Assembly: GCA_963718665.1 (NCBI GenBank)
Contig: OY970359.1
Coordinates: forward strand, 399,514-463,513
Length of the DNA: 64,000 nt
Origin: an uncultured Phycisphaerales bacterium
Lineage (GTDB): Bacteria; Planctomycetota; Phycisphaerae; Sedimentisphaerales; Anaerobacaceae
Reading direction: 5' to 3'
Made by a program: the position numbers and the translations under genes. Below, piece after piece: positions 1-64,000 of this stretch. The first letter of the stretch is position 1. Every line of letters begins with the position of its first letter. A model generated the notes under the pieces. The model did no database searches and was not told the origin of the DNA. It worked only from the letters and a program-made list of their open reading frames with translations.

Positions 1-1351
1 TAAACATCTCGATTATCGTATGCGGATAACTATTATCCGCCGGCTGGCCATCGATAACCCTGCCCGCTTCATCGAAAACAAGCTCCGTCTCAGGCAAATC
101 GAGGTGCAGCATACCCTCTCTATCGCGGCGTTTCTCGATTATCCGCGCAAGCGTATTCATATCATTTAATAAAGGCATCACTTCGGGTTTTATATCTTTG
201 GTGTGCCCTTTTAGGAAGCGGTCAACCTGCTGATAAGTCAATCGCTGGGTCGAACGGATAATACTGTTGCGATAATTGCGATTTACGACGTTACCGTCAT
301 TGTCGTAAGCAATATATGCGCTTTTGACTAATCGCAATTGGTCGGGCTGCAAACTGCAAACGCCGTTGCTCAGCATCTCAGGCAGCATCGGGATGACCCT
401 GCCCGGAAGATATATGCTGTTGCCCCGCTCCTTGGCTTCCTTATCCAAAGGCGTTCCGGGCGGCACAAAAAACGTAACATCGGCGATGTGAACACCCAAT
501 AGCCAGTTGCCTTTCGCGTCGCGTCCCAAACTAATCGCGTCGTCAAAATCCTTCGCGTCGAGCGGGTCAATCGTAACTATGATTTTGTTGGTTATATCGT
601 CCCTGTCGCGTATATTTTCCGGCTTATATTCGGTCGCGGCCTTATGCGCCTGAAAAATACAGGAGTCGTTGAATTCGCCCGGAAGCTGGAACTGGTGAGC
701 AATCGAGGCGATTTCGCTTTCGTATCTGCCCGCTTTGCCCAGCACCTCGACAATCACCCCGCGAGCGAGACGTCTTTCTGTGGGATAAGATAATATCTCG
801 ATGACCACCTTGTCCTTTTCTCTGGCGTTTTTTGCAGTAACGTCATCGACGGTTATGGGGTCAGTCGCTCCCGAACCATCCGGCTGTACAAGCCAGCCCT
901 CGGGCTTTCGCATCAGCGTGCCTACAAAGCGGTTGCGTCCCCGCTGAACAATCTCGATGATTCTGCCGCTGTAACGGATTTGCTCTCCCCTGGTAGATTT
1001 CTCGACGACCTTGGCGGCAACGACATCGCCCGTCATCGCCTCCATCGTATCTCCAGGCGGGATAAATAAATCGACGTGGGCCGCCGATTCCAATGGCGTA
1101 ACAAAGCCGAAGCCCCTTGGATTGGCGCGGAAGGTCCCGATGATTCGTCCCGCAAGGCCGGCAAGCCCGACTACGCTGCCGTCGCCCAGGACGACGTGGC
1201 CCGCGTGATGAAGCTCATCGAACGCTCGCTTGAACTCGGGATAATCAGCATGGTCGATACCCAACGCCCCGGCCAGCTCGCTGACCTTGACCGGCTTGTA
1301 GTCGGCGTGCTTCAGTAACTTGATGATTTTCTTCTTATATACTTCTCGCAT
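1..1351 (-). CDS. rnr: Ribonuclease R (RNase II/R family), 5' part only; the gene runs off the left window edge
   Basis: Absent from the ORF track because it is open at the edge. My reverse-complement translation from the ATG at 1351 gives MREVYKKKIIKLLKHADYKPVKVSELAGALGIDHADYPEFKRAFDELHHAG. Further in (about 500-590) it gives NKIIVTIDPLDAKDFDDAISLGRDAKGNW, the RNB-domain signature of RNase II/R. Confidence 0.85.
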   Translation of the reverse strand, partial: MREVYKKKIIKLLKHADYKPVKVSELAGALGIDHADYPEFKRAFDELHHAGHVVLGDGSVVGLAGLAGRIIGTFRANPRGFGFVTPLESAAHVDLFIPPGDTMEAMTGDVVAAKVVEKSTRGEQIRYSGRIIEIVQRGRNRFVGTLMRKPEGWLVQPDGSGATDPITVDDVTAKNAREKDKVVIEILSYPTERRLARGVIVEVLGKAGRYESEIASIAHQFQLPGEFNDSCIFQAHKAATEYKPENIRDRDDITNKIIVTIDPLDAKDFDDAISLGRDAKGNWLLGVHIADVTFFVPPGTPLDKEAKERGNSIYLPGRVIPMLPEMLSNGVCSLQPDQLRLVKSAYIAYDNDGNVVNRNYRNSIIRSTQRLTYQQVDRFLKGHTKDIKPEVMPLLNDMNTLARIIEKRRDREGMLHLDLPETELVFDEAGRVIDGQPADNSYPHTIIEMF

Positions 1352-1385
1352 TTTAACCACTAATGGCTTGGCCATCCCTATCGGG

Positions 1386-1424
1386 AGACACAAAGGCACT
1401 ATTTTCTAATTTTACTTTGTGTCT
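1386..1424. repeat. Perfect 10-bp inverted repeat (agacacaaag / ctttgtgtct) with a 19-nt loop, followed by cttcgtgactttgtgg words
   Basis: Read directly. Lies between the rnr start and the rpsT stop. The words resemble the cacgaag/cacaaag words at 58.09 kb and 63.65 kb. Confidence 0.6.
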
Positions 1425-1446
1425 TGGTGCCTTCGTGACTTTGTGG

Positions 1447-1725
1447 TTAGGCCGGCGCTTTTGCTTTCAGCGCGTTAAGCTTTTTGGCAAGACGTGATTT
1501 TTTGCGAGCGGCTGTCTTTTTATGCATAGTGCTGGTCGATGCGACCTTATCCAGCCGTTTGGCCGTCAGACGGAACTGCTCCGCTGCCGCCTTGATGTCG
1601 CCACTGGCAATCGCGTCCTCAAAACGCTTAATCTGCGTCTTGACGCTGCTCTTTCTTGCGCGATTAATTGCCCTTCTTTTTTCGTTCTGCCTTACTCTCT
1701 TTTTTGCCGACAACGAATGAGCCAC
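1447..1725 (-). CDS. rpsT: 30S ribosomal protein S20
   Basis: 92 aa, MAHSLSAKKRVRQNEKRRAINRARKSSVKTQIKRFEDAI..., a typical basic S20 sequence of typical length. Confidence 0.95.
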   Translation of the reverse strand: MAHSLSAKKRVRQNEKRRAINRARKSSVKTQIKRFEDAIASGDIKAAAEQFRLTAKRLDKVASTSTMHKKTAARKKSRLAKKLNALKAKAPA

Positions 1726-1788
1726 TTCTGTCTCCTAAAAAACACTTCTGTTAACAATTTTCCTGCACACAGTTATTTTCAATACCTG

Positions 1789-3178
1789 CTATTTCGCTTC
1801 TTTTCTCAGCCGGTCAACCCGCTGGGAAACATCTTTGAACCCAAAATCAATCTGGGCTATTTTACGATATATGTCGAGGGCCTCAGCCCTTTTGCTCTGC
1901 TCCTCGAAGGAGCGGGCAAGATTATACCGCAATTCCTTCGCAATGTCGTCATCTTTTATTTCATAAGATTCGATTGCCCTGGTGAAAATATCCTCCGCGT
2001 CGGCATACCAGCCCTTCATAAAAAAGCAAAGGCCTATCTTGCCCATCGCCGCAACCTTGTGCCTCAGGTCTTTCTGGGCCTCCTGAAGCATCGGAATCGC
2101 CTCATCGTACCTCTTGTTGTGGACTAAGCGCAGGCCGTATTCGTATTTCGCCTTGAGGTCGGTAGGATAGTTTTTGACGCAAAGCCCGTAATGTTCCATT
2201 TCCGCCTTGTTCAACTGCGCGATTAAACCGGCGTGCTTTGATTTCGCGACGCTGTCTTCGGGATTTGCGTCAATTACCTCGTCCGCCTCTCGTATCTTGC
2301 GTTTTACCTGCCCGATTCGAATCAGGCCCGCTCGTTCCTTGAAGCTGAAATCCTGTCTCTTTTTGTACGCATCATCAAGCAGTTTTATCGCTTCTTCTTC
2401 CGCCTGGTCGGTCCTCATATCCGCCAGAACGCCTGCCAGTCCGAATATGCTATGTGCCGACTCAGGATTTTGCTCGTATGTCTTTCTCGCCGCCTCTACC
2501 GCAAGAACCCGGTAATCATTGCTCTTGACCACCCCCTGCTGCGACTGAAATACTTCCTGCTCCTCGCGATTTTTGATTGATTTGCGGAAGTCGCCCGCCT
2601 GGTCATATTTGCCTCGCGAGACAGTCAGCTCCGCGGATAATCTCTTCGCCTCGTCGGCTATTTCGCCGTCATCTGGACGCAATTTCGCCGCATACTGGCA
2701 GGCGGCAAGCGCCCTGTCCCACAACCCAATGGCCGCGTATGAATCCTTCAGCAGCAAATACGCATGTCGCCGACGGCGATTGTGAGGCGTTGTTGGCCGC
2801 GAACAGCAAATCCGCTATCCATTTTGCCGTTTGATTGTATCCGCCGGCCACAGCCGCTTTTAACATCGCCTCGATATACGGCAAATGTTCCGGGTCCCTG
2901 GCCATCAGATATTCGGCGTTAAGCAACTGTTCGAGGGGGTTCTTGCCGCGGGAATATTTCATTCTTTCCATTATTGAGGGTTTCTTGCCGCCCTTGGCCT
3001 GTCGTCTAAGGGCAAGCTCCCTAAGCTGCAAATGGCCGTCCTGAAGCGCATCAGGGTTACATCGCAAACCCTGGAGATACAAATCTATAGCATAGTCAAA
3101 ATTGTAGTTTGCGGCCGCTTCGTCGGCCTTTTCAAAAAACAACTTCGCCTTTGCGCATATTCCGTTGTCTTCAGGCAT
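1789..3178 (-). CDS. TPR-repeat protein with the reading frame broken once (ORF-track pieces 2669..3190 and 1789..2757)
   Basis: Both pieces are TPR-like. The upstream piece turns into nonsense-looking sequence (SQSPSATCVFAAEGFIRGHW...) exactly where the downstream frame becomes open (..HAYLLLKDSYAAIGLWDRALAACQYA). The break is near 2762-2768. The likely start is the ATG at 3178, preceded by GAGGAA. Confidence 0.7.
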
Positions 3179-3347
3179 CAATTTCCTCAAAAAATCACTT
3201 TATGAAGCTTCCCACACCATAATCGTATTCTTCGGCCAAATTCTGTCAACAAATAAATCCGCCACGGGCGTATAAATGCTTGTATTGAAATCCCGACTTT
3301 GCTATAAAACCGTGATACCTTAAACCTGATTTTTTGGAGAATATGAT

Positions 3348-4610
3348 ATGCTGACAGCACTTGAGCAGTATGACCCGCAAATATATGAACTTATAAGGCA
3401 GGAAGGCGCACGCCAGAGCGCCTGCGTCCGGCTGATCCCATCAGAAAACTACGTTTCCAAGGCGGTAATGCTGGCAAGCGGCAGCTGCCTGACCAATAAA
3501 TACGCCGAGGGATACCCGGGCAAACGGTATTATGAGGGACAGCAGATTACCGACCTCATCGAAACCATCGCCCGACAGCGAGCCATAAAGATTTTCAAGG
3601 CCGACCACGCTAATGTCCAGCCATATTCCGGCTCGATAGCGAACCTCGCGGCTTATATCGCGCTGGCAAAGCCCGGCGATACGATTATGGGACTTGCGCT
3701 GCCTCACGGCGGACACCTCACCCACGGCTGGAAAGTCAGCATGACCGGCAAAATCTTCAACTCAATGCAGTATGGCGTCAGCGCTGAAACAGGCAGGTTT
3801 GACTATGACCAGATCCGAGACCTGGCAAAGAAAAACAAGCCCAAAATCATAATCTCCGGCTGCACCGCTTATCCGCGAGAAATCAATTTCGAGATTTTCG
3901 GCGATATCGCCAAAGAGGTCGGCGCATATCACGTCAGCGATATCGCCCATATCTCCGGCTTAGTCGTCGCGGGTGTCCACAAAAGCCCGGTTCCCTACGC
4001 CGACATCGTTTCAACAACAACACACAAGACGCTGCGAGGCCCGCGAGGCGGAATGCTGCTCTGCAAGACCGAACACGCCGACAAAGTCGATAAGGCCGTA
4101 TTCCCCGGACTCCAGGGCGGCCCTCACATGCACACGATTACCGCGATTGCCGTCGCGCTGGCGGAAGCCGACACGACTGAATTTGTCGCTTACGCAAAAC
4201 AGATTGTCAAAAATGCAAAGGCGATGGCCGAGAAACTGCTCGAATGCGGATTTAATCTCGTATCGGGCGGCACCGATAATCACCTGATTCTCATCGATTT
4301 GAGAAACAAAAACATCCCCGGCAAAAAATTCGCCAAGGCGCTCGACCGAGCCAGAATCGAAACCAACTACAACACCGTGCCCAACGACCCCGCCCCACCG
4401 GCAAATCCGAGCGGCCTGCGAATCGGAACGCCCGCGATTACCACACGTGGTATGAAAGAAGAACAGGCCCGACTAATCGCGGAATATATAGGCAAGGTCG
4501 CCGAGAACATCGATAATGAATCGGTCATCGAGCAGGTCGCCAAAGACGTTCTGCTTTTGTGCTCGCAGTTCCCGGTGCCGGACCACTTCATTATTCCGAA
4601 CAGGAAATAA
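3348..4610 (+). CDS. glyA: Serine hydroxymethyltransferase
   Basis: 420 aa with SHMT hallmarks: LIPSENYVS, NKYAEGYPGKRYY, VSTTTHKTLRGPRGG (PLP-lysine region). Confidence 0.95.
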   Translation: MLTALEQYDPQIYELIRQEGARQSACVRLIPSENYVSKAVMLASGSCLTNKYAEGYPGKRYYEGQQITDLIETIARQRAIKIFKADHANVQPYSGSIANLAAYIALAKPGDTIMGLALPHGGHLTHGWKVSMTGKIFNSMQYGVSAETGRFDYDQIRDLAKKNKPKIIISGCTAYPREINFEIFGDIAKEVGAYHVSDIAHISGLVVAGVHKSPVPYADIVSTTTHKTLRGPRGGMLLCKTEHADKVDKAVFPGLQGGPHMHTITAIAVALAEADTTEFVAYAKQIVKNAKAMAEKLLECGFNLVSGGTDNHLILIDLRNKNIPGKKFAKALDRARIETNYNTVPNDPAPPANPSGLRIGTPAITTRGMKEEQARLIAEYIGKVAENIDNESVIEQVAKDVLLLCSQFPVPDHFIIPNRK

Positions 4611-4659
4611 TCGCTGGTATTTGCAGCCGTTTACTTTTCGCTGCGATTTGTGTGCAGGG

Positions 4660-5706
4660 ATGCGAGAGAGTCCTCTGAAAATAGCTGTCCTGGGCCTCAA
4701 TGACGCGGGCAGGTCGCTGCTCGACGCGGCCAAAGGTCTCGACTGCTTTACCATCGCGGCTGTGGGTGATAATGACACAAACCTGGCGCAGCAGGTCGCC
4801 AAAGATTACAACTGCGCAGCATACGACGATTATCGCCGGCTGATAATACAGAACCAGCTCGACTGCCTGCTCGTCGCCGCACCGATTCACAATTGCGCCG
4901 AATATCTCAAACTGGCGATAAAAAAGAAATTTCACATTCTCAAGCTGCCGCCATTAGCGAGAAATTTCAGCGAGACGGCGGAATTCGTAAAGATGACGCA
5001 AAACGAGGGAGTTACACTGGCTGCGGCCAACCCGGGAAGATTCGCTCAAAGCGCACTTGCGGCAAGGGGATATTTTCTGCAAAACCCGGCACAACAGCCC
5101 TTTCTTATCCTTGCCGCAGCAGGCGAGCCGACACCGGGCACATCAAGGGCAAAATGGCGAGACGACCCCGTGCTGGCCGGAGGCGGCGCGATTCTTTACG
5201 ACTGCTGGGAGATAATCGACCAGATAATTCTGAACTTCGGCCTGCCCCAGCAGGTGTATTGCGTCGCAGGAAGCACCGCAGGCGACAGACAGCAGCGACT
5301 ATACAGAACTGAGGACAGCGCTATCATAACAATGAAATTCGGCGACGCGATGTCGGGCAATCTCCTCGCGGGGCACGCCTCTGTCGGGCAATCACTCGCA
5401 AACCAGCAGCAAAAATGGTTAATCGCACAGTGCCAGGATACGATTGTAAGATGCAACGACAAGGTGTTTGAAATCGCTGATTCGTGGGGACAGCGGCTCA
5501 GGCAGGACAAATTCGCGGACGATTCGCCCGCCCGGATGAAAATGGTACTGGAGAATTTCGGCTCTCATCTGCTGTGGCCCGACAAAAACCCGCTCGTAAG
5601 CCCCGCAGCCGACACCCTGAAGATTATGGCATTTATAGAAGCTGCTTATCTTTCCGCACGCACCGGCATGCCGGAAGAGCCGGCGAGAATACTCAAAATA
5701 GCGTAA
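4660..5706 (+). CDS. Gfo/Idh/MocA-family NAD(P)-dependent oxidoreductase
   Basis: Internal ATG at 4660 (MRESPLKIAVLGLNDAGRSLL...). The upstream part of the ORF overlaps the glyA 3' end. Rossmann N-terminus and LVAAPIHNCAEYLKLAIKKKFHILKLPP match the family pattern. Confidence 0.75.
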   Translation: MRESPLKIAVLGLNDAGRSLLDAAKGLDCFTIAAVGDNDTNLAQQVAKDYNCAAYDDYRRLIIQNQLDCLLVAAPIHNCAEYLKLAIKKKFHILKLPPLARNFSETAEFVKMTQNEGVTLAAANPGRFAQSALAARGYFLQNPAQQPFLILAAAGEPTPGTSRAKWRDDPVLAGGGAILYDCWEIIDQIILNFGLPQQVYCVAGSTAGDRQQRLYRTEDSAIITMKFGDAMSGNLLAGHASVGQSLANQQQKWLIAQCQDTIVRCNDKVFEIADSWGQRLRQDKFADDSPARMKMVLENFGSHLLWPDKNPLVSPAADTLKIMAFIEAAYLSARTGMPEEPARILKIA

Positions 5707-5771
5707 TGTTTTCCGGCCTGTGACAGGCAAACCGCATTTTTTTTCAACGCAATCACTCCACTGCCGGTCAA

Positions 5772-6602
5772 TTACCTGCGTGGTTCGTCAGGCAGATTTT
5801 TTAACCTGTCCAGAATGTTCTGCCGGTATTCATCTTCCCCCGTTTTTGTCCCCGCGATACCGTCCAGATAATGTGACTGGATTCTCGCCCTGAGATAATC
5901 GATGCGATTTTCGGGCGAAGGGTGCGTCAAAAAGAAATCGCAGGAATTGTTCGTCTCCTCCTCTTTCTGCAGTATCTGCATCGTTTCGACCATACCGTTG
6001 GGGTTGTAGCCGGCCCTGAGCATATATTCCATACCGCCGAGGTCTGCGGTTTTTTCGTATTCCCTGCTGTATTTGAGATCCATAAGCTGCAGGGCGATAT
6101 CGGCGGCAGCCACCTCGCCCTGGTTTCTTGCCTGGGACGCCGCAAGGATAAACAACGCGCCCATTCCCGCCTGCTTGCTCATCATATTTTCCGTATCTCT
6201 TGCGACAACGTGAACGGTCTCGTGCGCCAGTATGCCCGCGAGCTGCGATTCGCTTTCGAGTTTGGCGAGCAGTCCTTTTGTAATAAAAATGCACCCGCCG
6301 GGAATCGCCAGGGCGTTTATCGACTTATCGTTGACGGCAACATAATTAAAATCAAAATCCGGATTGTGGCTGAATCTGGCGATTTTATGGCCTACGCCGT
6401 TTATATAATCCTGCAATATCTGGTCTTTGATTCTGCCTTTAAGCTCTTCTTCGACCTTCGGGGCAATCTCTTTGCCCAACTTTATATCGTTATGGTAGTC
6501 ACGGTCGAGCATCAGTTCGTCTTCGCCGGTAATCGGGTTTGCGGCACAGCCAAAAGAAAAACACAAACCAGATATCAACAAAAGCAAAACAAACTTATGC
6601 AT
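5772..6602 (-). CDS. M48-family zinc metallopeptidase, lipoprotein signal
   Basis: N-terminal LLLISGLCFSFGC lipobox-like signal and an HExxH motif (ILAHETVHVVARD); 276 aa. Confidence 0.8.
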   Translation of the reverse strand: MHKFVLLLLISGLCFSFGCAANPITGEDELMLDRDYHNDIKLGKEIAPKVEEELKGRIKDQILQDYINGVGHKIARFSHNPDFDFNYVAVNDKSINALAIPGGCIFITKGLLAKLESESQLAGILAHETVHVVARDTENMMSKQAGMGALFILAASQARNQGEVAAADIALQLMDLKYSREYEKTADLGGMEYMLRAGYNPNGMVETMQILQKEEETNNSCDFFLTHPSPENRIDYLRARIQSHYLDGIAGTKTGEDEYRQNILDRLKNLPDEPRR

Positions 6603-6691
6603 TTTCAGTTTCCCCTTTATAATTTACTGTTTATGATTTATTATCCTCAAATTGTAAATCAAAAATAACAAATCGAAAATAGAAAATAAAT

Positions 6692-7735
6692 ATGAATGAA
6701 ACACTTGTAACGGGCGGACTGGTCTTTATTGTCGGGCTGGTTCTTGTTCTGCCGTTTTTATCCAAACGGGTCGAAAAACAGCTTGAGGCCTTCCTGTTTG
6801 TTATGGGGTGCCTCGCTGTAACCATCTCCTGGCTCTGGTCATGGCATTTAGTGAAAGAGGCGCTCATTGAGCCGATTAAAATTACGCTGGCGGTGCTGTT
6901 TGCGGGCGTGATTTTCCGATTCATCAGGCCCAAAGTAGGCGCATGGGCGCATGGTTTCGCACGTCTGTTCGGTTATTCGGCGCTGTTCTTCGTTATCGTT
7001 GCCGGGCTTGGCTTATTGTCCAGCGTCATCACCGCGATTATCGCTGCTCTAATTCTCGTGGAGGTCATAAGCGCATTACGCCTGCCAAGAATTCTCGAAG
7101 TGCGGCTGGTAATTATCGCCTGCTTTTCAATCGGTCTCGGCGCGGTTCTGACGCCCATCGGCGAGCCGTTATCCACTATCGCTGTATCCAAGCTTTCGGG
7201 CGAGCCATATCACGCAAGTTTCTTCTTCCTGCTGAAACTCTTAGGTAAATGGGTAATCCCGATGGTCCTGCTGCTTGGCATATTGCCGGCGTTCCTTAAA
7301 GGCAAGCACGAGGGGCAATCGCCCACACTCACCGAGGACAAGCCGGAAAACTTCAGGGATATATTCATCAGGACAGGCAAGGTCTATCTGTTTGTCCTCG
7401 CGCTCGTTTTTCTGGGTGCCGGTTTTACGCCAGTTGTTGACAAATATATTGTGCATATCCCTTCAGCGGCGATTTACTGGGCAAATACCACCTCAGCAAT
7501 TCTCGATAACGCGACGCTGACAGCCGCGGAAATATCCCCCGCTATGTCCATCGACACAATCAAAGACGCCCTGATGGGTCTGCTAATCGCGGGCGGTATG
7601 CTCATCCCCGGAAATATCCCAAACATTATTTGCGCAAGCAAACTCTCGATAAAAAGCAAAGAATGGGCTGTATTCGGCATCCCCCTCGGTATGGTCATTA
7701 TGCTCGGCTGCTTTATACTTCTGCTTTTGACATAA
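6692..7735 (+). CDS. Polytopic membrane protein, DUF1646-like putative cation transporter
   Basis: 347 aa with many TM helices. LPFLSKRVEKQLEAFLFVMG and LLSSVITAIIAALILVEV...ACFSIGLGAVLTPIGEPLSTIAVSKL match my recollection of the DUF1646 family. Confidence 0.65.
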   Translation: MNETLVTGGLVFIVGLVLVLPFLSKRVEKQLEAFLFVMGCLAVTISWLWSWHLVKEALIEPIKITLAVLFAGVIFRFIRPKVGAWAHGFARLFGYSALFFVIVAGLGLLSSVITAIIAALILVEVISALRLPRILEVRLVIIACFSIGLGAVLTPIGEPLSTIAVSKLSGEPYHASFFFLLKLLGKWVIPMVLLLGILPAFLKGKHEGQSPTLTEDKPENFRDIFIRTGKVYLFVLALVFLGAGFTPVVDKYIVHIPSAAIYWANTTSAILDNATLTAAEISPAMSIDTIKDALMGLLIAGGMLIPGNIPNIICASKLSIKSKEWAVFGIPLGMVIMLGCFILLLLT

Positions 7736-7798
7736 TCTCGCATCAGCGCTTGCGAAATTACCTCATTTTCAGTATAATCCTGCCGATATAGAACTTAC

Positions 7799-7870
7799 GC
7801 CAACGTAGCTCAATGGTAGAGCTCCGGTTTTGTAAACCGGAGGTTATCGGTTCGAATCCGATCGTTGGCT
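7799..7870 (+). tRNA. tRNA-Thr (anticodon UGU), no encoded CCA
   Basis: Hand-folded cloverleaf: acceptor GCCAACG/CGTTGGC, D arm GCTC-AATGGTA-GAGC, anticodon arm CCGGT-TTTGTAA-ACCGG, T arm ATCGG-TTCGAAT-CCGAT, 72 nt. Confidence 0.93.
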
Positions 7871-8042
7871 TTCGCTCGCTTCAAAAACCTCATAAAACAG
7901 CAAATTTAAGGGCAAATAAAGCCATCCCAGCCAAAAATGCTATTTACTTGCCCCCTTTTTCAGGATATAATAATACTGCTGCATTGTTGGACTTGTAACA
8001 CCACACTCATCTCGAGAGGAACCGAAAAGGGGGCCAGTAACG

Positions 8043-10388
8043 ATGAAAAGAACGGCGTATATTTTGGCCGCATGCCTAATCGCAACCTTGGCATTCGGAA
8101 TCAATCGGGCAAATGCAACCACAATAAGCGGCATTTCACAAAACGCATCCACCATCGGCAGATATACCAAATACGAACTGACATTTACGCTTTCACGGAC
8201 ATATACAAACCCGTTCGACCCCTGCGTAGTTGACGTTATGGTAACGTTTCATCAGCCCGACGGGACCAACGTGAATATTCCGGGTTTTTATTACCAGGCA
8301 TATTCCACATCAGGAAGCAATCCTGAATATTATACTACAGCAGGCGCAATATCCTGGAAGGCAAGATTCGCACCTTCGCAGCTCGGCTCATATACCTGCG
8401 ATATCAAAGTCAAAGACGTGGATGGAACAACAACAGCAACAACCGCCGGCTCTTTTACCTGCCAGGAAAGCGGCAAAAAAGGGTTCATCAGAGTTGACCC
8501 CAACCAGCACGACTTTCTCAAATATACTAATGGCGACACGCGCATTAACATCGGCCAGAACATCGGCTGGAATAACGGCTCACTTCCTGGCGGCGGAATC
8601 GCTGGCTGGAATTATTTCCTCACAAAATTGCACAACGCAGGCGCAAACTGGGTGCGATTATGGTGCTGCACCTATGGGGCTGATTATGGAGTTGCGCTGG
8701 AATGGCCAATCGGATGGGGCAACAACTACTTCCAGGGCCCGGGAAAACCTTCCCTGCAAACCTCGCTTAGAATGGACGGGTATGTCGCAAGCGCAGAGCA
8801 AAACGACATCGCCATTCAGTTTGCCCTTCAGCATCACGGCCAGGTCAGCACAACCACAGATGCCGACTGGGCCTCCAATCCTTACAATATCGCTAATACC
8901 GGCGGTTTCCTCCCAGACCCCTGCAAATACTTCACCGACCCCTGTGCTATACAATTGACCAAAAACAAATACCGCTACATCGTAGCAAGATGGGGTTATT
9001 CGCCGGCAATTTACGCCTGGGAGTTATTCAACGAAGTTCAGTGGACCGATGGCTGGAATTACGACCAGTCAACCGTTGTAAACTGGCACAACATTATGTC
9101 ATCTTACATCCGCAGCATCGATGCGTTCAATCACCCCATTACTACCAGCAGTCATGAGCCAGGTTTCGAAAACATCTGGAATCTCCCCGATATCAATCTG
9201 GTTGAGAATCACTATTATGGAAATGATACTATCCAAGTGTTCGAGCAGACAGCCCTGACCCTAGCGGACTTCAATAAACCGGTGCTTATGGCCGAATTCG
9301 GATTAGGGGGCGGTCCCGAAGGAAGCCCTAACGAGCCGGAACCTTATGCGACACAATTAAAAGAAGGTCTGGAGATGCATAACGGCATCTGGAGCGCCTT
9401 CTTCGCCAAAAGCAGCGCGCATCTGTGGTGGTGGGACAATTATATCGACCCCTGCAATCTTTATGGCGTATATACGCCGCTTTCGATTTACGACGCCAAT
9501 GAGAATCTTGCCGACTGCAATTTAGTCAGGGCACAGCGAGCCGCCTCCGGAACCGAGGCGTATTTTGCAAATCCGGTCCTCACCGATTTCTGGGCGATAT
9601 CCGACCAGAATATATTTTATCTCAATGTGGATTACTTCCCCGGTATGGGAAACCTCTCTCAATGGCTTCAGGGTTCCTGTCAGCCAGCCCTCAAGTCAGA
9701 CCCCAATTTCCATTTGAATATGCCGACTGCCGGCTCTCTTAAAATCCACGTACAGAGTACCGCAAACTGGACCCCTAATATCCTGAGTGTGCTTGTGAAT
9801 GGAGGAAAGGTTTTTTCAGGAACATATCCTGCCGATTCAAACAATTTTATAATCTCGGTCCCCCTTTCGGCGGGCCAGCAATCCGTGCAGATTAAAAACG
9901 ATGGCAACGACTGGTTTGAAATAACCAGCTATGAATTCGCCCCCAATAACGTCTCGCCTCTGGGTTCTATGGGGCTTGTGGGCAAACAGCGGGGCTATTT
10001 CTGGATTTATGACACAAACAGTCAATACGGGCTTGTAAATAACGGAACTTTCCATAATCAACCCGTTATCGCCCAGGGACTCGACGACGGACTTTACAAC
10101 GTTTATGTTTATGCGACATGGGGCGCCGGAGGCATCATCAACTCAGGGACAGCCAATTCCGTAAATGGTCAGTTGACATATACACTTCCCGATTTCAGCA
10201 AGGATATCGCCGTCAAAGTCATCGGCGTTGTCGATATTTATGACCTCGACGCTTTTTGCAATTACTGGCTGCAGACAGGTTCGAACCTGAGTGCGGACCT
10301 TAACCACGACGGCAAGGTGGATTTCGCCGACTTCAGCACATTAGCCGGCTATTGGATGAACAACAGTCCCGGGAACTGGCCTTTTTAA
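8043..10388 (+). CDS. Secreted glycoside hydrolase (DUF5060-like N-domain plus GH5/DUF4038-like TIM barrel) with a C-terminal dockerin-like tag
   Basis: Signal peptide (MKRTAYILAACLIATLAFG). N-domain YTKYELTFTLSRTYTNPFDP...PGFYYQAY. AWELFNEVQW (the NE acid/base motif of clan GH-A). C-terminal DLNHDGKVDFADFSTLAGYW. Confidence 0.7.
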   Translation: MKRTAYILAACLIATLAFGINRANATTISGISQNASTIGRYTKYELTFTLSRTYTNPFDPCVVDVMVTFHQPDGTNVNIPGFYYQAYSTSGSNPEYYTTAGAISWKARFAPSQLGSYTCDIKVKDVDGTTTATTAGSFTCQESGKKGFIRVDPNQHDFLKYTNGDTRINIGQNIGWNNGSLPGGGIAGWNYFLTKLHNAGANWVRLWCCTYGADYGVALEWPIGWGNNYFQGPGKPSLQTSLRMDGYVASAEQNDIAIQFALQHHGQVSTTTDADWASNPYNIANTGGFLPDPCKYFTDPCAIQLTKNKYRYIVARWGYSPAIYAWELFNEVQWTDGWNYDQSTVVNWHNIMSSYIRSIDAFNHPITTSSHEPGFENIWNLPDINLVENHYYGNDTIQVFEQTALTLADFNKPVLMAEFGLGGGPEGSPNEPEPYATQLKEGLEMHNGIWSAFFAKSSAHLWWWDNYIDPCNLYGVYTPLSIYDANENLADCNLVRAQRAASGTEAYFANPVLTDFWAISDQNIFYLNVDYFPGMGNLSQWLQGSCQPALKSDPNFHLNMPTAGSLKIHVQSTANWTPNILSVLVNGGKVFSGTYPADSNNFIISVPLSAGQQSVQIKNDGNDWFEITSYEFAPNNVSPLGSMGLVGKQRGYFWIYDTNSQYGLVNNGTFHNQPVIAQGLDDGLYNVYVYATWGAGGIINSGTANSVNGQLTYTLPDFSKDIAVKVIGVVDIYDLDAFCNYWLQTGSNLSADLNHDGKVDFADFSTLAGYWMNNSPGNWPF

Positions 10389-10422
10389 ACTGAATCTTAC
10401 TTCATAATTTCAAAATACCTCG

Positions 10423-10449
10423 GGCCGTCTTTTACAGACGGCCTTTTTT
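10423..10449 (+). terminator. Rho-independent terminator after the glycoside hydrolase gene
   Basis: ggccgtct-tttac-agacggcc 8-bp stem followed by tttttt, 35 nt downstream of the stop codon. Confidence 0.8.
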
Positions 10450-10691
10450 CTAATATTGTCCGCAAAAAATACAGCTTTGAGTACAGTTGCAGTCGCCGCA
10501 AGGTAACATAAAAACCCTCTTTTTCGCTGCCCGCAACTAACTAAAAAGAATGGCCAAAATCGCCCTTCTAACATTATTAAAAAATCCCATAATATGCCGA
10601 TATACTTAAGATACGAAAGGACAATGGGGGCGTTCTTTGTCCTAAAAATATTGCTGATATTCATCGCCAGCGGATTTGGCAAGGAGCAGGC

Positions 10692-13175
10692 GTGATAACA
10701 TTTTTTTCAGTAAAAAAACGAATATCGCCGGCTTGTTCCAAAGCAGCCGAGCCGGTGAAACATCGCTGGCTGTTCTGGCTGCCTTCAATAACAGGATTTG
10801 CTGCGCTTATATGGTTTCTCATCAGGGTAATACCAAAGCCATCACGAGCTGCATATCCCTGCCAGCGCGTTGCGTTCCCGTTAGCGTCTGGCTTCATAAT
10901 CTGGCTAATGGGGTTGGCCGGTTCGGCAGTCGCGTTTCGTAAGGCAAGGCATTATTTCCTGCGGGCGAGATACATCATCGGGATGATGTTTGTTTCCCTC
11001 AGTATCGGCTTCATCTGGATGGCGATGAGCCATACGACACCTAAAATCGTCCTCGCTGATTCGCAGCCGGCTAACGAACCAATGGGCACTGCGCAAGGTA
11101 TTTGTCCCGGTCGCGTCGTCTGGGTTCACGACGCCAACGCCACCAATGAAAACTGCACCAACACATATACCCCAGTTGAAGACGGCTGGTTTCTCCCCAA
11201 AAACAATAATCAGGCGGTGATAGATAAAATGGTCTCGCAAATGCTTCGCAGTTTGACGGGAGAAAATTCAGATGAGGCCGCATGGGATGCCCTGTTCAAA
11301 AATTTCAACCAGACAAAGGGCAGGGGCAACGCCGGCTACTTACCAGGCCAGAAAATTATGATCAAAACAAACTTCACAAGCGCCTGGGGCTGGGGCACTG
11401 ATTATCCCAATATAAACTCAACCGATTACTCAATCGTGAAAAACAGCTGGTACGGCACAGCCGAAACATCGCCGGAGGTGGTGCTCGCTTTTTTAAGGCA
11501 ATTAGTGAACGTTTACGGCGTGCGCCAGCAGGATATTTCAGTCGGAGACCCGCTAAAGCATCTCTATAAACATACATACGACCTGCTGCACACGGAATTC
11601 CCGAACGTGGTCTATATCGACCACCAGTCCAGCACTTTGGGACGAACTCCGATTGTTCCCAGCGCAGCCCCTGTAATTTTTTATTCCGACCGCGGCACTA
11701 TTTTACACGAAGATGGCAATTCAGCCCCGGTCTATAATGATTACCTGCCCACCTGCATCACAGAAGCCAATTATATGATTAATATCGCAGCCCTTAAAGG
11801 CCATAACAGGGCAGGCATTACTCTTTGCGCCAAGAATCATTTCGGCTCACACTGCCGTGAAGACGCCAGCCATCTTCACGAAGGACTGGTCAGTCCCGAC
11901 GAAATCCACCAAACCAGGGCCGGGATGGGGTTATATAGAGTCCAGGTAGATTTGATGGGACACAAGTTCCTCGGCGGCAATACCGTGCTGAACGTTGTGG
12001 ATGGACTTTGGGGTGCGCCTGAATCAATTGAAAAGCCAGAAAAATGGATATCAACCCCGTTTAATAACGACTACCCGTCAAGCATCTTTGCCTCCCAGGA
12101 CCAGGTCGCCCTGGAATCTGTTTGCTTCGACTTCTTAAAAACAGAATATACTCAGGCAAATCATCCGGACAATTACTGGCCCCAGATGGCTGGCGTGGAT
12201 GACTACCTTCACCAGGCGGCGGACCCGAACAACTGGCCGGCGGATATTAACTACGACCCCGAAAACGATGGCACTCCTATCGGAAGTTTAGGTGTTCATG
12301 AGCACTGGAATGACGCCAACAATAAGCAATACACCCGCAACCTCGACCCGGTGAACGGTAAGGGCATTGAGCTGGTCAATCCCGCATTAGACCACTATTG
12401 GGTCTCAATTACGAATTGCACCGTTTCCGCCGGCAAAAACAACATCGGCGCGATTTCAATTTCGGGCACAATGGACGTTAACGCCAACAACCTGAATGAC
12501 GCCAACAACATCACGATTACCGTTGATTCAAATGATATGCTTTCACCCTGCACCAAAATCTTCCCTGTTGACGGAAATTCATTCAAAAATGGTAAATATA
12601 GTTATGCCCTGACCAAGAGCGGAACAATAAAATCTTTCAAATACGATACGAAGACCGGAAAGTTTTCCTTTACCGCTAAAAATGTTGACCTGTCGGGTTT
12701 GTCTTGTCCAGTAACAATGCGAATCACAATCGGCGATTCGTCCGGTGCCGGCCATGCGGGTGAAAGAATAGTCAACGGCCGCAAACCGACCCCCATAAAA
12801 CTTATGCTGGGGGTCAAAAACACCCTGAGAATTGACAATTTCAAAGTTACGAAGGGTAAGAATAAATTATCCATCAATGCGGCTATCGCAGTCGAACACA
12901 CAAATGTAAATCTTTCCGATGTCAACGTCACCATTACTCTTGATTCGCAGACCTTCACCATTCCCGCCGGCAGCTTTATCACAAAGAAAAATAAATTCGT
13001 CTGCACAAATGCCGCTGTTAATGAGGGCGGTTTCGCCACCGGCGTTTTCGACGCAAACAACTGCTCCTTTACTCTCACTATAAAACAAACGAACATCACC
13101 TCGCCATCGGGCTATTGGAATCTCGCCATCAAATTCGCCGATTTTAACGAATCCGGGCTGGTTTACCTGCCTTAA
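10692..13175 (+). CDS. DUF362-domain protein with an N-terminal membrane anchor and a C-terminal Ig-like/beta-sandwich extension
   Basis: GTG start 6 nt after AGGAGC. Two N-terminal TM helices. KIMIKTNFTS and ALKGHNRAGITLCAKNHFG match the DUF362 pattern (K.H...GiT...KN.FG). 827 aa. Confidence 0.65.
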   Translation: MITFFSVKKRISPACSKAAEPVKHRWLFWLPSITGFAALIWFLIRVIPKPSRAAYPCQRVAFPLASGFIIWLMGLAGSAVAFRKARHYFLRARYIIGMMFVSLSIGFIWMAMSHTTPKIVLADSQPANEPMGTAQGICPGRVVWVHDANATNENCTNTYTPVEDGWFLPKNNNQAVIDKMVSQMLRSLTGENSDEAAWDALFKNFNQTKGRGNAGYLPGQKIMIKTNFTSAWGWGTDYPNINSTDYSIVKNSWYGTAETSPEVVLAFLRQLVNVYGVRQQDISVGDPLKHLYKHTYDLLHTEFPNVVYIDHQSSTLGRTPIVPSAAPVIFYSDRGTILHEDGNSAPVYNDYLPTCITEANYMINIAALKGHNRAGITLCAKNHFGSHCREDASHLHEGLVSPDEIHQTRAGMGLYRVQVDLMGHKFLGGNTVLNVVDGLWGAPESIEKPEKWISTPFNNDYPSSIFASQDQVALESVCFDFLKTEYTQANHPDNYWPQMAGVDDYLHQAADPNNWPADINYDPENDGTPIGSLGVHEHWNDANNKQYTRNLDPVNGKGIELVNPALDHYWVSITNCTVSAGKNNIGAISISGTMDVNANNLNDANNITITVDSNDMLSPCTKIFPVDGNSFKNGKYSYALTKSGTIKSFKYDTKTGKFSFTAKNVDLSGLSCPVTMRITIGDSSGAGHAGERIVNGRKPTPIKLMLGVKNTLRIDNFKVTKGKNKLSINAAIAVEHTNVNLSDVNVTITLDSQTFTIPAGSFITKKNKFVCTNAAVNEGGFATGVFDANNCSFTLTIKQTNITSPSGYWNLAIKFADFNESGLVYLP

Positions 13176-13391
13176 TCGCAGCCCTGAATAATCACAAACC
13201 CCTTTTATTGCATCAAAAACATGACAAAGCCACTTTACCTTGACGTCCGGTCCGCACAATATATAATTGTAATCGTATTTTGTCGTTATGGCGGGTTCGT
13301 CATTTTCGCTGCAATATATTAGCCGTGAAAAACGTTTCTAAGATAAGGGAAGCGATTGATATTCTGACTTTTTTTATGAAAGGGTAGATAT

Positions 13392-14927
13392 ATGAAAACT
13401 GCGATTGTGCTTGTGATAACAACCGTGTTTGCGGTTGCCCCGCTGTATGGCGAGGACTCGACCCAGCCGCCGCCGACACCGGCGCAAGAACAACCCGAGG
13501 TTTTGACACGCGGCCCCGTTCACGAGGCGTTTGCCGAACCGGTTGACCTGAACACGCAGCCGGCTGTGGTGGCCCCGACCCAGCCGCCCGCCAATATAGT
13601 TGAAAATCCGCCCGCGGATAAGCCCGTGGGCGATCAATACGTATGGGTCCCGGGTTATTGGGCATGGGACTCTGAACGCAACGACTACATCTGGGTCAGC
13701 GGCTGCTGGCGAGCCGCCCCGCCGGGCAGATACTGGGTGCCTGGCTACTGGTCCAAAACAGACATGGGCTGGGAATGGGTTCCCGGTTTCTGGGCACAAC
13801 AGGTCAGTAATGTTCAGCAAATCGAGTATTTACCCGCCCCGCCTGTAATTGCTGATGTGGAACCGCCGGGAGCTCCGCCCACAGACGACAATATCTGGGT
13901 GCCGCCCTGCTGGTATTGGTATCAGGGCCAGTATGTCTGGCGAAACGGTTACTGGCTTACGGCCCAGGAAGGATGGCTTTGGACGCCGTCGCATTATGTA
14001 TGCACGCCGCGAGGTTATGTGTTCGCCGCCGGGTACTGGGATTACCCCCTGCGGAGGCGAGGCGTTTTGTTTGCGCCGTTTTATATCCCCAGGCATGTCT
14101 GGGAACGGCCCGGTTTCTCGCTATCACTTGGCGTCGCAGTAGATATCGGCGCACTTCAGCTCAATCTGTTCACCTGTCCGCGATACAGCCATTTCTACTT
14201 CGGCGATTACTATGATGACTTCTATATCGGCATAGGCATCTTCCCGCAGTTCGAGTGTGAAAGTCGCCATTCCTGGTATGACCCTATTTATGAGCATGAC
14301 CGATGGAGCCACAGGGCTGACCCGCGCTGGGAAGAGCACGAAAGACATGATTATGAGTTAAGACGCGCCAACAAGGATATGCGCCCGCCGCGAACGTACA
14401 ACGAAATGGAACAACGAATGGCAAAATTGCCCGAGGCAAAACGAAAAGATATCCAGATGGCACGGACTATGGACAAAGTCATCGCAGATAAGAAAACAAC
14501 GATGAAATTCGAGCCGATAAAGGCCGACACCAGGCAAAAGATTTCAACCGGCGCAACCGATTTACGCAAATTCGGGGAGGAGCGAAGCAAATGGGAATCC
14601 TCACCGGCCTCAACGAAATCAGGCGGGCCAAACATAGAGCGCAGCGGTCAGACAACACAGCCGACAGGACAAAAAGCAGGCCCCGCAGCCGGTACCGATA
14701 ACAAGACCAGGAACGCGTCTGTCCAGGAAACCAAACGCGGTCAGTCGGAACAGGTAAAGATTCCGTCTCCGCCGATTGTCGGCAAACAGGAAGGATTCTT
14801 CAATAAAACCTCGCCGTCTCAACCGGACAATGAACGAAAAACCGACGTCAAACATACGCCCCAAGACGCACCCATGGACAAAGATTCGTCCAGAGACAGA
14901 GGTTCGCAAAGAGATGACCACAGATAA
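13392..14927 (+). CDS. Secreted repeat protein (W-x-PGYW / YxWxxGxW-type repeats) with a charged, low-complexity C-terminal half
   Basis: Signal peptide MKTAIVLVITTVFAVAPLYG. Repeats WVPGYWAWD, YIWVSGCW, YWVPGYWSK, WEWVPGFW, WVPPCWYWYQGQYVWRNGYW. The C-terminus is rich in K/R/E/D/Q. Confidence 0.6.
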   Translation: MKTAIVLVITTVFAVAPLYGEDSTQPPPTPAQEQPEVLTRGPVHEAFAEPVDLNTQPAVVAPTQPPANIVENPPADKPVGDQYVWVPGYWAWDSERNDYIWVSGCWRAAPPGRYWVPGYWSKTDMGWEWVPGFWAQQVSNVQQIEYLPAPPVIADVEPPGAPPTDDNIWVPPCWYWYQGQYVWRNGYWLTAQEGWLWTPSHYVCTPRGYVFAAGYWDYPLRRRGVLFAPFYIPRHVWERPGFSLSLGVAVDIGALQLNLFTCPRYSHFYFGDYYDDFYIGIGIFPQFECESRHSWYDPIYEHDRWSHRADPRWEEHERHDYELRRANKDMRPPRTYNEMEQRMAKLPEAKRKDIQMARTMDKVIADKKTTMKFEPIKADTRQKISTGATDLRKFGEERSKWESSPASTKSGGPNIERSGQTTQPTGQKAGPAAGTDNKTRNASVQETKRGQSEQVKIPSPPIVGKQEGFFNKTSPSQPDNERKTDVKHTPQDAPMDKDSSRDRGSQRDDHR

Positions 14928-15192
14928 ACAATTGTTAGCGGCGCAAAAATTGTGGCAAAATAACAGCGGCAGTAATGGGAAACAAACCATTGCTGCCGCT
15001 TTACTTTTTGCCGTCTGCCCGATTGTGCTGATTTCTCCGGGAATCACTTTAACAGGGTTTAAATCTTTCCGTTTTCCCTTGACTGTCTGTCCGCAAAACC
15101 TATGATTAAAACCGTCTTGTGCGGGGGTACACGCAGCAGAACCAGCCGCATTTTGTGGAACGAAAAAATCAAAAGAATACGGGTTATATGCT

Positions 15193-17085
15193 GTGGATTC
15201 AGGACATCGCGAAAAGCGGGTAAAACTGCTCATATGCATCGGCCTTGTGGCAGCCACATTTGCCACGTATGAGCCGACACTGCATAACGGCTTCGTCAAT
15301 TACGACGACGATAGATACATAACCCAGAATCCTCGCATAACCAAGGGGATAACGCAGGATTCCGTCGTCTGGGCATTTACACAGCCGCACTACTATATGT
15401 GGCATCCTCTCACCACGCTAAGCCATATACTGGATTGCCAGCTTTTTGGCCTGAATGCGTCCTGGCATCACCTTGTCAGCTTGTTGATTCATATTGTCAA
15501 CGCCCTGCTTGTGTTTTGGGTTCTCACCAATTTAACAGGGTCAATCTGGCCCGGCGCATTCATCGCGGCGGTATTTGCGCTGCACCCGATGCAGGTGGAA
15601 TCGGTGGCGTGGGCAGCCGAGCGAAAGACGGTGCTAAGCGGATTATTCTGGTTTCTAACAATATCCGTTTATATCTGGTACACAAAACGGCCGGGCACAG
15701 CACGATATATATTGCTGTTTCTGGTCTTTGGCCTTTGTATTATGACCAAACCCGTCGTCGTAACGCTTCCACTTGCCCTGCTTTTGCTGGACTACTGGCC
15801 TCTTGAACGGGTCAAATGGGAACTCAGCATTAAACCTTTAACTCCAAACGCCCAGGCCAAGCGAAAGATATCGGCTGCACTATTGATAATAGAAAAAATA
15901 CCTTTGCTTATATTGTCCGCTGTGCTGGCCATGGTAACATTCATCTCGCAACAAACCGGAGATGTGGTCAGCTCGCTTGAAATACTGCCTCTCAACCTCA
16001 GAATCGCCAACGTATTTATTTCCTACATAAAATATATCGGCAAAATAATTTGGCCGAGCGGACTGGCAGTTATTTATCCATATTTTAACTTAAATCTTAC
16101 AGACGCCACGGTGATTATTTGCACCCTGTTGTTTGTCCTGGCAACAATTTTCTGCATCTATATAGGCCGTCGCAGAAAGTATGTACTGGTCGGCTGGCTG
16201 TGGTATGTAGGGACGCTCGTCCCGATGATCGGACTTGTTCAGGTCGGTGCGCAGTCGATGGCCAACCGGTATATGTATATATCGATTCTGGGTCTGCTTG
16301 TCATTGCGGTCTTCGCCGTCAAAGAGTTTGTTGCCGACAACGTTCGCCGGAAAATTTTGGTCGCTGTATCAGCCGCAGGTTTGCTGTTTACCCTCGGTAT
16401 TCTCACCCACATGCAGGTCAAACACTGGCAGAATGACTTCACTCTATTCGGATACGCCATTGAAGTCACCGAAAATAACGTTGTCGCAGAAAGTGGTTTT
16501 GGAAGCGCTTTGTTTAGAGCGGGCCGATACAACGAAGCTGTGCCGCATCTGACCAAAGCTTTGCGGATATCCCCTGCGTATTCCAACGCCCGCAACGACC
16601 TCGGTATGGTTTTTCTGAAACTGGGAAAACTTAACGAGGCCAAAGCGTGTTTCGATGAGCTTATAAAACAAAAGCAGAGTTCCCCCAAGGTATATGTGAA
16701 TCTCGCAGTAACTTACGCTCAACAGGGTAAGTATGACTTGGCAATGCAGAATTGCGCCAAAGCGGAGCAGTTAAAGCCAGACGACGCTGAATCGCTCAAT
16801 AATATGGCCTGGCTTTTTGTCACCATCGGCGACACATTCGCCCAGGACGCCAACAAAGCGATAGGTTACGCCCGGGGTGCCTGTGAGCTGACGGCTTATA
16901 ATAACGCGGACCATCTGGATACCCTCGCTGCCGCCTATGCCGCTGCGGGCAAATTCAACGACGCGATAGCAACTGCCGAAAAAGCTTTAAACGTCGCTAA
17001 AGCCGCGGGGCGGGAAAATACATTTCGTGAAATCCAGGGTCGGCTTGAGCTTTACAAGGCAGGCAAGCCATACCGCGAAAAATGA
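15193..17085 (+). CDS. Polytopic membrane protein with C-terminal TPR repeats (PMT/GT39-like, DUF1736/TMTC-like architecture)
   Basis: GTG start. NGFVNYDDDRYITQNP...WHPLTTLSHILDCQLFGLNASWHHLVSLLIH is typical of this family. About 10 TM helices followed by TPRs (aa about 440-630). Confidence 0.65.
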   Translation: MDSGHREKRVKLLICIGLVAATFATYEPTLHNGFVNYDDDRYITQNPRITKGITQDSVVWAFTQPHYYMWHPLTTLSHILDCQLFGLNASWHHLVSLLIHIVNALLVFWVLTNLTGSIWPGAFIAAVFALHPMQVESVAWAAERKTVLSGLFWFLTISVYIWYTKRPGTARYILLFLVFGLCIMTKPVVVTLPLALLLLDYWPLERVKWELSIKPLTPNAQAKRKISAALLIIEKIPLLILSAVLAMVTFISQQTGDVVSSLEILPLNLRIANVFISYIKYIGKIIWPSGLAVIYPYFNLNLTDATVIICTLLFVLATIFCIYIGRRRKYVLVGWLWYVGTLVPMIGLVQVGAQSMANRYMYISILGLLVIAVFAVKEFVADNVRRKILVAVSAAGLLFTLGILTHMQVKHWQNDFTLFGYAIEVTENNVVAESGFGSALFRAGRYNEAVPHLTKALRISPAYSNARNDLGMVFLKLGKLNEAKACFDELIKQKQSSPKVYVNLAVTYAQQGKYDLAMQNCAKAEQLKPDDAESLNNMAWLFVTIGDTFAQDANKAIGYARGACELTAYNNADHLDTLAAAYAAAGKFNDAIATAEKALNVAKAAGRENTFREIQGRLELYKAGKPYREK

Positions 17086-17125
17086 CCTCCGGTAGGTAAC
17101 ACCTTTGCAACGATTCGTCCCAGCT

Positions 17126-18511
17126 TTATTTTTGCCGCTGCGAAGGATGAAATAAATCGGCTAATTGCTTTGTGATTTGAGACCTGCGGACCTTCCGGCG
17201 GATATCCTTGAACTGCGGGTGGTCGCCCATAATGAGCGTGCCTCTTTCGATGGTTTCAGTCGCGTCGGCAAGCCGATTCATCGCAAGATAAACAACCGCC
17301 GAAGCGCGAATCGCCAAAACGTGTTGCGGGTTTATCTCCATAGCGCAGGTGAAAAACTCAATGGCATCATCGAGCCGGCCTTTAATCGCGTTGGCCAGCC
17401 CCAGGTAATAGTGTGCATCCGCGTCGCTTGAATCAATATCGAGTGCCCGTAACAGGCAATTCGCCGCACAATCGAGCGTATCGTCCTTGTCTTCGCCCTC
17501 GGCTTTCTCAGCGATAACCAAAAACATCGAAGCCATCGACACAAGCACATCCGCGTCGTCGCTCACCAGCTTTATCTCCGAAGCCAGAAATGTTTTTGCC
17601 TTTTCAAGGTCGCCTCGCTCAAGTGCGTACTGTCCCAGCCGATATCGAGGACCGGCCAGCATCGTATCTCGTTCAAGCGCCTGCGTAAAATACTTCACCG
17701 CGCTGGCCTTGTCCCCCGCGTCAAGAGCAACGTCGCCCAGGTAAAACAACGCCATTGCCGTATCGGGCCTCAGCTCAAGGGCACGATGGAATTTTTCCTT
17801 CGCCGACTCTACATCGCCTCTTTCGAGCAGAAAGAATCCGAAATCTACGATTACCTCCACGTCTCCGGGATTTATACGCAACTCTTTAAGAAAGTGCTGT
17901 CTGCTGCGTTCGGTTTCACCTTCCGCCCACAGTGCCTGCGCTATATGGTAATTGATTTGCGGATGCGAGGGTTCCATCTCCGCGGTTTTCATCCAGCAGT
18001 GAATTGCCTTTTTGAACTGCCCGCGGGCAAATAAACTGTTGCCTATGTTATAATAGCAAAGAGCGCAATCCGGATTTATCTGCTGCGCCAGGTAAAACAT
18101 CTGCTCGGCCTGCTCGTGCAGTCCCATTTCCGTATAGGTGATTATCCTGTTACAGTAACACGGCTCAAAGCTCGCGTCCAGCCCCTCGATGTGCTCAAAG
18201 GTCTGGATGGCAAGGTCATAATTTCCTACCCGCGTGTAATCGACCGCCAGCGAGTTGAGAATCTCAAGGTCGCACGGATTCAAAGCAAGGGCCGCCTCGT
18301 AATCTGCTATTGCTTCCTCGAATTTGCCAAGCGAATCAAGCGAAAGCGCCTTGTTAAAATGCAGTGCACAATTCGCAGGATTTGTTTCAAGGGCGTCGTT
18401 AAGCTCTGTGATGGCCTGAATTACCTTGCCGTCCTCATAAAGCTCAAACGCCTTTTGCGCCTTCTGCTCGCCGCCGTCAAAAGATTCGTATGGCTGCTCG
18501 TCAAAAATCAT
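17126..18511 (-). CDS. TPR-repeat protein
   Basis: 461 aa with repeated A..Y..AL.l.P...a..nlg pattern throughout. Confidence 0.8.
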   Translation of the reverse strand: MIFDEQPYESFDGGEQKAQKAFELYEDGKVIQAITELNDALETNPANCALHFNKALSLDSLGKFEEAIADYEAALALNPCDLEILNSLAVDYTRVGNYDLAIQTFEHIEGLDASFEPCYCNRIITYTEMGLHEQAEQMFYLAQQINPDCALCYYNIGNSLFARGQFKKAIHCWMKTAEMEPSHPQINYHIAQALWAEGETERSRQHFLKELRINPGDVEVIVDFGFFLLERGDVESAKEKFHRALELRPDTAMALFYLGDVALDAGDKASAVKYFTQALERDTMLAGPRYRLGQYALERGDLEKAKTFLASEIKLVSDDADVLVSMASMFLVIAEKAEGEDKDDTLDCAANCLLRALDIDSSDADAHYYLGLANAIKGRLDDAIEFFTCAMEINPQHVLAIRASAVVYLAMNRLADATETIERGTLIMGDHPQFKDIRRKVRRSQITKQLADLFHPSQRQK

Positions 18512-18882
18512 AGAGCCACTCCATTTAAATTAGAATTTAGAATGTAGAATTAAGAATCGAATTAAGCGGTCTTATTTCTAAATTCTGAATTCTTCATTCT
18601 TAATTGCTTATCGCCAATCCAAAGCCCGCGGTTAACCGGTTTTTGGCCACTGTCTTATGACGGCAAACAAACGGAAATTTCACTGGCAATATCGCCCGTA
18701 ACATCTTATAATTGAACAAGTTAGCTAAATTAGGCGGGCTTTATATGCCGGTATGATTTGGCTGACGCGGTTGTTTTTATGGAAAGCAGGCCGTAATGGT
18801 CTTATAATGTACGTGGTAGTCGCTCGATGCGCGCGAGTATCGTATATCGAGAAACAGGTACTGAGTTTGGAGATTTGCAAGT

Positions 18883-19347
18883 ATGATTAAGGAAATAAAA
18901 GGTCAACTCACGGCGGGCAAGGGAAATTACGCCATTGTCGTCAGCAGGTTCAATGAATTCATCACTTCTCGTCTGCTTTCAGGCGCAATCGATTGTCTTA
19001 AACGCCACGGGGCAAAAGAGGAACAGATAACCGTCGTCTGGGTGCCCGGCGCCTGCGAGATTGTTGTCCCCGCGAAGAAACTCGCTGTGGCCGGCAAGTT
19101 CGACGCGGTGCTTTGCCTCGGTGCGGTAATACGGGGACAGACCCAGCATTATGAGGCCGTATGCCAGCAGGTGGTTCGTGGCATAGGCCAGATTAACTAC
19201 GATTCGAAAACCCCTGCGGTCTTCGGCGTGCTGACCTGCGAAACGCTCGAAGAAGCCGTGGACAGGGCCGGGGCAAAGAAAGGCAACGCCGGCGCAGACG
19301 CAGCTATGACGGCTATGGAAATGGCCAGCGTAATGGGACAGCTTTAA
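18883..19347 (+). CDS. ribH: 6,7-dimethyl-8-ribityllumazine synthase
   Basis: 154 aa; YAIVVSRFNEFITSRLLSGAIDCLKRHG...VWVPGACEI..LGAVIRGQTQHYE. Confidence 0.93.
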   Translation: MIKEIKGQLTAGKGNYAIVVSRFNEFITSRLLSGAIDCLKRHGAKEEQITVVWVPGACEIVVPAKKLAVAGKFDAVLCLGAVIRGQTQHYEAVCQQVVRGIGQINYDSKTPAVFGVLTCETLEEAVDRAGAKKGNAGADAAMTAMEMASVMGQL

Positions 19348-19434
19348 CACATCGATGCTCGTACGGGTATCGAAGAATAAGTATTGAAAAAATGGTAGGG
19401 TGTGCTGTGCACACCAGTCAGGAGAGTTTGACGC

Positions 19435-19863
19435 TTGGATCCGAGGACAAAGGCACGCCAGCTCGCAATGCAGGCCTTGTTTCAGCTCGATGTTCAGGGC
19501 GCGTCACTGCTTGCTGATTTGGACGATTTTTTCAGGGAAAACGCCCCTGAACTGCCCGTTCGCACTCTCGCCTCGGACTGGACAAGAGGCGCCTGGACCA
19601 ATATCTCCGCCTGCGATGAACTAATAACCGGTGCGGCTCTTAAATGGAAACTTTCCCGGCTTTCGCAGGTCGATAAAAGCATACTGCGTCTGGCGGTTTA
19701 CCACCTGAAGTTCTGCCCCGACATCCCGCCCAAAGTTACAATCAACGAGGCAATCGAGCTTGCGAAAAAATTCGGCACAGATAAATCGCCCTCGTTTGTC
19801 AACGGCGTCCTCGACGGCGTCCTGAGAAAAATGATGGAAGTAAAGCAGGAGGCCCCAAAATGA
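19435..19863 (+). CDS. nusB: Transcription antitermination factor NusB
   Basis: TTG start after AGGAGAG. RTKARQLAMQALFQLDVQG ... INEAIELAKKFG..SPSFVNGVLD. Classic ribH-nusB synteny. Confidence 0.9.
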   Translation: MDPRTKARQLAMQALFQLDVQGASLLADLDDFFRENAPELPVRTLASDWTRGAWTNISACDELITGAALKWKLSRLSQVDKSILRLAVYHLKFCPDIPPKVTINEAIELAKKFGTDKSPSFVNGVLDGVLRKMMEVKQEAPK

Positions 19864-20791
19864 GAAAAATTGCGGTCCTCAACCAAAAAGGAGGCGTCGG
19901 CAAAACCACCACTGTCGTCAATACCGCCGCCGCTTTGGCAAATATGGGCCAGCGCACCTTAGCCATCGACCTTGACCCGCAGGGACACCTGACCACTCAT
20001 TTGGGCATCAACACCGACGTGGTTCACGCCGGCTCATACCGTGTCCTCACCCAGTCCGCAAACGTCGAAGCGGAAATGATGCTCGTCAGACCAAACCTAT
20101 GGCTGCTTCCCGCCAATATCGACCTCGTCGGAGCTGAATCCGAGCTTGTAAGCGTCGTAGGCAGAGAAACAATCCTCCGAGAAGCATTAGCCATTCTGGA
20201 AGACAAACTCGATTACATAATCATCGATTGCGCCCCGTCGCTTGGTCTTTTGGCCCTGAACGCGTTAGCCGCTGTTGATGAGATTTTGATACCGCTTCAG
20301 CCGCATTTTCTGGCACTTCAGGGTTTAGGTAAATTGCTTCAAACCGTCTCACTCGTCAACAAGCGAATCAATCCCGCCTTGAAGGTCAAATGGGTTCTGC
20401 TTTGTATGTTCGAAGCCCGCGCGTCGCTGCCAAACGAGGTCAAAGCCGATATCGAAAACTTCCTTTCGAACGCACGCAACACAAACTGCACTGGTCAGAA
20501 GCGCAGATTCTGCCCGTTTATGTCCGCAGGAATATCACATTGGCCGAAGCCCCGAGTTATGGCCAAACGATTTTCGAATACGACCCCTCTTGCCACGGCT
20601 CAACCGACTACAAACAAGTCGCAGAACTCATACACAACCAGATGCAATCGCCAATACTCCCCGTCGAAACACAGCAGCCCCCCATAAAAATTGTTGAGAT
20701 ATCGCCTGCAAATTCACAGGCCGCTGTCACAGAAGCTGTATCATTAAATCCTTTGCCTCAGACAGAACAACCACAAAATCCTACAATATAA
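19860..20791 (+). CDS. ParA/Soj-like P-loop ATPase with the frame broken once (ORF-track pieces 19860..20687 and 20390..20791)
   Basis: The N-terminus KIAVLNQKGGVGKTTTVVNTAAALA carries the deviant Walker A. The conserved C-terminal block ILPVYVRRNITLAEAPSYGQTIFEYD is in the other frame. The break is at or near the aaa run at 20484-20486. ATGA overlap with the nusB stop. Confidence 0.8.
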
Positions 20792-21470
20792 GCTGCTCTG
20801 GCCTTTGCAGAAGACCTCCGATACATGCGAGAAATTTTGCGGCATAGGGGTCGGGAACGACTCTCGAATCCACGGCTATCGTCAAATCGGTGATTTTGCG
20901 GATAAGAATTTGACCATCCTTCGGAACGGCGGTTCGCAGTGTGTTGCCAACGTTCAAAATCGTCGTCGCAGGCGGCGGAACAATACCGATAAATGAATCG
21001 ATATCGTAAACGCCAAGGTTACTCAGCCCAATTGTCTCGCCGGAAATCTCGTCGAGCGTAAGTTTGTTGCTTCGGGCTTTGTCGGTTAATTCTTTTTCAA
21101 GATTGGCTATCTGGGCAAGCGTCTTTTTGTCGGCTTCTTTGACCACGGGCACAACCAATCCGTGCGGCGCGTTCACGGCAAAACCCACGTTGACTGAATC
21201 GGCGATTTTTATCGAGTCGCCCTGCAATGAGCCGACCATTAGGGGAAATTCCTTAACCGCAAGGCCAAGGGCCTTGATATAAAAAGCATTGGACGTGATT
21301 TTGACGCCCAATTGCTTTTTCAGCTCGTGGCGCCTATCCATAAGCTCAGTCGTGTCAGCATCTATCCCCATATAATAACAGGGTTTGGTCTGCTTGCTCT
21401 CAAGCATCCTCTGGCCTATGAGCTTTTGTATCCTGCTCATAGGAATACGCGTTTCAGGTTTTGCCGTCAT
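20781..21470 (-). CDS. Stand-alone 2-oxoacid dehydrogenase E2-type acyltransferase catalytic domain (no lipoyl or E3-binding domains; catalytic His not conserved)
   Basis: 229 aa. Aligns by eye to the E2 catalytic domain (PMSRIQKLIGQRMLESK..., GLSNLGVY). The C-terminal motif reads AVDSRVVPDPYAAKFL where canonical E2 has DHRxxDGaxaarFL. Confidence 0.7.
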   Translation of the reverse strand: MTAKPETRIPMSRIQKLIGQRMLESKQTKPCYYMGIDADTTELMDRRHELKKQLGVKITSNAFYIKALGLAVKEFPLMVGSLQGDSIKIADSVNVGFAVNAPHGLVVPVVKEADKKTLAQIANLEKELTDKARSNKLTLDEISGETIGLSNLGVYDIDSFIGIVPPPATTILNVGNTLRTAVPKDGQILIRKITDLTIAVDSRVVPDPYAAKFLACIGGLLQRPEQLIL

Positions 21471-21578
21471 ATTTTACAGTTTTTTAGTTGCTATTTATTA
21501 CTTCCGATTTACGACTGGAAGATATAAAATAGCAGATAGCAAAGCGAAAATCAAACAATGTAATTGCGGGAGGCAAAT

Positions 21579-22736
21579 ATGACTGAAGAATATTCAGTAA
21601 CTACCAAGGTGTACCCCACCGAAAATATGGGTCTGCTCAGCATGCAGGATATGCTTGCCTATTTCGAGAAAAGAGGAGCGATGCGGGTCTCGGACCTTCA
21701 CATCAAGGTCGGCGCCCCTCCCGCTTACCGAATCGACGGCGACATAACCTATCTTAAAGGCAGCCCCGTCACACCCGAAGTCGCCCAAAAGCTCATATTC
21801 CCAATCCTGAGCGAAGATAATATCCACAAGTATCAGCATGACAACGACGTCGATTGCTCATACCGCGTCGGGGCATTGCAGTTCCGCATAAACGTCTTTC
21901 GCGAAAACGACGGGGTAAGCGCCGCAATACGGGCGTTGTCGCTGGATATCCCCAAAGTCGAAACAATCGGCTTTCCGAACAATATCTGGGAGGACATTAT
22001 CGACCGCAAGCAGGGGCTGATACTGGTGACCGGAATTACGGGAGCCGGCAAATCAACAACAATATCGTCCCTGATAGACCGAATAAGCGAGAAAAAGGCC
22101 TCCCGGATTATAACGCTCGAAGACCCAATCGAGTATCTTCTTCCCAACAAGCACAGCATGGTGTCGCAGCGAGAGGTTGGCAGGGATGTAAAGTCATTCA
22201 GCCACGGCCTGCGGGCAATGATGCGTGAAGACCCCGACGTCATATTCGTAGGCGAGATGCGCGACTCCGAGACAATATCGATGACGCTTATGGCTGCCGA
22301 AACCGGACACCTGGTATTTTCAACCCTCCACACAAGAGACGCCACAGGCACAATAACCCGCATCCTGGATTATTTCCCGACCGGCAGGCAAAACGAAGTA
22401 CGCAACCAACTCTCGCTCGGACTTGCGTACATCATTTGTCAGAAACTAATCCCCAAAAAAGACGCCACCGGTCGTATTGCCGCAATGGAATTGCTCAACA
22501 ACAACAATTACGCCTGCGCAAACCTCATAAGGACGGGCAAAGTCGAACAGATATACTCCCAGCTTCAGACAAAGACACGCCCCAATCCTGACGAAAAAAT
22601 GATGACGATGGAAAGACACCTTGCCCAGCTGGTAAAGCAGGACAAAATCGACCTGCTCGAAGCGAAAAAATGGGCCAACGACCAGAAATCATTCGTTGAC
22701 GCGATGAAAATGGTGGAATCCGCCCCAGGCGAATAA
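21579..22736 (+). CDS. pilT: PilT-family type IV pilus retraction / secretion ATPase
   Basis: ATG at 21579 after GGGAGG. SDLHIKVGAPPAYRIDG, Walker A GITGAGKSTT, RIITLEDPIEY, REDPDVIFVGEMRD, GHLVFSTLHT. Confidence 0.88.
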   Translation: MTEEYSVTTKVYPTENMGLLSMQDMLAYFEKRGAMRVSDLHIKVGAPPAYRIDGDITYLKGSPVTPEVAQKLIFPILSEDNIHKYQHDNDVDCSYRVGALQFRINVFRENDGVSAAIRALSLDIPKVETIGFPNNIWEDIIDRKQGLILVTGITGAGKSTTISSLIDRISEKKASRIITLEDPIEYLLPNKHSMVSQREVGRDVKSFSHGLRAMMREDPDVIFVGEMRDSETISMTLMAAETGHLVFSTLHTRDATGTITRILDYFPTGRQNEVRNQLSLGLAYIICQKLIPKKDATGRIAAMELLNNNNYACANLIRTGKVEQIYSQLQTKTRPNPDEKMMTMERHLAQLVKQDKIDLLEAKKWANDQKSFVDAMKMVESAPGE

Positions 22737-22744
22737 AAAAAAAG

Positions 22745-23644
22745 ATGACGATACAGTTTCACTGTCCCAAATGCGGTTCTCTTATCGCCTTCACCGACAA
22801 ACACGCCGGCCAGTCCGCGAAATGCCTGACCTGCGGCCAGCGGCAGATAATACCCAAAAAATCAGACCAAACACCCCAAAAAATCGAGCTGAAAGTCGAG
22901 CCGGAATTTCCCCTGCCCGGATTTTATCGCGCCGTGTTCGTCGATAGCTGGAAGATATTTATCGACAAAAACAACCTGACCTCCCTTGTGTTCATAATTG
23001 CCGCGATATGCTTTAAGTTCTTCTCTGCCGGTGTCTGCTGCATGGCGGTTATAACGTATTTCGCCGTCTGGGGCTATTTTTTCGGATTCTATCTGCAAAT
23101 CATTCGTGAAACCGCCGAAGGCGAAGACAAGCTGCCCGAAATAGAAATGGGGACAAGCATCACGTTTCTGGGATACATATTCAAACCGATTTTCACCTTT
23201 GTATTCGCCGTCTTCATTGTACTGCTCCCATTCATAATCGCCCTCGCGTTTTTCAGCGATAAAGGCGTCACCTGGGAGAATATATGGGAAACAAAAACAG
23301 CCCTGAATCTGGTTCTGCGGGGATTGTTTGTCGCGGGGCTTTTCCTGTTCCCGATGGCCATACTGGTCGCCGCCGTCCTTGAAGACCTTCCCGAACTGCT
23401 CCGTTTTGACCGCCTGTTTGTCCCCGTCATCAGGGCGTTTATTCCGTATTTGGTGGTCGTAGGCCTTCTCGCCGCCGCCTGCTTCATCGAAAATAACGCC
23501 GAAAAATATGATTGGTCATCGACGCCGCAAATCGCCGGAATACTCGCGATAAACCTGGCCGGTCAGGTTGTCGCGATTATTGCTATGCGTTCGATAGGGC
23601 TTTTTTACAGACACTACGTCTGCTATTTCGGCAAATCGTGGTGA
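22745..23644 (+). CDS. Zinc-ribbon plus polytopic membrane protein (DUF4013-like architecture)
   Basis: N-terminal CPKCG...CLTCG zinc ribbon followed by about 6 TM helices. Starts 9 nt after the pilT stop. Confidence 0.6.
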   Translation: MTIQFHCPKCGSLIAFTDKHAGQSAKCLTCGQRQIIPKKSDQTPQKIELKVEPEFPLPGFYRAVFVDSWKIFIDKNNLTSLVFIIAAICFKFFSAGVCCMAVITYFAVWGYFFGFYLQIIRETAEGEDKLPEIEMGTSITFLGYIFKPIFTFVFAVFIVLLPFIIALAFFSDKGVTWENIWETKTALNLVLRGLFVAGLFLFPMAILVAAVLEDLPELLRFDRLFVPVIRAFIPYLVVVGLLAAACFIENNAEKYDWSSTPQIAGILAINLAGQVVAIIAMRSIGLFYRHYVCYFGKSW

Positions 23645-24026
23645 AGTTATACCTGCGTCGTATTGTCGGGAAATAAAAAAGGACCTTTGCGCAGGCGGCG
23701 CAAAAGCCCTAACTCGGAAAGAAACTTATATGGCCCCCCCAACCCTTCGCCAGTATGCCTTAACACAGGGCGAGAGTTGTTGTATTTGCCGATCCTGACT
23801 CGGCCCGGAAAGATGGTGCCGGCAGGAACGATATTGGACGGCCATTGTGCCACATTTAAGTGGTGGCTATGTCCGCTTTATCCGCTCTCTCCATTAAACA
23901 ATAGGAAATAAAACCCGCCGTGCCAAACCGCCGGATGACAGAAAACAGATGACGGAAAAATAGGGTATCTGCCCTCCGTCCACAGTCCGCCTGTCCTGAG
24001 CAAAGTCGAAGGGCTGTCTTCTATTA

Positions 24027-24968
24027 TTATTCCCTCGCCTTTGCGAACCAGTCCGGGTCTTTTGCCAGCTTTTCGCGGGCATCATCCGTCATCATCATAA
24101 ACGCCGGATGTGTGCTCTCCCAGGCACGTCCGGTAAAGGGGCTGTTCCGCATCTTTTCAATCTCGCGGACGACATCGCCAAAATAGCTGCCGTAAATATG
24201 AAGTGAGTCGCTTATATCTACGTATCTGCCGACAGCGACGGGCTTGTTTATCTTCTCTGAAATCTTTCCGGCTATTGTCCTTTGCAGGTCCGTCAGCGCG
24301 TAAACATTCATAAACCACGCCTTATACAAATCCCTGCTTCGCCAGTGCGTGTTCATATTCAGCACATAGCCGCCCGCGTTATCCGCCACCAGCCGGCACC
24401 ATATCCTCTGCAAACATGGCGGGTCGTCGGTCGCCGGGTCAGCCGTAGGCATCCACGTTATCGCCTGCGCCCTTCGGGTATGCGCGACCTTCGACAAGGC
24501 GTCGATAATATACTGAATCTGGTTTACTTTTTTGAATGGCTTTTTGGCCTTGGGGTTTCTTATGTCCTCAACCGGCGAATACGCAAACACACGCTCGTGA
24601 TAAGTATATGTCCATTTGCCCGCCGCTGGGTCTATCCAGTGGTCGTGAATGCCGTCAACCACCTCCTGCCTGTATGCCTCAAGCTCCTCGGGGCCGCCCG
24701 GAAAATTCTTGTGTATCCTCGGCTCGCTGAACGGCTCCGCGACCGTTATCATTACCGTCGCGTCCTTGCTTGGCGGGTCGTCGGGCTTGTCGTATTGCGT
24801 CTTCATATCAAGCCCCTGGTCCCATACCGCCAATACCGCCTTCTCCCATGCCTCAGGCAAACATCTCGCTGTTACTGAAATCACCGGGAGATTTGCATTT
24901 AACAATTGCGGTGAACTTGCCTGCACTGAGCTTTGCCGAAGTGTCGAATCCATCTCTGGCTCCTCCAT
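24027..24968 (-). CDS. Thymidylate synthase-family protein (divergent, archaeal-like ThyA type)
   Basis: PPCLQRIWC (nucleophile Cys region), HWRSRDLYKAWFMNVYAL (compare YQRS.D..LG.PFN), DSLHIYGSY (compare D.HiY.NH). Confidence 0.7.
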   Translation of the reverse strand: MEEPEMDSTLRQSSVQASSPQLLNANLPVISVTARCLPEAWEKAVLAVWDQGLDMKTQYDKPDDPPSKDATVMITVAEPFSEPRIHKNFPGGPEELEAYRQEVVDGIHDHWIDPAAGKWTYTYHERVFAYSPVEDIRNPKAKKPFKKVNQIQYIIDALSKVAHTRRAQAITWMPTADPATDDPPCLQRIWCRLVADNAGGYVLNMNTHWRSRDLYKAWFMNVYALTDLQRTIAGKISEKINKPVAVGRYVDISDSLHIYGSYFGDVVREIEKMRNSPFTGRAWESTHPAFMMMTDDAREKLAKDPDWFAKARE

Positions 24969-25029
24969 AAGCTATATTGTTTATCATTCCCGACACGGCG
25001 GGAATCCATCTTTATTTCAAGATTTCGAG

Positions 25030-25548
25030 CTATTTGCTGAGATCTAATTCGTCGGGGGTAATGTGAAAGAACTCGCGTTTATTCGCCGGCAGTTCTGTCG
25101 CCAGCGTACGTTTGGCCTTATATGCGTATTCGCTGCCCGGATATCTCTCGATTATCTGCCTGCAATATTGCACCATCGCCCCATAACCTACTCCCGGCAA
25201 CTGGGCCATTTTTCGCTGCTGTATCGCCAGCTCGTATAATTGTTCTGCACCGGCTTTTTCATCCTCGGTTAGCTCTCTGAATTTCCGCGGTTCGGCTGGG
25301 GGCTGCTGCGCAACCGGTTGCACTGCCTCCGGCTGTGACGTTGTCGGCTGTGCAGGTGCATTCGTCTCTGCCAGATTCGGCTCGGCACGCATACGTTGCT
25401 CATCATGACGAAATGTGTCCCCAACCGTCCTCTCCGGCTCCGCTGGTTTCGACATTTGATTAGCTACCTTGCTGACAATAACAAAAATAACCACCAGCAA
25501 CACTACCACCGCCACTATTTTCAACCAAACCGTACTCATAACAATCAT
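25030..25548 (-). CDS. Membrane-anchored hypothetical protein (N-terminal TM, P/Q/A-rich linker, helical C-terminal domain)
   Basis: 172 aa. TM helix WLKIVAVVVLLVVIFVIV. No family recognised. Confidence 0.5.
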   Translation of the reverse strand: MIVMSTVWLKIVAVVVLLVVIFVIVSKVANQMSKPAEPERTVGDTFRHDEQRMRAEPNLAETNAPAQPTTSQPEAVQPVAQQPPAEPRKFRELTEDEKAGAEQLYELAIQQRKMAQLPGVGYGAMVQYCRQIIERYPGSEYAYKAKRTLATELPANKREFFHITPDELDLSK

Positions 25549-25662
25549 GCCTCCAATTATTCCCGGCGATTGATTATTCGCGCCGGATTGCCTACAATTA
25601 ACTTGCTATACTATGTATTCTACACTGAATCGTAAATTGAAAATACGGAATAGTCAATTGCT

Positions 25663-26304
25663 ATGTTCACAGGAATAATCCAGCAGGTTTGCGAGGTAAA
25701 GGCACTTTCCAAAAGCGGCGATTCCGCTGCGCTTACTATTGATCTCGGCCAATTGGTTAATCAGGCCAAAACCGGCGACAGCATAGCCATAAATGGCGCC
25801 TGCCTGACCGTCTCGAAACTCGCCGGCACACTGGCAACCTTCGACGTCAGCGGCGAAACGCTCACCAAAACCACCATTGGCAAACTGGCCCCTGGCGCAA
25901 AGGTCAATATCGAGCTTGCCCTGCGTGCCGACGACCGATTCGGAGGCCATTTCGTCTTGGGCCACATCGATGGTTCCGCAACCATACGAAAAATCGATAA
26001 AAACATCGATTTCGCAACCTTCACCTTCACCGCCTCAAAAGACCTGCTCGACCAGATGATTTCAAAGGGGTCGGTCGCAGTCGATGGTATCTCACTAACA
26101 ATAGCCGAATTGAATCCCGATGGTTTCACTGTAGCAGTCATCCCGCAAACGCTTAAAGAAACCACCCTCGGGCGAGCCAAAATAACTGCGCAGGTAAACA
26201 TAGAAATTGATATAATAACCAAGACGGTCAGAAAGTACCTGCAGCAGCTCTCGCCGGAGAAATCTGGCCTGACCCTCGAAGACCTCAGACAGCAGGGTTT
26301 TTGA
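25663..26304 (+). CDS. ribE: Riboflavin synthase
   Basis: MFTGIIQQVCEVK..., two lumazine-binding repeats (SIAINGACLTV / SVAVDGISLTI). Confidence 0.93.
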   Translation: MFTGIIQQVCEVKALSKSGDSAALTIDLGQLVNQAKTGDSIAINGACLTVSKLAGTLATFDVSGETLTKTTIGKLAPGAKVNIELALRADDRFGGHFVLGHIDGSATIRKIDKNIDFATFTFTASKDLLDQMISKGSVAVDGISLTIAELNPDGFTVAVIPQTLKETTLGRAKITAQVNIEIDIITKTVRKYLQQLSPEKSGLTLEDLRQQGF

Positions 26305-26311
26305 GTACCTC

Positions 26312-27406
26312 ATGAAAGTAAACAATCGTCTAAATACAGGTATGAACAATATTACAAATCACAATTCGATAAGTGAAGAGCCGGTCATCGGCATAACGAT
26401 GGGCGACCCCGCCGGTATCGGGCCGGAAGTCGTCGTAAAGGCGCTCGCCGACCCGGCCATAAGACGTTGCGCCAAGTTCATCGTCTTCGGGATGGATGAG
26501 CAGTTGCGCTACGCCGCGGACAAAACGGAAATTGAGCCGTTCTGGGGCAGGCATCAGCACGAAAAAATCAGCAGGGACTATCCCCATAAGGTTGTGGTTG
26601 CCGATTATGATGAGTTTTCAGTGCCCCCCTGGATAAGAGAACCGACAGAAATTGCCGGCGCTGCCTCTCTGAAATTCTGCACCGACGCGATTGATGCCGC
26701 ACAAAGGGACATTATCGACGCGGTGGTAACGGCGCCGATAAACAAAACAAGCTGGAAATTAGCCGGCTCGCACTGGCCCGGACATACCGAAATGTTCGCC
26801 AAACTCTGCAAATCGCCCCGAAAGGCAATGATGTTTGTCGCGGGGCCGTTGAAGCTTGCGCTGGCGACGATTCACGAGGCGTTATTCGAGGTGCGCCATA
26901 AATTCACAATCGGCAGGGTATTCGAACCGATTGACCTGCTCAATATCGCCCTCAAGGAATACTTCGACATCGAAAACCCCAAAATCGGCGTCGCCGCCCT
27001 CAACCCACACGCGGGCGAAAACGGCCAGTTCGGCGACGAGGAACAACGCATCATTTCCCCGGCAATCCTGATGGCGCAGGGCCAGGGCATCGATTGTTTC
27101 GGGCCGATTTCCGCAGACACGCTTTTCCTGCGGGCAGTCCATGGCGAATTCGACGGCGTCGTCGCGATGTATCACGACCAGGGTATGATACCGGTCAAAC
27201 TGCTCGCCTTCGACAAAGCGGTCAATGTTACTATAGGCCTTCCGATTATCCGCACCTCTCCCGCTCACGGCACCGCCTTCGACATCGCAGGCAAAAATAT
27301 CGCCGACCCATCCAGTATGATGGAAGCCATAAAGGTCGCCGTCCAGATGGTGCAGACAAAAAAGGCACATCCGGCTGGTGCGGTTGCAGTTAAAAAAAGC
27401 ACCTGA
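26312..27406 (+). CDS. pdxA: 4-hydroxythreonine-4-phosphate dehydrogenase
   Basis: ITMGDPAGIGPEV, GHTEMFA, ALNPHAGENG, MYHDQGMIPVK, IRTSPAHGTAFDIAG. The true start may be a downstream Met. Confidence 0.9.
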   Translation: MKVNNRLNTGMNNITNHNSISEEPVIGITMGDPAGIGPEVVVKALADPAIRRCAKFIVFGMDEQLRYAADKTEIEPFWGRHQHEKISRDYPHKVVVADYDEFSVPPWIREPTEIAGAASLKFCTDAIDAAQRDIIDAVVTAPINKTSWKLAGSHWPGHTEMFAKLCKSPRKAMMFVAGPLKLALATIHEALFEVRHKFTIGRVFEPIDLLNIALKEYFDIENPKIGVAALNPHAGENGQFGDEEQRIISPAILMAQGQGIDCFGPISADTLFLRAVHGEFDGVVAMYHDQGMIPVKLLAFDKAVNVTIGLPIIRTSPAHGTAFDIAGKNIADPSSMMEAIKVAVQMVQTKKAHPAGAVAVKKST

Positions 27407-27407
27407 T

Positions 27408-28292
27408 ATGCAAACCAAACAGCAAATCCGTGAGTTGCTCGATTCCGCGGGAGTAAGACCCAACAAGCGATTCGGCCAGAACTTCCTCATCGACCTCAAC
27501 CTGATGCGCCTGCTCATCGACACCGCAAACATTCAGAATAACGACGTTGTCCTCGAAGTCGGGCCCGGCACCGGCTCGCTTACCCAGGCAATCGCCGAAA
27601 AAGCGGGCTTCTGTGTCTCAGTTGAAATAGACAGCGTCCTCGCCAATATCGCCAAAGGGCAACTCGCCGACAAATCAAACGTCGAAATCATCGCAGCCGA
27701 TGTTCTTAAAAATAAATTTGAAATCGAACCCGTCGTAATCGACGTTTTGAATCGCGCCCGTGCAATTCACAACGGACGATTACTTCTCGTCGCCAATTTG
27801 CCCTATATCGCCGCAACCCCCCTGATTATCAACCTCATTACAGGCCCAATTATCGCGGACGCGATGTTCGTTACAGTCCAGAAAGAAGTCGCTGACAGGA
27901 TGAACTCGCAGGCGGGCATAAAAGATTACGGAATCCTCAGCATACTAATGGCCGCGACAGGCGAAGTCAGACATATCAGGACATTGAAACCAACCGTTTT
28001 CTGGCCTCAGCCGCAGGTCAATTCTGCTTTTATATCCTACGCCCGCGACCTCGAAAAAGTAAAATTAATTAAAAGTGTCGAAATGCTGAGCCGCGTCGCA
28101 GGCGCACTTTTGCAGCACCGCCGCAAGATGCTCAAAAGCTGCTGCAAACTTACAGCCGACCAACTGGGGGAAATTAAGAACTGGCCTGAGATTTTAAATC
28201 AACTCGGCATCGACCCGGAAATCAGACCCGATAACCTCACCCCGGAACAATTCGTCGCAATCGCCAATCTGTGCAACGAAACTAAACGATAG
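27408..28292 (+). CDS. rsmA: 16S rRNA (adenine1518/1519-N6)-dimethyltransferase
   Basis: ATG at 27408, just after the pdxA stop. KRFGQNFLIDLNL, VLEVGPGTGSLT, ANLPYIAATPLI. Confidence 0.92.
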   Translation: MQTKQQIRELLDSAGVRPNKRFGQNFLIDLNLMRLLIDTANIQNNDVVLEVGPGTGSLTQAIAEKAGFCVSVEIDSVLANIAKGQLADKSNVEIIAADVLKNKFEIEPVVIDVLNRARAIHNGRLLLVANLPYIAATPLIINLITGPIIADAMFVTVQKEVADRMNSQAGIKDYGILSILMAATGEVRHIRTLKPTVFWPQPQVNSAFISYARDLEKVKLIKSVEMLSRVAGALLQHRRKMLKSCCKLTADQLGEIKNWPEILNQLGIDPEIRPDNLTPEQFVAIANLCNETKR

Positions 28293-29136
28293 CTTCGCCG
28301 TGCCGATGGCTGTGGCATTCGATATTCACCGCGACGGGAAGTGACGCGATATGACAAGGTGCGGTCTCAATCAGAACAGCCAAAGCAGTCGTGTCCCCGC
28401 CAAGACCCTGCGGGCCAACTCCCAGCCGATTGATTCTGATAAGCAAATCCTTCTCTAATCCGGCGTAAAACAAATCAGCGTTTGACTTATCGATGCTGCG
28501 AACCAGCGCCTTTTTACTCAACAGGCAGCTAACCTCGAAATTGCCCCCGATGCCGACACCCACGACAAAAGGCGGGCAGGCGTCCGCGCCGGCATTTTTA
28601 ACAACCTCAACCACCCAGTCGATAATCTCCTCTGTTCCCGCTGTCGGCTTGAACATCCGAAATGCGCTTTTATTTTCGCATCCGCCGCCTTTGGCCATAA
28701 AAGTTATTTTGAGCTTGTCCCCAGGCACTATCGACCAGTGGATAATAGCCGGGCAGTTATTGCCCGTGTTTTTGCGGTGCTGCATCGGCTCACTTACTAC
28801 GCTTTTACGCAAGATACCTTTTTCGTACCCGGCTGTTACCCCCGCGTTAATCGCATCGACAGCCGTCCTGCCTGCGGGACATTCGATAAACACCTCGCCC
28901 CCCTGCTCGATAAAAACAACCGCAAGCCCCGTATCCTGGCAAAGCGGTATCCGCTCCTTCGAAGCCAGATGCGCGTTTTCAACTAATTGCTGAAGTATTT
29001 TTGCCGCTAAAGGATTCGATTCCTTTTTGGCGGCCGTGGTAAGAGCCGTCAGTACATCGGCAGGCAGCTCGTAAGCCGATTTTATGCAAAGCTCCTTGAC
29101 CGCGTCAACAATTTTTGAATACGCAATATGCCGCAC
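28282..29136 (-). CDS. Class I (Fe-S) fumarate/tartrate hydro-lyase, alpha-type subunit
   Basis: 284 aa; IPLCQDTGLAVVFIEQG and the overall pattern of the hydro-lyase alpha domain. No beta subunit is adjacent. Confidence 0.8.
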   Translation of the reverse strand: MRHIAYSKIVDAVKELCIKSAYELPADVLTALTTAAKKESNPLAAKILQQLVENAHLASKERIPLCQDTGLAVVFIEQGGEVFIECPAGRTAVDAINAGVTAGYEKGILRKSVVSEPMQHRKNTGNNCPAIIHWSIVPGDKLKITFMAKGGGCENKSAFRMFKPTAGTEEIIDWVVEVVKNAGADACPPFVVGVGIGGNFEVSCLLSKKALVRSIDKSNADLFYAGLEKDLLIRINRLGVGPQGLGGDTTALAVLIETAPCHIASLPVAVNIECHSHRHGEAIV

Positions 29137-29142
29137 GACAGT

Positions 29143-31398
29143 TTACTTATCTTCTATATTGATAACATAGCTCTTGTAGGACGTATTACCTACCGCGTCG
29201 GCCAGTTTAAACGAAATTATGTGCTGACCCGCGGACAGTTTCTCCACAATAATCGTGAAGTCCTTGCTCGTAGTATCATAAATCAGGTCATCCGGCACAG
29301 TCGCAATCCAGTTGGCGTCGCTGTCAACCGTGTATTCGACTTTGCCGATAGCGCTAAGCTCATCGCTGACCGTCATTTTAATCGTTATCTTTCTGCCGGC
29401 CTTTTCGAGTTTGTATTTCACTATCGAAGGCGGTGTATTATCAACAACTACCGCGTCGCTTACCCGGCTGCCCGTTAGTTTGGTCTCGGGCGAATTGCTT
29501 CTCTCATCGCTTGCCGTAACCCTGATTTCGTACCTGCCGTCCTCGACAGTTCTGCCGTCCCATTCATAACTACCAGTCTCAACATCGTGTGCCGCCTCAA
29601 TCCAGCCAGCCCAACCTATTTTCCTGAAATCTATTTTGTAAATCAGCTTGTCACCGTTGTCGTCTTTGGCATCGTAACTGATTTTGAATACGCCATTTTT
29701 GCCCGGCCCTTCCATCCGCGTTACGTTCACCGATTCAATCCTCGGCGCCAGATTTGGAACCGCCGATGGCACCACGACTTCACGCACAACCGGGCTGGCC
29801 TTTCCATCGCTGCCTCGCAGCACGAGTTTATACTGGCAGAACCTGTTCACGGGACAATCCAGCTGCACAGGGCCGGTAACTTCCTTCGGCTCCGTCCACT
29901 TTGAAAAACTCTTGTCGTTTATGTCTTTCACATTCCCACTGCGACAGGCCATCAGCACCCTGCATCCCTGCGGCACGTCAGCTTCAATCTGAAGTTTGCC
30001 CCACTTCGCCGGCTGGCCCGCGTCAACAAGTCCCGACGTATATACGCCCTCACTCGCAAAAACCTTTCCCAGCTTTACCAGCCGGGCAGGATTCGCCATC
30101 CCGACATACGCGTTATCGCCGACCACAGTGACAGCCGTAATCTGCGACGCCTGCTTGTCTTCAAAAACAATCGCCTCTTCCTCTGAATTCGGCTCCACAG
30201 CAAAAAGCTTGGCGGTGTTGCCCGTTCCAACCAAAAGCTCCTTACCCTGCGCCGCTAAGCAGAAAAATACTGCGGACTCATTGAATATATCCGTAACAAA
30301 GCCGTCTTTTGTAACCTTGTAAATATGGCTCGCCTGTGTGGGGTTCGGCGGCATTGGAACAGGCGTTTTATGCTCCGCTGGCTGTTCGCCCGCCGACTCC
30401 TTTGTGTTGGCAATCTGAAGTTTTGTCCCGCCGCTGCCCTCTTCAGCTTCACCTTCTTCGTCATCATCCTGCTTTTCAGGACGACCCGCCTGTGGCTGCT
30501 GAGCGGCAAATTTTGTCTCGGCCCCAACCGCATTGGCTGAAGTAGCCGTCGCATACAACTCCTCACCCATGAAAACCAACGCCGTTATTTCCTGCTGCTC
30601 ACTGTCATACAAAATCGCGGCGTCTTTTGTCTTCGTATTTATCCTGTAAATAAGCCCTCGGCTGTCACTGCCGGCGTAAATAAAACCGTCAGGCCCCTGC
30701 GCAAGCGAAAGTATGTTCTTGTCGGAACTGCCATACAGCACCTCGCCGCGCTTTCCCGAGGAATCGACACGATAAATCTTGCCTTTCGGCCCCGTTCCAA
30801 GATAAATATCCCCCCCCTTGTCCGCCAAGATTGCGAATATGTAATTCGCGTCGTTCGGCTCAAAAATCGTTTTCAGCTCGCCGCCTTCCAGCCGGCACAA
30901 CGCGCACCTCTGCCCGCTTATGCCCACCAAAAGATGTCCCGAAGCATCCGCCGCCATCGCGAAAATATGCTCATTGGCAAAATGCTTGTCCTGCTTAACC
31001 GCATTTGGGTCATTAGGTTCATTGACTTCACGGTCGTTACTGTCCTTGGGACGCTCCTTCTTTGTCAATTTCGCCGCGTAAATCTTTTTCAACCCGCCCG
31101 CGCCGAATGAGTAAACCCCGCCGTTCGGGCTTGTCCCCACATACACGGTATCTCCGATTGAAACGATACTGTTGATTGACCAGACGTCATCGAACTGCTT
31201 CACAAGGATTTCGGCACGCCTGCCTAATTGTATCGTCCCGCGGGAGCCGATTACCACGTCGTTCACCTCGCCTTTTTGAAATTCACGGCTGCTGTTATGA
31301 CGGGTGATTTTGCTCGTCACCGCGCTGCAAAAAGAAGCCGACAGGCACACTAAAAACATTATCGCGAAAACATATTTTGACTGCATTTTCTTAATCAC
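29143..31398 (-). CDS. Secreted repeat protein, predicted beta-propeller N-terminal half and Ig-like C-terminal domains
   Basis: Signal peptide MQSKYVFAIMFLVCLSASFCSA. Recurring G..YvG(T/S)...g.iYr blades. C-terminal DNTPPS... Ig-like modules. 4-nt overlap with the upstream gene. Confidence 0.55.
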   Translation of the reverse strand: MIKKMQSKYVFAIMFLVCLSASFCSAVTSKITRHNSSREFQKGEVNDVVIGSRGTIQLGRRAEILVKQFDDVWSINSIVSIGDTVYVGTSPNGGVYSFGAGGLKKIYAAKLTKKERPKDSNDREVNEPNDPNAVKQDKHFANEHIFAMAADASGHLLVGISGQRCALCRLEGGELKTIFEPNDANYIFAILADKGGDIYLGTGPKGKIYRVDSSGKRGEVLYGSSDKNILSLAQGPDGFIYAGSDSRGLIYRINTKTKDAAILYDSEQQEITALVFMGEELYATATSANAVGAETKFAAQQPQAGRPEKQDDDEEGEAEEGSGGTKLQIANTKESAGEQPAEHKTPVPMPPNPTQASHIYKVTKDGFVTDIFNESAVFFCLAAQGKELLVGTGNTAKLFAVEPNSEEEAIVFEDKQASQITAVTVVGDNAYVGMANPARLVKLGKVFASEGVYTSGLVDAGQPAKWGKLQIEADVPQGCRVLMACRSGNVKDINDKSFSKWTEPKEVTGPVQLDCPVNRFCQYKLVLRGSDGKASPVVREVVVPSAVPNLAPRIESVNVTRMEGPGKNGVFKISYDAKDDNGDKLIYKIDFRKIGWAGWIEAAHDVETGSYEWDGRTVEDGRYEIRVTASDERSNSPETKLTGSRVSDAVVVDNTPPSIVKYKLEKAGRKITIKMTVSDELSAIGKVEYTVDSDANWIATVPDDLIYDTTSKDFTIIVEKLSAGQHIISFKLADAVGNTSYKSYVINIEDK

Positions 31399-33251
31399 TG
31401 TTCCACCGTAACATTCATAATTTTTTTATCCACTATTATCGTTGACGTTCGCACGCTTTTATCAATCCAGCCGGGATATACCTGCATCGTATTGGCCCTC
31501 CTCGAATCGCCAAGAACCATCGCCTCTGTCGCAGGCAGCTCGGGCAGCTCCGCCTGCTCCAGCGCAACCCCCCCCGCAGGCAAAACCAGGACACAATGAA
31601 GCTCATTCCTGCCGACCGCCAAAATCCTGTTCATCACCCCGACCAGCGTATCCAAATTCTCCGGAGCAAACCTGTGCGGGACCGCCTTTCTCAAAAAGTC
31701 CCCATAGTCGAACCCGCCACAGATAATCAACTGATATGTCCCCGCAGGGGTATTCTCCGGCACGGTAAAATTGAAATTGTATTTTTGTTTCTGCGCCCGC
31801 ACCGACTCCGTAACAACCTCCACGTCCAGGTTATCGCCCCTTTTGACGCGGGAGCCGGACAGCCCGACAGACCATATAGCCGAAGTAATATCCTTTTCGC
31901 GTATGTCCAAATCCACGTTAATCGACTTTATCCGAACCTGCCTGTATGGATTACTCATCAGCAAACCCAGCGGGCTCATCGTGTCACGCACTGCCTCGTC
32001 CAAACCCCCGCCCGTCGAGACATTATCAAAAACCACAGTTCCCGCCCCGTCAGTTTCGATAGTGCCCTTGTATGAAACCGTATTATCAGGCGGCATCTCT
32101 CCCTGAAAAACCCCCGCGCTCATAACAACCGCCCTCAGCAGCCGCGGCGTCAGTATTCGGTTATCCGCAATCCGGCAGTTATATTTCCTCGGCTGACTGT
32201 CGTTATACCGGGTCACGCTCACCGTCAGCGGAATCATCCTCGCCTCGGCCCCGATTCTGCCCCGAACAGCCGTTGCCTCGTCCGCTCTCAATGCGCCTAT
32301 CACGTTCACCGATGTCCCCACTTTAAACGACCGCATCACGCTCGACACAACCGTATGCACCTCGCCCATCGCCATCGGTAAATCCACAGGCCCATAACCC
32401 AAAAAAGAATGCCCGAAGGCGTAAATATCGTCGCCCCTCACCTCGGTAATCGTCCCGACAACCTCAATGGTAATATCGCCGGTAACTAACGGCACAGTCA
32501 GACATCCCCCCGGCACCGGCTTAATATCGCAAACGTCGCTCCGCCCTCCACCGCCCGCGCCCGACACAACCATAAATCCTAAAGGCCGTAGTGTTTCATC
32601 CAAATCGCCTGTAACCGACTCCGGCATACCCGAAACCACTATCGGACAGGGCAGCATCGACGCCCCCGCGAATTCCCCGTGCGATGACGTTATCGGCGAC
32701 AAAATCTTCTTTTCAACCTGGGCAAAATCAATCGGCCTCGAAAAATCCAGCGCAAAGCCAGGCCCGCTGTTTAATGATTCACCACCTGACTGGTTAAACG
32801 CGGCCCCGCCCACGCGAAGCATATCCGCAATCGGCGTTACGCCATAAAGCGGGTCTTTGCTGAATTGCCACCCCATCGCCATCGCGCCCGCCAGCCGGCC
32901 ATTTATATAAACAGGCGAACCGCTGCAACCTGCGACAGGCCCCGTATGAATGAACCGCTCGTCGGTCCCCCGAACTAATATGGCGTCCCGCCCAGGCATA
33001 AAATTGTGAACAACACTCAGAACCTCCAGGCCAAACTTCTCGACCTCCGTCCCTTTATAGACCGTCAGGCAATACGCCTCCATACCCGGCTTAATCTCAT
33101 CAACGCTTATATACCTCGCGGGGTCCCAAATTCCCTCCAATCCCTTCGCAACTCCCGCCTGCGGCTTTTCCGCTGCCCCGCAAATAGCAGCAACGCACAT
33201 CACTGTGCAAACCAGAAAACCTGCCTTAATTCGCGGCTTATCTTGAGCCAT
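31395..33251 (-). CDS. SpoIVB-like (S55) serine peptidase-domain protein, secreted
   Basis: Start moved to the ATG at 33251 (MAQDKPRIKAGFLVCTVMCVAAICGAA), because the longer ORF overlaps the divergent gene at 33410. GCSGSPVYINGRLAGAMAMGW resembles the SpoIVB catalytic Ser block G.SGSPi..nGk.iGAv. Confidence 0.6.
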   Translation of the reverse strand: MAQDKPRIKAGFLVCTVMCVAAICGAAEKPQAGVAKGLEGIWDPARYISVDEIKPGMEAYCLTVYKGTEVEKFGLEVLSVVHNFMPGRDAILVRGTDERFIHTGPVAGCSGSPVYINGRLAGAMAMGWQFSKDPLYGVTPIADMLRVGGAAFNQSGGESLNSGPGFALDFSRPIDFAQVEKKILSPITSSHGEFAGASMLPCPIVVSGMPESVTGDLDETLRPLGFMVVSGAGGGGRSDVCDIKPVPGGCLTVPLVTGDITIEVVGTITEVRGDDIYAFGHSFLGYGPVDLPMAMGEVHTVVSSVMRSFKVGTSVNVIGALRADEATAVRGRIGAEARMIPLTVSVTRYNDSQPRKYNCRIADNRILTPRLLRAVVMSAGVFQGEMPPDNTVSYKGTIETDGAGTVVFDNVSTGGGLDEAVRDTMSPLGLLMSNPYRQVRIKSINVDLDIREKDITSAIWSVGLSGSRVKRGDNLDVEVVTESVRAQKQKYNFNFTVPENTPAGTYQLIICGGFDYGDFLRKAVPHRFAPENLDTLVGVMNRILAVGRNELHCVLVLPAGGVALEQAELPELPATEAMVLGDSRRANTMQVYPGWIDKSVRTSTIIVDKKIMNVTVEQ

Positions 33252-33409
33252 TGACAACCCTTGAAATCCGTTTCCAATATAAAACTTTAATCTTAACCCC
33301 CTAATACCACCATTGCAACATAAAACAACCTCTGGTAGAATATGGCTTTTGTTGCTTCGCTGTTCGTAAATAACAGGGTTTTTGCAAGATATTTTAACGG
33401 AGAATAAAT

Positions 33410-34159
33410 ATGAAGGCCGAACATCGCCATGAACTGAAAACCAATGACTTGGCCTTATGGCTTGGTAATTTACCAAACTGGGCAAACCAGAACCTCAGGA
33501 CAATAATATATGTTCTCGTTGTTGTCGTTCTTGTGCTTGCCTCGTCCATTTATATCCGCTATCAGAAAACGTCTGTGGCCGAACGCGAACAAAGTAATCT
33601 GACCATGATTGTATCACAACTGCCGCAGCAAAAAGCGTTTATAGCCCAGAAACAACTGGAAAACCAGGACAACGCCTACATGCTTTTCCAGCTCAACGAC
33701 GAACTCGATAGCATCGCCAAAAATGCGTCCAACGACGCGGTTGCCGCAACGGCACTGATTAAAAGCGCCGAAGTCCTGAGAACGGAACTCCATTTCCGTT
33801 TCGGCGCTGTCAGCCAGCAGGATATCACCACACAGATAGGCAAGGCGAAAGATTACTACACCAAAGCGCTCGACACATACCTTAAACGAAGCCCCAATCC
33901 TACCCTCGAAGCCATCGCCAAAATCGGCCTTGGTTTATGCGAGGAAGAGCTTGGCAACCCCGATGCGGCCAGAAAACTTTATCAGGAAGTGGCAACCGGC
34001 GCCGCCTATGAAGGCACTGCACCGGCAGTAGCCGCAAAACAACGGCTCATGATAATGGACTCTTTCTCTGAAAAAATCGCTCTCAAACCGATGCCAAGAC
34101 CAGCGATACAGGCGCAGCCGCCGGTAGCCAGCGAGCCAAACGTACCGGCCCAGAATTGA
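33410..34159 (+). CDS. Membrane-anchored TPR-like protein (YfgM/UPF0070-like architecture)
   Basis: N-terminal HRHELKTNDLALWL..., a single TM helix, then a helical repeat domain; 249 aa. Confidence 0.5.
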   Translation: MKAEHRHELKTNDLALWLGNLPNWANQNLRTIIYVLVVVVLVLASSIYIRYQKTSVAEREQSNLTMIVSQLPQQKAFIAQKQLENQDNAYMLFQLNDELDSIAKNASNDAVAATALIKSAEVLRTELHFRFGAVSQQDITTQIGKAKDYYTKALDTYLKRSPNPTLEAIAKIGLGLCEEELGNPDAARKLYQEVATGAAYEGTAPAVAAKQRLMIMDSFSEKIALKPMPRPAIQAQPPVASEPNVPAQN

Positions 34160-34171
34160 TTATCGCGCGAA

Positions 34172-35197
34172 ATGCCGAATAAAGATACGAACCTCACACT
34201 TCACGTCGGCCGTGCCCTCCAGGAACGCCGGCTCGACAAATATCTCCACGGACGATACTCCAACTACAGCCGGGTTATGCTTCAGGAAGTCATCAAGGCA
34301 GGTGGCGTAAAAGTCAACGGCAAAAAGGCCAAACCAAGTTTAAAACTCAACCCCGACGACCTCATCGAAATCACCCTGCCCGAACTGCCCACTAATGAAA
34401 TCCCGCCTGAAGATATACCCCTCAATATCCTCCACGAAGACGACGACATAATCGTCATCAATAAATCAGCCGATATCATCGTCCACCCCGCACGGGGCAA
34501 CACCCACGGCACTATCGCAAATGCCCTCGCCTTTCACCTCGCCTCAGCCGAGGCCGAAGAAGATGAAGATGATGAACCCGAAACCGACGACGCCAATTTC
34601 CCAATCGCACTCGGCGAATTTCGCCCGGGCATCGTCCACCGGCTCGACAGAAACACCACGGGCGTGATGATTCTCGCCAAAAATGCAATCGCCCAGTGGA
34701 AAATCTCAAGACAGTTCCACGACCGAAAGGTCGAAAAAAGCTATATCGCCATCGTCCACGGCACCCCCGAACTCACGCGAGACCGCATCAACGCCCCGCT
34801 CGGCGTCAATCTCAAATTCAGATACAAATACGCCGTCCGCCCTGAAACAGGCAAAGAAGCAATCACCTTCTACGAGGTCCTCGAAAGTTTCCGCGGCTTC
34901 TCACTCCTGAAACTCACCCCCAAAACGGGCCGGACCCACCAGATTCGCGTCCATCTCGCCCATATCAAACACCCAATCGTCGCAGATGATATGTATGGCG
35001 GCAAACCCGTCTATCCCTGGCAATTAAAAGACGCCGAACTAACCCCCGAAGCTCCCGTTATTTCCCGCTGCGCACTCCACGCCTGGACGATTTCCTTCAA
35101 GCACCCCACAACCGAAAAAATCGTCTCCTTCGAAGCCCCCCTGCCCGACGACATGCAAAACCTCCTCGATTTGCTGAGAAAATACCGGAAAAAATAA
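34172..35197 (+). CDS. rluD: RluA/RluD-family 23S rRNA pseudouridine synthase with an acidic insertion
   Basis: S4-like N-terminus (RLDKYL...). HRLDRNTTGVMILAKN catalytic Asp motif. TGRTHQIRVHLA. The insert is SAEAEEDEDDEPETDD. Confidence 0.88.
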   Translation: MPNKDTNLTLHVGRALQERRLDKYLHGRYSNYSRVMLQEVIKAGGVKVNGKKAKPSLKLNPDDLIEITLPELPTNEIPPEDIPLNILHEDDDIIVINKSADIIVHPARGNTHGTIANALAFHLASAEAEEDEDDEPETDDANFPIALGEFRPGIVHRLDRNTTGVMILAKNAIAQWKISRQFHDRKVEKSYIAIVHGTPELTRDRINAPLGVNLKFRYKYAVRPETGKEAITFYEVLESFRGFSLLKLTPKTGRTHQIRVHLAHIKHPIVADDMYGGKPVYPWQLKDAELTPEAPVISRCALHAWTISFKHPTTEKIVSFEAPLPDDMQNLLDLLRKYRKK

Positions 35198-35221
35198 TCT
35201 TCCTAAATATCATTCCCCTTG

Positions 35222-37321
35222 CTAAGCCACGTCTGCCAATCCTAATGAGTCGCCGAATTTGGTTATCAATGCCTGGCGGATATTCTTGTGCGTCGGAACA
35301 GTAAGCATAGGGTCTGCTGAAACAAGTTCAAATGCGCAGCGTCGAGCCAAAACCAACAAATCATAATCGTCGATGATATCGGCGATTTTCAAATCGGGCA
35401 GGCCGTGCTGTCGCGTGCTGAAAAGCTCACCGGGGCCGCGCAATTTCAAATCGTGCTCCGCTATCTCGAAGCCGTCGTTGCTTCGTTCCATCATTTCAAG
35501 CCGGCTTTTCGCCACTTCATTCTCCGTTTCCTTATCCGCGAATAAAAAGCAAAACGATTTATCCGTCCCCCTGCCTATCCTGCCACGCAACTGGTGCAGT
35601 TGTGCCAGGCCGAACCTGTCCGCACCCTCAATAACCATTATCGTCGCGTTTGGAATATCCACGCCCACTTCTATCACCACCGTCGCGACCAGCGCCTTTA
35701 TTTTCCCTTTGCGAAACTCCGCCATTACCTCTCTTTTCTTCTCCGAGTTCATCCGCCCGTGCAGTAATTCAACCTTGAACTCGCCAAATACCTTCGATAA
35801 TTCTCGCCAGCCGTCGGTCGCCGCTTTTATGTCCCCTTCCTCCTCGACGCCCGTTATACGCGGATACACAAAATACGCCTGCTTGCCCGCCCGCAATCGC
35901 TCGCGGATAAATTCGTATGCCTTGGCCCTGTCATCCGGCGAAACCCACCGCGTAACCACCGTTCCTCTGCCCGGCGGACTGTGTTTGATTATCGACACGT
36001 CCAAATCCCCAAAAACCGTCATCGCCAAAGTTCGCGGAATCGGCGTAGCAGTCATAACGAGGCAATGAGGTGTCCCGTCCTTGCGCAACTCCGCCCGCTG
36101 ATGAACGCCGAATTTATGCTGCTCATCAATCACAACCAAACCGAGTTTTTTGAATTCGATATCCTTCTCTAACAGTGCAACTGTGCCGACAACGATATCT
36201 ATCTCGCCTGCTTTTATATTTTTGAGAATTTCATCCCTGTCTTTGCCCATCAGCCCGCCCGTAATCAGCACTCGTTTCACATCGCTATTGCGCAGATACC
36301 TTTCGATGCTTATAAAATGCTGGTTCGCCAATATCTCAGTCGGCGCCATAATCGCAACCTGCGTCTTGTTCGCCACCGCCAACAGCGTCGCGTAAAGCGC
36401 AACCACCGTTTTGCCTGAGCCGACGTCCCCCTGCAAAAGTCGATTCATCGGTATCGGCCTTTGCATATCAGAGATTATTTCAGCTATCGTCTTGTCCTGG
36501 TCTTCAGTCAGTAAAAACGGGAATCGCTTTCGAATCCGCCTGTCGATTTCCTCGGATGATTTCATCTCTACCGCCGAAGCGAATTGACTGTGCCTGTGCC
36601 TGCGAAGCGCAAGCCCCAATTGCATCAAAAACAATTCGTCGAATTTCAGCCGGCGTTTCGCCTTGCCTAATTTACCCTCATCAGGGGGCAAATGAATCCA
36701 TCCAAACGCGTCTTTGCGTTTTATCAGTTCCGCTTTTTTAAGAAACTCATCGTCATAGAATTCGCCTACGAGTCCGCCGATATTATCCAGCACGGGCCTG
36801 ATTATCTTCTTAATCTGCATACTGCTCAGCCCGCCGCTCGCCGGATATACCCCCCCGCTGAAATACTCCGCCGGTTTCGATGCCTCTTTCTCCATCACGC
36901 GAAACTTCGGATTGGTCAACTGCAGCTGATGTTTATATTCCCCGACCTTGCCCCACGCCATAACCGCCTGGCCTGGCCGTAACTGGTCCCGCAGGTATCC
37001 GCCGTTAAACCATATTATCCGGCAAGTCCCCGTCTCATCGCTCACCATTGCCTCAAATATCGCCGGCCTGCGGTAATTCTGAAAATCCGTTGACTCAACC
37101 AGCCCCACAATCGCCGCCGTCTCCCCCGTCTCCAATTGTCCTATTTTCTTCGGCTCAGGCGCAAATACCCAGTCACGCGGAAAATATTCCAGCAAATCGC
37201 CAACAGTAACAACCCCCAGCTTTGCGAATATTTCCGCCCTTGCCGGCCCCACCCCCTTCAAAAATTGCACCGGCATCGACAACTTAATCTCACCACTCGG
37301 TTTTACGCCTAATTCACTCAC
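35222..37321 (-). CDS. recG: ATP-dependent DNA helicase RecG
   Basis: 699 aa; wedge domain, LLQGDVGSGKT, VIDEQHKFGV, TATPIPRTL, QLHQLRGRIGRG. Confidence 0.93.
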   Translation of the reverse strand: MSELGVKPSGEIKLSMPVQFLKGVGPARAEIFAKLGVVTVGDLLEYFPRDWVFAPEPKKIGQLETGETAAIVGLVESTDFQNYRRPAIFEAMVSDETGTCRIIWFNGGYLRDQLRPGQAVMAWGKVGEYKHQLQLTNPKFRVMEKEASKPAEYFSGGVYPASGGLSSMQIKKIIRPVLDNIGGLVGEFYDDEFLKKAELIKRKDAFGWIHLPPDEGKLGKAKRRLKFDELFLMQLGLALRRHRHSQFASAVEMKSSEEIDRRIRKRFPFLLTEDQDKTIAEIISDMQRPIPMNRLLQGDVGSGKTVVALYATLLAVANKTQVAIMAPTEILANQHFISIERYLRNSDVKRVLITGGLMGKDRDEILKNIKAGEIDIVVGTVALLEKDIEFKKLGLVVIDEQHKFGVHQRAELRKDGTPHCLVMTATPIPRTLAMTVFGDLDVSIIKHSPPGRGTVVTRWVSPDDRAKAYEFIRERLRAGKQAYFVYPRITGVEEEGDIKAATDGWRELSKVFGEFKVELLHGRMNSEKKREVMAEFRKGKIKALVATVVIEVGVDIPNATIMVIEGADRFGLAQLHQLRGRIGRGTDKSFCFLFADKETENEVAKSRLEMMERSNDGFEIAEHDLKLRGPGELFSTRQHGLPDLKIADIIDDYDLLVLARRCAFELVSADPMLTVPTHKNIRQALITKFGDSLGLADVA

Positions 37322-37324
37322 TCC

Positions 37325-38023
37325 TTATTCCTCAAACGCGCATTTGCCGACGAGTTTGACAAACCGGACGTCGCACACCACCCGCTCAATAAGTTTGCCT
37401 TCTTTTTTTATCCCCACGATAAGCTCCTGCACACCGCCTTGGCCAACCGGCACGACAATCACCCCCCCCGCACCAAGCTGGTCAATCAATTGCTCCGGCA
37501 CCTTCGGCACAGCAGCCGTAACGATAATCCTGTCAAACGTTCTTTTTTCATACCAGCCAGCACTGCCGTCTCCGACATAAAACTCAACATTATTGATTCC
37601 CAGCCGGCCAATAATCGCCTGTGATTTCGCCGATAACTCTGCGAACCGTTCAATCGTATAAACCCGTTTCGTCAATTTCGCCAGAACCGCCGTCTGATAC
37701 CCGCTGCCAGTGCCTATCTCCAGCACCTCGCAAAAATTATTCAGCCGAAGCTCCTGCGTCATCAGCGCAACAATATACGGCTGCGATATCGTCTGCCCCA
37801 TCCCAATCGGCAAAGGGTAATCCGCGTATGCCCGCGACTCATACGACTCAGGTATAAACTCCTCGCGCAATAGGCGCCCCATCACCGAAAGCACCCCCGC
37901 CTCGGTTATGCCCCGCCCCTTCAGGTCATGCTCGACCATCCGCTGACGTTCCCTGGCAAATTTACTGTTCTGCGGCCCTGTTATCATATCCCTAATAATC
38001 CCGTCAAAAACATAATTTTGCAA
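37325..38023 (-). CDS. pcm: Protein-L-isoaspartate O-methyltransferase
   Basis: GQTISQPYIVALMTQEL, VLEIGTGSGYQTAVLA. Confidence 0.9.
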   Translation of the reverse strand: MQNYVFDGIIRDMITGPQNSKFARERQRMVEHDLKGRGITEAGVLSVMGRLLREEFIPESYESRAYADYPLPIGMGQTISQPYIVALMTQELRLNNFCEVLEIGTGSGYQTAVLAKLTKRVYTIERFAELSAKSQAIIGRLGINNVEFYVGDGSAGWYEKRTFDRIIVTAAVPKVPEQLIDQLGAGGVIVVPVGQGGVQELIVGIKKEGKLIERVVCDVRFVKLVGKCAFEE

Positions 38024-38046
38024 CCCATTTCGCCGGCGTTCATCTG

Positions 38047-38778
38047 CTAAAACAACAGTTTTATCGCCGCCGCCAGCGCCAAAAGCTGTATCGTAATCTC
38101 AAATACTTTTTGAGGCATCTTTTTCAACGCCACTATCCCCAAAACCGCACCCGTTATAATAAAGGGCAGCATAACAAAACCAAGTTTTATTGATGCAGCG
38201 TTAATCAGCCCCAGGTGCACACTGAACGGCACCTTCATCCAGTTGACAATAAAGAAAAACCAGGCGCTGGTCCCCACAAACTCAACCTTTGGCAGTCGCA
38301 TCGCCAGCAGATACACAATCATCACAGGCCCTGCGGCATTCGCCATCATCGTCGTCGCGCCAGCGAAAAATCCCATCACCTCCGCAAACCACCACTGCGT
38401 CGGAACATCCTCACCTCTTCGATTGCGCCACCAGTTGACCGCCAGCATCGCCACCACGATTACGCCGATTATCGGCTTCAACTGCGCATCGCTGATTACC
38501 TTCATCACAAAATATCCCGCGACGATACCAACAAGCGTCGCAGGAATCAGCCGGATAATATGACGCCACATCGCAGATTTGTGGTAATAACTCGCCGCGA
38601 AAATGTCCCCCAGAACCAATATCCCCAGCACCATTCCCGTCGATTGCTTCGCCGGCATCACCATCGCCATCAGCGGCACAAACAGTATTCCCATCCCCGG
38701 CAATCCCGTCTTGCTGATGCCGACCATCACCGCACACAACGCTACTACCACCCAGCCGAATAAATCCAGTCCCATCAT
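38047..38778 (-). CDS. TauE/SafE-family anion exporter
   Basis: 243 aa, about 7-8 TM helices, two-repeat TauE-like pattern (GISKTGLPGMG... / GAGGP-like AAGPVMIVYLL). Confidence 0.75.
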   Translation of the reverse strand: MMGLDLFGWVVVALCAVMVGISKTGLPGMGILFVPLMAMVMPAKQSTGMVLGILVLGDIFAASYYHKSAMWRHIIRLIPATLVGIVAGYFVMKVISDAQLKPIIGVIVVAMLAVNWWRNRRGEDVPTQWWFAEVMGFFAGATTMMANAAGPVMIVYLLAMRLPKVEFVGTSAWFFFIVNWMKVPFSVHLGLINAASIKLGFVMLPFIITGAVLGIVALKKMPQKVFEITIQLLALAAAIKLLF

Positions 38779-38908
38779 TGCATAATCCTTTATTGCTACC
38801 GCCCAAGGAATCGTTACAATACCATAATTCCAAACGAATTTAATATAGCTAACCGTTAAAAACTTAACTTTAGTAACGCTTGGTTTCTTTGAAAAAGGTG
38901 ATTACTCA

Positions 38909-40510
38909 ATGCTCCAATCGGACTTCAGACGTTATCTCGTTGATATTGACTCCGTTACCACGCACCAGCAATCGACCGACTATCTTGTAATTGGCGCAGG
39001 CGTCGGGGGCCTTCGCGCGGCAATCGAGGCCTCGCAGCACGGCTCTGTAACCGTCGTCACAAAAGGCACCGTCGAAGACAGCAATACCTGGCACGCCCAG
39101 GGAGGTATCGCTTCGGTCCTCGAAAAAACCGATAAATTCGAATCGCACATCGCCGATACTCTGCGCACAGGCGGCGGACTCAGCAATGAAAAAACCGTTG
39201 ACCTCGTCGTCCGCCAGGGACCTGGGCTTATCAGGCAATTGCTCGACTGGGGCTGCGCTTTCGATATGGTTAATGGCAATATCACCACTACAATCGAAGG
39301 AGGTCACAGCCACCCGCGCATCGCACACGCCCACGGTGACGAAACAGGCAGAATCATCGCCCAGACCCTCATCGCAAAAGCAAGACAACAGCGAAATATC
39401 ACTATCATCGAAAATTTCTTCTCAATAGACCTGCTGACCGACAATCACAAATGCCTCGGCGTCATCGGCTGGCACAGGGAAAAAGGCGCACGCATAATCT
39501 GGGCGCTCAACACAATCCTCGCCACGGGCGGCGCGGGCCAGCTCTACCGCGAAACCACAAACCCCTCCTGCGCGACAGCCGACGGCCTCGCTATGGCATA
39601 TCGTGCCGGCGCAGTCCTCCAGGATTTGGAATTTGTCCAGTTCCACCCGACAACGCTCTATATCGCAGGCGCATCACGAGCGCTCATTACCGAAACCCTA
39701 CGCGGCGAAGGAGCCGTCCTGCGAGATACCAAAGGCCGGGCCTTTATGAAGGACTACAACCCCGCCGCTGAACTCGCACCCCGTGATGTCGTCAGCAGGG
39801 CCATCCTCACACAAATGCTCAAAACCAAAACCACCCACGTCTATCTCGATATCCGCCACTTCGATAAACAGCATTTCACCAAAAGATTCCCCGTCATAAG
39901 CGAACTCTGCGACAGCTTCGATATCGATATCAGCAAAGACCTCATTCCCGTCCGCCCCAGCGCACACTATATGGTCGGCGGCGTCAAAACCGACATCGCC
40001 GCGAAAACAAATATCGAAAACCTCTACGCCTGCGGTGAAGTTACCTCAACGGGCCTCCACGGTGCTAACCGCCTCGGCAGCAACTCCCTCCTCGAAGGCC
40101 TCGTCTTCGGCAGAATTGCGGGCCAGACATCACTCGCTCCAAAATCCGCCGGCTTCGGCCAGTCGATTATCAAATACCAAATCCCGCACTCCGAACTTCG
40201 TCATCTCGATACTTCCGACGTCAGAAACTCCCTCCGGGCGATTATGTGGCGAAACGTCGGCATCACAAGAAAATCCCCCGAAATGAGACAGGCCATCGAC
40301 CAGATTCGCTTCTGGCAGCGATATGTTATGGATAAGGCCTTCGATAACTCTCAGGGCTGGGAGCTTCAGAATATGCTCACCGTCTGTCTCCTTATTACCC
40401 AATCCGCCCTGGCACGAAAAGAAAGCCGTGGCGTCCACTTCCGAAGCGATTTCCCGGACACCGACGACCAGAATTTCAAAAAACACTCCGAAATTAAAAG
40501 GGCGGAATAA
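38909..40510 (+). CDS. nadB: L-aspartate oxidase
   Basis: DYLVIGAGVGGLRAA FAD site, HAQGGIA, FHPT, HYMVGGV, GANRLGSNSLLE, ESRGVHFRSD. Confidence 0.93.
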   Translation: MLQSDFRRYLVDIDSVTTHQQSTDYLVIGAGVGGLRAAIEASQHGSVTVVTKGTVEDSNTWHAQGGIASVLEKTDKFESHIADTLRTGGGLSNEKTVDLVVRQGPGLIRQLLDWGCAFDMVNGNITTTIEGGHSHPRIAHAHGDETGRIIAQTLIAKARQQRNITIIENFFSIDLLTDNHKCLGVIGWHREKGARIIWALNTILATGGAGQLYRETTNPSCATADGLAMAYRAGAVLQDLEFVQFHPTTLYIAGASRALITETLRGEGAVLRDTKGRAFMKDYNPAAELAPRDVVSRAILTQMLKTKTTHVYLDIRHFDKQHFTKRFPVISELCDSFDIDISKDLIPVRPSAHYMVGGVKTDIAAKTNIENLYACGEVTSTGLHGANRLGSNSLLEGLVFGRIAGQTSLAPKSAGFGQSIIKYQIPHSELRHLDTSDVRNSLRAIMWRNVGITRKSPEMRQAIDQIRFWQRYVMDKAFDNSQGWELQNMLTVCLLITQSALARKESRGVHFRSDFPDTDDQNFKKHSEIKRAE

Positions 40511-40574
40511 TCGCCTTTTTGGTATAATATCTCCCGCTGCACCGAACAAAATAATCAACCGTCAATAGCGCATT

Positions 40575-40959
40575 GAAAATCAAAAGAGCGGGTTGGGCAG
40601 CCGCTGGCTCTTCGGGGCCGGAGGAAAGTCCGAGCAGGACAGGGCACGGTGATGGCTAACAGCCACCTCCTCACTGCTTGCGAAAGCAAGAAGCGGGAAC
40701 GGGATAGTGCCACAGAAAATACACAGCCGACGTCCCGAGCAATCGGGGCAGGCAATGGTGAAATGGTGCGGTAAGAGCGCACCGCGGAGTTGGCGACAAT
40801 TCCGGCAGGGCAAACCCCACCGCCTGAAAGACCAAGCAGCCGGTGCTCGGCCCGGGCATTACCGGCGGGTAGGTCGCTTGAGCCAACTGGTAACGGTTGG
40901 CCTAGATAAATGGTTGTCCAAGACAAAACTCGGCTTACAGACCCGCTCTTTTGATTTTC
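40575..40959 (+). ncRNA. rnpB: RNase P RNA, bacterial type A
   Basis: GGAGGAAAGTCCGAGC (P4), GTGCGGTAAGAGCGCACCGCG, GGGTAGGTCGCTTGAGCC, GGCCTAGATAAATGGTTGTCC, ACAAAACTCGGCTTACAG. The terminal helix gaaaatcaaaagagcgggt / acccgctcttttgattttc is a perfect 19-bp complement. Confidence 0.95.
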
Positions 40960-40996
40960 CTTCTCGACGCAGGCCCGCAAACTTCAAAAAATCGCC

Positions 40997-41746
40997 TTAA
41001 TTATCCATCGCGTCCAGTCCCTCTAAACTGAGCTTCCCGCTCTTGCCGAAAGACCCAAGACGCATCTTGACCGTCACTATGTCATTATCGATAACCATCC
41101 GCAGCCGGCCCTTGTCTAAGTTGATATGGTCGAACTCCACGCCGTTCGGCTCGCTAAGACGAACAGCAAGCGCCGGCGAAGCGTCTAATTTGGTCAGAAG
41201 CGATTCCATCCCCTGACCCGCCATCATTCCGCTCACGTTCAGCGTCGCGTTGTCCGTCCCAATTTCACTTGTGTCCTTGCGGGTATCCGCATCAACTTTC
41301 TTTAATATCGCGATGCGCCTCGCGTTTTCATCCGCGTATGGCTCATCAAGAATTTCTTTCGACAAAACCATCTGGCAGCCGAAATCCACTCCTTCCCACG
41401 GCTCAACGAACAACTGCTTCGGCCTCTCATGCGAAATAAAATAGTATTTCCGCTTCGCTATAAGCTCGCTCTCGTCGAACGACACCATATTAAACCACAT
41501 CTTATGGCCCTGTTTAGTAGTCCCCGCAAGGGCCGCTATGCTTTTGCTCTGGCTCAACAGCGTATCCTTGGGCGTCCCGAACCGCGAAAGCACGTCAGCA
41601 CTCGTGCTCCGTTTAAGAGTCGTCTGCTGATACTGCGCATATATCTGCTTGTTTGTCAGCGGTCCTTCTGGTGTAACCAAAACTACCGCCTCACAACCCG
41701 CTGCCAGACAACACATCACCATAAACAACGCTTTCATCGTTTTCAT
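40997..41746 (-). CDS. Hypothetical lipoprotein
   Basis: MKTMKALFMVMCCLAAGC lipobox; 249 aa; no family recognised. Confidence 0.55.
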   Translation of the reverse strand: MKTMKALFMVMCCLAAGCEAVVLVTPEGPLTNKQIYAQYQQTTLKRSTSADVLSRFGTPKDTLLSQSKSIAALAGTTKQGHKMWFNMVSFDESELIAKRKYYFISHERPKQLFVEPWEGVDFGCQMVLSKEILDEPYADENARRIAILKKVDADTRKDTSEIGTDNATLNVSGMMAGQGMESLLTKLDASPALAVRLSEPNGVEFDHINLDKGRLRMVIDNDIVTVKMRLGSFGKSGKLSLEGLDAMDN

Positions 41747-41770
41747 AGCATCACCATTTTAACAGAGTTA

Positions 41771-41815
41771 TTTTTATCTCTGCGGTCTCCGCGTTGCTCG
41801 GCGGTTAAAAATTCG
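41771..41815. repeat. Intergenic repeat word (tctctgcggtctccgcgttgctcggcggttaaaaatt)
   Basis: 25 of 29 core positions are identical to 54534-54562, which lies inside the mtnA coding sequence. Confidence 0.6.
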
Positions 41816-41823
41816 TTAGCCGT

Positions 41824-42840
41824 TTAACGAGGTTTCACGCCTTCCTTTACGTCAATCCACTTCATCATCTTACGCAATTTACGTCCGACATTTTCGAGCT
41901 TGCTGTTGTAATCCTTCGCATAGAGCTTGTTGAACTTCTTCAGCCCCGTCGCGTTTTCCTTCATCCATTCTTTTGCGAACTTGCCGCTGGTGATTTCCTT
42001 GAGGATTTTCTTCATCTCCGCCCGTGTCTTGGACGGGATGATTCTCGGCCCGCGAGTAAGGTCGCCGTATTCCGCCGTATCCGAAATACTATACCGCATA
42101 TAGCTCAGCCCGCCTTGGTACATCAAATCAACGATGAGCTTCACCTCGTGCATACACTCAAAATACGCAATCTCCGGCTGATAACCCGCTTCCACAAGCG
42201 TATTGAACCCCGCCTTTATCAGTGCTGACAGGCCGCCGCAAAGCACGCACTGCTCCCCGAACAGGTCCGTCTCGGTCTCTTCCTTGAACGTCGTCTTGAT
42301 AATGCCCGCTCTCGCTCCGCCTATGCCGTTGCCCCAGGCAAGCGCAATCTTCAGAGCACCGCCCGTCGCGTCCTTCTCTACCGCCACGATACAAGGCACG
42401 CCGCCGCCCTTCTGGTATTCGCTTCTGACCAAATGCCCCGGCCCTTTCGGCGCAATCATCACTACGTTATTGCCCTTTGGCGGAACAATGTATTTGAAAT
42501 GAATATTGAACCCGTGACAGAAACCAAGTGTCTGCCCCGGCACAAGATTCGGCTTAATATACTTCTCGTAAAGCTTCCCCTGCACAACATCCGGCAGCGT
42601 AATGATAATCAGCGAAGCGCCTTTCATTGCCGTCTTGATATCAGTCGGCTTAAATCCGTGCTCTAACGCTATCTTGTAATTCGGCGTCCCCGGTAACTCC
42701 GCAACCGACACCTCGATGCCGCTGTCCCGCAGGTTCAAACTGTGAGCATGACCCTGACTGCCGTAACCGATCGTCGCAACCTTTTTGCCCTTCAACGGAG
42801 CAAGCGACGCGTCCTTCTCATAAAACATCTTCAACGCCAT
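41824..42840 (-). CDS. ilvC: Ketol-acid reductoisomerase
   Basis: 338 aa; [49 protein letters not shown]. Confidence 0.95.
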
Positions 42841-43130
42841 TGTTTTATTCTCCTTATTTTAATTTGCTTAAATTACCCCCGCGGCTTCGCTTTTGCTCGC
42901 CTCTGCGTCTCTCGAGGTAAGTCGAGGCAGCAGGCGAAGCAAAACGGCGGGGGCGATATTTGCCTTACTTCATGGTTTTTCGCACGCTCACCGACCGGCC
43001 AGCCCGACGCTTGCGGTTTATCATCTTCCTGCCTTTACTCGTCCGCATCCGCACTAAAAATCCGCTCTTGCACTCCTCTTAATCTTACTCTTGCGATGAT
43101 TTTCCACGCCTTGTCTCCTTCATTCCTTTA

Positions 43131-43160
43131 GTATTTAGCCCTGGGTTTCACCCAGGGTTT
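43131..43160. repeat. REP-like hairpin (ccctgggt-ttc-acccaggg) downstream of the RAYT gene
   Basis: 8-bp perfect stem, preceded by gtatttag. Same style as the units at 43739-43995. Confidence 0.55.
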
Positions 43161-43274
43161 CGGTTACTTTCAATCATCGTGGAATTATACACCAATCCCC
43201 TTTAAATGAAAAGGCAATCCTTCCAAAAACTGATACCCCAACGACGTTTACTTGCCGCCCCTGCAATCTGCGTT

Positions 43275-43718
43275 TCAATGCCCCTCAACGTATTCTATTC
43301 TGTTTTTCAATGACTTTTCATCGAAACAGAACTTCGTATTATATCCATTTGTCCACACCCTCCCCTTAAACCCGTTTTTCTGCAGCGCGACTCGCCCCGC
43401 GTTCTTGTAATAACCCACAATAACCCCTATTGGAACATCAACATACTCACACACGATATGAACGTGATTCGAGAACACCCTTGCCGCGAGAATCTTTTGC
43501 TTGAATCTCTTCGCCGCTTCCGTAATCGCCTCCCTTACAATCTCTTTGTCTTTCCGCCCCAATCGCTCCGGCTCATGCTCCAATTTCTTTTCGCAATCTT
43601 TTTTAATTGCGATGTTCTCTCCGCGAACCTCTCCATCTTTGACGTATCCCTTTTTCTCCCCCTGTAACCACGTCCCGTATATCGTCCACGTCACCATATA
43701 TCCGATTGTCTTCGCCAT
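43275..43718 (-). mobile_element. IS200/Y1 HUH-type transposase-like protein, probably a REP-associated tyrosine transposase (RAYT)
   Basis: 147 aa. HUH motif in FSNHVHIVCEY. Size and C-terminal RIEYVEGH are consistent with the Y1_Tnp family. Flanked on both sides by REP-like hairpins. Confidence 0.6.
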
Positions 43719-43738
43719 ACGCAGATTTTATCCCAATA

Positions 43739-43995
43739 CCACTGGCTTTGCCAGTGGCGTATATAGCCCCCGGCTATGCCGGGGGGTGCAAACGCGAGGT
43801 CCGCTTTTACCCCACTATCTCACCGGGGTTTGCCCAATGAACGTCCGCTTCGGGCGTTTGTATATAGCCCCGGTCTCCGGCCGGGGTTGCAATCGCGAGG
43901 AATGCTTAACCCTTTATCCGCCGTAGGCGAATTGCTTATGTGAGGTCAACTTAAACCCTTTTTGAACGCCCGCTTCGGGCGTTTGTATAGCAAGG
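43739..43995. repeat. Cluster of REP-like units
   Basis: gtatatagcccccggctatgccggggggtgcaaacgcgagg (43759-43799) versus gtatatagccccggtctccggccggggttgcaatcgcgagg (43860-43900). Also gtccgcttcgggcgtttgtata (43844-) versus gcccgcttcgggcgtttgtata (43968-). Confidence 0.75.
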
Positions 43996-44011
43996 AACCT
44001 GCCATATAGTA

Positions 44012-44422
44012 TTAATAAAACGTAATTTCTAATCCAAGCCCCAAACTGCCCGCCAATTGAATAAATTCCGGCGGGAAGTAATACCATTTAACGGGAAACT
44101 CGTCACGGTCCTCGCGAGCAACGCCAAAATCCAAGGTTACATCTTCAACACCCGGATAAGCCAGAAGAGTAGATATTTGTTCTGAATTTTCTTTATCTTC
44201 CAGAAAAACTACTGCGTCCTGAATCTGCTGTTTTAAATCTTCGAATCTAGCGTCACTGACACAAATATTAAATCCGGAATGATCTATCTTAGGACCATCT
44301 GGTTTATTTTTATACCTTGGCTCTCCCAGGCGATGAAGACCGGATACTTGGCAGGGATGCTCCTTAAGATAAGCATCTACATTCAACTTTTTACCGCCTA
44401 CTCTAAGATAACATGACGACAT
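44012..44422 (-). CDS. Small hypothetical protein (possibly DUF4279-like), AT-richer than its surroundings
   Basis: ATG at 44422 (MSSCYLRVGGKKLNVDAYL...). Ends ...LGLGLEITFY. The family assignment is only an impression. Confidence 0.45.
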   Translation of the reverse strand: MSSCYLRVGGKKLNVDAYLKEHPCQVSGLHRLGEPRYKNKPDGPKIDHSGFNICVSDARFEDLKQQIQDAVVFLEDKENSEQISTLLAYPGVEDVTLDFGVAREDRDEFPVKWYYFPPEFIQLAGSLGLGLEITFY

Positions 44423-44451
44423 TGATAACCTCACAAAGCATCTTCCGCCCG

Positions 44452-44489
44452 GCAAAGTTGACAGGCAAAGGTGTTATTCTCTTCCGGCC
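44452..44489 (-). promoter_or_regulatory. Copy 1 of a conserved 38-nt upstream motif (candidate ECF-type promoter/operator)
   Basis: 34/38 identical to 53470-53507. The minus strand reads ggccGGAAGagaataacacctttgcctGTCAACtttgc, about 30 nt upstream of the ATG at 44422. Confidence 0.45.
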
Positions 44490-44696
44490 ATAAGTTGGCA
44501 GTATACCGCTAAACTGGTCAGAAAAGCAAGAGTTTTAAGAATCCGCATCCCAAAATTTTACCCGCCCGCCATAAGGCGTCACTTGCGGGAGTAGTTTTAA
44601 CGCAGGCGGGCCGCAATCCCAAATAAAAAATATGTTCAAGTGATTCGTTTTAGTGCTTTGAATTTGTTTCGGATTTAGGGTTTAGGATTTCGGGTT

Positions 44697-45209
44697 TTAA
44701 GTGTCTGCCTCTTCGGTCGAACCACTAACCGTCTTTTCCTGTCTCGGCATCGCTATCGTCCCCGTCCGCGCGACGTTCTTTATCCCGTATGGCCGGCACA
44801 TCTCGATAAACGCCTCGATTTTCTCCTCAGGCCCGCTTATCTCCACCATTATCGTCTTCTGTCCAATATCAACAACGTTGCCCTTGAAGGTCTCTATCAA
44901 CGCCAGTATCTCAGGCCTCTTTTCCGCAGGCGCAGCGAAAGTTATCAGCATCAAATCTCTCGCGACCACCGTCTGGCCCGCAAAATCCTGGACCTTCACA
45001 ACGGGTATTATCTTGGCAAGCTGTTTACGGACCTGCTCAAGCACCCTGTCATCGCCAATCACGACAATCGTCATCCGGCTAAGTTGCGGGTCCTCCGTCC
45101 GCCCGACGACTAACGAATCGATATTGAACGCCCTCGCCGCGAACATCCCCGAAACATGTGCCAAAACTCCCGGCTTATTCTCAACCAACGCGCTTATTAT
45201 ATGTTTCAT
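44697..45209 (-). CDS. ilvN: Acetolactate synthase small (regulatory) subunit
   Basis: MKHIISALVENKPGVLAHVSGMFAARAFNIDSLVVGRTED ACT domain; 170 aa. Confidence 0.93.
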   Translation of the reverse strand: MKHIISALVENKPGVLAHVSGMFAARAFNIDSLVVGRTEDPQLSRMTIVVIGDDRVLEQVRKQLAKIIPVVKVQDFAGQTVVARDLMLITFAAPAEKRPEILALIETFKGNVVDIGQKTIMVEISGPEEKIEAFIEMCRPYGIKNVARTGTIAMPRQEKTVSGSTEEADT

Positions 45210-45288
45210 AGGTCTTACCTTCCTGTCCCGGCATGCCTTTGGCCGGGATCCAGTTTTTACTTTTTACATTTTGATTTTTGATTTTCTT

Positions 45289-47022
45289 CTATGCCATACT
45301 TTCCAACATGTCTAATCCGTCCATCTCGTGCAGGGACTTACCCGACGGAACCATAGGCCAGACGTTTTCTTCCGGCTCAACCCTGAAATCCACAACGCAG
45401 GGCATCTTCTCGCCTAACATCTTCTTTATCGCCTTCGGCACATCCGCCTTTTTCTCAACCGTTATCCCGACCGCGCCCAGCGCCTCAGCCACTTTCGAGT
45501 AATCCGGGTTCGCAAGATAACTCTTCGAATAACGCTTGTTATAGAATAGCTCCTGCCACTGCCTCACCATTCCCATATACCCGTTATTCAAAATGCAGAC
45601 CTTTATCGGCAGCTCATATTGGACCGCCGTCCTCAGCTCCGTCAGCGTCATATTGAAGCTGTGGTCCCCGTCAATATCGACAACGGTCGCCTCCGGCATC
45701 GCTATCTGCGCCCCTATCGCCGCGGGCAACCCATAGCCCATAGTTCCCAGACCGCCTGAAGTAATAAACTGTCTCGGCCTCTTGAACCGGTAGAACTGCG
45801 CCGTCCACATTTGGTTTTGTCCGACGCCTGTCGTAACTATCGCGTCGCCGCCCGTCAATTCGCAAATCTGCTCAATCACATATTGCGGCTTTATATTCGT
45901 CGCCTTCCTGTCGTATCCCAGCGGATATTTCTTTTTCCACTGCGCAATCTTGGTGAACCAATCCTTGCGCTCGCGGTGCTCAACCATCTTAGTCATCTCA
46001 CCCAATATATATTTCGCGTCGCCCACAACCGGAATGTCCGCCCGAACGTTCTTCGCTATGCTCGCCGGGTCAATATCTATATGTATCACCTTCGCGTGCG
46101 GCGCAAACGCCTTGACCTTGCCCGTCACCCTGTCATCGAACCGCGCGCCCACCGCTATCAGCAAATCGCACTCCTGCACCGCGTAATTCGCAAATGCGGT
46201 TCCATGCATTCCGAGCATATCAAGCGATTCAGCGTTGTTCTGGTCATAACTTCCCAGCCCCAATAGCGTCATCGTAACCGGCAGATGCGCCTTATTCGCA
46301 AGGGCGCGCAGCTCCTCGCCCGCGTTGGCGCTGATAATCCCGCCGCCGACGTAAAGCACCGGCTTCTCCGATTTGTTTATCGCCTCGGCTGCCATTTCTA
46401 TCTGCCGATGATGCCCCTTTATCTTCGGCTTATACCCCGGCAGTCGCATCTCGACGGCGGCGTCATATTCCGTCTTGGCGACCTGAACATCGACCGGCAA
46501 ATCAACCACCACCGGCCCAGGCCTGCCCGTCGAGGCGATAAAGAACGCCTCCTTAATCACCCGCGCCAGGTCCCTTACATCCTTGACTATGCAATTATAT
46601 TTTGTAACAGGCCGCGTGATACCCGTCGTATCCGCCTCCTGAAAAGCGTCATTGCCGATTAGCTCCGTCCGAACCTGCCCCGTTATGGCGACAAGCGGAA
46701 TCGAATCCATCATCGCCGTGCCAAGCCCCGTAACAAGATTGCACGCCCCCGGCCCGCTCGTCGCGACTATCACGCCGACCTTACCGCTCGCCCGCGCATA
46801 TCCGTCCGCCATATGTGCCCCGCCCTGCTCATGTCGCGGAATTATAAATCGAATCGGCGCATCATACAGCTTATCAAACAGGGGCAATACCACTCCACCA
46901 GGGTAGCCGAACATTGTTTCAACGCCCGCGTCAATTAGTGCCTGGACGGCTATCTCAGCGCCTGACCTTTGAATTGAGGATTTTCCAGCCGAATCGGCTG
47001 ACTGTGAAGAATCGGACTTCAT
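45289..47022 (-). CDS. ilvB: Acetolactate synthase large subunit
   Basis: ATG at 47022, 7 nt after AAGGAG. GAEIAVQALIDAGVETMFGYPGG, ThDP motif GLGTMGYGLPAAIGAQ...DGDHSFNM..ILNNG. Confidence 0.95.
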   Translation of the reverse strand: MKSDSSQSADSAGKSSIQRSGAEIAVQALIDAGVETMFGYPGGVVLPLFDKLYDAPIRFIIPRHEQGGAHMADGYARASGKVGVIVATSGPGACNLVTGLGTAMMDSIPLVAITGQVRTELIGNDAFQEADTTGITRPVTKYNCIVKDVRDLARVIKEAFFIASTGRPGPVVVDLPVDVQVAKTEYDAAVEMRLPGYKPKIKGHHRQIEMAAEAINKSEKPVLYVGGGIISANAGEELRALANKAHLPVTMTLLGLGSYDQNNAESLDMLGMHGTAFANYAVQECDLLIAVGARFDDRVTGKVKAFAPHAKVIHIDIDPASIAKNVRADIPVVGDAKYILGEMTKMVEHRERKDWFTKIAQWKKKYPLGYDRKATNIKPQYVIEQICELTGGDAIVTTGVGQNQMWTAQFYRFKRPRQFITSGGLGTMGYGLPAAIGAQIAMPEATVVDIDGDHSFNMTLTELRTAVQYELPIKVCILNNGYMGMVRQWQELFYNKRYSKSYLANPDYSKVAEALGAVGITVEKKADVPKAIKKMLGEKMPCVVDFRVEPEENVWPMVPSGKSLHEMDGLDMLESMA

Positions 47023-47325
47023 TACATACTCCTTTCGCAGCATATCCCGGAAATTACAGCTTTTCGGGCCTCTTTTGTCAGGCCTGTCGTTACCACCACA
47101 GCAACGACCTGCCCATACAAAGTTTATAGCCCTGCTATAATCCCGTAATTCTGCTCAATTATAGTATTTACGCACTACCCTGTCAATTGTTTTCGGCAAT
47201 TTTTCGCACCACTATCACAAATTATCCACCCTGCCGCCTTCGAAATTCGTATAAAATTATGTGTGCAGAACAATAAATAGAGCTATAATAACACCCCTCC
47301 TTTAATAAAAATTTGGAGACCAACT

Positions 47326-47594
47326 ATGTGCGAACAATGCGGTTGCAACCACGATAAAACACAGGATGCCTTCGAGACGAAGGTCAAAGCGATAATCGAA
47401 GCCATCAGGCCGAATTTGCAAAGCCACGGCGGTGACGTCGAACTCGTCGCCACCGAAAAGGGCTCTACAGTCAAGGTCCGCCTTCAGGGCGAATGTTCCG
47501 GCTGCCCGGCGCAAGAATGACCCTCAAAATGGGAATCGAACGACTCCTCAAAGAAAAAGTCCCACAGGTCAAAGAAGTCATAGCGGTTGACTAA
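47326..47594 (+). CDS. NifU-like (Nfu C-terminal domain) Fe-S scaffold protein with the frame broken once
   Basis: IRPNLQSHGGDVELV...VKVRLQGECSGCP, then a stop. The expected continuation ..MTLKMGIERLLKEKVPQVKEVIAVD* is in the -1 frame. The break is at ccc/gg, 47505-47510. Confidence 0.75.
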
Positions 47595-48695
47595 AAATTT
47601 TAGACACGAATACGAAGAAGCATTCTCCCGGTTTGCGGACGCCCCGGCTGCGAGGGCCTTCGGGCTTGGCAGGCATGCGTTGTTCATATTGCTCAAAGCC
47701 CTCGATGTAAACCCCGGTGACAAAGTAGGCGTCTGTGCTTTTACGTGCCTGGCTGTTGTAGAAGCTATTAAAGTTTGCGAAGCAATCCCCGTATATCTCG
47801 ACATTGATGAATACCTCTGTATTGACCCGCATGAAATTCTTATACAGGATACCGGTTCTCTCAAAGTTGTGATTTTACAGCACACCTTCGGCAACCCGGG
47901 GCGATTCGAGCAGCTTCTGGCGGCCTGCAACAAAATCGGCGCAAAAGTTATCGAAGATTGTGCCCACTCGCTTGCGTGCACGTGGAACAATCAAAAATTA
48001 GGCAAATGGGGCGAAGGAGCCGTAGGCCAGGGAGGGATGTTGACCGTCAATTCAAGCGGCTTACTCGAAAAGGTTGACCGTCAAATCAAGCGGTTCGCTG
48101 CGCCCGCATCCAAAAAATCAGAATTTATTATTGTCTCCCTTCGGCGAGCATATCACCCGTTCAGTCAGTCGCGTCTCGATTGTTACCTCGGATATAACTA
48201 CTCCCGGCTGCGTAGTATGTTACATTTCAGGGGGAAATCTTTTCTGAAAAACAGCTTTCCTGAATGCGCGGATACCCCCGATTGGCCGGAGAAATAAAGG
48301 CAAAGGCGGGATTGAAACAAATCGAAAGCTGGCCTAAATTGCGGCAGATACGACTTCAAAATACCGCGATGATAGAGGAATCCTTCAGCAACGCTGGCCT
48401 GTCCCTTTGGCCCGTAGAACCTCAGGCAAACATCACAATGATGAGATACCCATTACGGGTATATAAGAAGTGGGAAATAGTCCATCGCGCAGGCATTCGA
48501 GGCCTCGACATCGCGGGCTGGTATTCCAGCCCCGTCCATCCGCTCAGTGATGCCGACCTCGCCAAAGTTGATTATCGCCGTGGCTGCTGCCCGAGAGCCG
48601 AAGGCACAATTGAACGATTAGTCCACCTGCCGACCGGCCCATCGCTCAATAAACACAAATTAGAAGCGATGATGAGAATATTAAACGGGGTTTAA
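47587..48695 (+). pseudogene. DegT/DnrJ/EryC1-like PLP aminotransferase, apparently degraded
   Basis: Pieces 47587..48297 and 48264..48695. The family blocks GDKVGVCAFTCLAVVEAI, VIEDCAHSL and GQGGMLTV are present. The segment that normally carries the PLP lysine between WGEGAV and GQGGML is missing, and there is a frame change at 48264-48297 (a C5 run sits at 48276-48280). Confidence 0.55.
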
Positions 48696-49075
48696 GATTG
48701 ACTATGGGCGAGGGCTAAGAGGACGAGGAAATAAGCCGTGAAAGATACGAAGGCGAGCAGAAAGCCGGCGAGGGCAGGGATTGCGGCTGCGAAACTGGTT
48801 TTGTTGCGCCGGCAGCGTATTAACGACAATATGGCAAAGGTTACAGATGCAGCAGGCAGAATGGCGCAGAGAGTGTGAACGGTGTTATAAAAAGGAGTTT
48901 CCCTCACAAGGCAAATATCGGTAGAGCTGTTGTGCAGGGCTATAATCCTGTGGATTGAGGCATAGAAAAGTGGTATCGCGGCGACGGCAAAAACGAGCGA
49001 AACGAGGCCCAGTCGGCTCGTCTTTGCACCGGGGCATACGGCTTCGATATTGTTTGTGTCCGGTTTTTCTGCCAT
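48692..49075 (-). CDS. Small membrane protein, hypothetical
   Basis: ATG at 49075 (MAEKPDTNNIEAV...) and four predicted TM helices. Confidence 0.5.
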   Translation of the reverse strand: MAEKPDTNNIEAVCPGAKTSRLGLVSLVFAVAAIPLFYASIHRIIALHNSSTDICLVRETPFYNTVHTLCAILPAASVTFAILSLIRCRRNKTSFAAAIPALAGFLLAFVSFTAYFLVLLALAHSQS

Positions 49076-49180
49076 TTTGGTTTCTCGTAGTTTATACGAT
49101 TGCCGGCGGCTATCGGCCCGGAAAATTATTCGCCACGGCAACGACCCCATAACCGCTACCCGCTGTTCACTAAATACAAG

Positions 49181-49193
49181 CGACTAACGACTA
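49181..49193. repeat. Left copy of a 13-bp direct repeat, cgactaacgacta
   Basis: Identical 13-mer at 49953-49965. With flanks, about 20/23 match. Overlaps the HNH-AP2 stop codon. Confidence 0.6.
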
Positions 49194-49784
49194 TCGACTG
49201 TCCGCTGTTTCTGGAAAATTTAACCTCGCAAATTCCCCGTGATATTTCTTCGCTGCTTTGTCGCGTGCTTTTGCCGCTTCTATCTCGTTTTTGAATCCGC
49301 CTATCCAGTAACTTTTCCCCTTATGCTTGATTTTAACAGCCCAGCGATTTTGTGCTTTCTCGTAAGATACCCCGATAAACCGCGATGTTGTCTTCGATTT
49401 GGTCTTTCGTTTGTTGCTCGAATTTTGTGCATGCGTCGCAAGACGCAGATTGTCCCTTCGATTATCTAACGACTCTCCGTTTTTGTGGTCAACAATTCGC
49501 CCCTTGGGTGCCCTCATAATCTCTCTGTGCAAATATACTGTTTTGGCTCCTCCCTTTTTGCTCCTGATGCCCCCTATGGCGTATGCTCTCCTTTCGTGAC
49601 CGCCTAAGCACCACTTGATATGTCCAAAGCGGTAATAATCCGCCGGCTCAACTGTCGTCCATTCCCCCTCGCCTAAATATATCCTGCGAAACTCATACCC
49701 ATATTTGTGCCTTCGATACAACATTACCGGCCAGGTGCAGATACGGTCTAACCAATTAGGTATCGTTACGTTAATCATTGTCAT
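49191..49784 (-). CDS. HNH endonuclease fused to an AP2/ERF-type DNA-binding domain (homing-endonuclease-like)
   Basis: YLHREIMRAPKGRIVDHKNGESLDNRRDNLRLATHAQN (HNH_3 pattern), then RFIGVSYEKAQNRWAVKIKHKGKSYWIGGFKNEIEAAKARDKAAKKYHGEFARLNFPE (AP2). Confidence 0.8.
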   Translation of the reverse strand: MTMINVTIPNWLDRICTWPVMLYRRHKYGYEFRRIYLGEGEWTTVEPADYYRFGHIKWCLGGHERRAYAIGGIRSKKGGAKTVYLHREIMRAPKGRIVDHKNGESLDNRRDNLRLATHAQNSSNKRKTKSKTTSRFIGVSYEKAQNRWAVKIKHKGKSYWIGGFKNEIEAAKARDKAAKKYHGEFARLNFPETADSR

Positions 49785-49952
49785 AATGTCCTCTCCCTTG
49801 CCCTCGACTCAAGCTCCATAGGAACCGCAATCGGGGGTCCATTTTTTCGGAGCGCAGCGCAGATCCTCGGGGTTAGCTCCTTTGGTCTTCTGCCGGGAAC
49901 CCATTTATTGTTCGTTGTTTATTGTTAGTTGTTCCTACAAACTATGAACCAA

Positions 49953-49965
49953 CGACTAACGACTA
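49953..49965. repeat. Right copy of the 13-bp direct repeat, cgactaacgacta
   Basis: See 49181-49193. Confidence 0.6.
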
Positions 49966-50086
49966 CAGATGATTTGCCTATCTTGGCGTGAAACTTGCCC
50001 TCCCGGGGCGAAATGTTTGCGCTTCTGCGCTACTACTGCCCTATCTTGGGCTTGCTACCTTGCGGCTCTCCGCTGCCTCTTTTTTT

Positions 50087-50181
50087 CGCCTGTTCTACTG
50101 CTCAACTTACTACTTTCCCGCGAAGCGCCGCCTGTTCTACTGCTCAACTTTCTACTCTCTCGCGAAGCGTCCCGCTTCGCG
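50087..50181. repeat. Tandem 41/42-bp direct repeat (x2) ending in a perfect 9-bp hairpin
   Basis: cgcctgttctactgctcaacttactactttcccgcgaagcg (50087-50127) and ccgcctgttctactgctcaactttctactctctcgcgaagcg (50128-50169). Hairpin cgcgaagcg-tcc-cgcttcgcg at 50161-50181. Confidence 0.8.
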
Positions 50182-50594
50182 CGTCCCTCTATATATAGAG
50201 TGATTTTGGGGGTGTTTTAAGGAGTTACGAAATATTTTTTTCCTGCCCAAAATCGGTAAGTTCTTGTAGGAAAAGGAATAAAAAAAATTTCAAAAATTCC
50301 CGGATTTTTTTGGGTATATAGGTAATCTCTAAAAAACAGGTTTAGCCGCCGCCGGCATGGCGGCTTCCTTATAATGTTTAGCCCGGCAACTTTATTGCCG
50401 GGTCATAAAAATTGTAAAACCAATTTTATCGCGACCTATCCGGCGTAGCGCAAGCGAAGTCGGAAACGCGGGGCGGGAAAAAACGGTTGCTGTCACCATT
50501 ATTCCCAACGGGGTTGGGTAAGTTGAAAACCCCCGGCAGAGAAATGTTTTTTTGTGAAAATAGGCGGTAGTTCTTAGTCTTCCTCTTTCGCATC

Positions 50595-51878
50595 TTACTG
50601 AGAGCGATCTTGGCTATCTTTAATTTTTGGCCAATGGCAATCTTTAAACTTTTTGCCACTGCCACAAGGACAAGGTTCATAAATTGAGACTTCTCTTTTT
50701 CTTACGACAAAATCCGCTTCTGAATCATCTAATGGAACTTGAGATGTATCTTTGGATATTTGAGAATTAACAAGATTCTTCATTCTTTCTACAAGTTTGG
50801 CTTCATCATCGCTTGATTTAGGTTCTATCCGCTTCCCACCAGGCTCCCAATGAGGAAAAAAACGTTTCCATAACTGGAAAGTAATAGATTTTCCATTCGC
50901 AGGAGGTCCAAAGCCATATTGTGCTCCCCATACATCTTTTCTATGCTCTCCTAGTTTGCCCCACTCATACGACAGATTCTTCAAGTCTGCCTTTAAATCC
51001 TCCCCGGCGACAAATGTTTGGTCGGAATTTAGGAATGTTCCAGCAATAGACTTATGAAAATTGTCGTTAGAAACAAAAACCATGCAAAATGGCAAATAAT
51101 AAATGTACTCTAAATCAATTTTATTAGTCGGCCTCGTTCCAATAAAGTTGCAAATCAATCCAAAGTAGAATAATACGAGGGCGTTAAAGCAGTAATATGC
51201 ATAGGGTGAGAAGTCTTTAATCAACTTATATTCGCCGCGTTCCCACCTAATAAAAACACGCTGAGCCATTGGAAAATCGATACCAAATTCCTCTATTAAC
51301 CAGACCAAAAGATTCGTTTGATTATTTTCCTGTGACAAGAATTTGTTTACATATTGGTGCAATTGTTCAACACTATCAAATTGTTTCAATACTTTAATTT
51401 TTTGTTTGGCCGTATTTTTAAAAAGTTCCAAGTCTAAAGACCTTGTCGATTCCCGCCATTGCTCAGAAAGAATGTTTTCCGCTTCTGTGAAATTGCCAGA
51501 TTTCCATTCATTAAGTGTTTTTTCTTCTGGCGAAACGTCAAATATTATCCCCTTCTTGCCAGAATCACCTTCCACAGGGACACCACCACCTATATAAGGA
51601 CGTCTTCTCATTTCCACCGGATACCCTAAAAGCGAATTTATAATCAGATATCTGTAATGTACGCTAATCGCTGAATCGAATGGCAGTATTTTGTTTACCA
51701 TACGCATTATTTGATCTTTGGAGACGGCTCCTTGCCTTGTTGGTTTTTTTAGGTCTCCAAGTATTTCTATGAGAAGGATCGGCGTTATATTTATAAAATA
51801 TAGTTTATTCAGAATAAATACCTCATCAAAAGAAAGTGACTGTAGTGCCGATTTGTCTAATATGATTGTTGGCCCCAT
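50595..51878 (-). CDS. Hypothetical protein C of the AT-rich operon: possible split PIN-like N-domain plus a C-terminal SEC-C zinc motif
   Basis: ATG at 51878 (alternative TTG at 51899). TIILDKSALQSLSFDEVFILNKLYFINITPILLIEILGDL and later MVFVSNDNFH resemble PIN acidic blocks. C-terminal CPCGSGKKFKDCHW. Confidence 0.5.
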   Translation of the reverse strand: MGPTIILDKSALQSLSFDEVFILNKLYFINITPILLIEILGDLKKPTRQGAVSKDQIMRMVNKILPFDSAISVHYRYLIINSLLGYPVEMRRRPYIGGGVPVEGDSGKKGIIFDVSPEEKTLNEWKSGNFTEAENILSEQWRESTRSLDLELFKNTAKQKIKVLKQFDSVEQLHQYVNKFLSQENNQTNLLVWLIEEFGIDFPMAQRVFIRWERGEYKLIKDFSPYAYYCFNALVLFYFGLICNFIGTRPTNKIDLEYIYYLPFCMVFVSNDNFHKSIAGTFLNSDQTFVAGEDLKADLKNLSYEWGKLGEHRKDVWGAQYGFGPPANGKSITFQLWKRFFPHWEPGGKRIEPKSSDDEAKLVERMKNLVNSQISKDTSQVPLDDSEADFVVRKREVSIYEPCPCGSGKKFKDCHWPKIKDSQDRSQ

Positions 51879-51985
51879 TATTACCCTATTTATTACCAAA
51901 TAATATGTGGCTGTTCCTATTTAATTAATCCGCAAAAATCCTATCGCGAGCTGTTCAATTAAAGAATCTTCAGAATATTCAGTAA

Positions 51986-52898
51986 TTACTCGCCATCTAA
52001 ACTATCTTGTGATAAGCATACAAAATTATCTAGTGACAATCTCATATGTTCTGAGATTATAATTTCGACGTGTCTTCTTTCAAAAAAGTCTTTGCCAAAA
52101 CAACACTCTTTTAATTTTTTACCGCTTCCGCAGGGGCAATCTTCATCGGCACCAGTGTCCTCAGCTATCTTGATTCTACGGGTGCTTTCCTCAGTACGAG
52201 AAATTCGTAATGGATTACACTTTTTAACAAACACTAAATCTTTAAGATACTCAACACCAGTAAAAGGTATCGACTTATTATTAATGGCCATCATCTTGCA
52301 TCTTTTGTCTGCTGGATTTTCTACCAAAGACACGCTGAGAAGATTCTTGATTTCCTTGACAATACCGTAGGCTAATTTCCCCCTATAAAGCTCCCCTGCT
52401 ATATGCTCGCACTCTAAGCTTTCCATATTCCTACCACAGATGCTGCAATCTACTCTACTCACAACAGCTTCAATGCTGGAAAAAACCTTGTAAGGATAAA
52501 GTTTTTCTAATGCCTGTGCTTGCCTTTCCAAAAATTTGAATAAAGAAGTTCTATCAAAATGCGAAAATCTTTTGAGCAAGCGGAGAGAATCCAAAACATC
52601 TTGTAGCGTATCCCACGATCCAGGATAAGAGCCAGCACAGATTTGGGACCAGTATTGGGCGTAGCAATTTAACAGAGAAGCAAACCTGTCGAAGATAAAG
52701 CAATCATTATAAAATTCGTCCGGACGATTATTGGTTCCGGATTTCTCGTAATCATTTACTAGGGCACAAGTTTTTCTGCGACTTGTTTGGCGGATTCAAA
52801 ATTTAAATTCGCCAACTCATTATAGTAGGACTCAAGGGTTCCTCGGCAATCAAGCCAATATTGTTGCAGACTCTCTGTTTTGAGCAAGATATTATCCA
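51986..52898 (-). CDS. Hypothetical protein B of the AT-rich operon: Cys/His cluster plus SEC-C zinc motif, frame broken once
   Basis: The ATG at 52898 overlaps the stop of protein A (ATGGATAA). My translation gives MDNILLKTESLQQYWLDCRGTLESYYNELANLNFESAKQVAEK, then the frame shifts at the T5/A5 run 52771-52775 into ...CALVNDYEKSGTNNRPDEFYNDCF...LDSLRLLK (track ORF 51986..52594). CSICGRNMESLECEH and CPCGSGKKLKECC. Confidence 0.55.
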
Positions 52899-53365
52899 TT
52901 TATGAAATCATTAATATCAAACTGTTTGATTTTTTTTAGCCCTTCGACAGGACCGTTATATTCGAATTTCTTAAACTTGCCTTTGTCTTTATAAATAACG
53001 TTTAGATGAGCCTTAGGGTCATCTTTTGAAAGGTCGCCTCGCACCATAGATTTAAGGTAGTCATAGACAAAGTTAAGAAAAAGCGGTAACGCAACGTTTG
53101 TCGCCAAGAAAACCATGGGAAGCCATATCTCGGACGATTTTAAATCGATTACGTTCTCACATGAACTGATTTTAACGCTTATTTCTGACTTGTTCTGTCT
53201 GAGCCATTTAGCGAATCTATAAGTATCTGGCTTTAGGACTTCATGACCTTTTCTAAAATTATCTTCTGCAGAAAGAAAGATACCATTAGAATTTTCGATG
53301 AATTCTTTGCATTCTTTGGCAGGTTCAATTTCTGCTAAGGTAAAAAGCTTTTTTTCGTTTTCCAT
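52892..53365 (-). CDS. Hypothetical protein A of the AT-rich operon: small single-pass membrane protein
   Basis: 157 aa. AAGGA lies 9 nt upstream of the ATG. One hydrophobic helix, IWLPMVFLATNVALPLFLNFVY. No family recognised. Confidence 0.55.
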   Translation of the reverse strand: MENEKKLFTLAEIEPAKECKEFIENSNGIFLSAEDNFRKGHEVLKPDTYRFAKWLRQNKSEISVKISSCENVIDLKSSEIWLPMVFLATNVALPLFLNFVYDYLKSMVRGDLSKDDPKAHLNVIYKDKGKFKKFEYNGPVEGLKKIKQFDINDFING

Positions 53366-53469
53366 AGGTTCGTTCCTTATATTTCAATTTCCCCGCTTAT
53401 CAGTTTCGGCAAAAGCAAAATCATATTTCAGACGAACCTAACTATCTGTAAACAGCGTTTTCCAGAACA

Positions 53470-53507
53470 GCAAAGTTGACGGGCAAAGGTGCGAATCTCT
53501 TCCGGCC
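53470..53507 (-). promoter_or_regulatory. Copy 2 of the conserved 38-nt upstream motif
   Basis: The minus strand reads ggccGGAAGagattcgcacctttgcccGTCAACtttgc, about 105 nt upstream of the protein A start. 34/38 identical to 44452-44489. Confidence 0.45.
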
Positions 53508-53642
53508 TTAAAAAAACGTTTTCACCAAACCCACTATAGATTTTCATAAACGAGGTATCAAATTAAAATCCATCCCTTTGGGATACCGCATTTTTACTTT
53601 TTACCTTTTACTTTTTGCCTTGAACAACCTACCCGCTACACG

Positions 53643-54770
53643 CTATCCGCTATTCTTAAGATGCTTTGCTATCCTGCTCGCGCTTGGCGCTTTTATCACT
53701 CCTCTTTCGGTGATAATCGCCGTGATGTTCTCCGCAGGCGTTACATCAAACGCAGGATTGTAAATATCAACGCCATCGGGCACTATCTTTTTAGTGCCCG
53801 TCTTGAGCGAAGTCGAAGGGCTGACTCCACCTATAAACCGAATCTCCTCCGATGGCCGCTGCTCGATAGGAATATCTTTACCTGTCTTTGTTTTCAAATC
53901 GAACGTGCTCGATGGCGCAGCGATATAAAACGGTATTTTGTGCGCTTTAGCAAGAACGCTCAGGGCATAAGTACCAGTTTTATTGGCTGCGTCGCCATTG
54001 GCGGCGATTCTGTCTGCCCCGGTGATGACCATATCTATTTTGCCATCCCTCATAAGCGCAGCAGCCATATTATCGCAGATGACCGTCGTATCGATTTTGG
54101 CCCGTTTCAATTCCCAGGCGGTCAATCGCGAACCCTGTAACAAAGGCCTTGTCTCATCGACAAAAACCGTGAATTTTTTGCCTCGTTTTTTCGCTTCATA
54201 CAAAACCGATAAGGCCGTGCCCTGCCCTGCTGTCGCCAATGCCCCCGCGTTGCAATGCGTCAATATCCCTGCTCCACTTTTTATGAATCTGGCGCCGTTA
54301 GCGCCGATTTTGCGGCACATCTCGATATCTTCCCGGCAAATATCATTGGCCTCTTTCAAAACCGCTTTGCAAAGCTCATCCAACGTCCCTGCCGAACTTT
54401 TTTCAGCGCATTTTACTATTCTTTCAAGTGCCCATCGCAGGTTGACAGCCGTGGGCCTGCTGCTCGCCAAGTATTCGCAATCCCGTTTCAATAACTTCAC
54501 CGCCAAGTTCGCAGAGTTTATTTTATCTTTTTCTCTGCGGTCTTTGCGAGCTCGGCGGTAAATATTTTTCTGTAATGCCAAAACCGCCCCATATCCCCCT
54601 GCTACCCCGATTGCCGCGCATCCCCGAACCGCCAATGTCTTTATCGCGCCATATAACTGCTTAACGCCTACACAGCGAATTATTTTATATTCCCCCGGCA
54701 GTTTCCTCTGGTTGATAATCTCCAGACAGCCATCGACCCCGCCAATCCATTTAAGCGTCTTTACCACCAT
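53643..54770 (-). CDS. mtnA: S-methyl-5-thioribose-1-phosphate isomerase (eIF-2B alpha/beta/delta family)
   Basis: LAVRGCAAIGVAGGYG, SSRPTAVNL, THCNAGALAT, ETRPLLQGSRLTAWEL, GADRIAANGDAANKTGTY, NPAFDVTP. Confidence 0.9.
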   Translation of the reverse strand: MVVKTLKWIGGVDGCLEIINQRKLPGEYKIIRCVGVKQLYGAIKTLAVRGCAAIGVAGGYGAVLALQKNIYRRARKDRREKDKINSANLAVKLLKRDCEYLASSRPTAVNLRWALERIVKCAEKSSAGTLDELCKAVLKEANDICREDIEMCRKIGANGARFIKSGAGILTHCNAGALATAGQGTALSVLYEAKKRGKKFTVFVDETRPLLQGSRLTAWELKRAKIDTTVICDNMAAALMRDGKIDMVITGADRIAANGDAANKTGTYALSVLAKAHKIPFYIAAPSSTFDLKTKTGKDIPIEQRPSEEIRFIGGVSPSTSLKTGTKKIVPDGVDIYNPAFDVTPAENITAIITERGVIKAPSASRIAKHLKNSG

Positions 54771-54935
54771 TGCCCCATTCCTTATTAAAAATTGACGCCT
54801 TGCGTCATCCCCGAGAACCAGCTTCTTTGGTTTTGAAACAGGGGACCCATTTCAAAATCACCATCGCGCAGTTTACCCGCCGTGTATTTTGGCGGGCGAA
54901 TCCACAACTAAAGACTCAAAACTCAACACTAAACA

Positions 54936-57800
54936 CTAAATACTCTTTTCAGCTTTCGCATCCTCTTCGAGTTTTTTGCGGAGGTATTTGCCCGTATAGC
55001 TGACCTCATTTTTGGTAATTTCCTCAGGCGTTCCCGTCGCGACAACCGTCCCGCCCCTTTCGCCGCCTTCAGGCCCAAGGTCGATTATGTAATCCGCCAG
55101 CTTTACCACGTCGAGGTTATGCTCGATAACGACCACGGTATTGCCCAAATCAACAAGTCGCTGCAGAACGCTGAGCAGATTGTGAATATCGGCAAAGTGC
55201 AATCCGGTTGTCGGCTCATCGAGAACGTAGAGTGTATGCCCGGTCGCCGCCTTGCCCAGTTCCGCCGCAAGTTTCACCCGCTGGGCCTCACCCCCCGACA
55301 GCGTCGTTGACGCCTGACCGAGTTTGATATATCCAAGGCCGACGTCGTTGAGCATTTTCAAAAGGCGGATGACGGTCGGGAAGTTCGCGAAAAACTCAAG
55401 CGACTCCTCAATCCGCATATCCAGCACATCGGCTATATTCTTACCTTTACAAGTTACTTCCAGTGTCTCCGGATTATACCTTTTTCCTTTGCACTGCTGA
55501 CAAGTCACATACACATCAGGAAGGAAGTGCATCTCAATCAACATTGTACCCTGGCCCTTGCAGTATTCGCAACGGCCGCCTTTGGTATTGAAGCTGAAAC
55601 GGCCTGCCTTGTAGCCGCGGATTTTGGCCTCGCGTGTTTTGGCGAAAAGCTTGCGAATCTCATCGAGGGCGCCGGTATAAGTCGCGGGGTTACTGCGGGG
55701 GGTTTTGCCGATAGGCGACTGGTCAATCTGGATAACCTTGTCGATTTGCGTTATGCCGAGGATGCTTTTGTGTTTGCCCGGATGCTCGCGGGAGCCATAC
55801 AGGCGACGGCGTAACGCGGCCAAAAGCACCTGATTGACGAGGGTGCTTTTACCTGAGCCGGAAACGCCGGTAACGCCGATGAAAACGCCGAGTGGGAATT
55901 TGACGTCGATATCCTTGAGATTGTGCTCGGCAGCACCCCTTACCTCGACGCATTTGCGAAGATTGTATTTGCGTCTTCTCGAACCGAGTCCGATTCGCTT
56001 CCTGCCTCCGAGATAATCGCCCGTAAGCGACCTTGTGCAATTTATGATGTCCTGCAATTTGCCTTCGACCACCAGCTCACCGCCGTGTGCACCGGCGGCA
56101 GGGCCTATATCGATAATATGGTCGGCACTTCGCATAATGTCTTCATCGTGCTCGACCACGATGACGGTGTTGCCTATCTTGACAAGCCGCTGCAATATGC
56201 CAAGCAGCCGGTCGTTATCGCGTTTGTGAAGCCCGATTGTCGGCTCATCGAGAACATAGCAAACGCCGACAAGGCCGCTGCCCACCTGCGTTGCGAGGCG
56301 TATTCGCTGCGCCTCGCCGCCGGCAAGCGTGCCGCTCCTGCGGTCAAGCGTGAGGTATCCAAGACCGACATCGAACATAAAGCCGAGTCGCGCCTTTATC
56401 TCTTTCAATATTTGTTCGGCTATTACGGCCTTTTCGTTTTCGAGCTTGAGCTTGTTGAAAAACACCTGCGCCTTTTCGATGCTCATCGATGACAGCTCGT
56501 GAATGTTTTTGTTTCCAACCGTTACCGCGATTGCTTCGGGCCGTAATCTTGCGCCGTTGCACGCGGTGCAGTGCTGTTCGCTGAAATAGCTGTGCAATTT
56601 TTCTTTGACGTATTCGCTTTCGGTCGCCTTCCATCTCCGCATCAGGTTCGGGATAACGCCTTCAAACCATATACCGTATTTGTCCTCATCTTCCTTATTC
56701 GTGCCGTTCATCAGGAGACGTTTTATTTCATCGGGCAAATTCCCGAAAGGCATCGTCTTATCAACACCGAAGTCCCGGCAAAAACGGTTGACTAAGCGGT
56801 TGTAAAAAATATTCATCCGCTTGCCGCCTTTGCGCCAGGCGTCAATCGCGCCGTTTTCGAGCGACTTGGTTTTATCGGGCACAATCAGTTCGGGGTCGAA
56901 TTCGAGTATTGTCCCTAAACCATCGCAGCTTTTGCACGCGCCATAGGGGCTGTTGAAGCTGAACAACCTTGGTGACAATTCTTCGAGCGACGCCTCAGGG
57001 TGCTGCGGGCAGGCGAATTTCTCGCTGTATATCGTCTCTTCCCACTTACCATCAGTTGAATCTGTGCCGGGTTTCTGGCTCAAAACCACAATCGCCCCAT
57101 CGCCGAGTTTCAACGCTGTCTCAACTGAATCCGCTAATCGAATTCGCACCGCCTCGTTTATAACCAGCCGGTCAACGACCGCGGCGATATCGTGCTTTTT
57201 GTTCTTATCGAGCACGGGCGTGCCGCGAATATCGTAAATTCCCCCATCAACGCGCACCCGCACAAAACCTTCTCGTTGAATCGAGGCGAAGATGTCCTTG
57301 TGCTCGCCCTTTTTGCCGCGAATCAGCGGTGCGCAAATCTGCACCTTCGTCCCTTTGGGTTTGCTGATTAGCCAATCGACAATCTGCGATGAATGCTGGC
57401 TCGTAATTTCCTTGCCGCAAACCCGGCAGTGAGGCGTGCCGACTCTCGCGAACAGCAATCTAAAATAATCGTAAATCTCCGTCGTTGTCGCAACCGTCGA
57501 ACGCGGATTGGCTGATGCGCTGCGCTGTTCAATCGCGATTGTCGGGGGCAGCCCGGTGATTTCGCCGACCGCGGGCTTTTGCATCTGCTCTAAGAATTGC
57601 CTCGCGTATGAGCTTAGTGATTCGACGTATTTGCGTCTGCCCTCGGCGTAAATGGTATCGAAGGCAAGCGAGCTTTTGCCTGAGCCGGAGATACCTGTGA
57701 TGACAACCATTTTATCGCGGGGGATGCTCAGGTTGATATTCTTGAGGTTATGCTCCGCCGCACCGGTTATTTTGATGAACTTTTCCGTTTGCTCGCTCAT
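54936..57800 (-). CDS. uvrA: Excinuclease ABC subunit A
   Basis: 954 aa; GISGSGKSSLAFDTIYAEGRRKYVESLSSYARQFL, two ABC modules, zinc-finger Cys pairs. Confidence 0.96.
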   Translation of the reverse strand: MSEQTEKFIKITGAAEHNLKNINLSIPRDKMVVITGISGSGKSSLAFDTIYAEGRRKYVESLSSYARQFLEQMQKPAVGEITGLPPTIAIEQRSASANPRSTVATTTEIYDYFRLLFARVGTPHCRVCGKEITSQHSSQIVDWLISKPKGTKVQICAPLIRGKKGEHKDIFASIQREGFVRVRVDGGIYDIRGTPVLDKNKKHDIAAVVDRLVINEAVRIRLADSVETALKLGDGAIVVLSQKPGTDSTDGKWEETIYSEKFACPQHPEASLEELSPRLFSFNSPYGACKSCDGLGTILEFDPELIVPDKTKSLENGAIDAWRKGGKRMNIFYNRLVNRFCRDFGVDKTMPFGNLPDEIKRLLMNGTNKEDEDKYGIWFEGVIPNLMRRWKATESEYVKEKLHSYFSEQHCTACNGARLRPEAIAVTVGNKNIHELSSMSIEKAQVFFNKLKLENEKAVIAEQILKEIKARLGFMFDVGLGYLTLDRRSGTLAGGEAQRIRLATQVGSGLVGVCYVLDEPTIGLHKRDNDRLLGILQRLVKIGNTVIVVEHDEDIMRSADHIIDIGPAAGAHGGELVVEGKLQDIINCTRSLTGDYLGGRKRIGLGSRRRKYNLRKCVEVRGAAEHNLKDIDVKFPLGVFIGVTGVSGSGKSTLVNQVLLAALRRRLYGSREHPGKHKSILGITQIDKVIQIDQSPIGKTPRSNPATYTGALDEIRKLFAKTREAKIRGYKAGRFSFNTKGGRCEYCKGQGTMLIEMHFLPDVYVTCQQCKGKRYNPETLEVTCKGKNIADVLDMRIEESLEFFANFPTVIRLLKMLNDVGLGYIKLGQASTTLSGGEAQRVKLAAELGKAATGHTLYVLDEPTTGLHFADIHNLLSVLQRLVDLGNTVVVIEHNLDVVKLADYIIDLGPEGGERGGTVVATGTPEEITKNEVSYTGKYLRKKLEEDAKAEKSI

Positions 57801-58185
57801 TAGCCACAGAGTTTCTTAGCCACAGAGGACACAGAGGACACAGAGGACACAGAGAAATAAATTAAAAACTGTGTAAACCCGTGTTAATCCGTGTCTAATT
57901 TCAAAAGTATTAATCCGTTTAGTTTACCTTACGTTAGACACTGCAAAATTCATTGATAATCCAAACTTGTTATTGTAGCAAAACTAAGCCACAGATTACA
58001 CAGTTTTCACAGATATTTTTGGCCACAGAGCACACAGAGAATTATTTTTTCAGACACAGATTTACACAGATTAACACTGCTTTTTTCACCACGAAGACAC
58101 GAAAAACACAAAGAATTTTTAACCACGGATGGACACGGGTTAACACTGCTTTTTATTAAGCCACAGATTTCACAGATTACACGGC
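57801..58185. repeat. Dense cluster of short repeat words (TTAGCCACAGA / CACAGATTACACAG / TTCACCACGAAG), including the 9-nt tandem cacagagga x3.8 at 57821-57854
   Basis: Read directly. Related words occur at 61957-62053, 63613-63669 and 1415-1447. Confidence 0.8.
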
Positions 58186-58187
58186 TT

Positions 58188-58307
58188 TAGTCAGCCGGAG
58201 AGGCGTATTCGCAGCGTTCATTTCTCGATACTCGTATCTGTGAATGCCCGCTACTCATCCGCCGCCCCTTAGATAGGGGCATACCTTAGGTATTTACCGG
58301 CTGACTA
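58188..58307. repeat. 120-nt element bounded by perfect 11-bp inverted repeats (tagtcagccgg / ccggctgacta) with internal hairpins
   Basis: Internal stems gcccct-tagat-aggggc (58264-58280), atacc-tta-ggtat and gatac-tc-gtatc. Strand and function unknown. Confidence 0.6.
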
Positions 58308-58436
58308 TAAAATAACACAGATTTGCACATAATTTTGGGACACGGATTTACACAGGATTCCTTCGACAAGCTCCCCCGATAAAAACATTCGAGGGCAGGA
58401 GGATGAATAATCGCAATGGTCTAATTGATAGAACCC

Positions 58437-59180
58437 TTATTTCGGATAGCCGATTGTCTGGGCGACTATTATCTGTTCGGGCTTTACTTTGACTGCCTCG
58501 CCGAATTTCTTCTGGTCAACCATTCCGCGCACTACCGCCGCCAGACCCTGCGATGCACAATACAAATAGACGTTCTGAACCATACAGCCCACTTCGACAT
58601 CTCCCCAGATTTTTCGTTTTTCTTCCGAGACGGGGGCGGGGCCGTGACTTTCCTTCGGATTTCTTAAGGTAAAGACATAAACGAGGTTGAGCGGCGCGAT
58701 GAATACGAAATCCTGCATTCCGGCCATTTTCCTGAAATCGCCCTTCGCGACGGGTTTAAGCTCGTGCTTTGCCGAGTCATACAAATAAATGCCCTCAGGC
58801 AGCACAGCGTAAATATCAACGCAATAAATGCCCATCGCCGCGGGCGAAGTGCGTTTGCCATCAGGCCTGTTTGTGCCGTCAGCCGACCAAAGCAGGTCAG
58901 ACAACTGCTGTGAGGTGAGCTTCTTATCCGAGATATCGCGCGTTGACTTTCTTTTCTTAAGCGCCTGCATCAGGGAGATCCCATTGTTCAAATCAGGGGG
59001 ATTGAGTTTGATTACGCCATCCGCCTGGGGAACCGGCTGTAACTGACTGGTTGAGCCAGCAGCAGCATTAGCGTCACCACTCGCGCCGGACGTCGTGTTG
59101 ACATCCTGCGAAAAACCGGAAGTTGTAATACCCAAAATGCCAATAGCCGGCACGGCCTTCAAAAATGTCCTGCGATTCAT
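58437..59180 (-). CDS. Nitroreductase-family protein with a Tat-type signal
   Basis: ATG at 59180 after GGAGGA. MNRRTFLKAVPAIGILG twin-arginine signal. RKSTRDISDKKLTSQQLSDLLWSA and the C-terminal part fit the nitroreductase fold pattern. Confidence 0.7.
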   Translation of the reverse strand: MNRRTFLKAVPAIGILGITTSGFSQDVNTTSGASGDANAAAGSTSQLQPVPQADGVIKLNPPDLNNGISLMQALKKRKSTRDISDKKLTSQQLSDLLWSADGTNRPDGKRTSPAAMGIYCVDIYAVLPEGIYLYDSAKHELKPVAKGDFRKMAGMQDFVFIAPLNLVYVFTLRNPKESHGPAPVSEEKRKIWGDVEVGCMVQNVYLYCASQGLAAVVRGMVDQKKFGEAVKVKPEQIIVAQTIGYPK

Positions 59181-59521
59181 ATATCCTCCAATCTCTTTTG
59201 ACATCAAAAGTTTCGGATACTCCTGCACAACTGCCGTTCCAAAATTTATTGATAACTCAAAGTTGTTATTGTATCAAACCCTGCCCCAAAACACAAACTA
59301 ACCCGGCGCAAAAAAAGAGCCGTGTTGTCCGAAGACGCAAACGGACAGGTAAGGCGTCAATTGTGGATTTGGGATGCGGATAACCCCGCCACTCGCCTGC
59401 GCAAAAGTTTAGGCGAAGATGGCGGGGCTAAATATCAGGTGACGTTTATTGGCATTTGACTTTGACCTTTACGGCATTGGTCCTTTCGAACTTGGGCTTT
59501 CAAGGCCTTTTTACCCCTGTT

Positions 59522-59618
59522 ATTTTAGCAAATCCATACCAAACATCCTTCGCGGGCATATAAATTTACACATATAACCCATTGTATTCCGCCGAGAAAT
59601 CTGATATTATGACTTGTG
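59522..59618 (+). promoter_or_regulatory. Conserved 97-nt leader, copy 1, containing a sigma70-like promoter (TTGTAT-N17-TATTAT at 59582-59610)
   Basis: 85/97 identical to 60676-60772. Ends 40 nt before the start codon at 59658. Confidence 0.5.
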
Positions 59619-59657
59619 TTAAATAACCCCGCACCCACACACATATGGAGTTGGCTT

Positions 59658-60587
59658 ATGCACAGGCAAAAAACACTTGTTCGGCGTGTCGGGTTTACGC
59701 TTGTTGAACTGCTCGTCGTTATCTCTATTATCGCCCTTCTGATGGCCGTACTGTTGCCCGCCCTTAACAAGGCACGCACACAGGCCAAACGTATCGTTTG
59801 CTTAAGCAACCTCAGGCAGTTGACCCTCGGCTGGACGGCTTATGCCTCGGGCAACAATGATAAACTCGTCAACGGCGCTCCTGAACAACCTTTCGCTGCA
59901 TGCCCGGTCTGTTCAACCGGAGATACTTGCGGAGCTACTGTGCCAACCACTACTTCAGATTCTTATCATGTAAACGAGTTACCATGGATCGGAAGCTATA
60001 ACATCGCAACGACTTCGGATTGCGGCAAGAATTGCGCTATTGATTCCGGCGCACTATGGAGATACATAAATGACTACAAACTTTACCATTGTCCAACAGG
60101 TATGAAAGGCGAAACAATTACATACTCGATTGTCGATGGAGTGAATGGTCGCCCCGATGGAAGAGCATCCGCAACCGTCCCGGCAGGAATATGGAAAAAA
60201 ACTCTCGGTCAGATAAAAAGATCCGCAACGCAGATTGTCTTCGTCGATGAAGGGCGTATCACAGCAGATAGTTTTGCAGTCACTTACGCCTCTGGCGGCT
60301 GGAGCCCTCCGGGGGACTGGTTTGACGGCCCTGATGCCCGGCACGGTAACGGGACGACCGTCTCCTTAGCCGACGGCCACGCCGAATACTGGCAATGGGC
60401 TGCCTTAGAAACAGTCAAACGTGCCCAATTGGTTGAATTGGGAACGGCAACAGGGTACTTCCCAGCGGGCGCAACACCAACACCGCCTGACGGCGCATTT
60501 CAGGACCTGTACAAAATGACGATTGGCTGCTGGGGACAATTAGATCCCAGTATCATTGTCACTGGACATCCGCCCAAAGTTGAGTGA
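59658..60587 (+). CDS. Prepilin-type N-terminal cleavage/methylation domain protein of the H-X9-DG (DUF1559-like) class
   Basis: [25 protein letters not shown] after a short leader. C-terminal [18 protein letters not shown] (H-X9-DG). Confidence 0.85.
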
Positions 60588-60675
60588 AAAACCCGGCTTT
60601 TCGGACCTTCTTTTGTGGTGAGCACGCCTGCCCCGGCAGGCACGTCGAATCCACCGGTCTGCCATTTTGACTGTC

Positions 60676-60772
60676 ATTTTGGCAAATCCATATCAGATAT
60701 CCTTCGCGGGCATATAAATTTACATATATAACCCATTGTATTCCGCCTGCAAATATGATATTATAGGTTGTG
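60676..60772 (+). promoter_or_regulatory. Conserved 97-nt leader, copy 2 (TTGTAT-N17-TATTAT at 60736-60764)
   Basis: See 59522-59618. Confidence 0.5.
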
Positions 60773-60821
60773 CTGGTTTTTTGAACATTGGCTGATTTAC
60801 ATTTATTATGAGGATACATTT

Positions 60822-61763
60822 ATGCACAAGCAAAAAACGCTTGCCCGGGGGAGTTTTCCTGCCAAAGGCGGAAACGCAACGGGGTTTACACTTGTTGAAC
60901 TGTTAGTCGTTATCGCTATTATCGCCCTTCTGATGGCCATATTGCTGCCCGCATTGAACAAGGCACGCGAACTGGGCAAACGAGCCGTCTGCCTAAGCAA
61001 CCTCAAGCAGTTGACCCTCGCATGGTTGACTTATACCGAGGCCAACAACGATAAGATGGTTAACGGCGCACCTGTATCGCCAGCTCCGGCAACTCTTGCC
61101 GCTTGCCTGGCTTGTCCGACCGGGGATAATTGCGGGGCTGTTGCGCCAACTCCGACTAACTCCAGTGCCACAGATCCTCACCTTTATGAGCTTCCCTGGA
61201 TTGGAAACGCCTATGGAGCCACTGATGACTGTTGTAAGAAATGCGCGATTACAACCGGCGCATTGTGGAGATATGTGAATGACTTTAAGATTTACCGCTG
61301 CCCGACAGGCAATAAAGGCGAAATGATTACGTACACAGCATTAGATGCCGTAAACGGCCTGCCCAGAACAGATACGCAGTTAGCAGGAGTATGGCTAAAA
61401 AACAGAAATCAGATAAAGAGGACCGCAACTCAACTTGTCTTTGTTGACGAAGGGAAAGTTACACCGGATAGTTACGCAGTCAATTATAACTCGCCGTTGT
61501 GGTTTGACCCACCTCATGTGCGACACAGCGGTGGAGATACTTTCTCCTTCTCAGATAATCACGTTGAAATCTGGAAGTGGAAATCGAAAAAAACGGTTGA
61601 CTTCGCCGCAAGCTGTGAAACAGCTCCGGCGTATAACGTCTTTCCATCCGCAGCGCAACAGGATAATGATACCTGTCAGGACTTATACTTGGTGCAAATA
61701 CGCTGCTGGTCGAAAATCGAGTCTTCGGCCATTGTGGCCGCATACCCGCCCAAAATTGACTGA
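60822..61763 (+). CDS. Paralogous prepilin-type N-terminal methylation domain protein (H-X9-DN variant)
   Basis: [26 protein letters not shown]-terminal [18 protein letters not shown]. Roughly 60% identical by eye to the preceding gene. Confidence 0.85.
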
Positions 61764-61956
61764 AAAACCCGCGTGAATCGGCAAACTTCGGGGACATTTA
61801 CCAGCAGCAGGCCCGGCATGCTCACATAGTATGATTTCATTTCTGAATTTTCTCCAATTATAATCATTTTCCCAATATAAACCGTCAACATTTGGCAACC
61901 GACAGACGCCTCTACTTATACAGTTAAGGTCTTTGTATGTATGGTGGAAGATTTGT

Positions 61957-62053
61957 TTAGCCACTGATTACACAGATTACACTGAAAAAAAATATGCGAC
62001 AGGGAGCGAAGCGACGATCCCGCTTCGGAAAATCAGTGCAATCTGTGGTTAAT
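61957..62053. repeat. Palindromic about 100-nt element of the CCACAGATT word family around a gcgaagcg/cgcttcg hairpin
   Basis: ttagccactgattacacagattacactg ... cagtgcaatctgtggttaa (the arms match about 14/15 as an inverted repeat). Confidence 0.6.
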
Positions 62054-62105
62054 AAAAGCTTTTTGTGTCGAAAAACTTTATACACACTTTTTGGAGGACA
62101 CACTC

Positions 62106-63602
62106 ATGAAAAAGCTCTTTTTGGTATTTGTGGTTATCGCAATCGTCTCATCATCGGTTCAGGCCAAATACTCAGGCGGCTCCGGTGACGCCAACGACCC
62201 ATATCAAATCGGGTCTGCTACAGACCTGTTAACCCTAGCGGGAAGTACAGGCGACTACAATGCAAACTTCATTCTTATAGCGGATATTGACCTCGCCTCC
62301 TATACCTTCACGACAGCCGTAATTGCACCGTATATTTATAATCCTGATGATGGTTACTTTCATGGTGTCCCTTTTATAGGTGTTTTTGACGGCAATGGGC
62401 ATAAAATTACAAACCTGTTCATAAACATTACTAATGATTATGGAGGTGATTACCTCGGCCTGTTCGGATATCTTAACTACGGTGAGATTAAAAATCTCGG
62501 CGTGGGAAATGTTAATATAACTTCTCTGCAAGGTTCATCTATTGGAGGTTTGACAGGGGAAAATTCATGTGGAATTATCATTAACTGTCATTCCTCAGGA
62601 GCCATTAATATTGTATATAATCCGACTGTTTGTCCAGCTCCTACGAGCATTTGTCTTGGCGGGCTAATAGGTTACAACAATTATGGTAAAATAAATAGTT
62701 GTTCTTCTTCAGTAAGTATAAATGGAGGGCATAATACACATTCTCTCGGCGGTTTAGCAGGATATAATTATTATGGCGATATAAATAATTCTTTTGCAAC
62801 TGGCAATGTTACCGGAGTATCTTCTTTTAATTCATTTGGTATGGATTTTGGAGGACTGGTGGGAGGAAATTATAACGGCATAATTAGTCAGTGTTGGGCC
62901 TCAGGAAATGTTAGCGGAGATGCTGAACAAAATGCACGAGGAAATTGTTGTTTTGGCGGTCTGGTAGGTCTCAATTATTATGGGGGTACCATCAGTAACT
63001 GTTACGCGACAGGTAGTGTTAGTGTTACGAGTGGTATCAGGGGTGGTTATATCGGTGGGTTAATTGGGGAGAATGGTGATTATGACAGCAGCGCTACAAA
63101 CTGTTATTCAACTGGTGCTGTAATTGGAAATCCTTATATTGTTTATGGCGGACTTGTTGGAGAAAACTCTATTGGTACTGTTACCGCTTCTTTCTGGGAT
63201 ATGGATACGAGCGGATTAACATTTAGTGACGGCGGCGAAGGTAAAACAACGGCGGAAATGAAAACAGAAAGCACATTTACCGATGCCGGCTGGGACTTTG
63301 TCGGCGAAACCGCAAACGGCACGGAAGATATATGGTGGATAATCGAAAACATCACTTACCCCAAACTTAACTGGCAAAGAATGATTATGCCGCCTGGCCC
63401 GGGCGGTCCCGGCAAACCTAATGATGGCGGCATATATTTCCCGGACTACAATTTTGACGGTATCGTCAATTTTGTCGATTTTGCCATATTCGCCAACGCC
63501 TGGAATACTGAAAATCCTTTCATATCGCTCGACGGCGACAATGACGTTGACATCTACGACCTGAAAATCTTCTGCGATAACTGGCTGACGTATACGAACT
63601 AA
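62106..63602 (+). CDS. Secreted GLUG-motif repeat protein with a C-terminal dockerin-like module
   Basis: ATG at 62106 after GGAGGA. Signal MKKLFLVFVVIAIVSSSVQA. Repeated GGL(I/V/A)G.N.G.I..C...G.V units. C-terminal NFDGIVNFVDFAIFANAW and DGDNDVDIYDLKIFCDNW. Confidence 0.75.
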   Translation: MKKLFLVFVVIAIVSSSVQAKYSGGSGDANDPYQIGSATDLLTLAGSTGDYNANFILIADIDLASYTFTTAVIAPYIYNPDDGYFHGVPFIGVFDGNGHKITNLFINITNDYGGDYLGLFGYLNYGEIKNLGVGNVNITSLQGSSIGGLTGENSCGIIINCHSSGAINIVYNPTVCPAPTSICLGGLIGYNNYGKINSCSSSVSINGGHNTHSLGGLAGYNYYGDINNSFATGNVTGVSSFNSFGMDFGGLVGGNYNGIISQCWASGNVSGDAEQNARGNCCFGGLVGLNYYGGTISNCYATGSVSVTSGIRGGYIGGLIGENGDYDSSATNCYSTGAVIGNPYIVYGGLVGENSIGTVTASFWDMDTSGLTFSDGGEGKTTAEMKTESTFTDAGWDFVGETANGTEDIWWIIENITYPKLNWQRMIMPPGPGGPGKPNDGGIYFPDYNFDGIVNFVDFAIFANAWNTENPFISLDGDNDVDIYDLKIFCDNWLTYTN

Positions 63603-63612
63603 CACTGATTCT

Positions 63613-63669
63613 GTTAGCCACAAAAAGGCACAAAAAGCTTCAAAATTTGTTTTCACCACGAAGAAGCTT
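63613..63669. repeat. Repeat words (gttagccacaaaaaggcacaaaaagc, ttcaccacgaag) with an aagcttc/gaagctt hairpin
   Basis: Same word family as 57.8-58.2 kb. Confidence 0.55.
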
Positions 63670-64000
63670 AAATTTTAATGACCTGGAAACCACGATGTAA
63701 AAGTCGGGGTTTTCTTTTTTATCTACAATAACTCCCGTCTCCTGTCCGCTCTTGGCGAGACCTCGCCTGTCGCTATGCGGCTTGGCGGATGCGTTTTTGG
63801 GGCCATACAAAAGGCCTGGAAATTTCTGCTTGCATACATCCCCCGCTTTGGATAATCTGTGGTTTTTCTTCGCGGCCGTGGTTTCGATAAATCAGGCCCC
63901 GGCAAGGCAGTAAAGACCTTTAACATATTAAAAATGACACTGATGATATTAGAACCCGTCAGACAGGCAAAACCGCCATCTAACGGGTTTAACACGGAGA

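Follow-up and report, generated by a model that had tools for sequence, protein, structure and literature searches.

The window analysed here, a stretch of 64,000 nt from an uncultured Phycisphaerales bacterium, carries three genes that we call A, B and C and that are all co-directional on its minus strand (Table 1). The stretch that they occupy (50595-53507) has the lowest GC content of the window, with 37.5% GC compared to 50.5% in the rest, which is about 4 SD under the mean and the minimum among all segments of the same size, and its GC3 is of 33-35% compared to 50-66% in the mtnA, uvrA and ilvB genes. These computed values agree with a preliminary description of this DNA, which had proposed from its AT-richness that it is of foreign origin, and the extents that were given there for A and C, the overlap between A and B (8 nt) and a gap of roughly 107 nt between B and C (exactly 107 nt) were all recovered as well. 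The start of C was set at the ATG that all its homologues use. The low-GC islet as a whole spans about 3.3 kb and is flanked by mtnA on one side and by an HNH-AP2 gene on the other. A promoter and terminator scan of the locus gave signals at chance level only, leaving A-B-C as a candidate operon and nothing firmer, while an Rfam scan of positions 49000-54000 returned zero RNA families and a search for island borders, in the form of flanking direct repeats or a tRNA, found nothing convincing.

Table 1. Features of the A, B and C genes, numbered from the first nucleotide of the window.
Feature	Position	Strand	Description
Gene A	52892..53365	(-)	157-aa small protein; ORF call; partner of B in the A-B module
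A hydrophobic segment	53054..53122	(-)	Residues ~82-104, LPMVFLATNVALPLFLNFVYDYL; putative single transmembrane helix (Kyte-Doolittle)
A/B overlap	52892..52899	(-)	8 nt, ATGGATAA; A stop codon and B ATG
Gene B	51986..52899	(-)	~304-aa Zn/SEC-C protein, frameshifted
1-nt deletion in B	52766..52769	(-)	Relative to the intact L261 allele; global and blastn alignment
B zinc cluster CxxC-x8-CxH	52403..52447	(-)	C152, C155, C164, H166; presumed structural zinc site
B SEC-C motif	52100..52138	(-)	CPCGSGKKLKECC; PF02810, 24.6 bits (cut-off 20.4)
B-C spacer	51879..51985	(-)	107 nt; boundary between the two modules
Gene C	50595..51878	(-)	427 aa; stand-alone; alpha/beta core, helical insert, C-terminal SEC-C
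C core, first half	51534..51878	(-)	Residues 1-115; strands 4-7, 28-31, 69-71; D8-K9-S10, E38, D42
C helical insertion	51144..51530	(-)	Residues ~117-245; helices 117-242, all-helical; AF2 model
C core, second half	50943..51143	(-)	Residues 246-312; helix 250-259 with D255; strand 267-270 followed by S270-x-D272; strand 288-291
C SEC-C motif	50634..50672	(-)	CPCGSGKKFKDCH; PF02810, 32.4 bits

As the preliminary description had suspected, none of the three proteins belongs to a named family: searches of Pfam, NCBIfam, PADLOC and PHROGs gave zero matches for A, and for B and C they only returned the SEC-C motif, together with a weak match between the zinc-cluster region of B and phrog_16951 (E = 1.1e-6; function unknown). 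The E2, E1-E2 and PDC-S12 models of PADLOC-DB v2.0.0 were matched by B and C only across the ~25 residues of the SEC-C motif, and PADLOC had no match for the A and B versions from Enterobacter, Acinetobacter, L253 and L255 or for the L020 homologue of C. The SEC-C motif itself had been reported at the ends of both B and C, and its two scores are above the PF02810 gathering score of 20.4; its ligand cysteines are fully or almost fully conserved among the aligned homologues of B (44 sequences) and of C (37 sequences).

The A protein has the same sequence (100% identity) as P0188, a hypothetical protein from a Sedimentisphaerales MAG. Its hydropathy profile (Kyte-Doolittle, 19-residue window) has one central segment only, peaking at 1.82, which supports the earlier view of A as a 157-aa single-pass membrane protein, and the aligned segment stays hydrophobic in 11 members of the A family (1.3-2.3). 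The helix includes a conserved polar residue and its hydropathy is just 1.30 in one member, and it could be buried instead of spanning a membrane. In the B protein, the CSICG...CEH cluster that had been noticed in the sequence is present and opens a beta-rich domain, its four zinc-ligand-like residues being invariant across 44 homologues. An AlphaFold model of B (pLDDT 93) had nothing under E = 0.3 in a Foldseek search against the PDB, and when metagenome and viral sequences were scanned with the B alignment, the SEC-C peptide pattern prevailed and the matches were at motif level only.

The preliminary description had presented B as an ORF covering 51986-52898. The gene extends from 52899 to 51986, but the ORF is not intact, a point that was overlooked there even if the mention of a "frame-corrected" B hinted at a break. 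The reading frame that opens with the ATG at 52899 encounters a stop at 52759 after 46 codons (5' piece, 52759-52899), and the remainder of B resumes in another frame at ~52766 and runs to 51986. A comparison with a 95.6%-identical metagenome contig (L261), in which B is intact (P0121, 296 aa, among intact homologues of 280-305 aa), placed a 1-nt deletion at ~52768, where CTTGGCGCC of L261 reads CTTGT-GCC in the window; this is the single internal gap, after nucleotide 132 of B, in the global alignment of the two B genes. Thus, B is either inactivated or mis-assembled in the window, and the A-B module is probably inactive here because of this -1 frameshift, unless the latter is an assembly error. 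It follows that the local copy may do nothing.

One may then ask whether the whole locus is a decaying remnant, with B being a genuine pseudogene and the islet having no current function. The frameshift does lie outside any homopolymer (GGCGCC to GT-GCC), and the codon differences relative to L261 are 27 nonsynonymous and 31 synonymous in B compared to 2 and 8 in C. On the other hand, A and C are intact, and the C protein is 99.4% identical to that of L261, with mostly synonymous changes in its gene. Moreover, the source is a MAG, with a contig of 2.6 Mb, in which a DegT-like gene located 4 kb away is also split, which makes assembly indel errors a live alternative, and the high synonymous divergence of B points to recombination and not to decay alone. 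We therefore regard a remnant as a serious possibility, but one that we would not bet on. The same comparison with L261 is informative on how the islet was put together: the 107-nt spacer is kept in L261 and divergence shifts sharply across it, from 92.6% nucleotide identity in B to 98.9% in C. Since B is about 7 times more diverged than C between two such close variants, the islet is a mosaic.

What, then, do the two parts of this mosaic look like in other genomes? An A-like protein with one hydrophobic helix precedes B in 12/12 distinct contexts examined, which extend from Planctomycetota to prophages of E. coli and plasmids of the IncF type and in which identity falls to 27% for B and to ~24% for A while the A-then-B order is kept. 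An A-like gene lies directly upstream of B in L001-L005, L086, L089, L253, L255, L262, L264 and L265, as well as on an Enterobacter IncF plasmid, on an Acinetobacter plasmid and at the end of an E. coli prophage, and an HMM of the A family matched such partners at E = 6e-22, 2e-17, 2.5e-7 and 4e-3. At the A-to-B junction, the two genes overlap by 4-8 nt or are separated by 0-17 nt (L005, L253, L254, L262, L265, L089, L086, L259), and the overlap of the A stop with the B start implies translational coupling. A-B is therefore a conserved, translationally coupled pair, with adjacency, order and coupling all kept in diverged members. The B family comprises at least 371 clusters at 50% identity (E <= 1e-30), with 211 plasmid records, mostly of conjugative plasmids, and it is found in 24/5426 complete E. 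coli genomes, where intact A-B was seen at the end of a prophage and on plasmids of the IncF type; WP_016239970/WP_016239971 is one such E. coli pair. Two further membrane proteins (342 aa and 93 aa) encoded upstream of A-B in L001-L005 were considered as parts of the module and discarded, as neither the window nor the other A-B loci encode them.

The preliminary description had also placed the locus in a defence or abortive-infection type of context, and this holds qualitatively in other genomes, where known anti-phage genes lie near A-B and near C. For A-B, such neighbours are CD-NTase and Cap15 (CBASS) with AAA_21-RloB (L255), Mrr_cat-nSTAND3 and RHS (L253), a KAP NTPase, RES, an SF1 helicase and Hxs genes (L265), an MmeI-like restriction-modification (R-M) gene (L001), DUF4062 (L089), FRG/PDC-S15 with Abi (L259) and AbiEii (L260), while the contexts in L005, L086 and L264 are not obviously defence islands. 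For C, whose family has more than 544 homologue clusters in more than 15 phyla, an hsdM-hsdS-C-PDC-M04A-PDC-M04B-hsdR arrangement was found in 6 Bacteroidota loci, the order hsdM-hsdS-x-C-Piwi-x-hsdR in L252, and GmrSD and a type III R-M system followed by C in L251. Also near C are TIR, CHAT, DUF4238, AbiEi, a PhD-PIN toxin-antitoxin pair and integrases. Still, ~90% of the C loci are outside R-M operons, and in the majority of its contexts C is not in an obvious defence island.

These contexts would also suit mobile-element cargo that has nothing to do with defence, if A-B were an addiction or membrane-stress module stabilising plasmids or islands and C an RNA- or DNA-processing enzyme serving R-M operons or the element itself. 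A-B is indeed common on conjugative plasmids, travels with ISLad2 and has the classical toxin-antitoxin pairs GNAT/DUF1778, HipBA and YafQ among its neighbours, while C shares a 4-nt overlap with hsdS in several Bacteroidota R-M loci, is co-oriented with the R-M genes and is accompanied by integrases at 11 loci. Toxin-antitoxin and defence roles are nevertheless not exclusive, A-B also has CBASS, STAND and KAP/RES neighbours in chromosomes that lack plasmid functions, and C is mostly chromosomal and outside R-M operons, with 1 partial plasmid match only and 0 phage records. We consider that a pure cargo role is unlikely.

The weakest reading is the one put forward originally, that A, B and C form one three-component toxin or defence system in which a membrane protein, a zinc-binding partner and a PIN-like nuclease act together: although the three genes point the same way, lie close together in a single low-GC islet, occur in the same order on a second contig and are linked by a SEC-C motif common to B and C, neither A nor B occurs within 10 kb of a C homologue in any of 80 genome loci (0/80), C is missing from all 11 independent A-B contexts (0/11), the only A-B-C adjacency outside the window is that of L261, which is a variant of the same islet and not an independent case, divergence between these two copies is about 7-fold higher in B than in C, and SEC-C is a short and promiscuous zinc knuckle that roughly half of the C homologues lack according to a crude regex, so that we find a single system very improbable. 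Even in L262, with a B of 66% identity, what lies downstream is a gene unrelated to C. That homologues would never co-localise had been named beforehand as an outcome refuting the proposal, and this is the outcome observed for C against A-B. The one-system view is thus largely refuted by the co-occurrence test, and C is independent of A-B.

Considering C on its own, an AF2 model (pLDDT 87.3, pTM 0.87) predicts an alpha/beta core split by an all-helical insertion, with core boundaries defined from DSSP on this model and from the invariant columns of an alignment of 37 sequences (36-63% identity). Eight residues are invariant in this alignment: D8, K9, S10, E38, D42, D255, S270 and D272. They include the acidic residues that a PIN domain would call for (D8, E38 and also D42, D255, D272); D8 comes right after strand 4-7 and D272 after strand 267-270 in the model, and the predicted order of strands and helices is compatible with PIN. 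The resemblance to PIN domains of the VapC/FitB type (PF01850) can be followed along much of the core: C opens with a strand and an invariant Asp (IILDKS, LLDTN in PIN), its invariant Glu is in the helix following strand 2, its stretch ILPFDSA..HY..LI resembles iLPfD..aA..Ya.i of VapC, an invariant Asp (D255) is carried by a late helix, a strand is followed by S-x-D-x-F (T-x-N/D-x-x-F in PIN), and the order b1-a-a-b2-a-a-b3 ... b4-a-b5 fits. However, C differs from these proteins by an insertion of ~130-150 residues, its size is 3 times that of VapC, it lacks an antitoxin partner, and it matches no PIN profile from Pfam or the PDB, nor, with Foldseek, any of the many PIN structures of the PDB. 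More precisely, Foldseek with the full C model gave no match to PIN or to any other fold (best E = 0.6 in the PDB and 0.35 in BFVD), although the large insert may defeat such an alignment; Pfam found nothing but SEC-C at E <= 1 for the full protein and nothing at E <= 10 for 22 insert-deleted cores; hmmsearch of the PDB with the full and the insert-deleted C alignments found no PIN protein; and hhalign of four excision variants of C against a small VapC/FitB reference (4 sequences from PDB alignments) gave P ~0.003-0.03 over ~35 residues with a probability of <=10%, which is not significant. Thus, the residues that the preliminary description had picked as PIN-like acidic blocks (D8; E38/D42; the S-x-D at 270-272) do turn out to be invariant, while the fold itself did not gain confirmation from Foldseek, HMM or hhalign searches. 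Its invariant acidic residues and predicted strand order suggest that C has a PIN-like core. Separately, 3.1 Mb of DNA from the loci examined contained a single PIN protein.

The reading that we favour, with a probability of about 0.6, is that the low-GC islet is horizontally acquired accessory DNA that juxtaposes two unrelated and uncharacterised modules of the defence-island type, A-B and C. The data show how the genes are built, their deviant composition, the size of the families, the conserved pairing of A with B, the independence of C, the neighbourhoods of both modules and folds that are confidently modelled but without a match, and from there we infer the defence role, the sensor and effector assignments and the nuclease activity. 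In the A-B module, B is a ~300-aa cytosolic protein comprising a helical bundle at its N-terminus, a beta-rich domain that holds the invariant CxxC...CxH zinc site, and a SEC-C knuckle and, carrying no catalytic signature, it would probably be a sensor or regulator, while A would act at the membrane as the effector of an abortive-infection or toxin-antitoxin-like system. C would be a metal-dependent, possibly PIN-like nuclease with a putative active site composed of D8, E38/D42, D255 and D272, the helical insert of ~130 residues that splits its core could gate its activity, and the optional C-terminal SEC-C knuckle would function as a tether or recognition element.

The most specific form of this two-module reading is only tentative, and taken jointly we think it is somewhat improbable: A-B would be a new and widespread two-gene anti-phage system, in which a small membrane effector is under the control of a Zn/SEC-C sensor and both folds are without known relatives, and C would belong to a new family of single-protein defence nucleases embedded in R-M operons, their PIN-like core being highly derived and split by an insert. 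If confirmed, this would turn two sizeable families, at present annotated only as "SEC-C domain-containing" or "hypothetical", into defence components of novel fold, and C, if this were true, would be a further class of genes hitch-hiking in type I R-M operons beside PDC-M04 and pAgo. The locus also illustrates how unrelated modules can be pieced together into what looks like a compact "operon" of uniform composition, so that annotating by adjacency from one genome only would be misleading.

Several known systems can be compared to these modules. A literature search on SEC-C proteins in defence found only one relevant case, Rugutis, a single-gene antiphage system of 359 aa from a lactococcal plasmid (PMC11381338), in which the SEC-C motif is N-terminal and not near or at the C-terminus as in B and C; no Lactococcus was found among the named organisms of the plasmid tblastn matches of B and C, although the PLSDB copy used may lack the Rugutis plasmids. 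With CBASS systems of the Cap15 type and with Fliodhais and PD-Lambda-6, two lipoprotein/TM pair systems cited in the same paper (PMC11381338), A-B shares a small single-pass membrane protein that is coupled to a larger cytosolic partner and found in defence islands, but it has no sequence or fold relationship to them and no signalling enzyme, and the effector role of A is a pure inference. Like other genes embedded in type I R-M operons (PDC-M04/DUF3800, and pAgo in L252), C is inserted between hsdS and hsdR in 7 loci, where it is co-oriented and, in several of them, overlapping; unlike the PADLOC candidate PDC-M04, it matches no PADLOC model beyond the SEC-C motif. Finally, the zinc knuckles of SecA and YchJ (PDB sequences) match the CxCxSGx8C[H/C] pattern of B and C at E = 1e-5 to 1e-6, a likeness that spans the ~20 residues of the motif whereas elsewhere the two sets of proteins are unrelated. 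The zinc domain of SecA binds SecB and the ribosome. By analogy, B and C may both use their SEC-C knuckle for tethering, with the ribosome or nucleic acid as possible targets.

The three genes of the islet, A (small putative membrane protein), B (zinc/SEC-C protein) and C (larger SEC-C protein), all lie on the minus strand between mtnA and an HNH-AP2 gene. As the preliminary description had it, the stop codon of A and the ATG of B overlap, by 8 nt (ATGGATAA), and C follows B after 107 nt; C starts at the ATG of "MGPxIILDKS" in all homologues, where the ORF finder had listed an upstream TTG. The deviant composition claimed for this stretch is genuine: GC is 37.5% at 50595-53507 vs 50.5% in the remaining window, the minimum among windows of the same size and about 4 SD under the mean, and GC3 is 33-35% in A, B and C vs 50-66% in mtnA, uvrA, ilvB and the HNH gene. 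The sequence derives from a MAG of the Sedimentisphaerales (Planctomycetota), and NCBI proteins of such MAGs match A and C at 100% identity, the one for A being encoded on a 2.6-Mb contig. We judge, with a probability of about 0.6, that the islet was horizontally acquired and holds two separate defence-island-type modules, A-B and C, side by side; this value applies to the overall picture, and each mechanistic step is less probable.

Features of the islet and its surroundings, in window coordinates
Feature	Position	Strand	Remark
A	52892-53365	minus	157 aa
B	51986-52899	minus	frame-broken
C	50595-51878	minus	427 aa
mtnA	53643-54770		one flank of A-B-C
HNH-AP2 gene	49191-49784		other flank, directly downstream of islet
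Tandem 41-nt units	50087-50169		two, 93% identical, spacing 42, in 800-nt C/HNH-AP2 gap
34-nt stretch	49974-50007		5' of HNH gene
DegT/aminotransferase-like gene, first ORF	47587-48297	plus	overlaps second ORF, different frame
DegT/aminotransferase-like gene, second ORF	48264-48695	plus

The "iteron-like repeats" noted beforehand are the tandem 41-nt pair, for which neither additional copies nor an Rfam match were found. A second Sedimentisphaerales MAG (L054) has a 56%-identical HNH-AP2 gene (3731-4351) immediately downstream of another low-GC islet (GC 31-41%), in which a 212-aa gene accompanies a distant C homologue lacking SEC-C; the 34-nt stretch 5' of both HNH genes (L054 3515-3548) is 88% identical. 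This shared arrangement may be an integration hotspot or part of a mobile unit.

A and B form a conserved pair. Each of the 12 distinct contexts (the window and 11 others) has an A-like gene (146-179 aa) immediately 5' of the B homologue, with a 4-8 nt overlap or a gap of at most 17 nt, and in an Acinetobacter record the annotated A and B genes share 53 nt. The B family comprises at least 371 representative clusters at 50% identity (E <= 1e-30), nearly all of 280-305 aa. The initial search with A gave 7 matches, diverged A-like proteins stand beside every B homologue examined, and an HMM of close A homologues finds the distant partners in L255 (E = 6e-22), L253 (2e-17), Enterobacter (2.5e-7) and Acinetobacter (4e-3) within a search space of about 4800 small ORFs. 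One central hydrophobic segment is common to all A-like proteins (Kyte-Doolittle 19-residue maximum 1.3-2.3, >1.6 in 10/11), which fits a putative single transmembrane helix, as first proposed for A.

Genomic neighbours of A-B pairs at comparison loci
Locus	Source	Neighbours
L001-L004	Phycisphaerae, after groEL	MmeI-like R-M gene
L005	Phycisphaerae, after groEL	no defence-like gene
L086	metagenome	no defence-like gene
L089	metagenome	DUF4062 and HTH genes
L253	metagenome	RHS toxin, Mrr_cat-nSTAND3, Mu-type transposase
L255	metagenome	CD-NTase and Cap15 (CBASS), group II intron, AAA_21-RloB
L262	metagenome
L264	metagenome	housekeeping genes
L265	metagenome	HxsD/radical-SAM, KAP NTPase, RES, SF1 helicase
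L259	Enterobacter IncF plasmid	FRG/PDC-S15, Abi, toxin-antitoxin genes
L260	Acinetobacter plasmid	AbiEii, AAA ATPase, YafQ

The Phycisphaerae pairs are preceded by two membrane proteins without counterpart in the window (L001 6134-7468; L005 6083-7510), one of 93 aa with two hydrophobic segments and one of 342-363 aa whose N-terminus weakly matches PADLOC PDC-S35 (E = 2.9e-5), the whole being inserted directly after groES-groEL. Enterobacterial A-B is present in 211 plasmid records, most of them conjugative, and in 24/5426 complete E. coli genomes. In E. coli it belongs to a block ordered ISLad2 transposase, 267-aa TPR protein, FRG (PADLOC PDC-S15), A-like, B-like. In the CX12 chromosome (L263 5265-10265), for example, this block immediately follows holin, lysozyme and DUF2514 at the end of a prophage, with HipBA next to it. 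An identical block is found in the IncF plasmid (L259 1645-6645), indicating movement between prophage and conjugative plasmids; B homologues were absent from 50,697 phage records (tblastn). Such contexts strengthen a defence-type reading, which is plausible, and a non-defence role in mobile-element maintenance is a conceivable alternative.

B, listed beforehand as an ORF at 51986-52898, is not intact, its ATG frame ending after 46 codons (stop 52759) and homologous sequence resuming in a different frame. The 2079-nt metagenome contig L261 (JGI 3300069939) is 95.6% identical in DNA to window 50936-53013, and therefore a related strain's version of this islet; its B is intact (296 aa vs 304 aa in the window, the stop codon being differently placed). 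Compared with L261, the window has a 1-nt deletion at ~52768 (CTTGGCGCC becoming CTTGT-GCC). This frameshift suggests that A-B would be non-functional in this genome, unless it is an assembly error, and of the three genes only B is possibly a decaying remnant. The deletion lies outside any homopolymer. Some 4 kb from B, the split DegT-like gene provides another frame break less than 5 kb from the first, raising the possibility of indel errors in this long-contig MAG assembly, so that B may be a true pseudogene or may carry an assembly indel. Divergence from L261 is unequal, B having 92.6% nucleotide identity (31 synonymous, 27 nonsynonymous codon differences) and C 98.9% (8 and 2), so that the islet halves differ in history and the islet is a mosaic.

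The C family comprises >544 clusters at 90% identity (word-indexed search), with genome matches in Planctomycetota, Bacteroidota, Ignavibacteriota, Cloacimonadota, Hydrogenedentota, Acidobacteriota, Alphaproteobacteria, Patescibacteria, archaea and others, one partial plasmid match and none in the phage records searched. That A-B-C forms one three-gene system, as first proposed from this arrangement, is largely refuted by co-occurrence: tblastn (E < 1e-3) placed A or B homologues within 10 kb of C at 0/80 genome loci, the diverged C homologues closest in sequence (63% and 50% identical) are flanked by other genes, an unrelated gene follows the A-B pair with 66%-identical B, and the only other such arrangement found is L261. 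No universal partner of C emerged when 988 neighbouring ORFs were clustered by Blast, which gave small clusters only. Six Bacteroidota genomes have hsdM-hsdS-C-PDC-M04A(DUF3800)-PDC-M04B-hsdR, often with a 4-nt C/hsdS overlap. One IMG/VR contig (L252; C 8001-9284) has hsdM-hsdS-271aa-C-Piwi (pAgo, 764 aa)-296aa-hsdR, and another (L251; C 8001-9278) has GmrSD/HNH and a type III R-M pair (N6_N4 methylase, ResIII helicase), then C. Among further direct neighbours of C are TIR, CHAT, DUF4238 and GmrSD_N proteins, integrases (at 11 loci), AbiEi and a PhD-PIN pair.

In Pfam, NCBIfam, PADLOC and PHROGs, A has no match and only the SEC-C zinc knuckle is recognised in B and C, over the Pfam gathering score, in agreement with the preliminary description. 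The knuckle is missing from about half of full-length C homologues (crude regex), some having other C-terminal extensions; it is thus optional, and the conserved unit is residues 1 to ~370. B residues 142-199 (window ~52304-52477, Zn/beta domain) match phrog_16951 (312 aa, unknown function; E = 1.1e-6), so some phage proteins share this domain. AlphaFold2 models with family alignments were confident for C (pLDDT 87.3, pTM 0.87) and for B, modelled as the intact L261 protein P0121 (pLDDT 93.2, pTM 0.89); Foldseek gave nothing better than E = 0.35 for C (PDB and BFVD) and E = 1.7 for B (PDB only). The B model has an N-terminal helical bundle (9-134), then a beta-rich domain with long hairpins bearing invariant C152/C155/C164/H166, "GELYRGK", "NPADKRC" and the SEC-C knuckle; no catalytic-looking constellation being evident, we read B as a probable binding or sensor protein.

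A PIN-like nuclease had been suggested for C. Among 37 sequences (36-63% identity), invariant residues include D8-K9-S10, E38, D42, K63, D255, S270 and D272. In the model D8 comes straight after strand 4-7, the helix following strand 28-31 contains E38 and D42, D255 is within helix 250-259 and S270-x-D272 closes strand 267-270. With its elements ordered b1-a-a-b2-a-a-b3, hairpin and helical insert (100-245), a-b4-a-b5, the model looks as an insert-split PIN domain would, and IILDKS, ILPFDSAISVHYRYLI and FVSNDNF resemble, at motif level, LLDTN, ILPFDEPVAAIYAQI and LVTRNSGDF of VapC/FitB. All statistical tests were negative or marginal, with no Pfam match (full-length or insert-deleted sequences), no PDB profile match, and hhalign probability <=10% against VapC/FitB (P = 0.003-0.03, spanning ~35 residues only). 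A PIN domain is therefore a reasonable hypothesis, not a finding, and it is safer to call C a "metal-dependent hydrolase with a conserved acidic cluster".

On the reading of two modules, A-B would be an abortive-infection or toxin-antitoxin-like pair in which B senses or regulates and membrane protein A executes, a scheme drawn from architecture and analogy with other small-TM-effector systems. C may be a self-contained nuclease effector, as residue conservation and its R-M-embedded position suggest, whose helical insert would gate the acidic site and whose optional SEC-C knuckle would tether it. Apart from the broken B, the preliminary description of the locus is borne out. The comparative context supports the defence-type character first proposed, while the three-gene system is unsupported and the PIN nuclease unproven; we regard the modules as candidates, not a discovery.

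Neither A-B nor C is in any PADLOC v2 system, and our literature search found neither the A-B pair nor the C family described in any paper; the motif-only PADLOC matches of B and C arise because a SEC-C-like knuckle is also part of the E2/E1-E2 models. The chief interest lies in A-B, which is widespread, structurally unmatched, missing from a 2023 defence catalogue and open to direct testing in E. coli. Compared by description, the nearest experimentally supported analogue is Rugutis, a single-gene antiphage protein of lactococci in which nothing but a SEC-C motif, at the N-terminus, is recognisable; its model, too, is confident yet without structural neighbours (PMC11381338).

Follow-up and report, generated by a model that had tools for sequence, protein, structure and literature searches.

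A motif of 38 nt, present twice in the window (the whole stretch of 64,000 nucleotides analysed here), is the 5', better-kept part of a box of about 50 bases (46-55 nt) that recurs in this genome and in related ones. Our data support a real, orientation-locked element lying before separately acquired AT-rich cassettes. The box is a sequence motif rather than a fold, is selected at fixed positions and keeps one orientation. It is probably a cis-regulatory site shared by these cassettes, used at the level of either DNA or RNA. As a tentative and more specific reading we propose that it is a DNA operator for one trans-acting protein, through which the acquired cassettes would be co-regulated; the binding, the action on DNA and the direction of regulation are what we infer.

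Sequence and anatomy of the box

The two copies (Table 1) agree at 34 of 38 positions in a minus-strand alignment (4 mismatches), and the regions beside them are unrelated and gave no alignment. A degenerate form of the motif, allowing up to 3 mismatches, matched these two minus-strand sites and nothing else in the window, and gave no match in 100 dinucleotide-preserving shuffles. This agrees with the earlier note on this DNA, which had reported the 34/38 identity between unrelated flanks and had placed both copies on the minus strand before AT-rich ORFs: 52892-53365, on the minus strand with a GC content of 0.35, faces copy 1, and 44012-44422, with a GC content of about 0.42, follows copy 2. 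The GCAAAG...GGCAAAG repeat that had been pointed out on the plus strand of the motif is likewise present.

Table 1. Features of the two box loci in the window and positions of the box in the genome
Feature	Coordinates	Strand	Remarks
38-nt motif, copy 1	53470..53507	-	model match at window 53458-53504, genome 452971-453017, E 3.8e-13
Promoter-like TTGATA-N17-TATAGT (class B)	53533..53561	-	from scan, 10/12 consensus matches
Terminator-like hairpin	53571..53585	-	closes the gene upstream (53643-54770), immediately ahead of the promoter
Cargo of copy 1, three AT-rich ORFs	50595..53365	-	157/202/434 aa, GC 0.35-0.38
HNH_3 + AP2 endonuclease-like gene	49191..49784	-	far end of the AT-rich stretch
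38-nt motif, copy 2	44452..44489	-	model match at window 44437-44486, genome 443950-443999, E 2.7e-13
Promoter-like TTGCTT-N18-TATACT (class A)	44500..44529	-	-10 ends 10 nt before the motif
Cargo of copy 2, 136-aa ORF	44012..44422	-	GC about 0.42, no family match
IS200-like Y1 transposase (RAYT-like) gene	43275..43718	-	behind the cargo of copy 2
Box copies in the genome (starts)	443950, 452971, 897550	-	genome coordinates
Box copies in the genome (starts)	1626484, 1705184, 1796256, 22903, 25313, 545136	+	genome coordinates

The aligned copies give the consensus AGAGA-N5-ACCTT-N-G-N-CCGTCAAC, followed by one variable base, TTGCC-N4-GGCA and usually GACGTCTT. Some of these columns were fixed by construction in the pattern search; in the copies found by the model alone C-ACCTTTG-N-CCGTCAAC-N-TTGCC...GGCA is still kept, and the G/A-rich AGAGA block is less strict in copies found without the pattern. 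Variation is met at the N5 stretch (with C as its last base), at two single positions and at the middle 4 nt of the inverted repeat, with the intervening blocks preserved across 47-75 distinct loci from many genera. Variation at such fixed places argues for selection, and not for recent copying alone. Within the box are three TTTGCC-like hexamers, two of them direct and 13 bp apart and one inverted (TTGCC-N4-GGCA), preceded by the AGAGA block. Hexamer repeats of this direct and inverted kind are typical of protein-DNA sites, and the box thus carries the repeated half-sites expected of a transcription-factor operator.

Of the six best copies in this genome, four have a degenerate inverted-repeat half, which makes the 38-mer the persistent part of the box and means that a dimer site in that half cannot be essential. 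Half-boxes, running from AGAGA to CCGTCA and ending there, exist elsewhere. The truncated copies end near CCGTCA and then pass into unrelated sequences (a convergent gene end, a deletion or an insertion), and on this ground site-specific recombination at a fixed crossover was rejected. One half-box, which has a -10-like TACAAT of its own (TATAGT in one locus), is directed into the 3' end of a convergent gene. Three genomes from two genera have this arrangement at an orthologous site, and by eye the gene end resembles that of a superoxide dismutase gene.

A structured RNA at the box is unsupported, there being no consensus fold, no covariation and no Rfam match. A cmscan of four loci at E <= 1 gave no match at the box, with two chance-level hits elsewhere in the loci, and RNAalifold returned an energy of 0 and 0 pairs for 47 sequences. 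The inverted repeat of the box paired no better than shuffles (79.4% of cells versus 80.1%), and for a second candidate helix the values were 80.9% and 81.0%. Three candidate folds, namely a TTGCC-N4-GGCA hairpin, a CGTC/GACG helix in extended form and a palindrome of the downstream module, were dropped, none of them exceeding the pairing seen in shuffles. No terminator-like site was called at the box in four scanned loci; a T6 run is present at a few copies, e.g. the one at genome 1705184.

Copies, cargo and neighbouring genes

The genome holding the window is a single contig of 2.61 Mb with 49% G+C. Allowing up to 3 mismatches, a genome-wide pattern search added two close copies of the motif to those in the window (the reversed-pattern control gave 0), and a looser scan brought in two copies with an insertion. 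A sequence-only covariance model of the box, built from 47 distinct copies and used with a threshold of E <= 1e-5, located 9 copies, three weaker ones included (Table 1). All nine, like every other copy examined, are non-coding; in eight a co-directional ORF starts within about 160 nt on the 3' side, and the ninth has a mini-ORF only. A Shine-Dalgarno sequence and start codon follow within 260 nt of the box in 51 of 75 distinct loci.

In a species-level genome collection the exact pattern AGAGA-N5-ACCTT-N-G-N-CCGTCAAC was found in 20 stretches, 19 of them from MAGs labelled Sedimentisphaerales, Phycisphaerae/Phycisphaerales, Planctomycetes or Pirellulales; the one Pseudomonas match looks like chance. 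Metagenome contigs yielded 47 stretches, four of which were taken as chance and set aside. Viral contigs gave no match to the exact pattern, and a viral origin of the box was rejected for that reason. With the box model, matches were obtained in 25 of the 151 genomes sampled from the same family and in 20 of 91 genera (Sedimentisphaerales/Phycisphaerae MAGs), with a maximum of 14 matches in one genome.

These searches through the genome and its relatives had been proposed in the earlier note, together with the caution that a motif present in many copies irrespective of gene orientation would be just another REP. The genome is indeed rich in short intergenic word repeats and has RAYT genes, but the box has only nine copies, stands in no fixed relation to the RAYT genes and precedes a co-directional ORF start in eight of the nine. 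Copy number and orientation thus contradict the idea of an ordinary REP-type intergenic repeat, as do the want of a stable hairpin and the conservation across genera with fixed variable positions, and we consider it extremely improbable. Among the word repeats seen near the box is CCTTCGAC...GCTCAGGACAGG, which lies between promoter and box or directly after a truncated box (four loci, and genome 1796290).

The first ORFs behind 44 distinct copies are unrelated to one another, with a mean column identity of 6% in the 44-protein alignment, and are mostly of low G+C content (0.32-0.51). What the loci have in common is therefore the upstream box, not the product. Pfam families in the cargo include DUF4365, Hypoth_Ymh, DUF2321, DUF2513, DUF6602, DUF6119, DUF2971, Bro-N, HNH and GIY-YIG, of which DUF4365, Hypoth_Ymh, DUF2321, DUF6602, HNH and Bro-N are among the 25 most frequent; a histidine kinase, a trypsin-like protease and beta-helix proteins also occur. 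Candidate-defence models of PADLOC (PDC-S13, PDC-S04, PDC-M41A, PD-Lambda-3_B, HamA, PtuB and NucC-like) match a minority, so that "defence-like" is true of part of the cargo and not of all of it. The cassettes in the window gave weak family matches only; a SEC-C motif was found in two of the three ORFs behind copy 1, with no confident family.

A start region, AAGGAAATAAGT-ATG-GTn-nnC-CCn-GAT-TCC, encoding MVxPDS..., recurs in five loci and one further. In some loci it opens a full gene (DUF4365-HNH) and elsewhere a 12-aa mini-ORF before the real gene; it also stands alone in the ilvN-ilvC gap of a sister species.

Copy 2 lies in the ilvN-ilvC gap of this genome, which is 1.6 kb long (window 43120-44729), is species-specific and holds the box, the 136-aa ORF and the RAYT-like gene. 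In two sister species the gap is filled with other DNA: one has 4.5 kb of other genes there, and in the second the gap measures about 2.4 kb. The relative that has copy 1 in common is alike over only about 150 bp, and synteny of the copy 1 locus with the sister-species locus was rejected for this reason. Neighbour clustering found only HNH_3-AP2 genes, RAYT-like genes and syntenic housekeeping genes as recurrent neighbours of the box, and no recurrent regulator gene. HNH_3-AP2 genes lie 2-3 kb downstream of the box on the same strand in 4 loci here and about 7 elsewhere, and RAYT genes lie downstream in 3 loci. There are about 27 HNH_3-AP2 endonuclease-like genes in the 2.6 Mb genome (besides the one in the window, e.g. 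at genome 29321, 895424 and 1629333). HNH-AP2 was nevertheless rejected as a direct partner of the box, since most box loci lack it and the majority of HNH-AP2 genes are without a box. Two further observations concern these genes: most of 24 scored have AT-rich DNA (GC roughly 0.35-0.45; genome 0.49) on the same strand within the preceding 1-3 kb, and about 7 loci in other genomes repeat the order box-cargo-HNH-AP2.

Such neighbours raise the question of a recombination anchor or a scar of mobile units, with no regulatory role, in which the box would be kept by gene conversion and would offer homology for cargo swaps in islands ending in HNH-AP2 or RAYT genes. The different DNA in the ilvN-ilvC gap of three species of the genus would suit this, as would the half-boxes, the HNH_3-AP2 and RAYT genes downstream and the many combinations in which upstream promoter classes, box, downstream modules and cargo are met. 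Mere homology, however, would not require that variation be confined to fixed positions across genera; moreover, the truncated copies have no common breakpoint sequence, the neighbourhood of the box showed neither an integrase nor an array or a second flanking copy, and most of the 27 HNH-AP2 genes have no box nearby. We regard this explanation as unlikely.

Promoter-like sites and possible modes of action

All promoter calls given here are consensus matches only. A sigma-70-type promoter-like module stands before almost every copy of the box, in several classes. Class A (TTGCTT-N18-TATACT) precedes copy 2 and most copies in this genome; at copy 2 the consensus scan missed it because the -35 matches at only 3 of 6 bases. 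Class B (TTGACA/TTGATA-N17-TATAGT) precedes copy 1, with the form TTGACA-N17-TATAGT in relatives, and in a third class TAAAAT ends three bases before AGAGA. The -10 of the class B site ends 25 nt before copy 1, so that in the predicted transcript the motif would span about +20 to +57. Class A is also found ahead of three AT-rich genes without a box, 30-50 nt before their start codons; promoter and box are hence separable modules, and class A behaves as a working promoter with its own leader start. These box-less sites, with a TTAAGGCCGGAAG-like start, are at genome 572642, 573638 and 728776, outside the window. Between the predicted start and the box there is, depending on the locus, nothing, a GCCG-GAAA-CGGC hairpin or long unrelated hairpins, so that between 6 and about 75 nt separate the -10 from the box.

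Downstream of the box a few recurrent modules can be told apart, which are common to loci whose cargo differs. Many loci have a second promoter-like module that begins exactly 8 nt after the box (GGCA). In one class this is TATAAA/TATAGT, 8 nt after GGCA, with a Shine-Dalgarno sequence and ATG behind it; the TTTGCC of the box would here serve as a -35 at 16 nt. In another class a full TTGACC-N16-TATAAT begins 8 nt after GGCA, and in two loci the scan tool picks out TTGAAC-N16-TATAAT and TCGACC-N16-TATAAT immediately behind the box. Relative to the core promoter the box keeps 8 nt to the downstream hexamers, though in two different registers, and a variable distance on the upstream side. In four loci and others the TTGACC-N16-TATAAT module has a near-perfect palindrome, TTATACAG-A-CTGTATAA, across its -10, which may act as a second operator; it showed no covariation and was 85.7% paired, versus 85.9% in shuffles.

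These flanking sites bear directly on the reading first given to the motif, a promoter of an alternative (ECF-like) sigma factor; on the box as aligned here, the GGAAG/AGAGA block would serve as -35 and CGTCAAC as -10, with the start in the following TTGCC. CGTC is the usual core of ECF -10 elements and is also the best-kept word of the box; GGAAG stands 17 nt upstream in this genome, and the persistent half-box from AGAGA to CCGTCA is of promoter length. Against this, the -35 is not of the AAC type and varies in relatives, 16-17 nt upstream reading GGAAG, GCAG, GTAG, GGAG (TGGAG), AAAG (TAAAG) or GCGGAG by locus. Conservation extends instead over the would-be spacer (C-ACCTT-N-G) and, beyond the would-be -10, over TTGCC-N4-GGCA and the first 15 bases that would be transcribed; the box also has sigma-70-type promoters on either side. 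The genome has 18 Sigma70_r2 genes, all of them more than 25 kb away from each of the nine copies, which speaks against an autoregulated sigma factor. The promoter architecture suggested in the earlier note is therefore not borne out, and we judge an ECF-like promoter distinctly improbable; it would have wrongly predicted a stress sigma regulon. Sigma-54 and sigma-28 consensus sequences, compared by eye, were rejected because spacing or -35 is unfit. The companion suggestion that an operator may overlap the motif fits the data better than the promoter did. The proposal that one stress-type regulator governs both cassettes survives in part: common regulation is reasonable, many cassettes having the box.

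The upstream promoters also admit a small RNA gene in many copies, in which promoter and box would yield a transcript of about 60 nt ending at the inverted repeat and a T-rich run, with CACCUUUG as a C/U-rich seed resembling an anti-Shine-Dalgarno sequence. A T-rich run does follow the inverted repeat in many loci, the cargo has a separate promoter-like module, and the half-box directed into the convergent gene in three genomes has a -10-like site of its own. The stem, though, is weak and in this genome degenerate, the terminator scan and the structure tests gave nothing at the box, and the leader runs on into the gene. We think this quite improbable.

More serious is a site in the leader RNA. 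The box would be transcribed at the start of the 5' UTR, be bound single-stranded by a protein or small RNA, and set elongation (as processive antitermination through AT-rich foreign genes), mRNA stability or translation. The box lies downstream of a promoter-like site in sense orientation; its free distance to the promoter (6-75 nt), together with the hairpins tolerated exactly between predicted start and box (GCCG-GAAA-CGGC or long perfect ones), fits a position-independent RNA element, and class A, which drives box-less AT-rich genes too, would supply a working leader start. On the other side stand the failure to find a consensus fold, covariation or a terminator at the box, and the second promoter-like module, from which transcription would bypass it. 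In only 16 of 51 leaders is ACCUU predicted to pair with the Shine-Dalgarno region above controls, no more often than other leader segments do, so that sequestration by the ACCUU block is not supported; a likeness of AUCAC-ACCUUU to the 16S 3' end, noticed by eye, was dropped because the AUCAC part varies between loci. A NusG paralogue is present in nearly all of the 151 sampled family genomes, whether or not they have the box. RfaH-like control of the box by this paralogue was rejected, since it is near-universal and linked to a sugar aminotransferase gene. The second NusG-family gene of this genome, at about 2584547, is directly beside a gene for a DegT/DnrJ-type aminotransferase and is probably an UpxY-like regulator of a polysaccharide locus. 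Taken together, we hold an RNA-level leader site to be possible but doubtful.

Our slight preference is thus for the DNA operator. The box, of about 46-55 bp, would be a portable, promoter-proximal site read as linear sequence by one trans-acting protein. Bound there, the factor would block transcripts from the upstream promoter and would occlude or modulate the downstream one, and dozens of unrelated, horizontally acquired AT-rich cassettes could in this way be switched together. Orientation and the place downstream of a promoter fit an RNA-level site equally well, and the variable upstream distance together with a shift of about 20 bp between the classes of downstream module means that there is no single operator geometry; nor did a candidate regulator come to light among the neighbours of the box. 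A wider scenario, which we put forward as speculation, is a clade-wide regulon in one Sedimentisphaerales family, where a module of promoter, box and second promoter would jointly switch dozens of unrelated acquired defence-type cassettes, and the greatly expanded HNH-AP2 endonuclease genes, which stand at the end of many of the islands, may help to build and exchange them.

If the box is a common control site, it provides a sequence handle by which accessory and candidate defence genes may be found by regulatory signal instead of homology in a poorly known uncultured lineage. It would also offer a tractable case of freshly acquired AT-rich genes wired into one host-controlled switch.

Comparison with known systems

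Our search of the literature on such a box found nothing specific, and the comparison is with systems that resemble it in part. Like REP/BIME elements with their RAYTs, it is a short repeat in intergenic DNA, and copy 2 has a RAYT-like gene next to it; it differs in its low copy number, its fixed orientation towards genes and the lack of a conserved hairpin, the stable imperfect palindrome of those elements not being found. With ECF (RpoE-type) promoters, GGAAC-N16/17-(C)GTC, it shares a CGTC block, a G/A-rich block about 17 nt upstream (in this genome) and a place before accessory genes. A conserved AAC is lacking, however; conservation is seen in the spacer and downstream bases, sigma-70-type promoters lie next to the box, and none of the sigma genes has it.

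The integron platform (Pc and attI with attC cassettes) offers a similar order, a resident promoter and a conserved site followed by exchangeable, unrelated cassettes. The copies of the box are nevertheless single, without cassette arrays or a second site at the cassette end, and neighbour clustering showed no recurrent integrase; the inverted repeat of the box has a 4-bp centre, and the cargo junctions lie further downstream, near the start codon. PMC11065993 describes common upstream regulatory sequences that mark unrelated but functionally linked anti-defence early genes in archaeal viruses. Unrelated genes under a common upstream sequence are a conceptual parallel, but the genes there are viral early genes, whereas the box belongs to bacterial chromosomal cassettes and matched no viral contig. 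Antitermination leaders (ops/RfaH, boxA and the targets of UpxY) are also short, orientation-locked leader elements of acquired operons with a free distance to the promoter; the box sequence, though, is unlike ops or boxA, and the only NusG paralogue does not track the distribution of the box.

In operator regulons such as that of the LexA SOS box, and with the defence-island regulators BrxR/CapW, one short DNA site with half-site repeats co-regulates many unrelated genes, and regulators of the BrxR/CapW type are encoded beside the system that they control. Although no regulator gene accompanies the box cassettes, and the box is longer (about 46 bp) and asymmetric, it resembles these operators in being a short site with half-site repeats placed before many unrelated genes.
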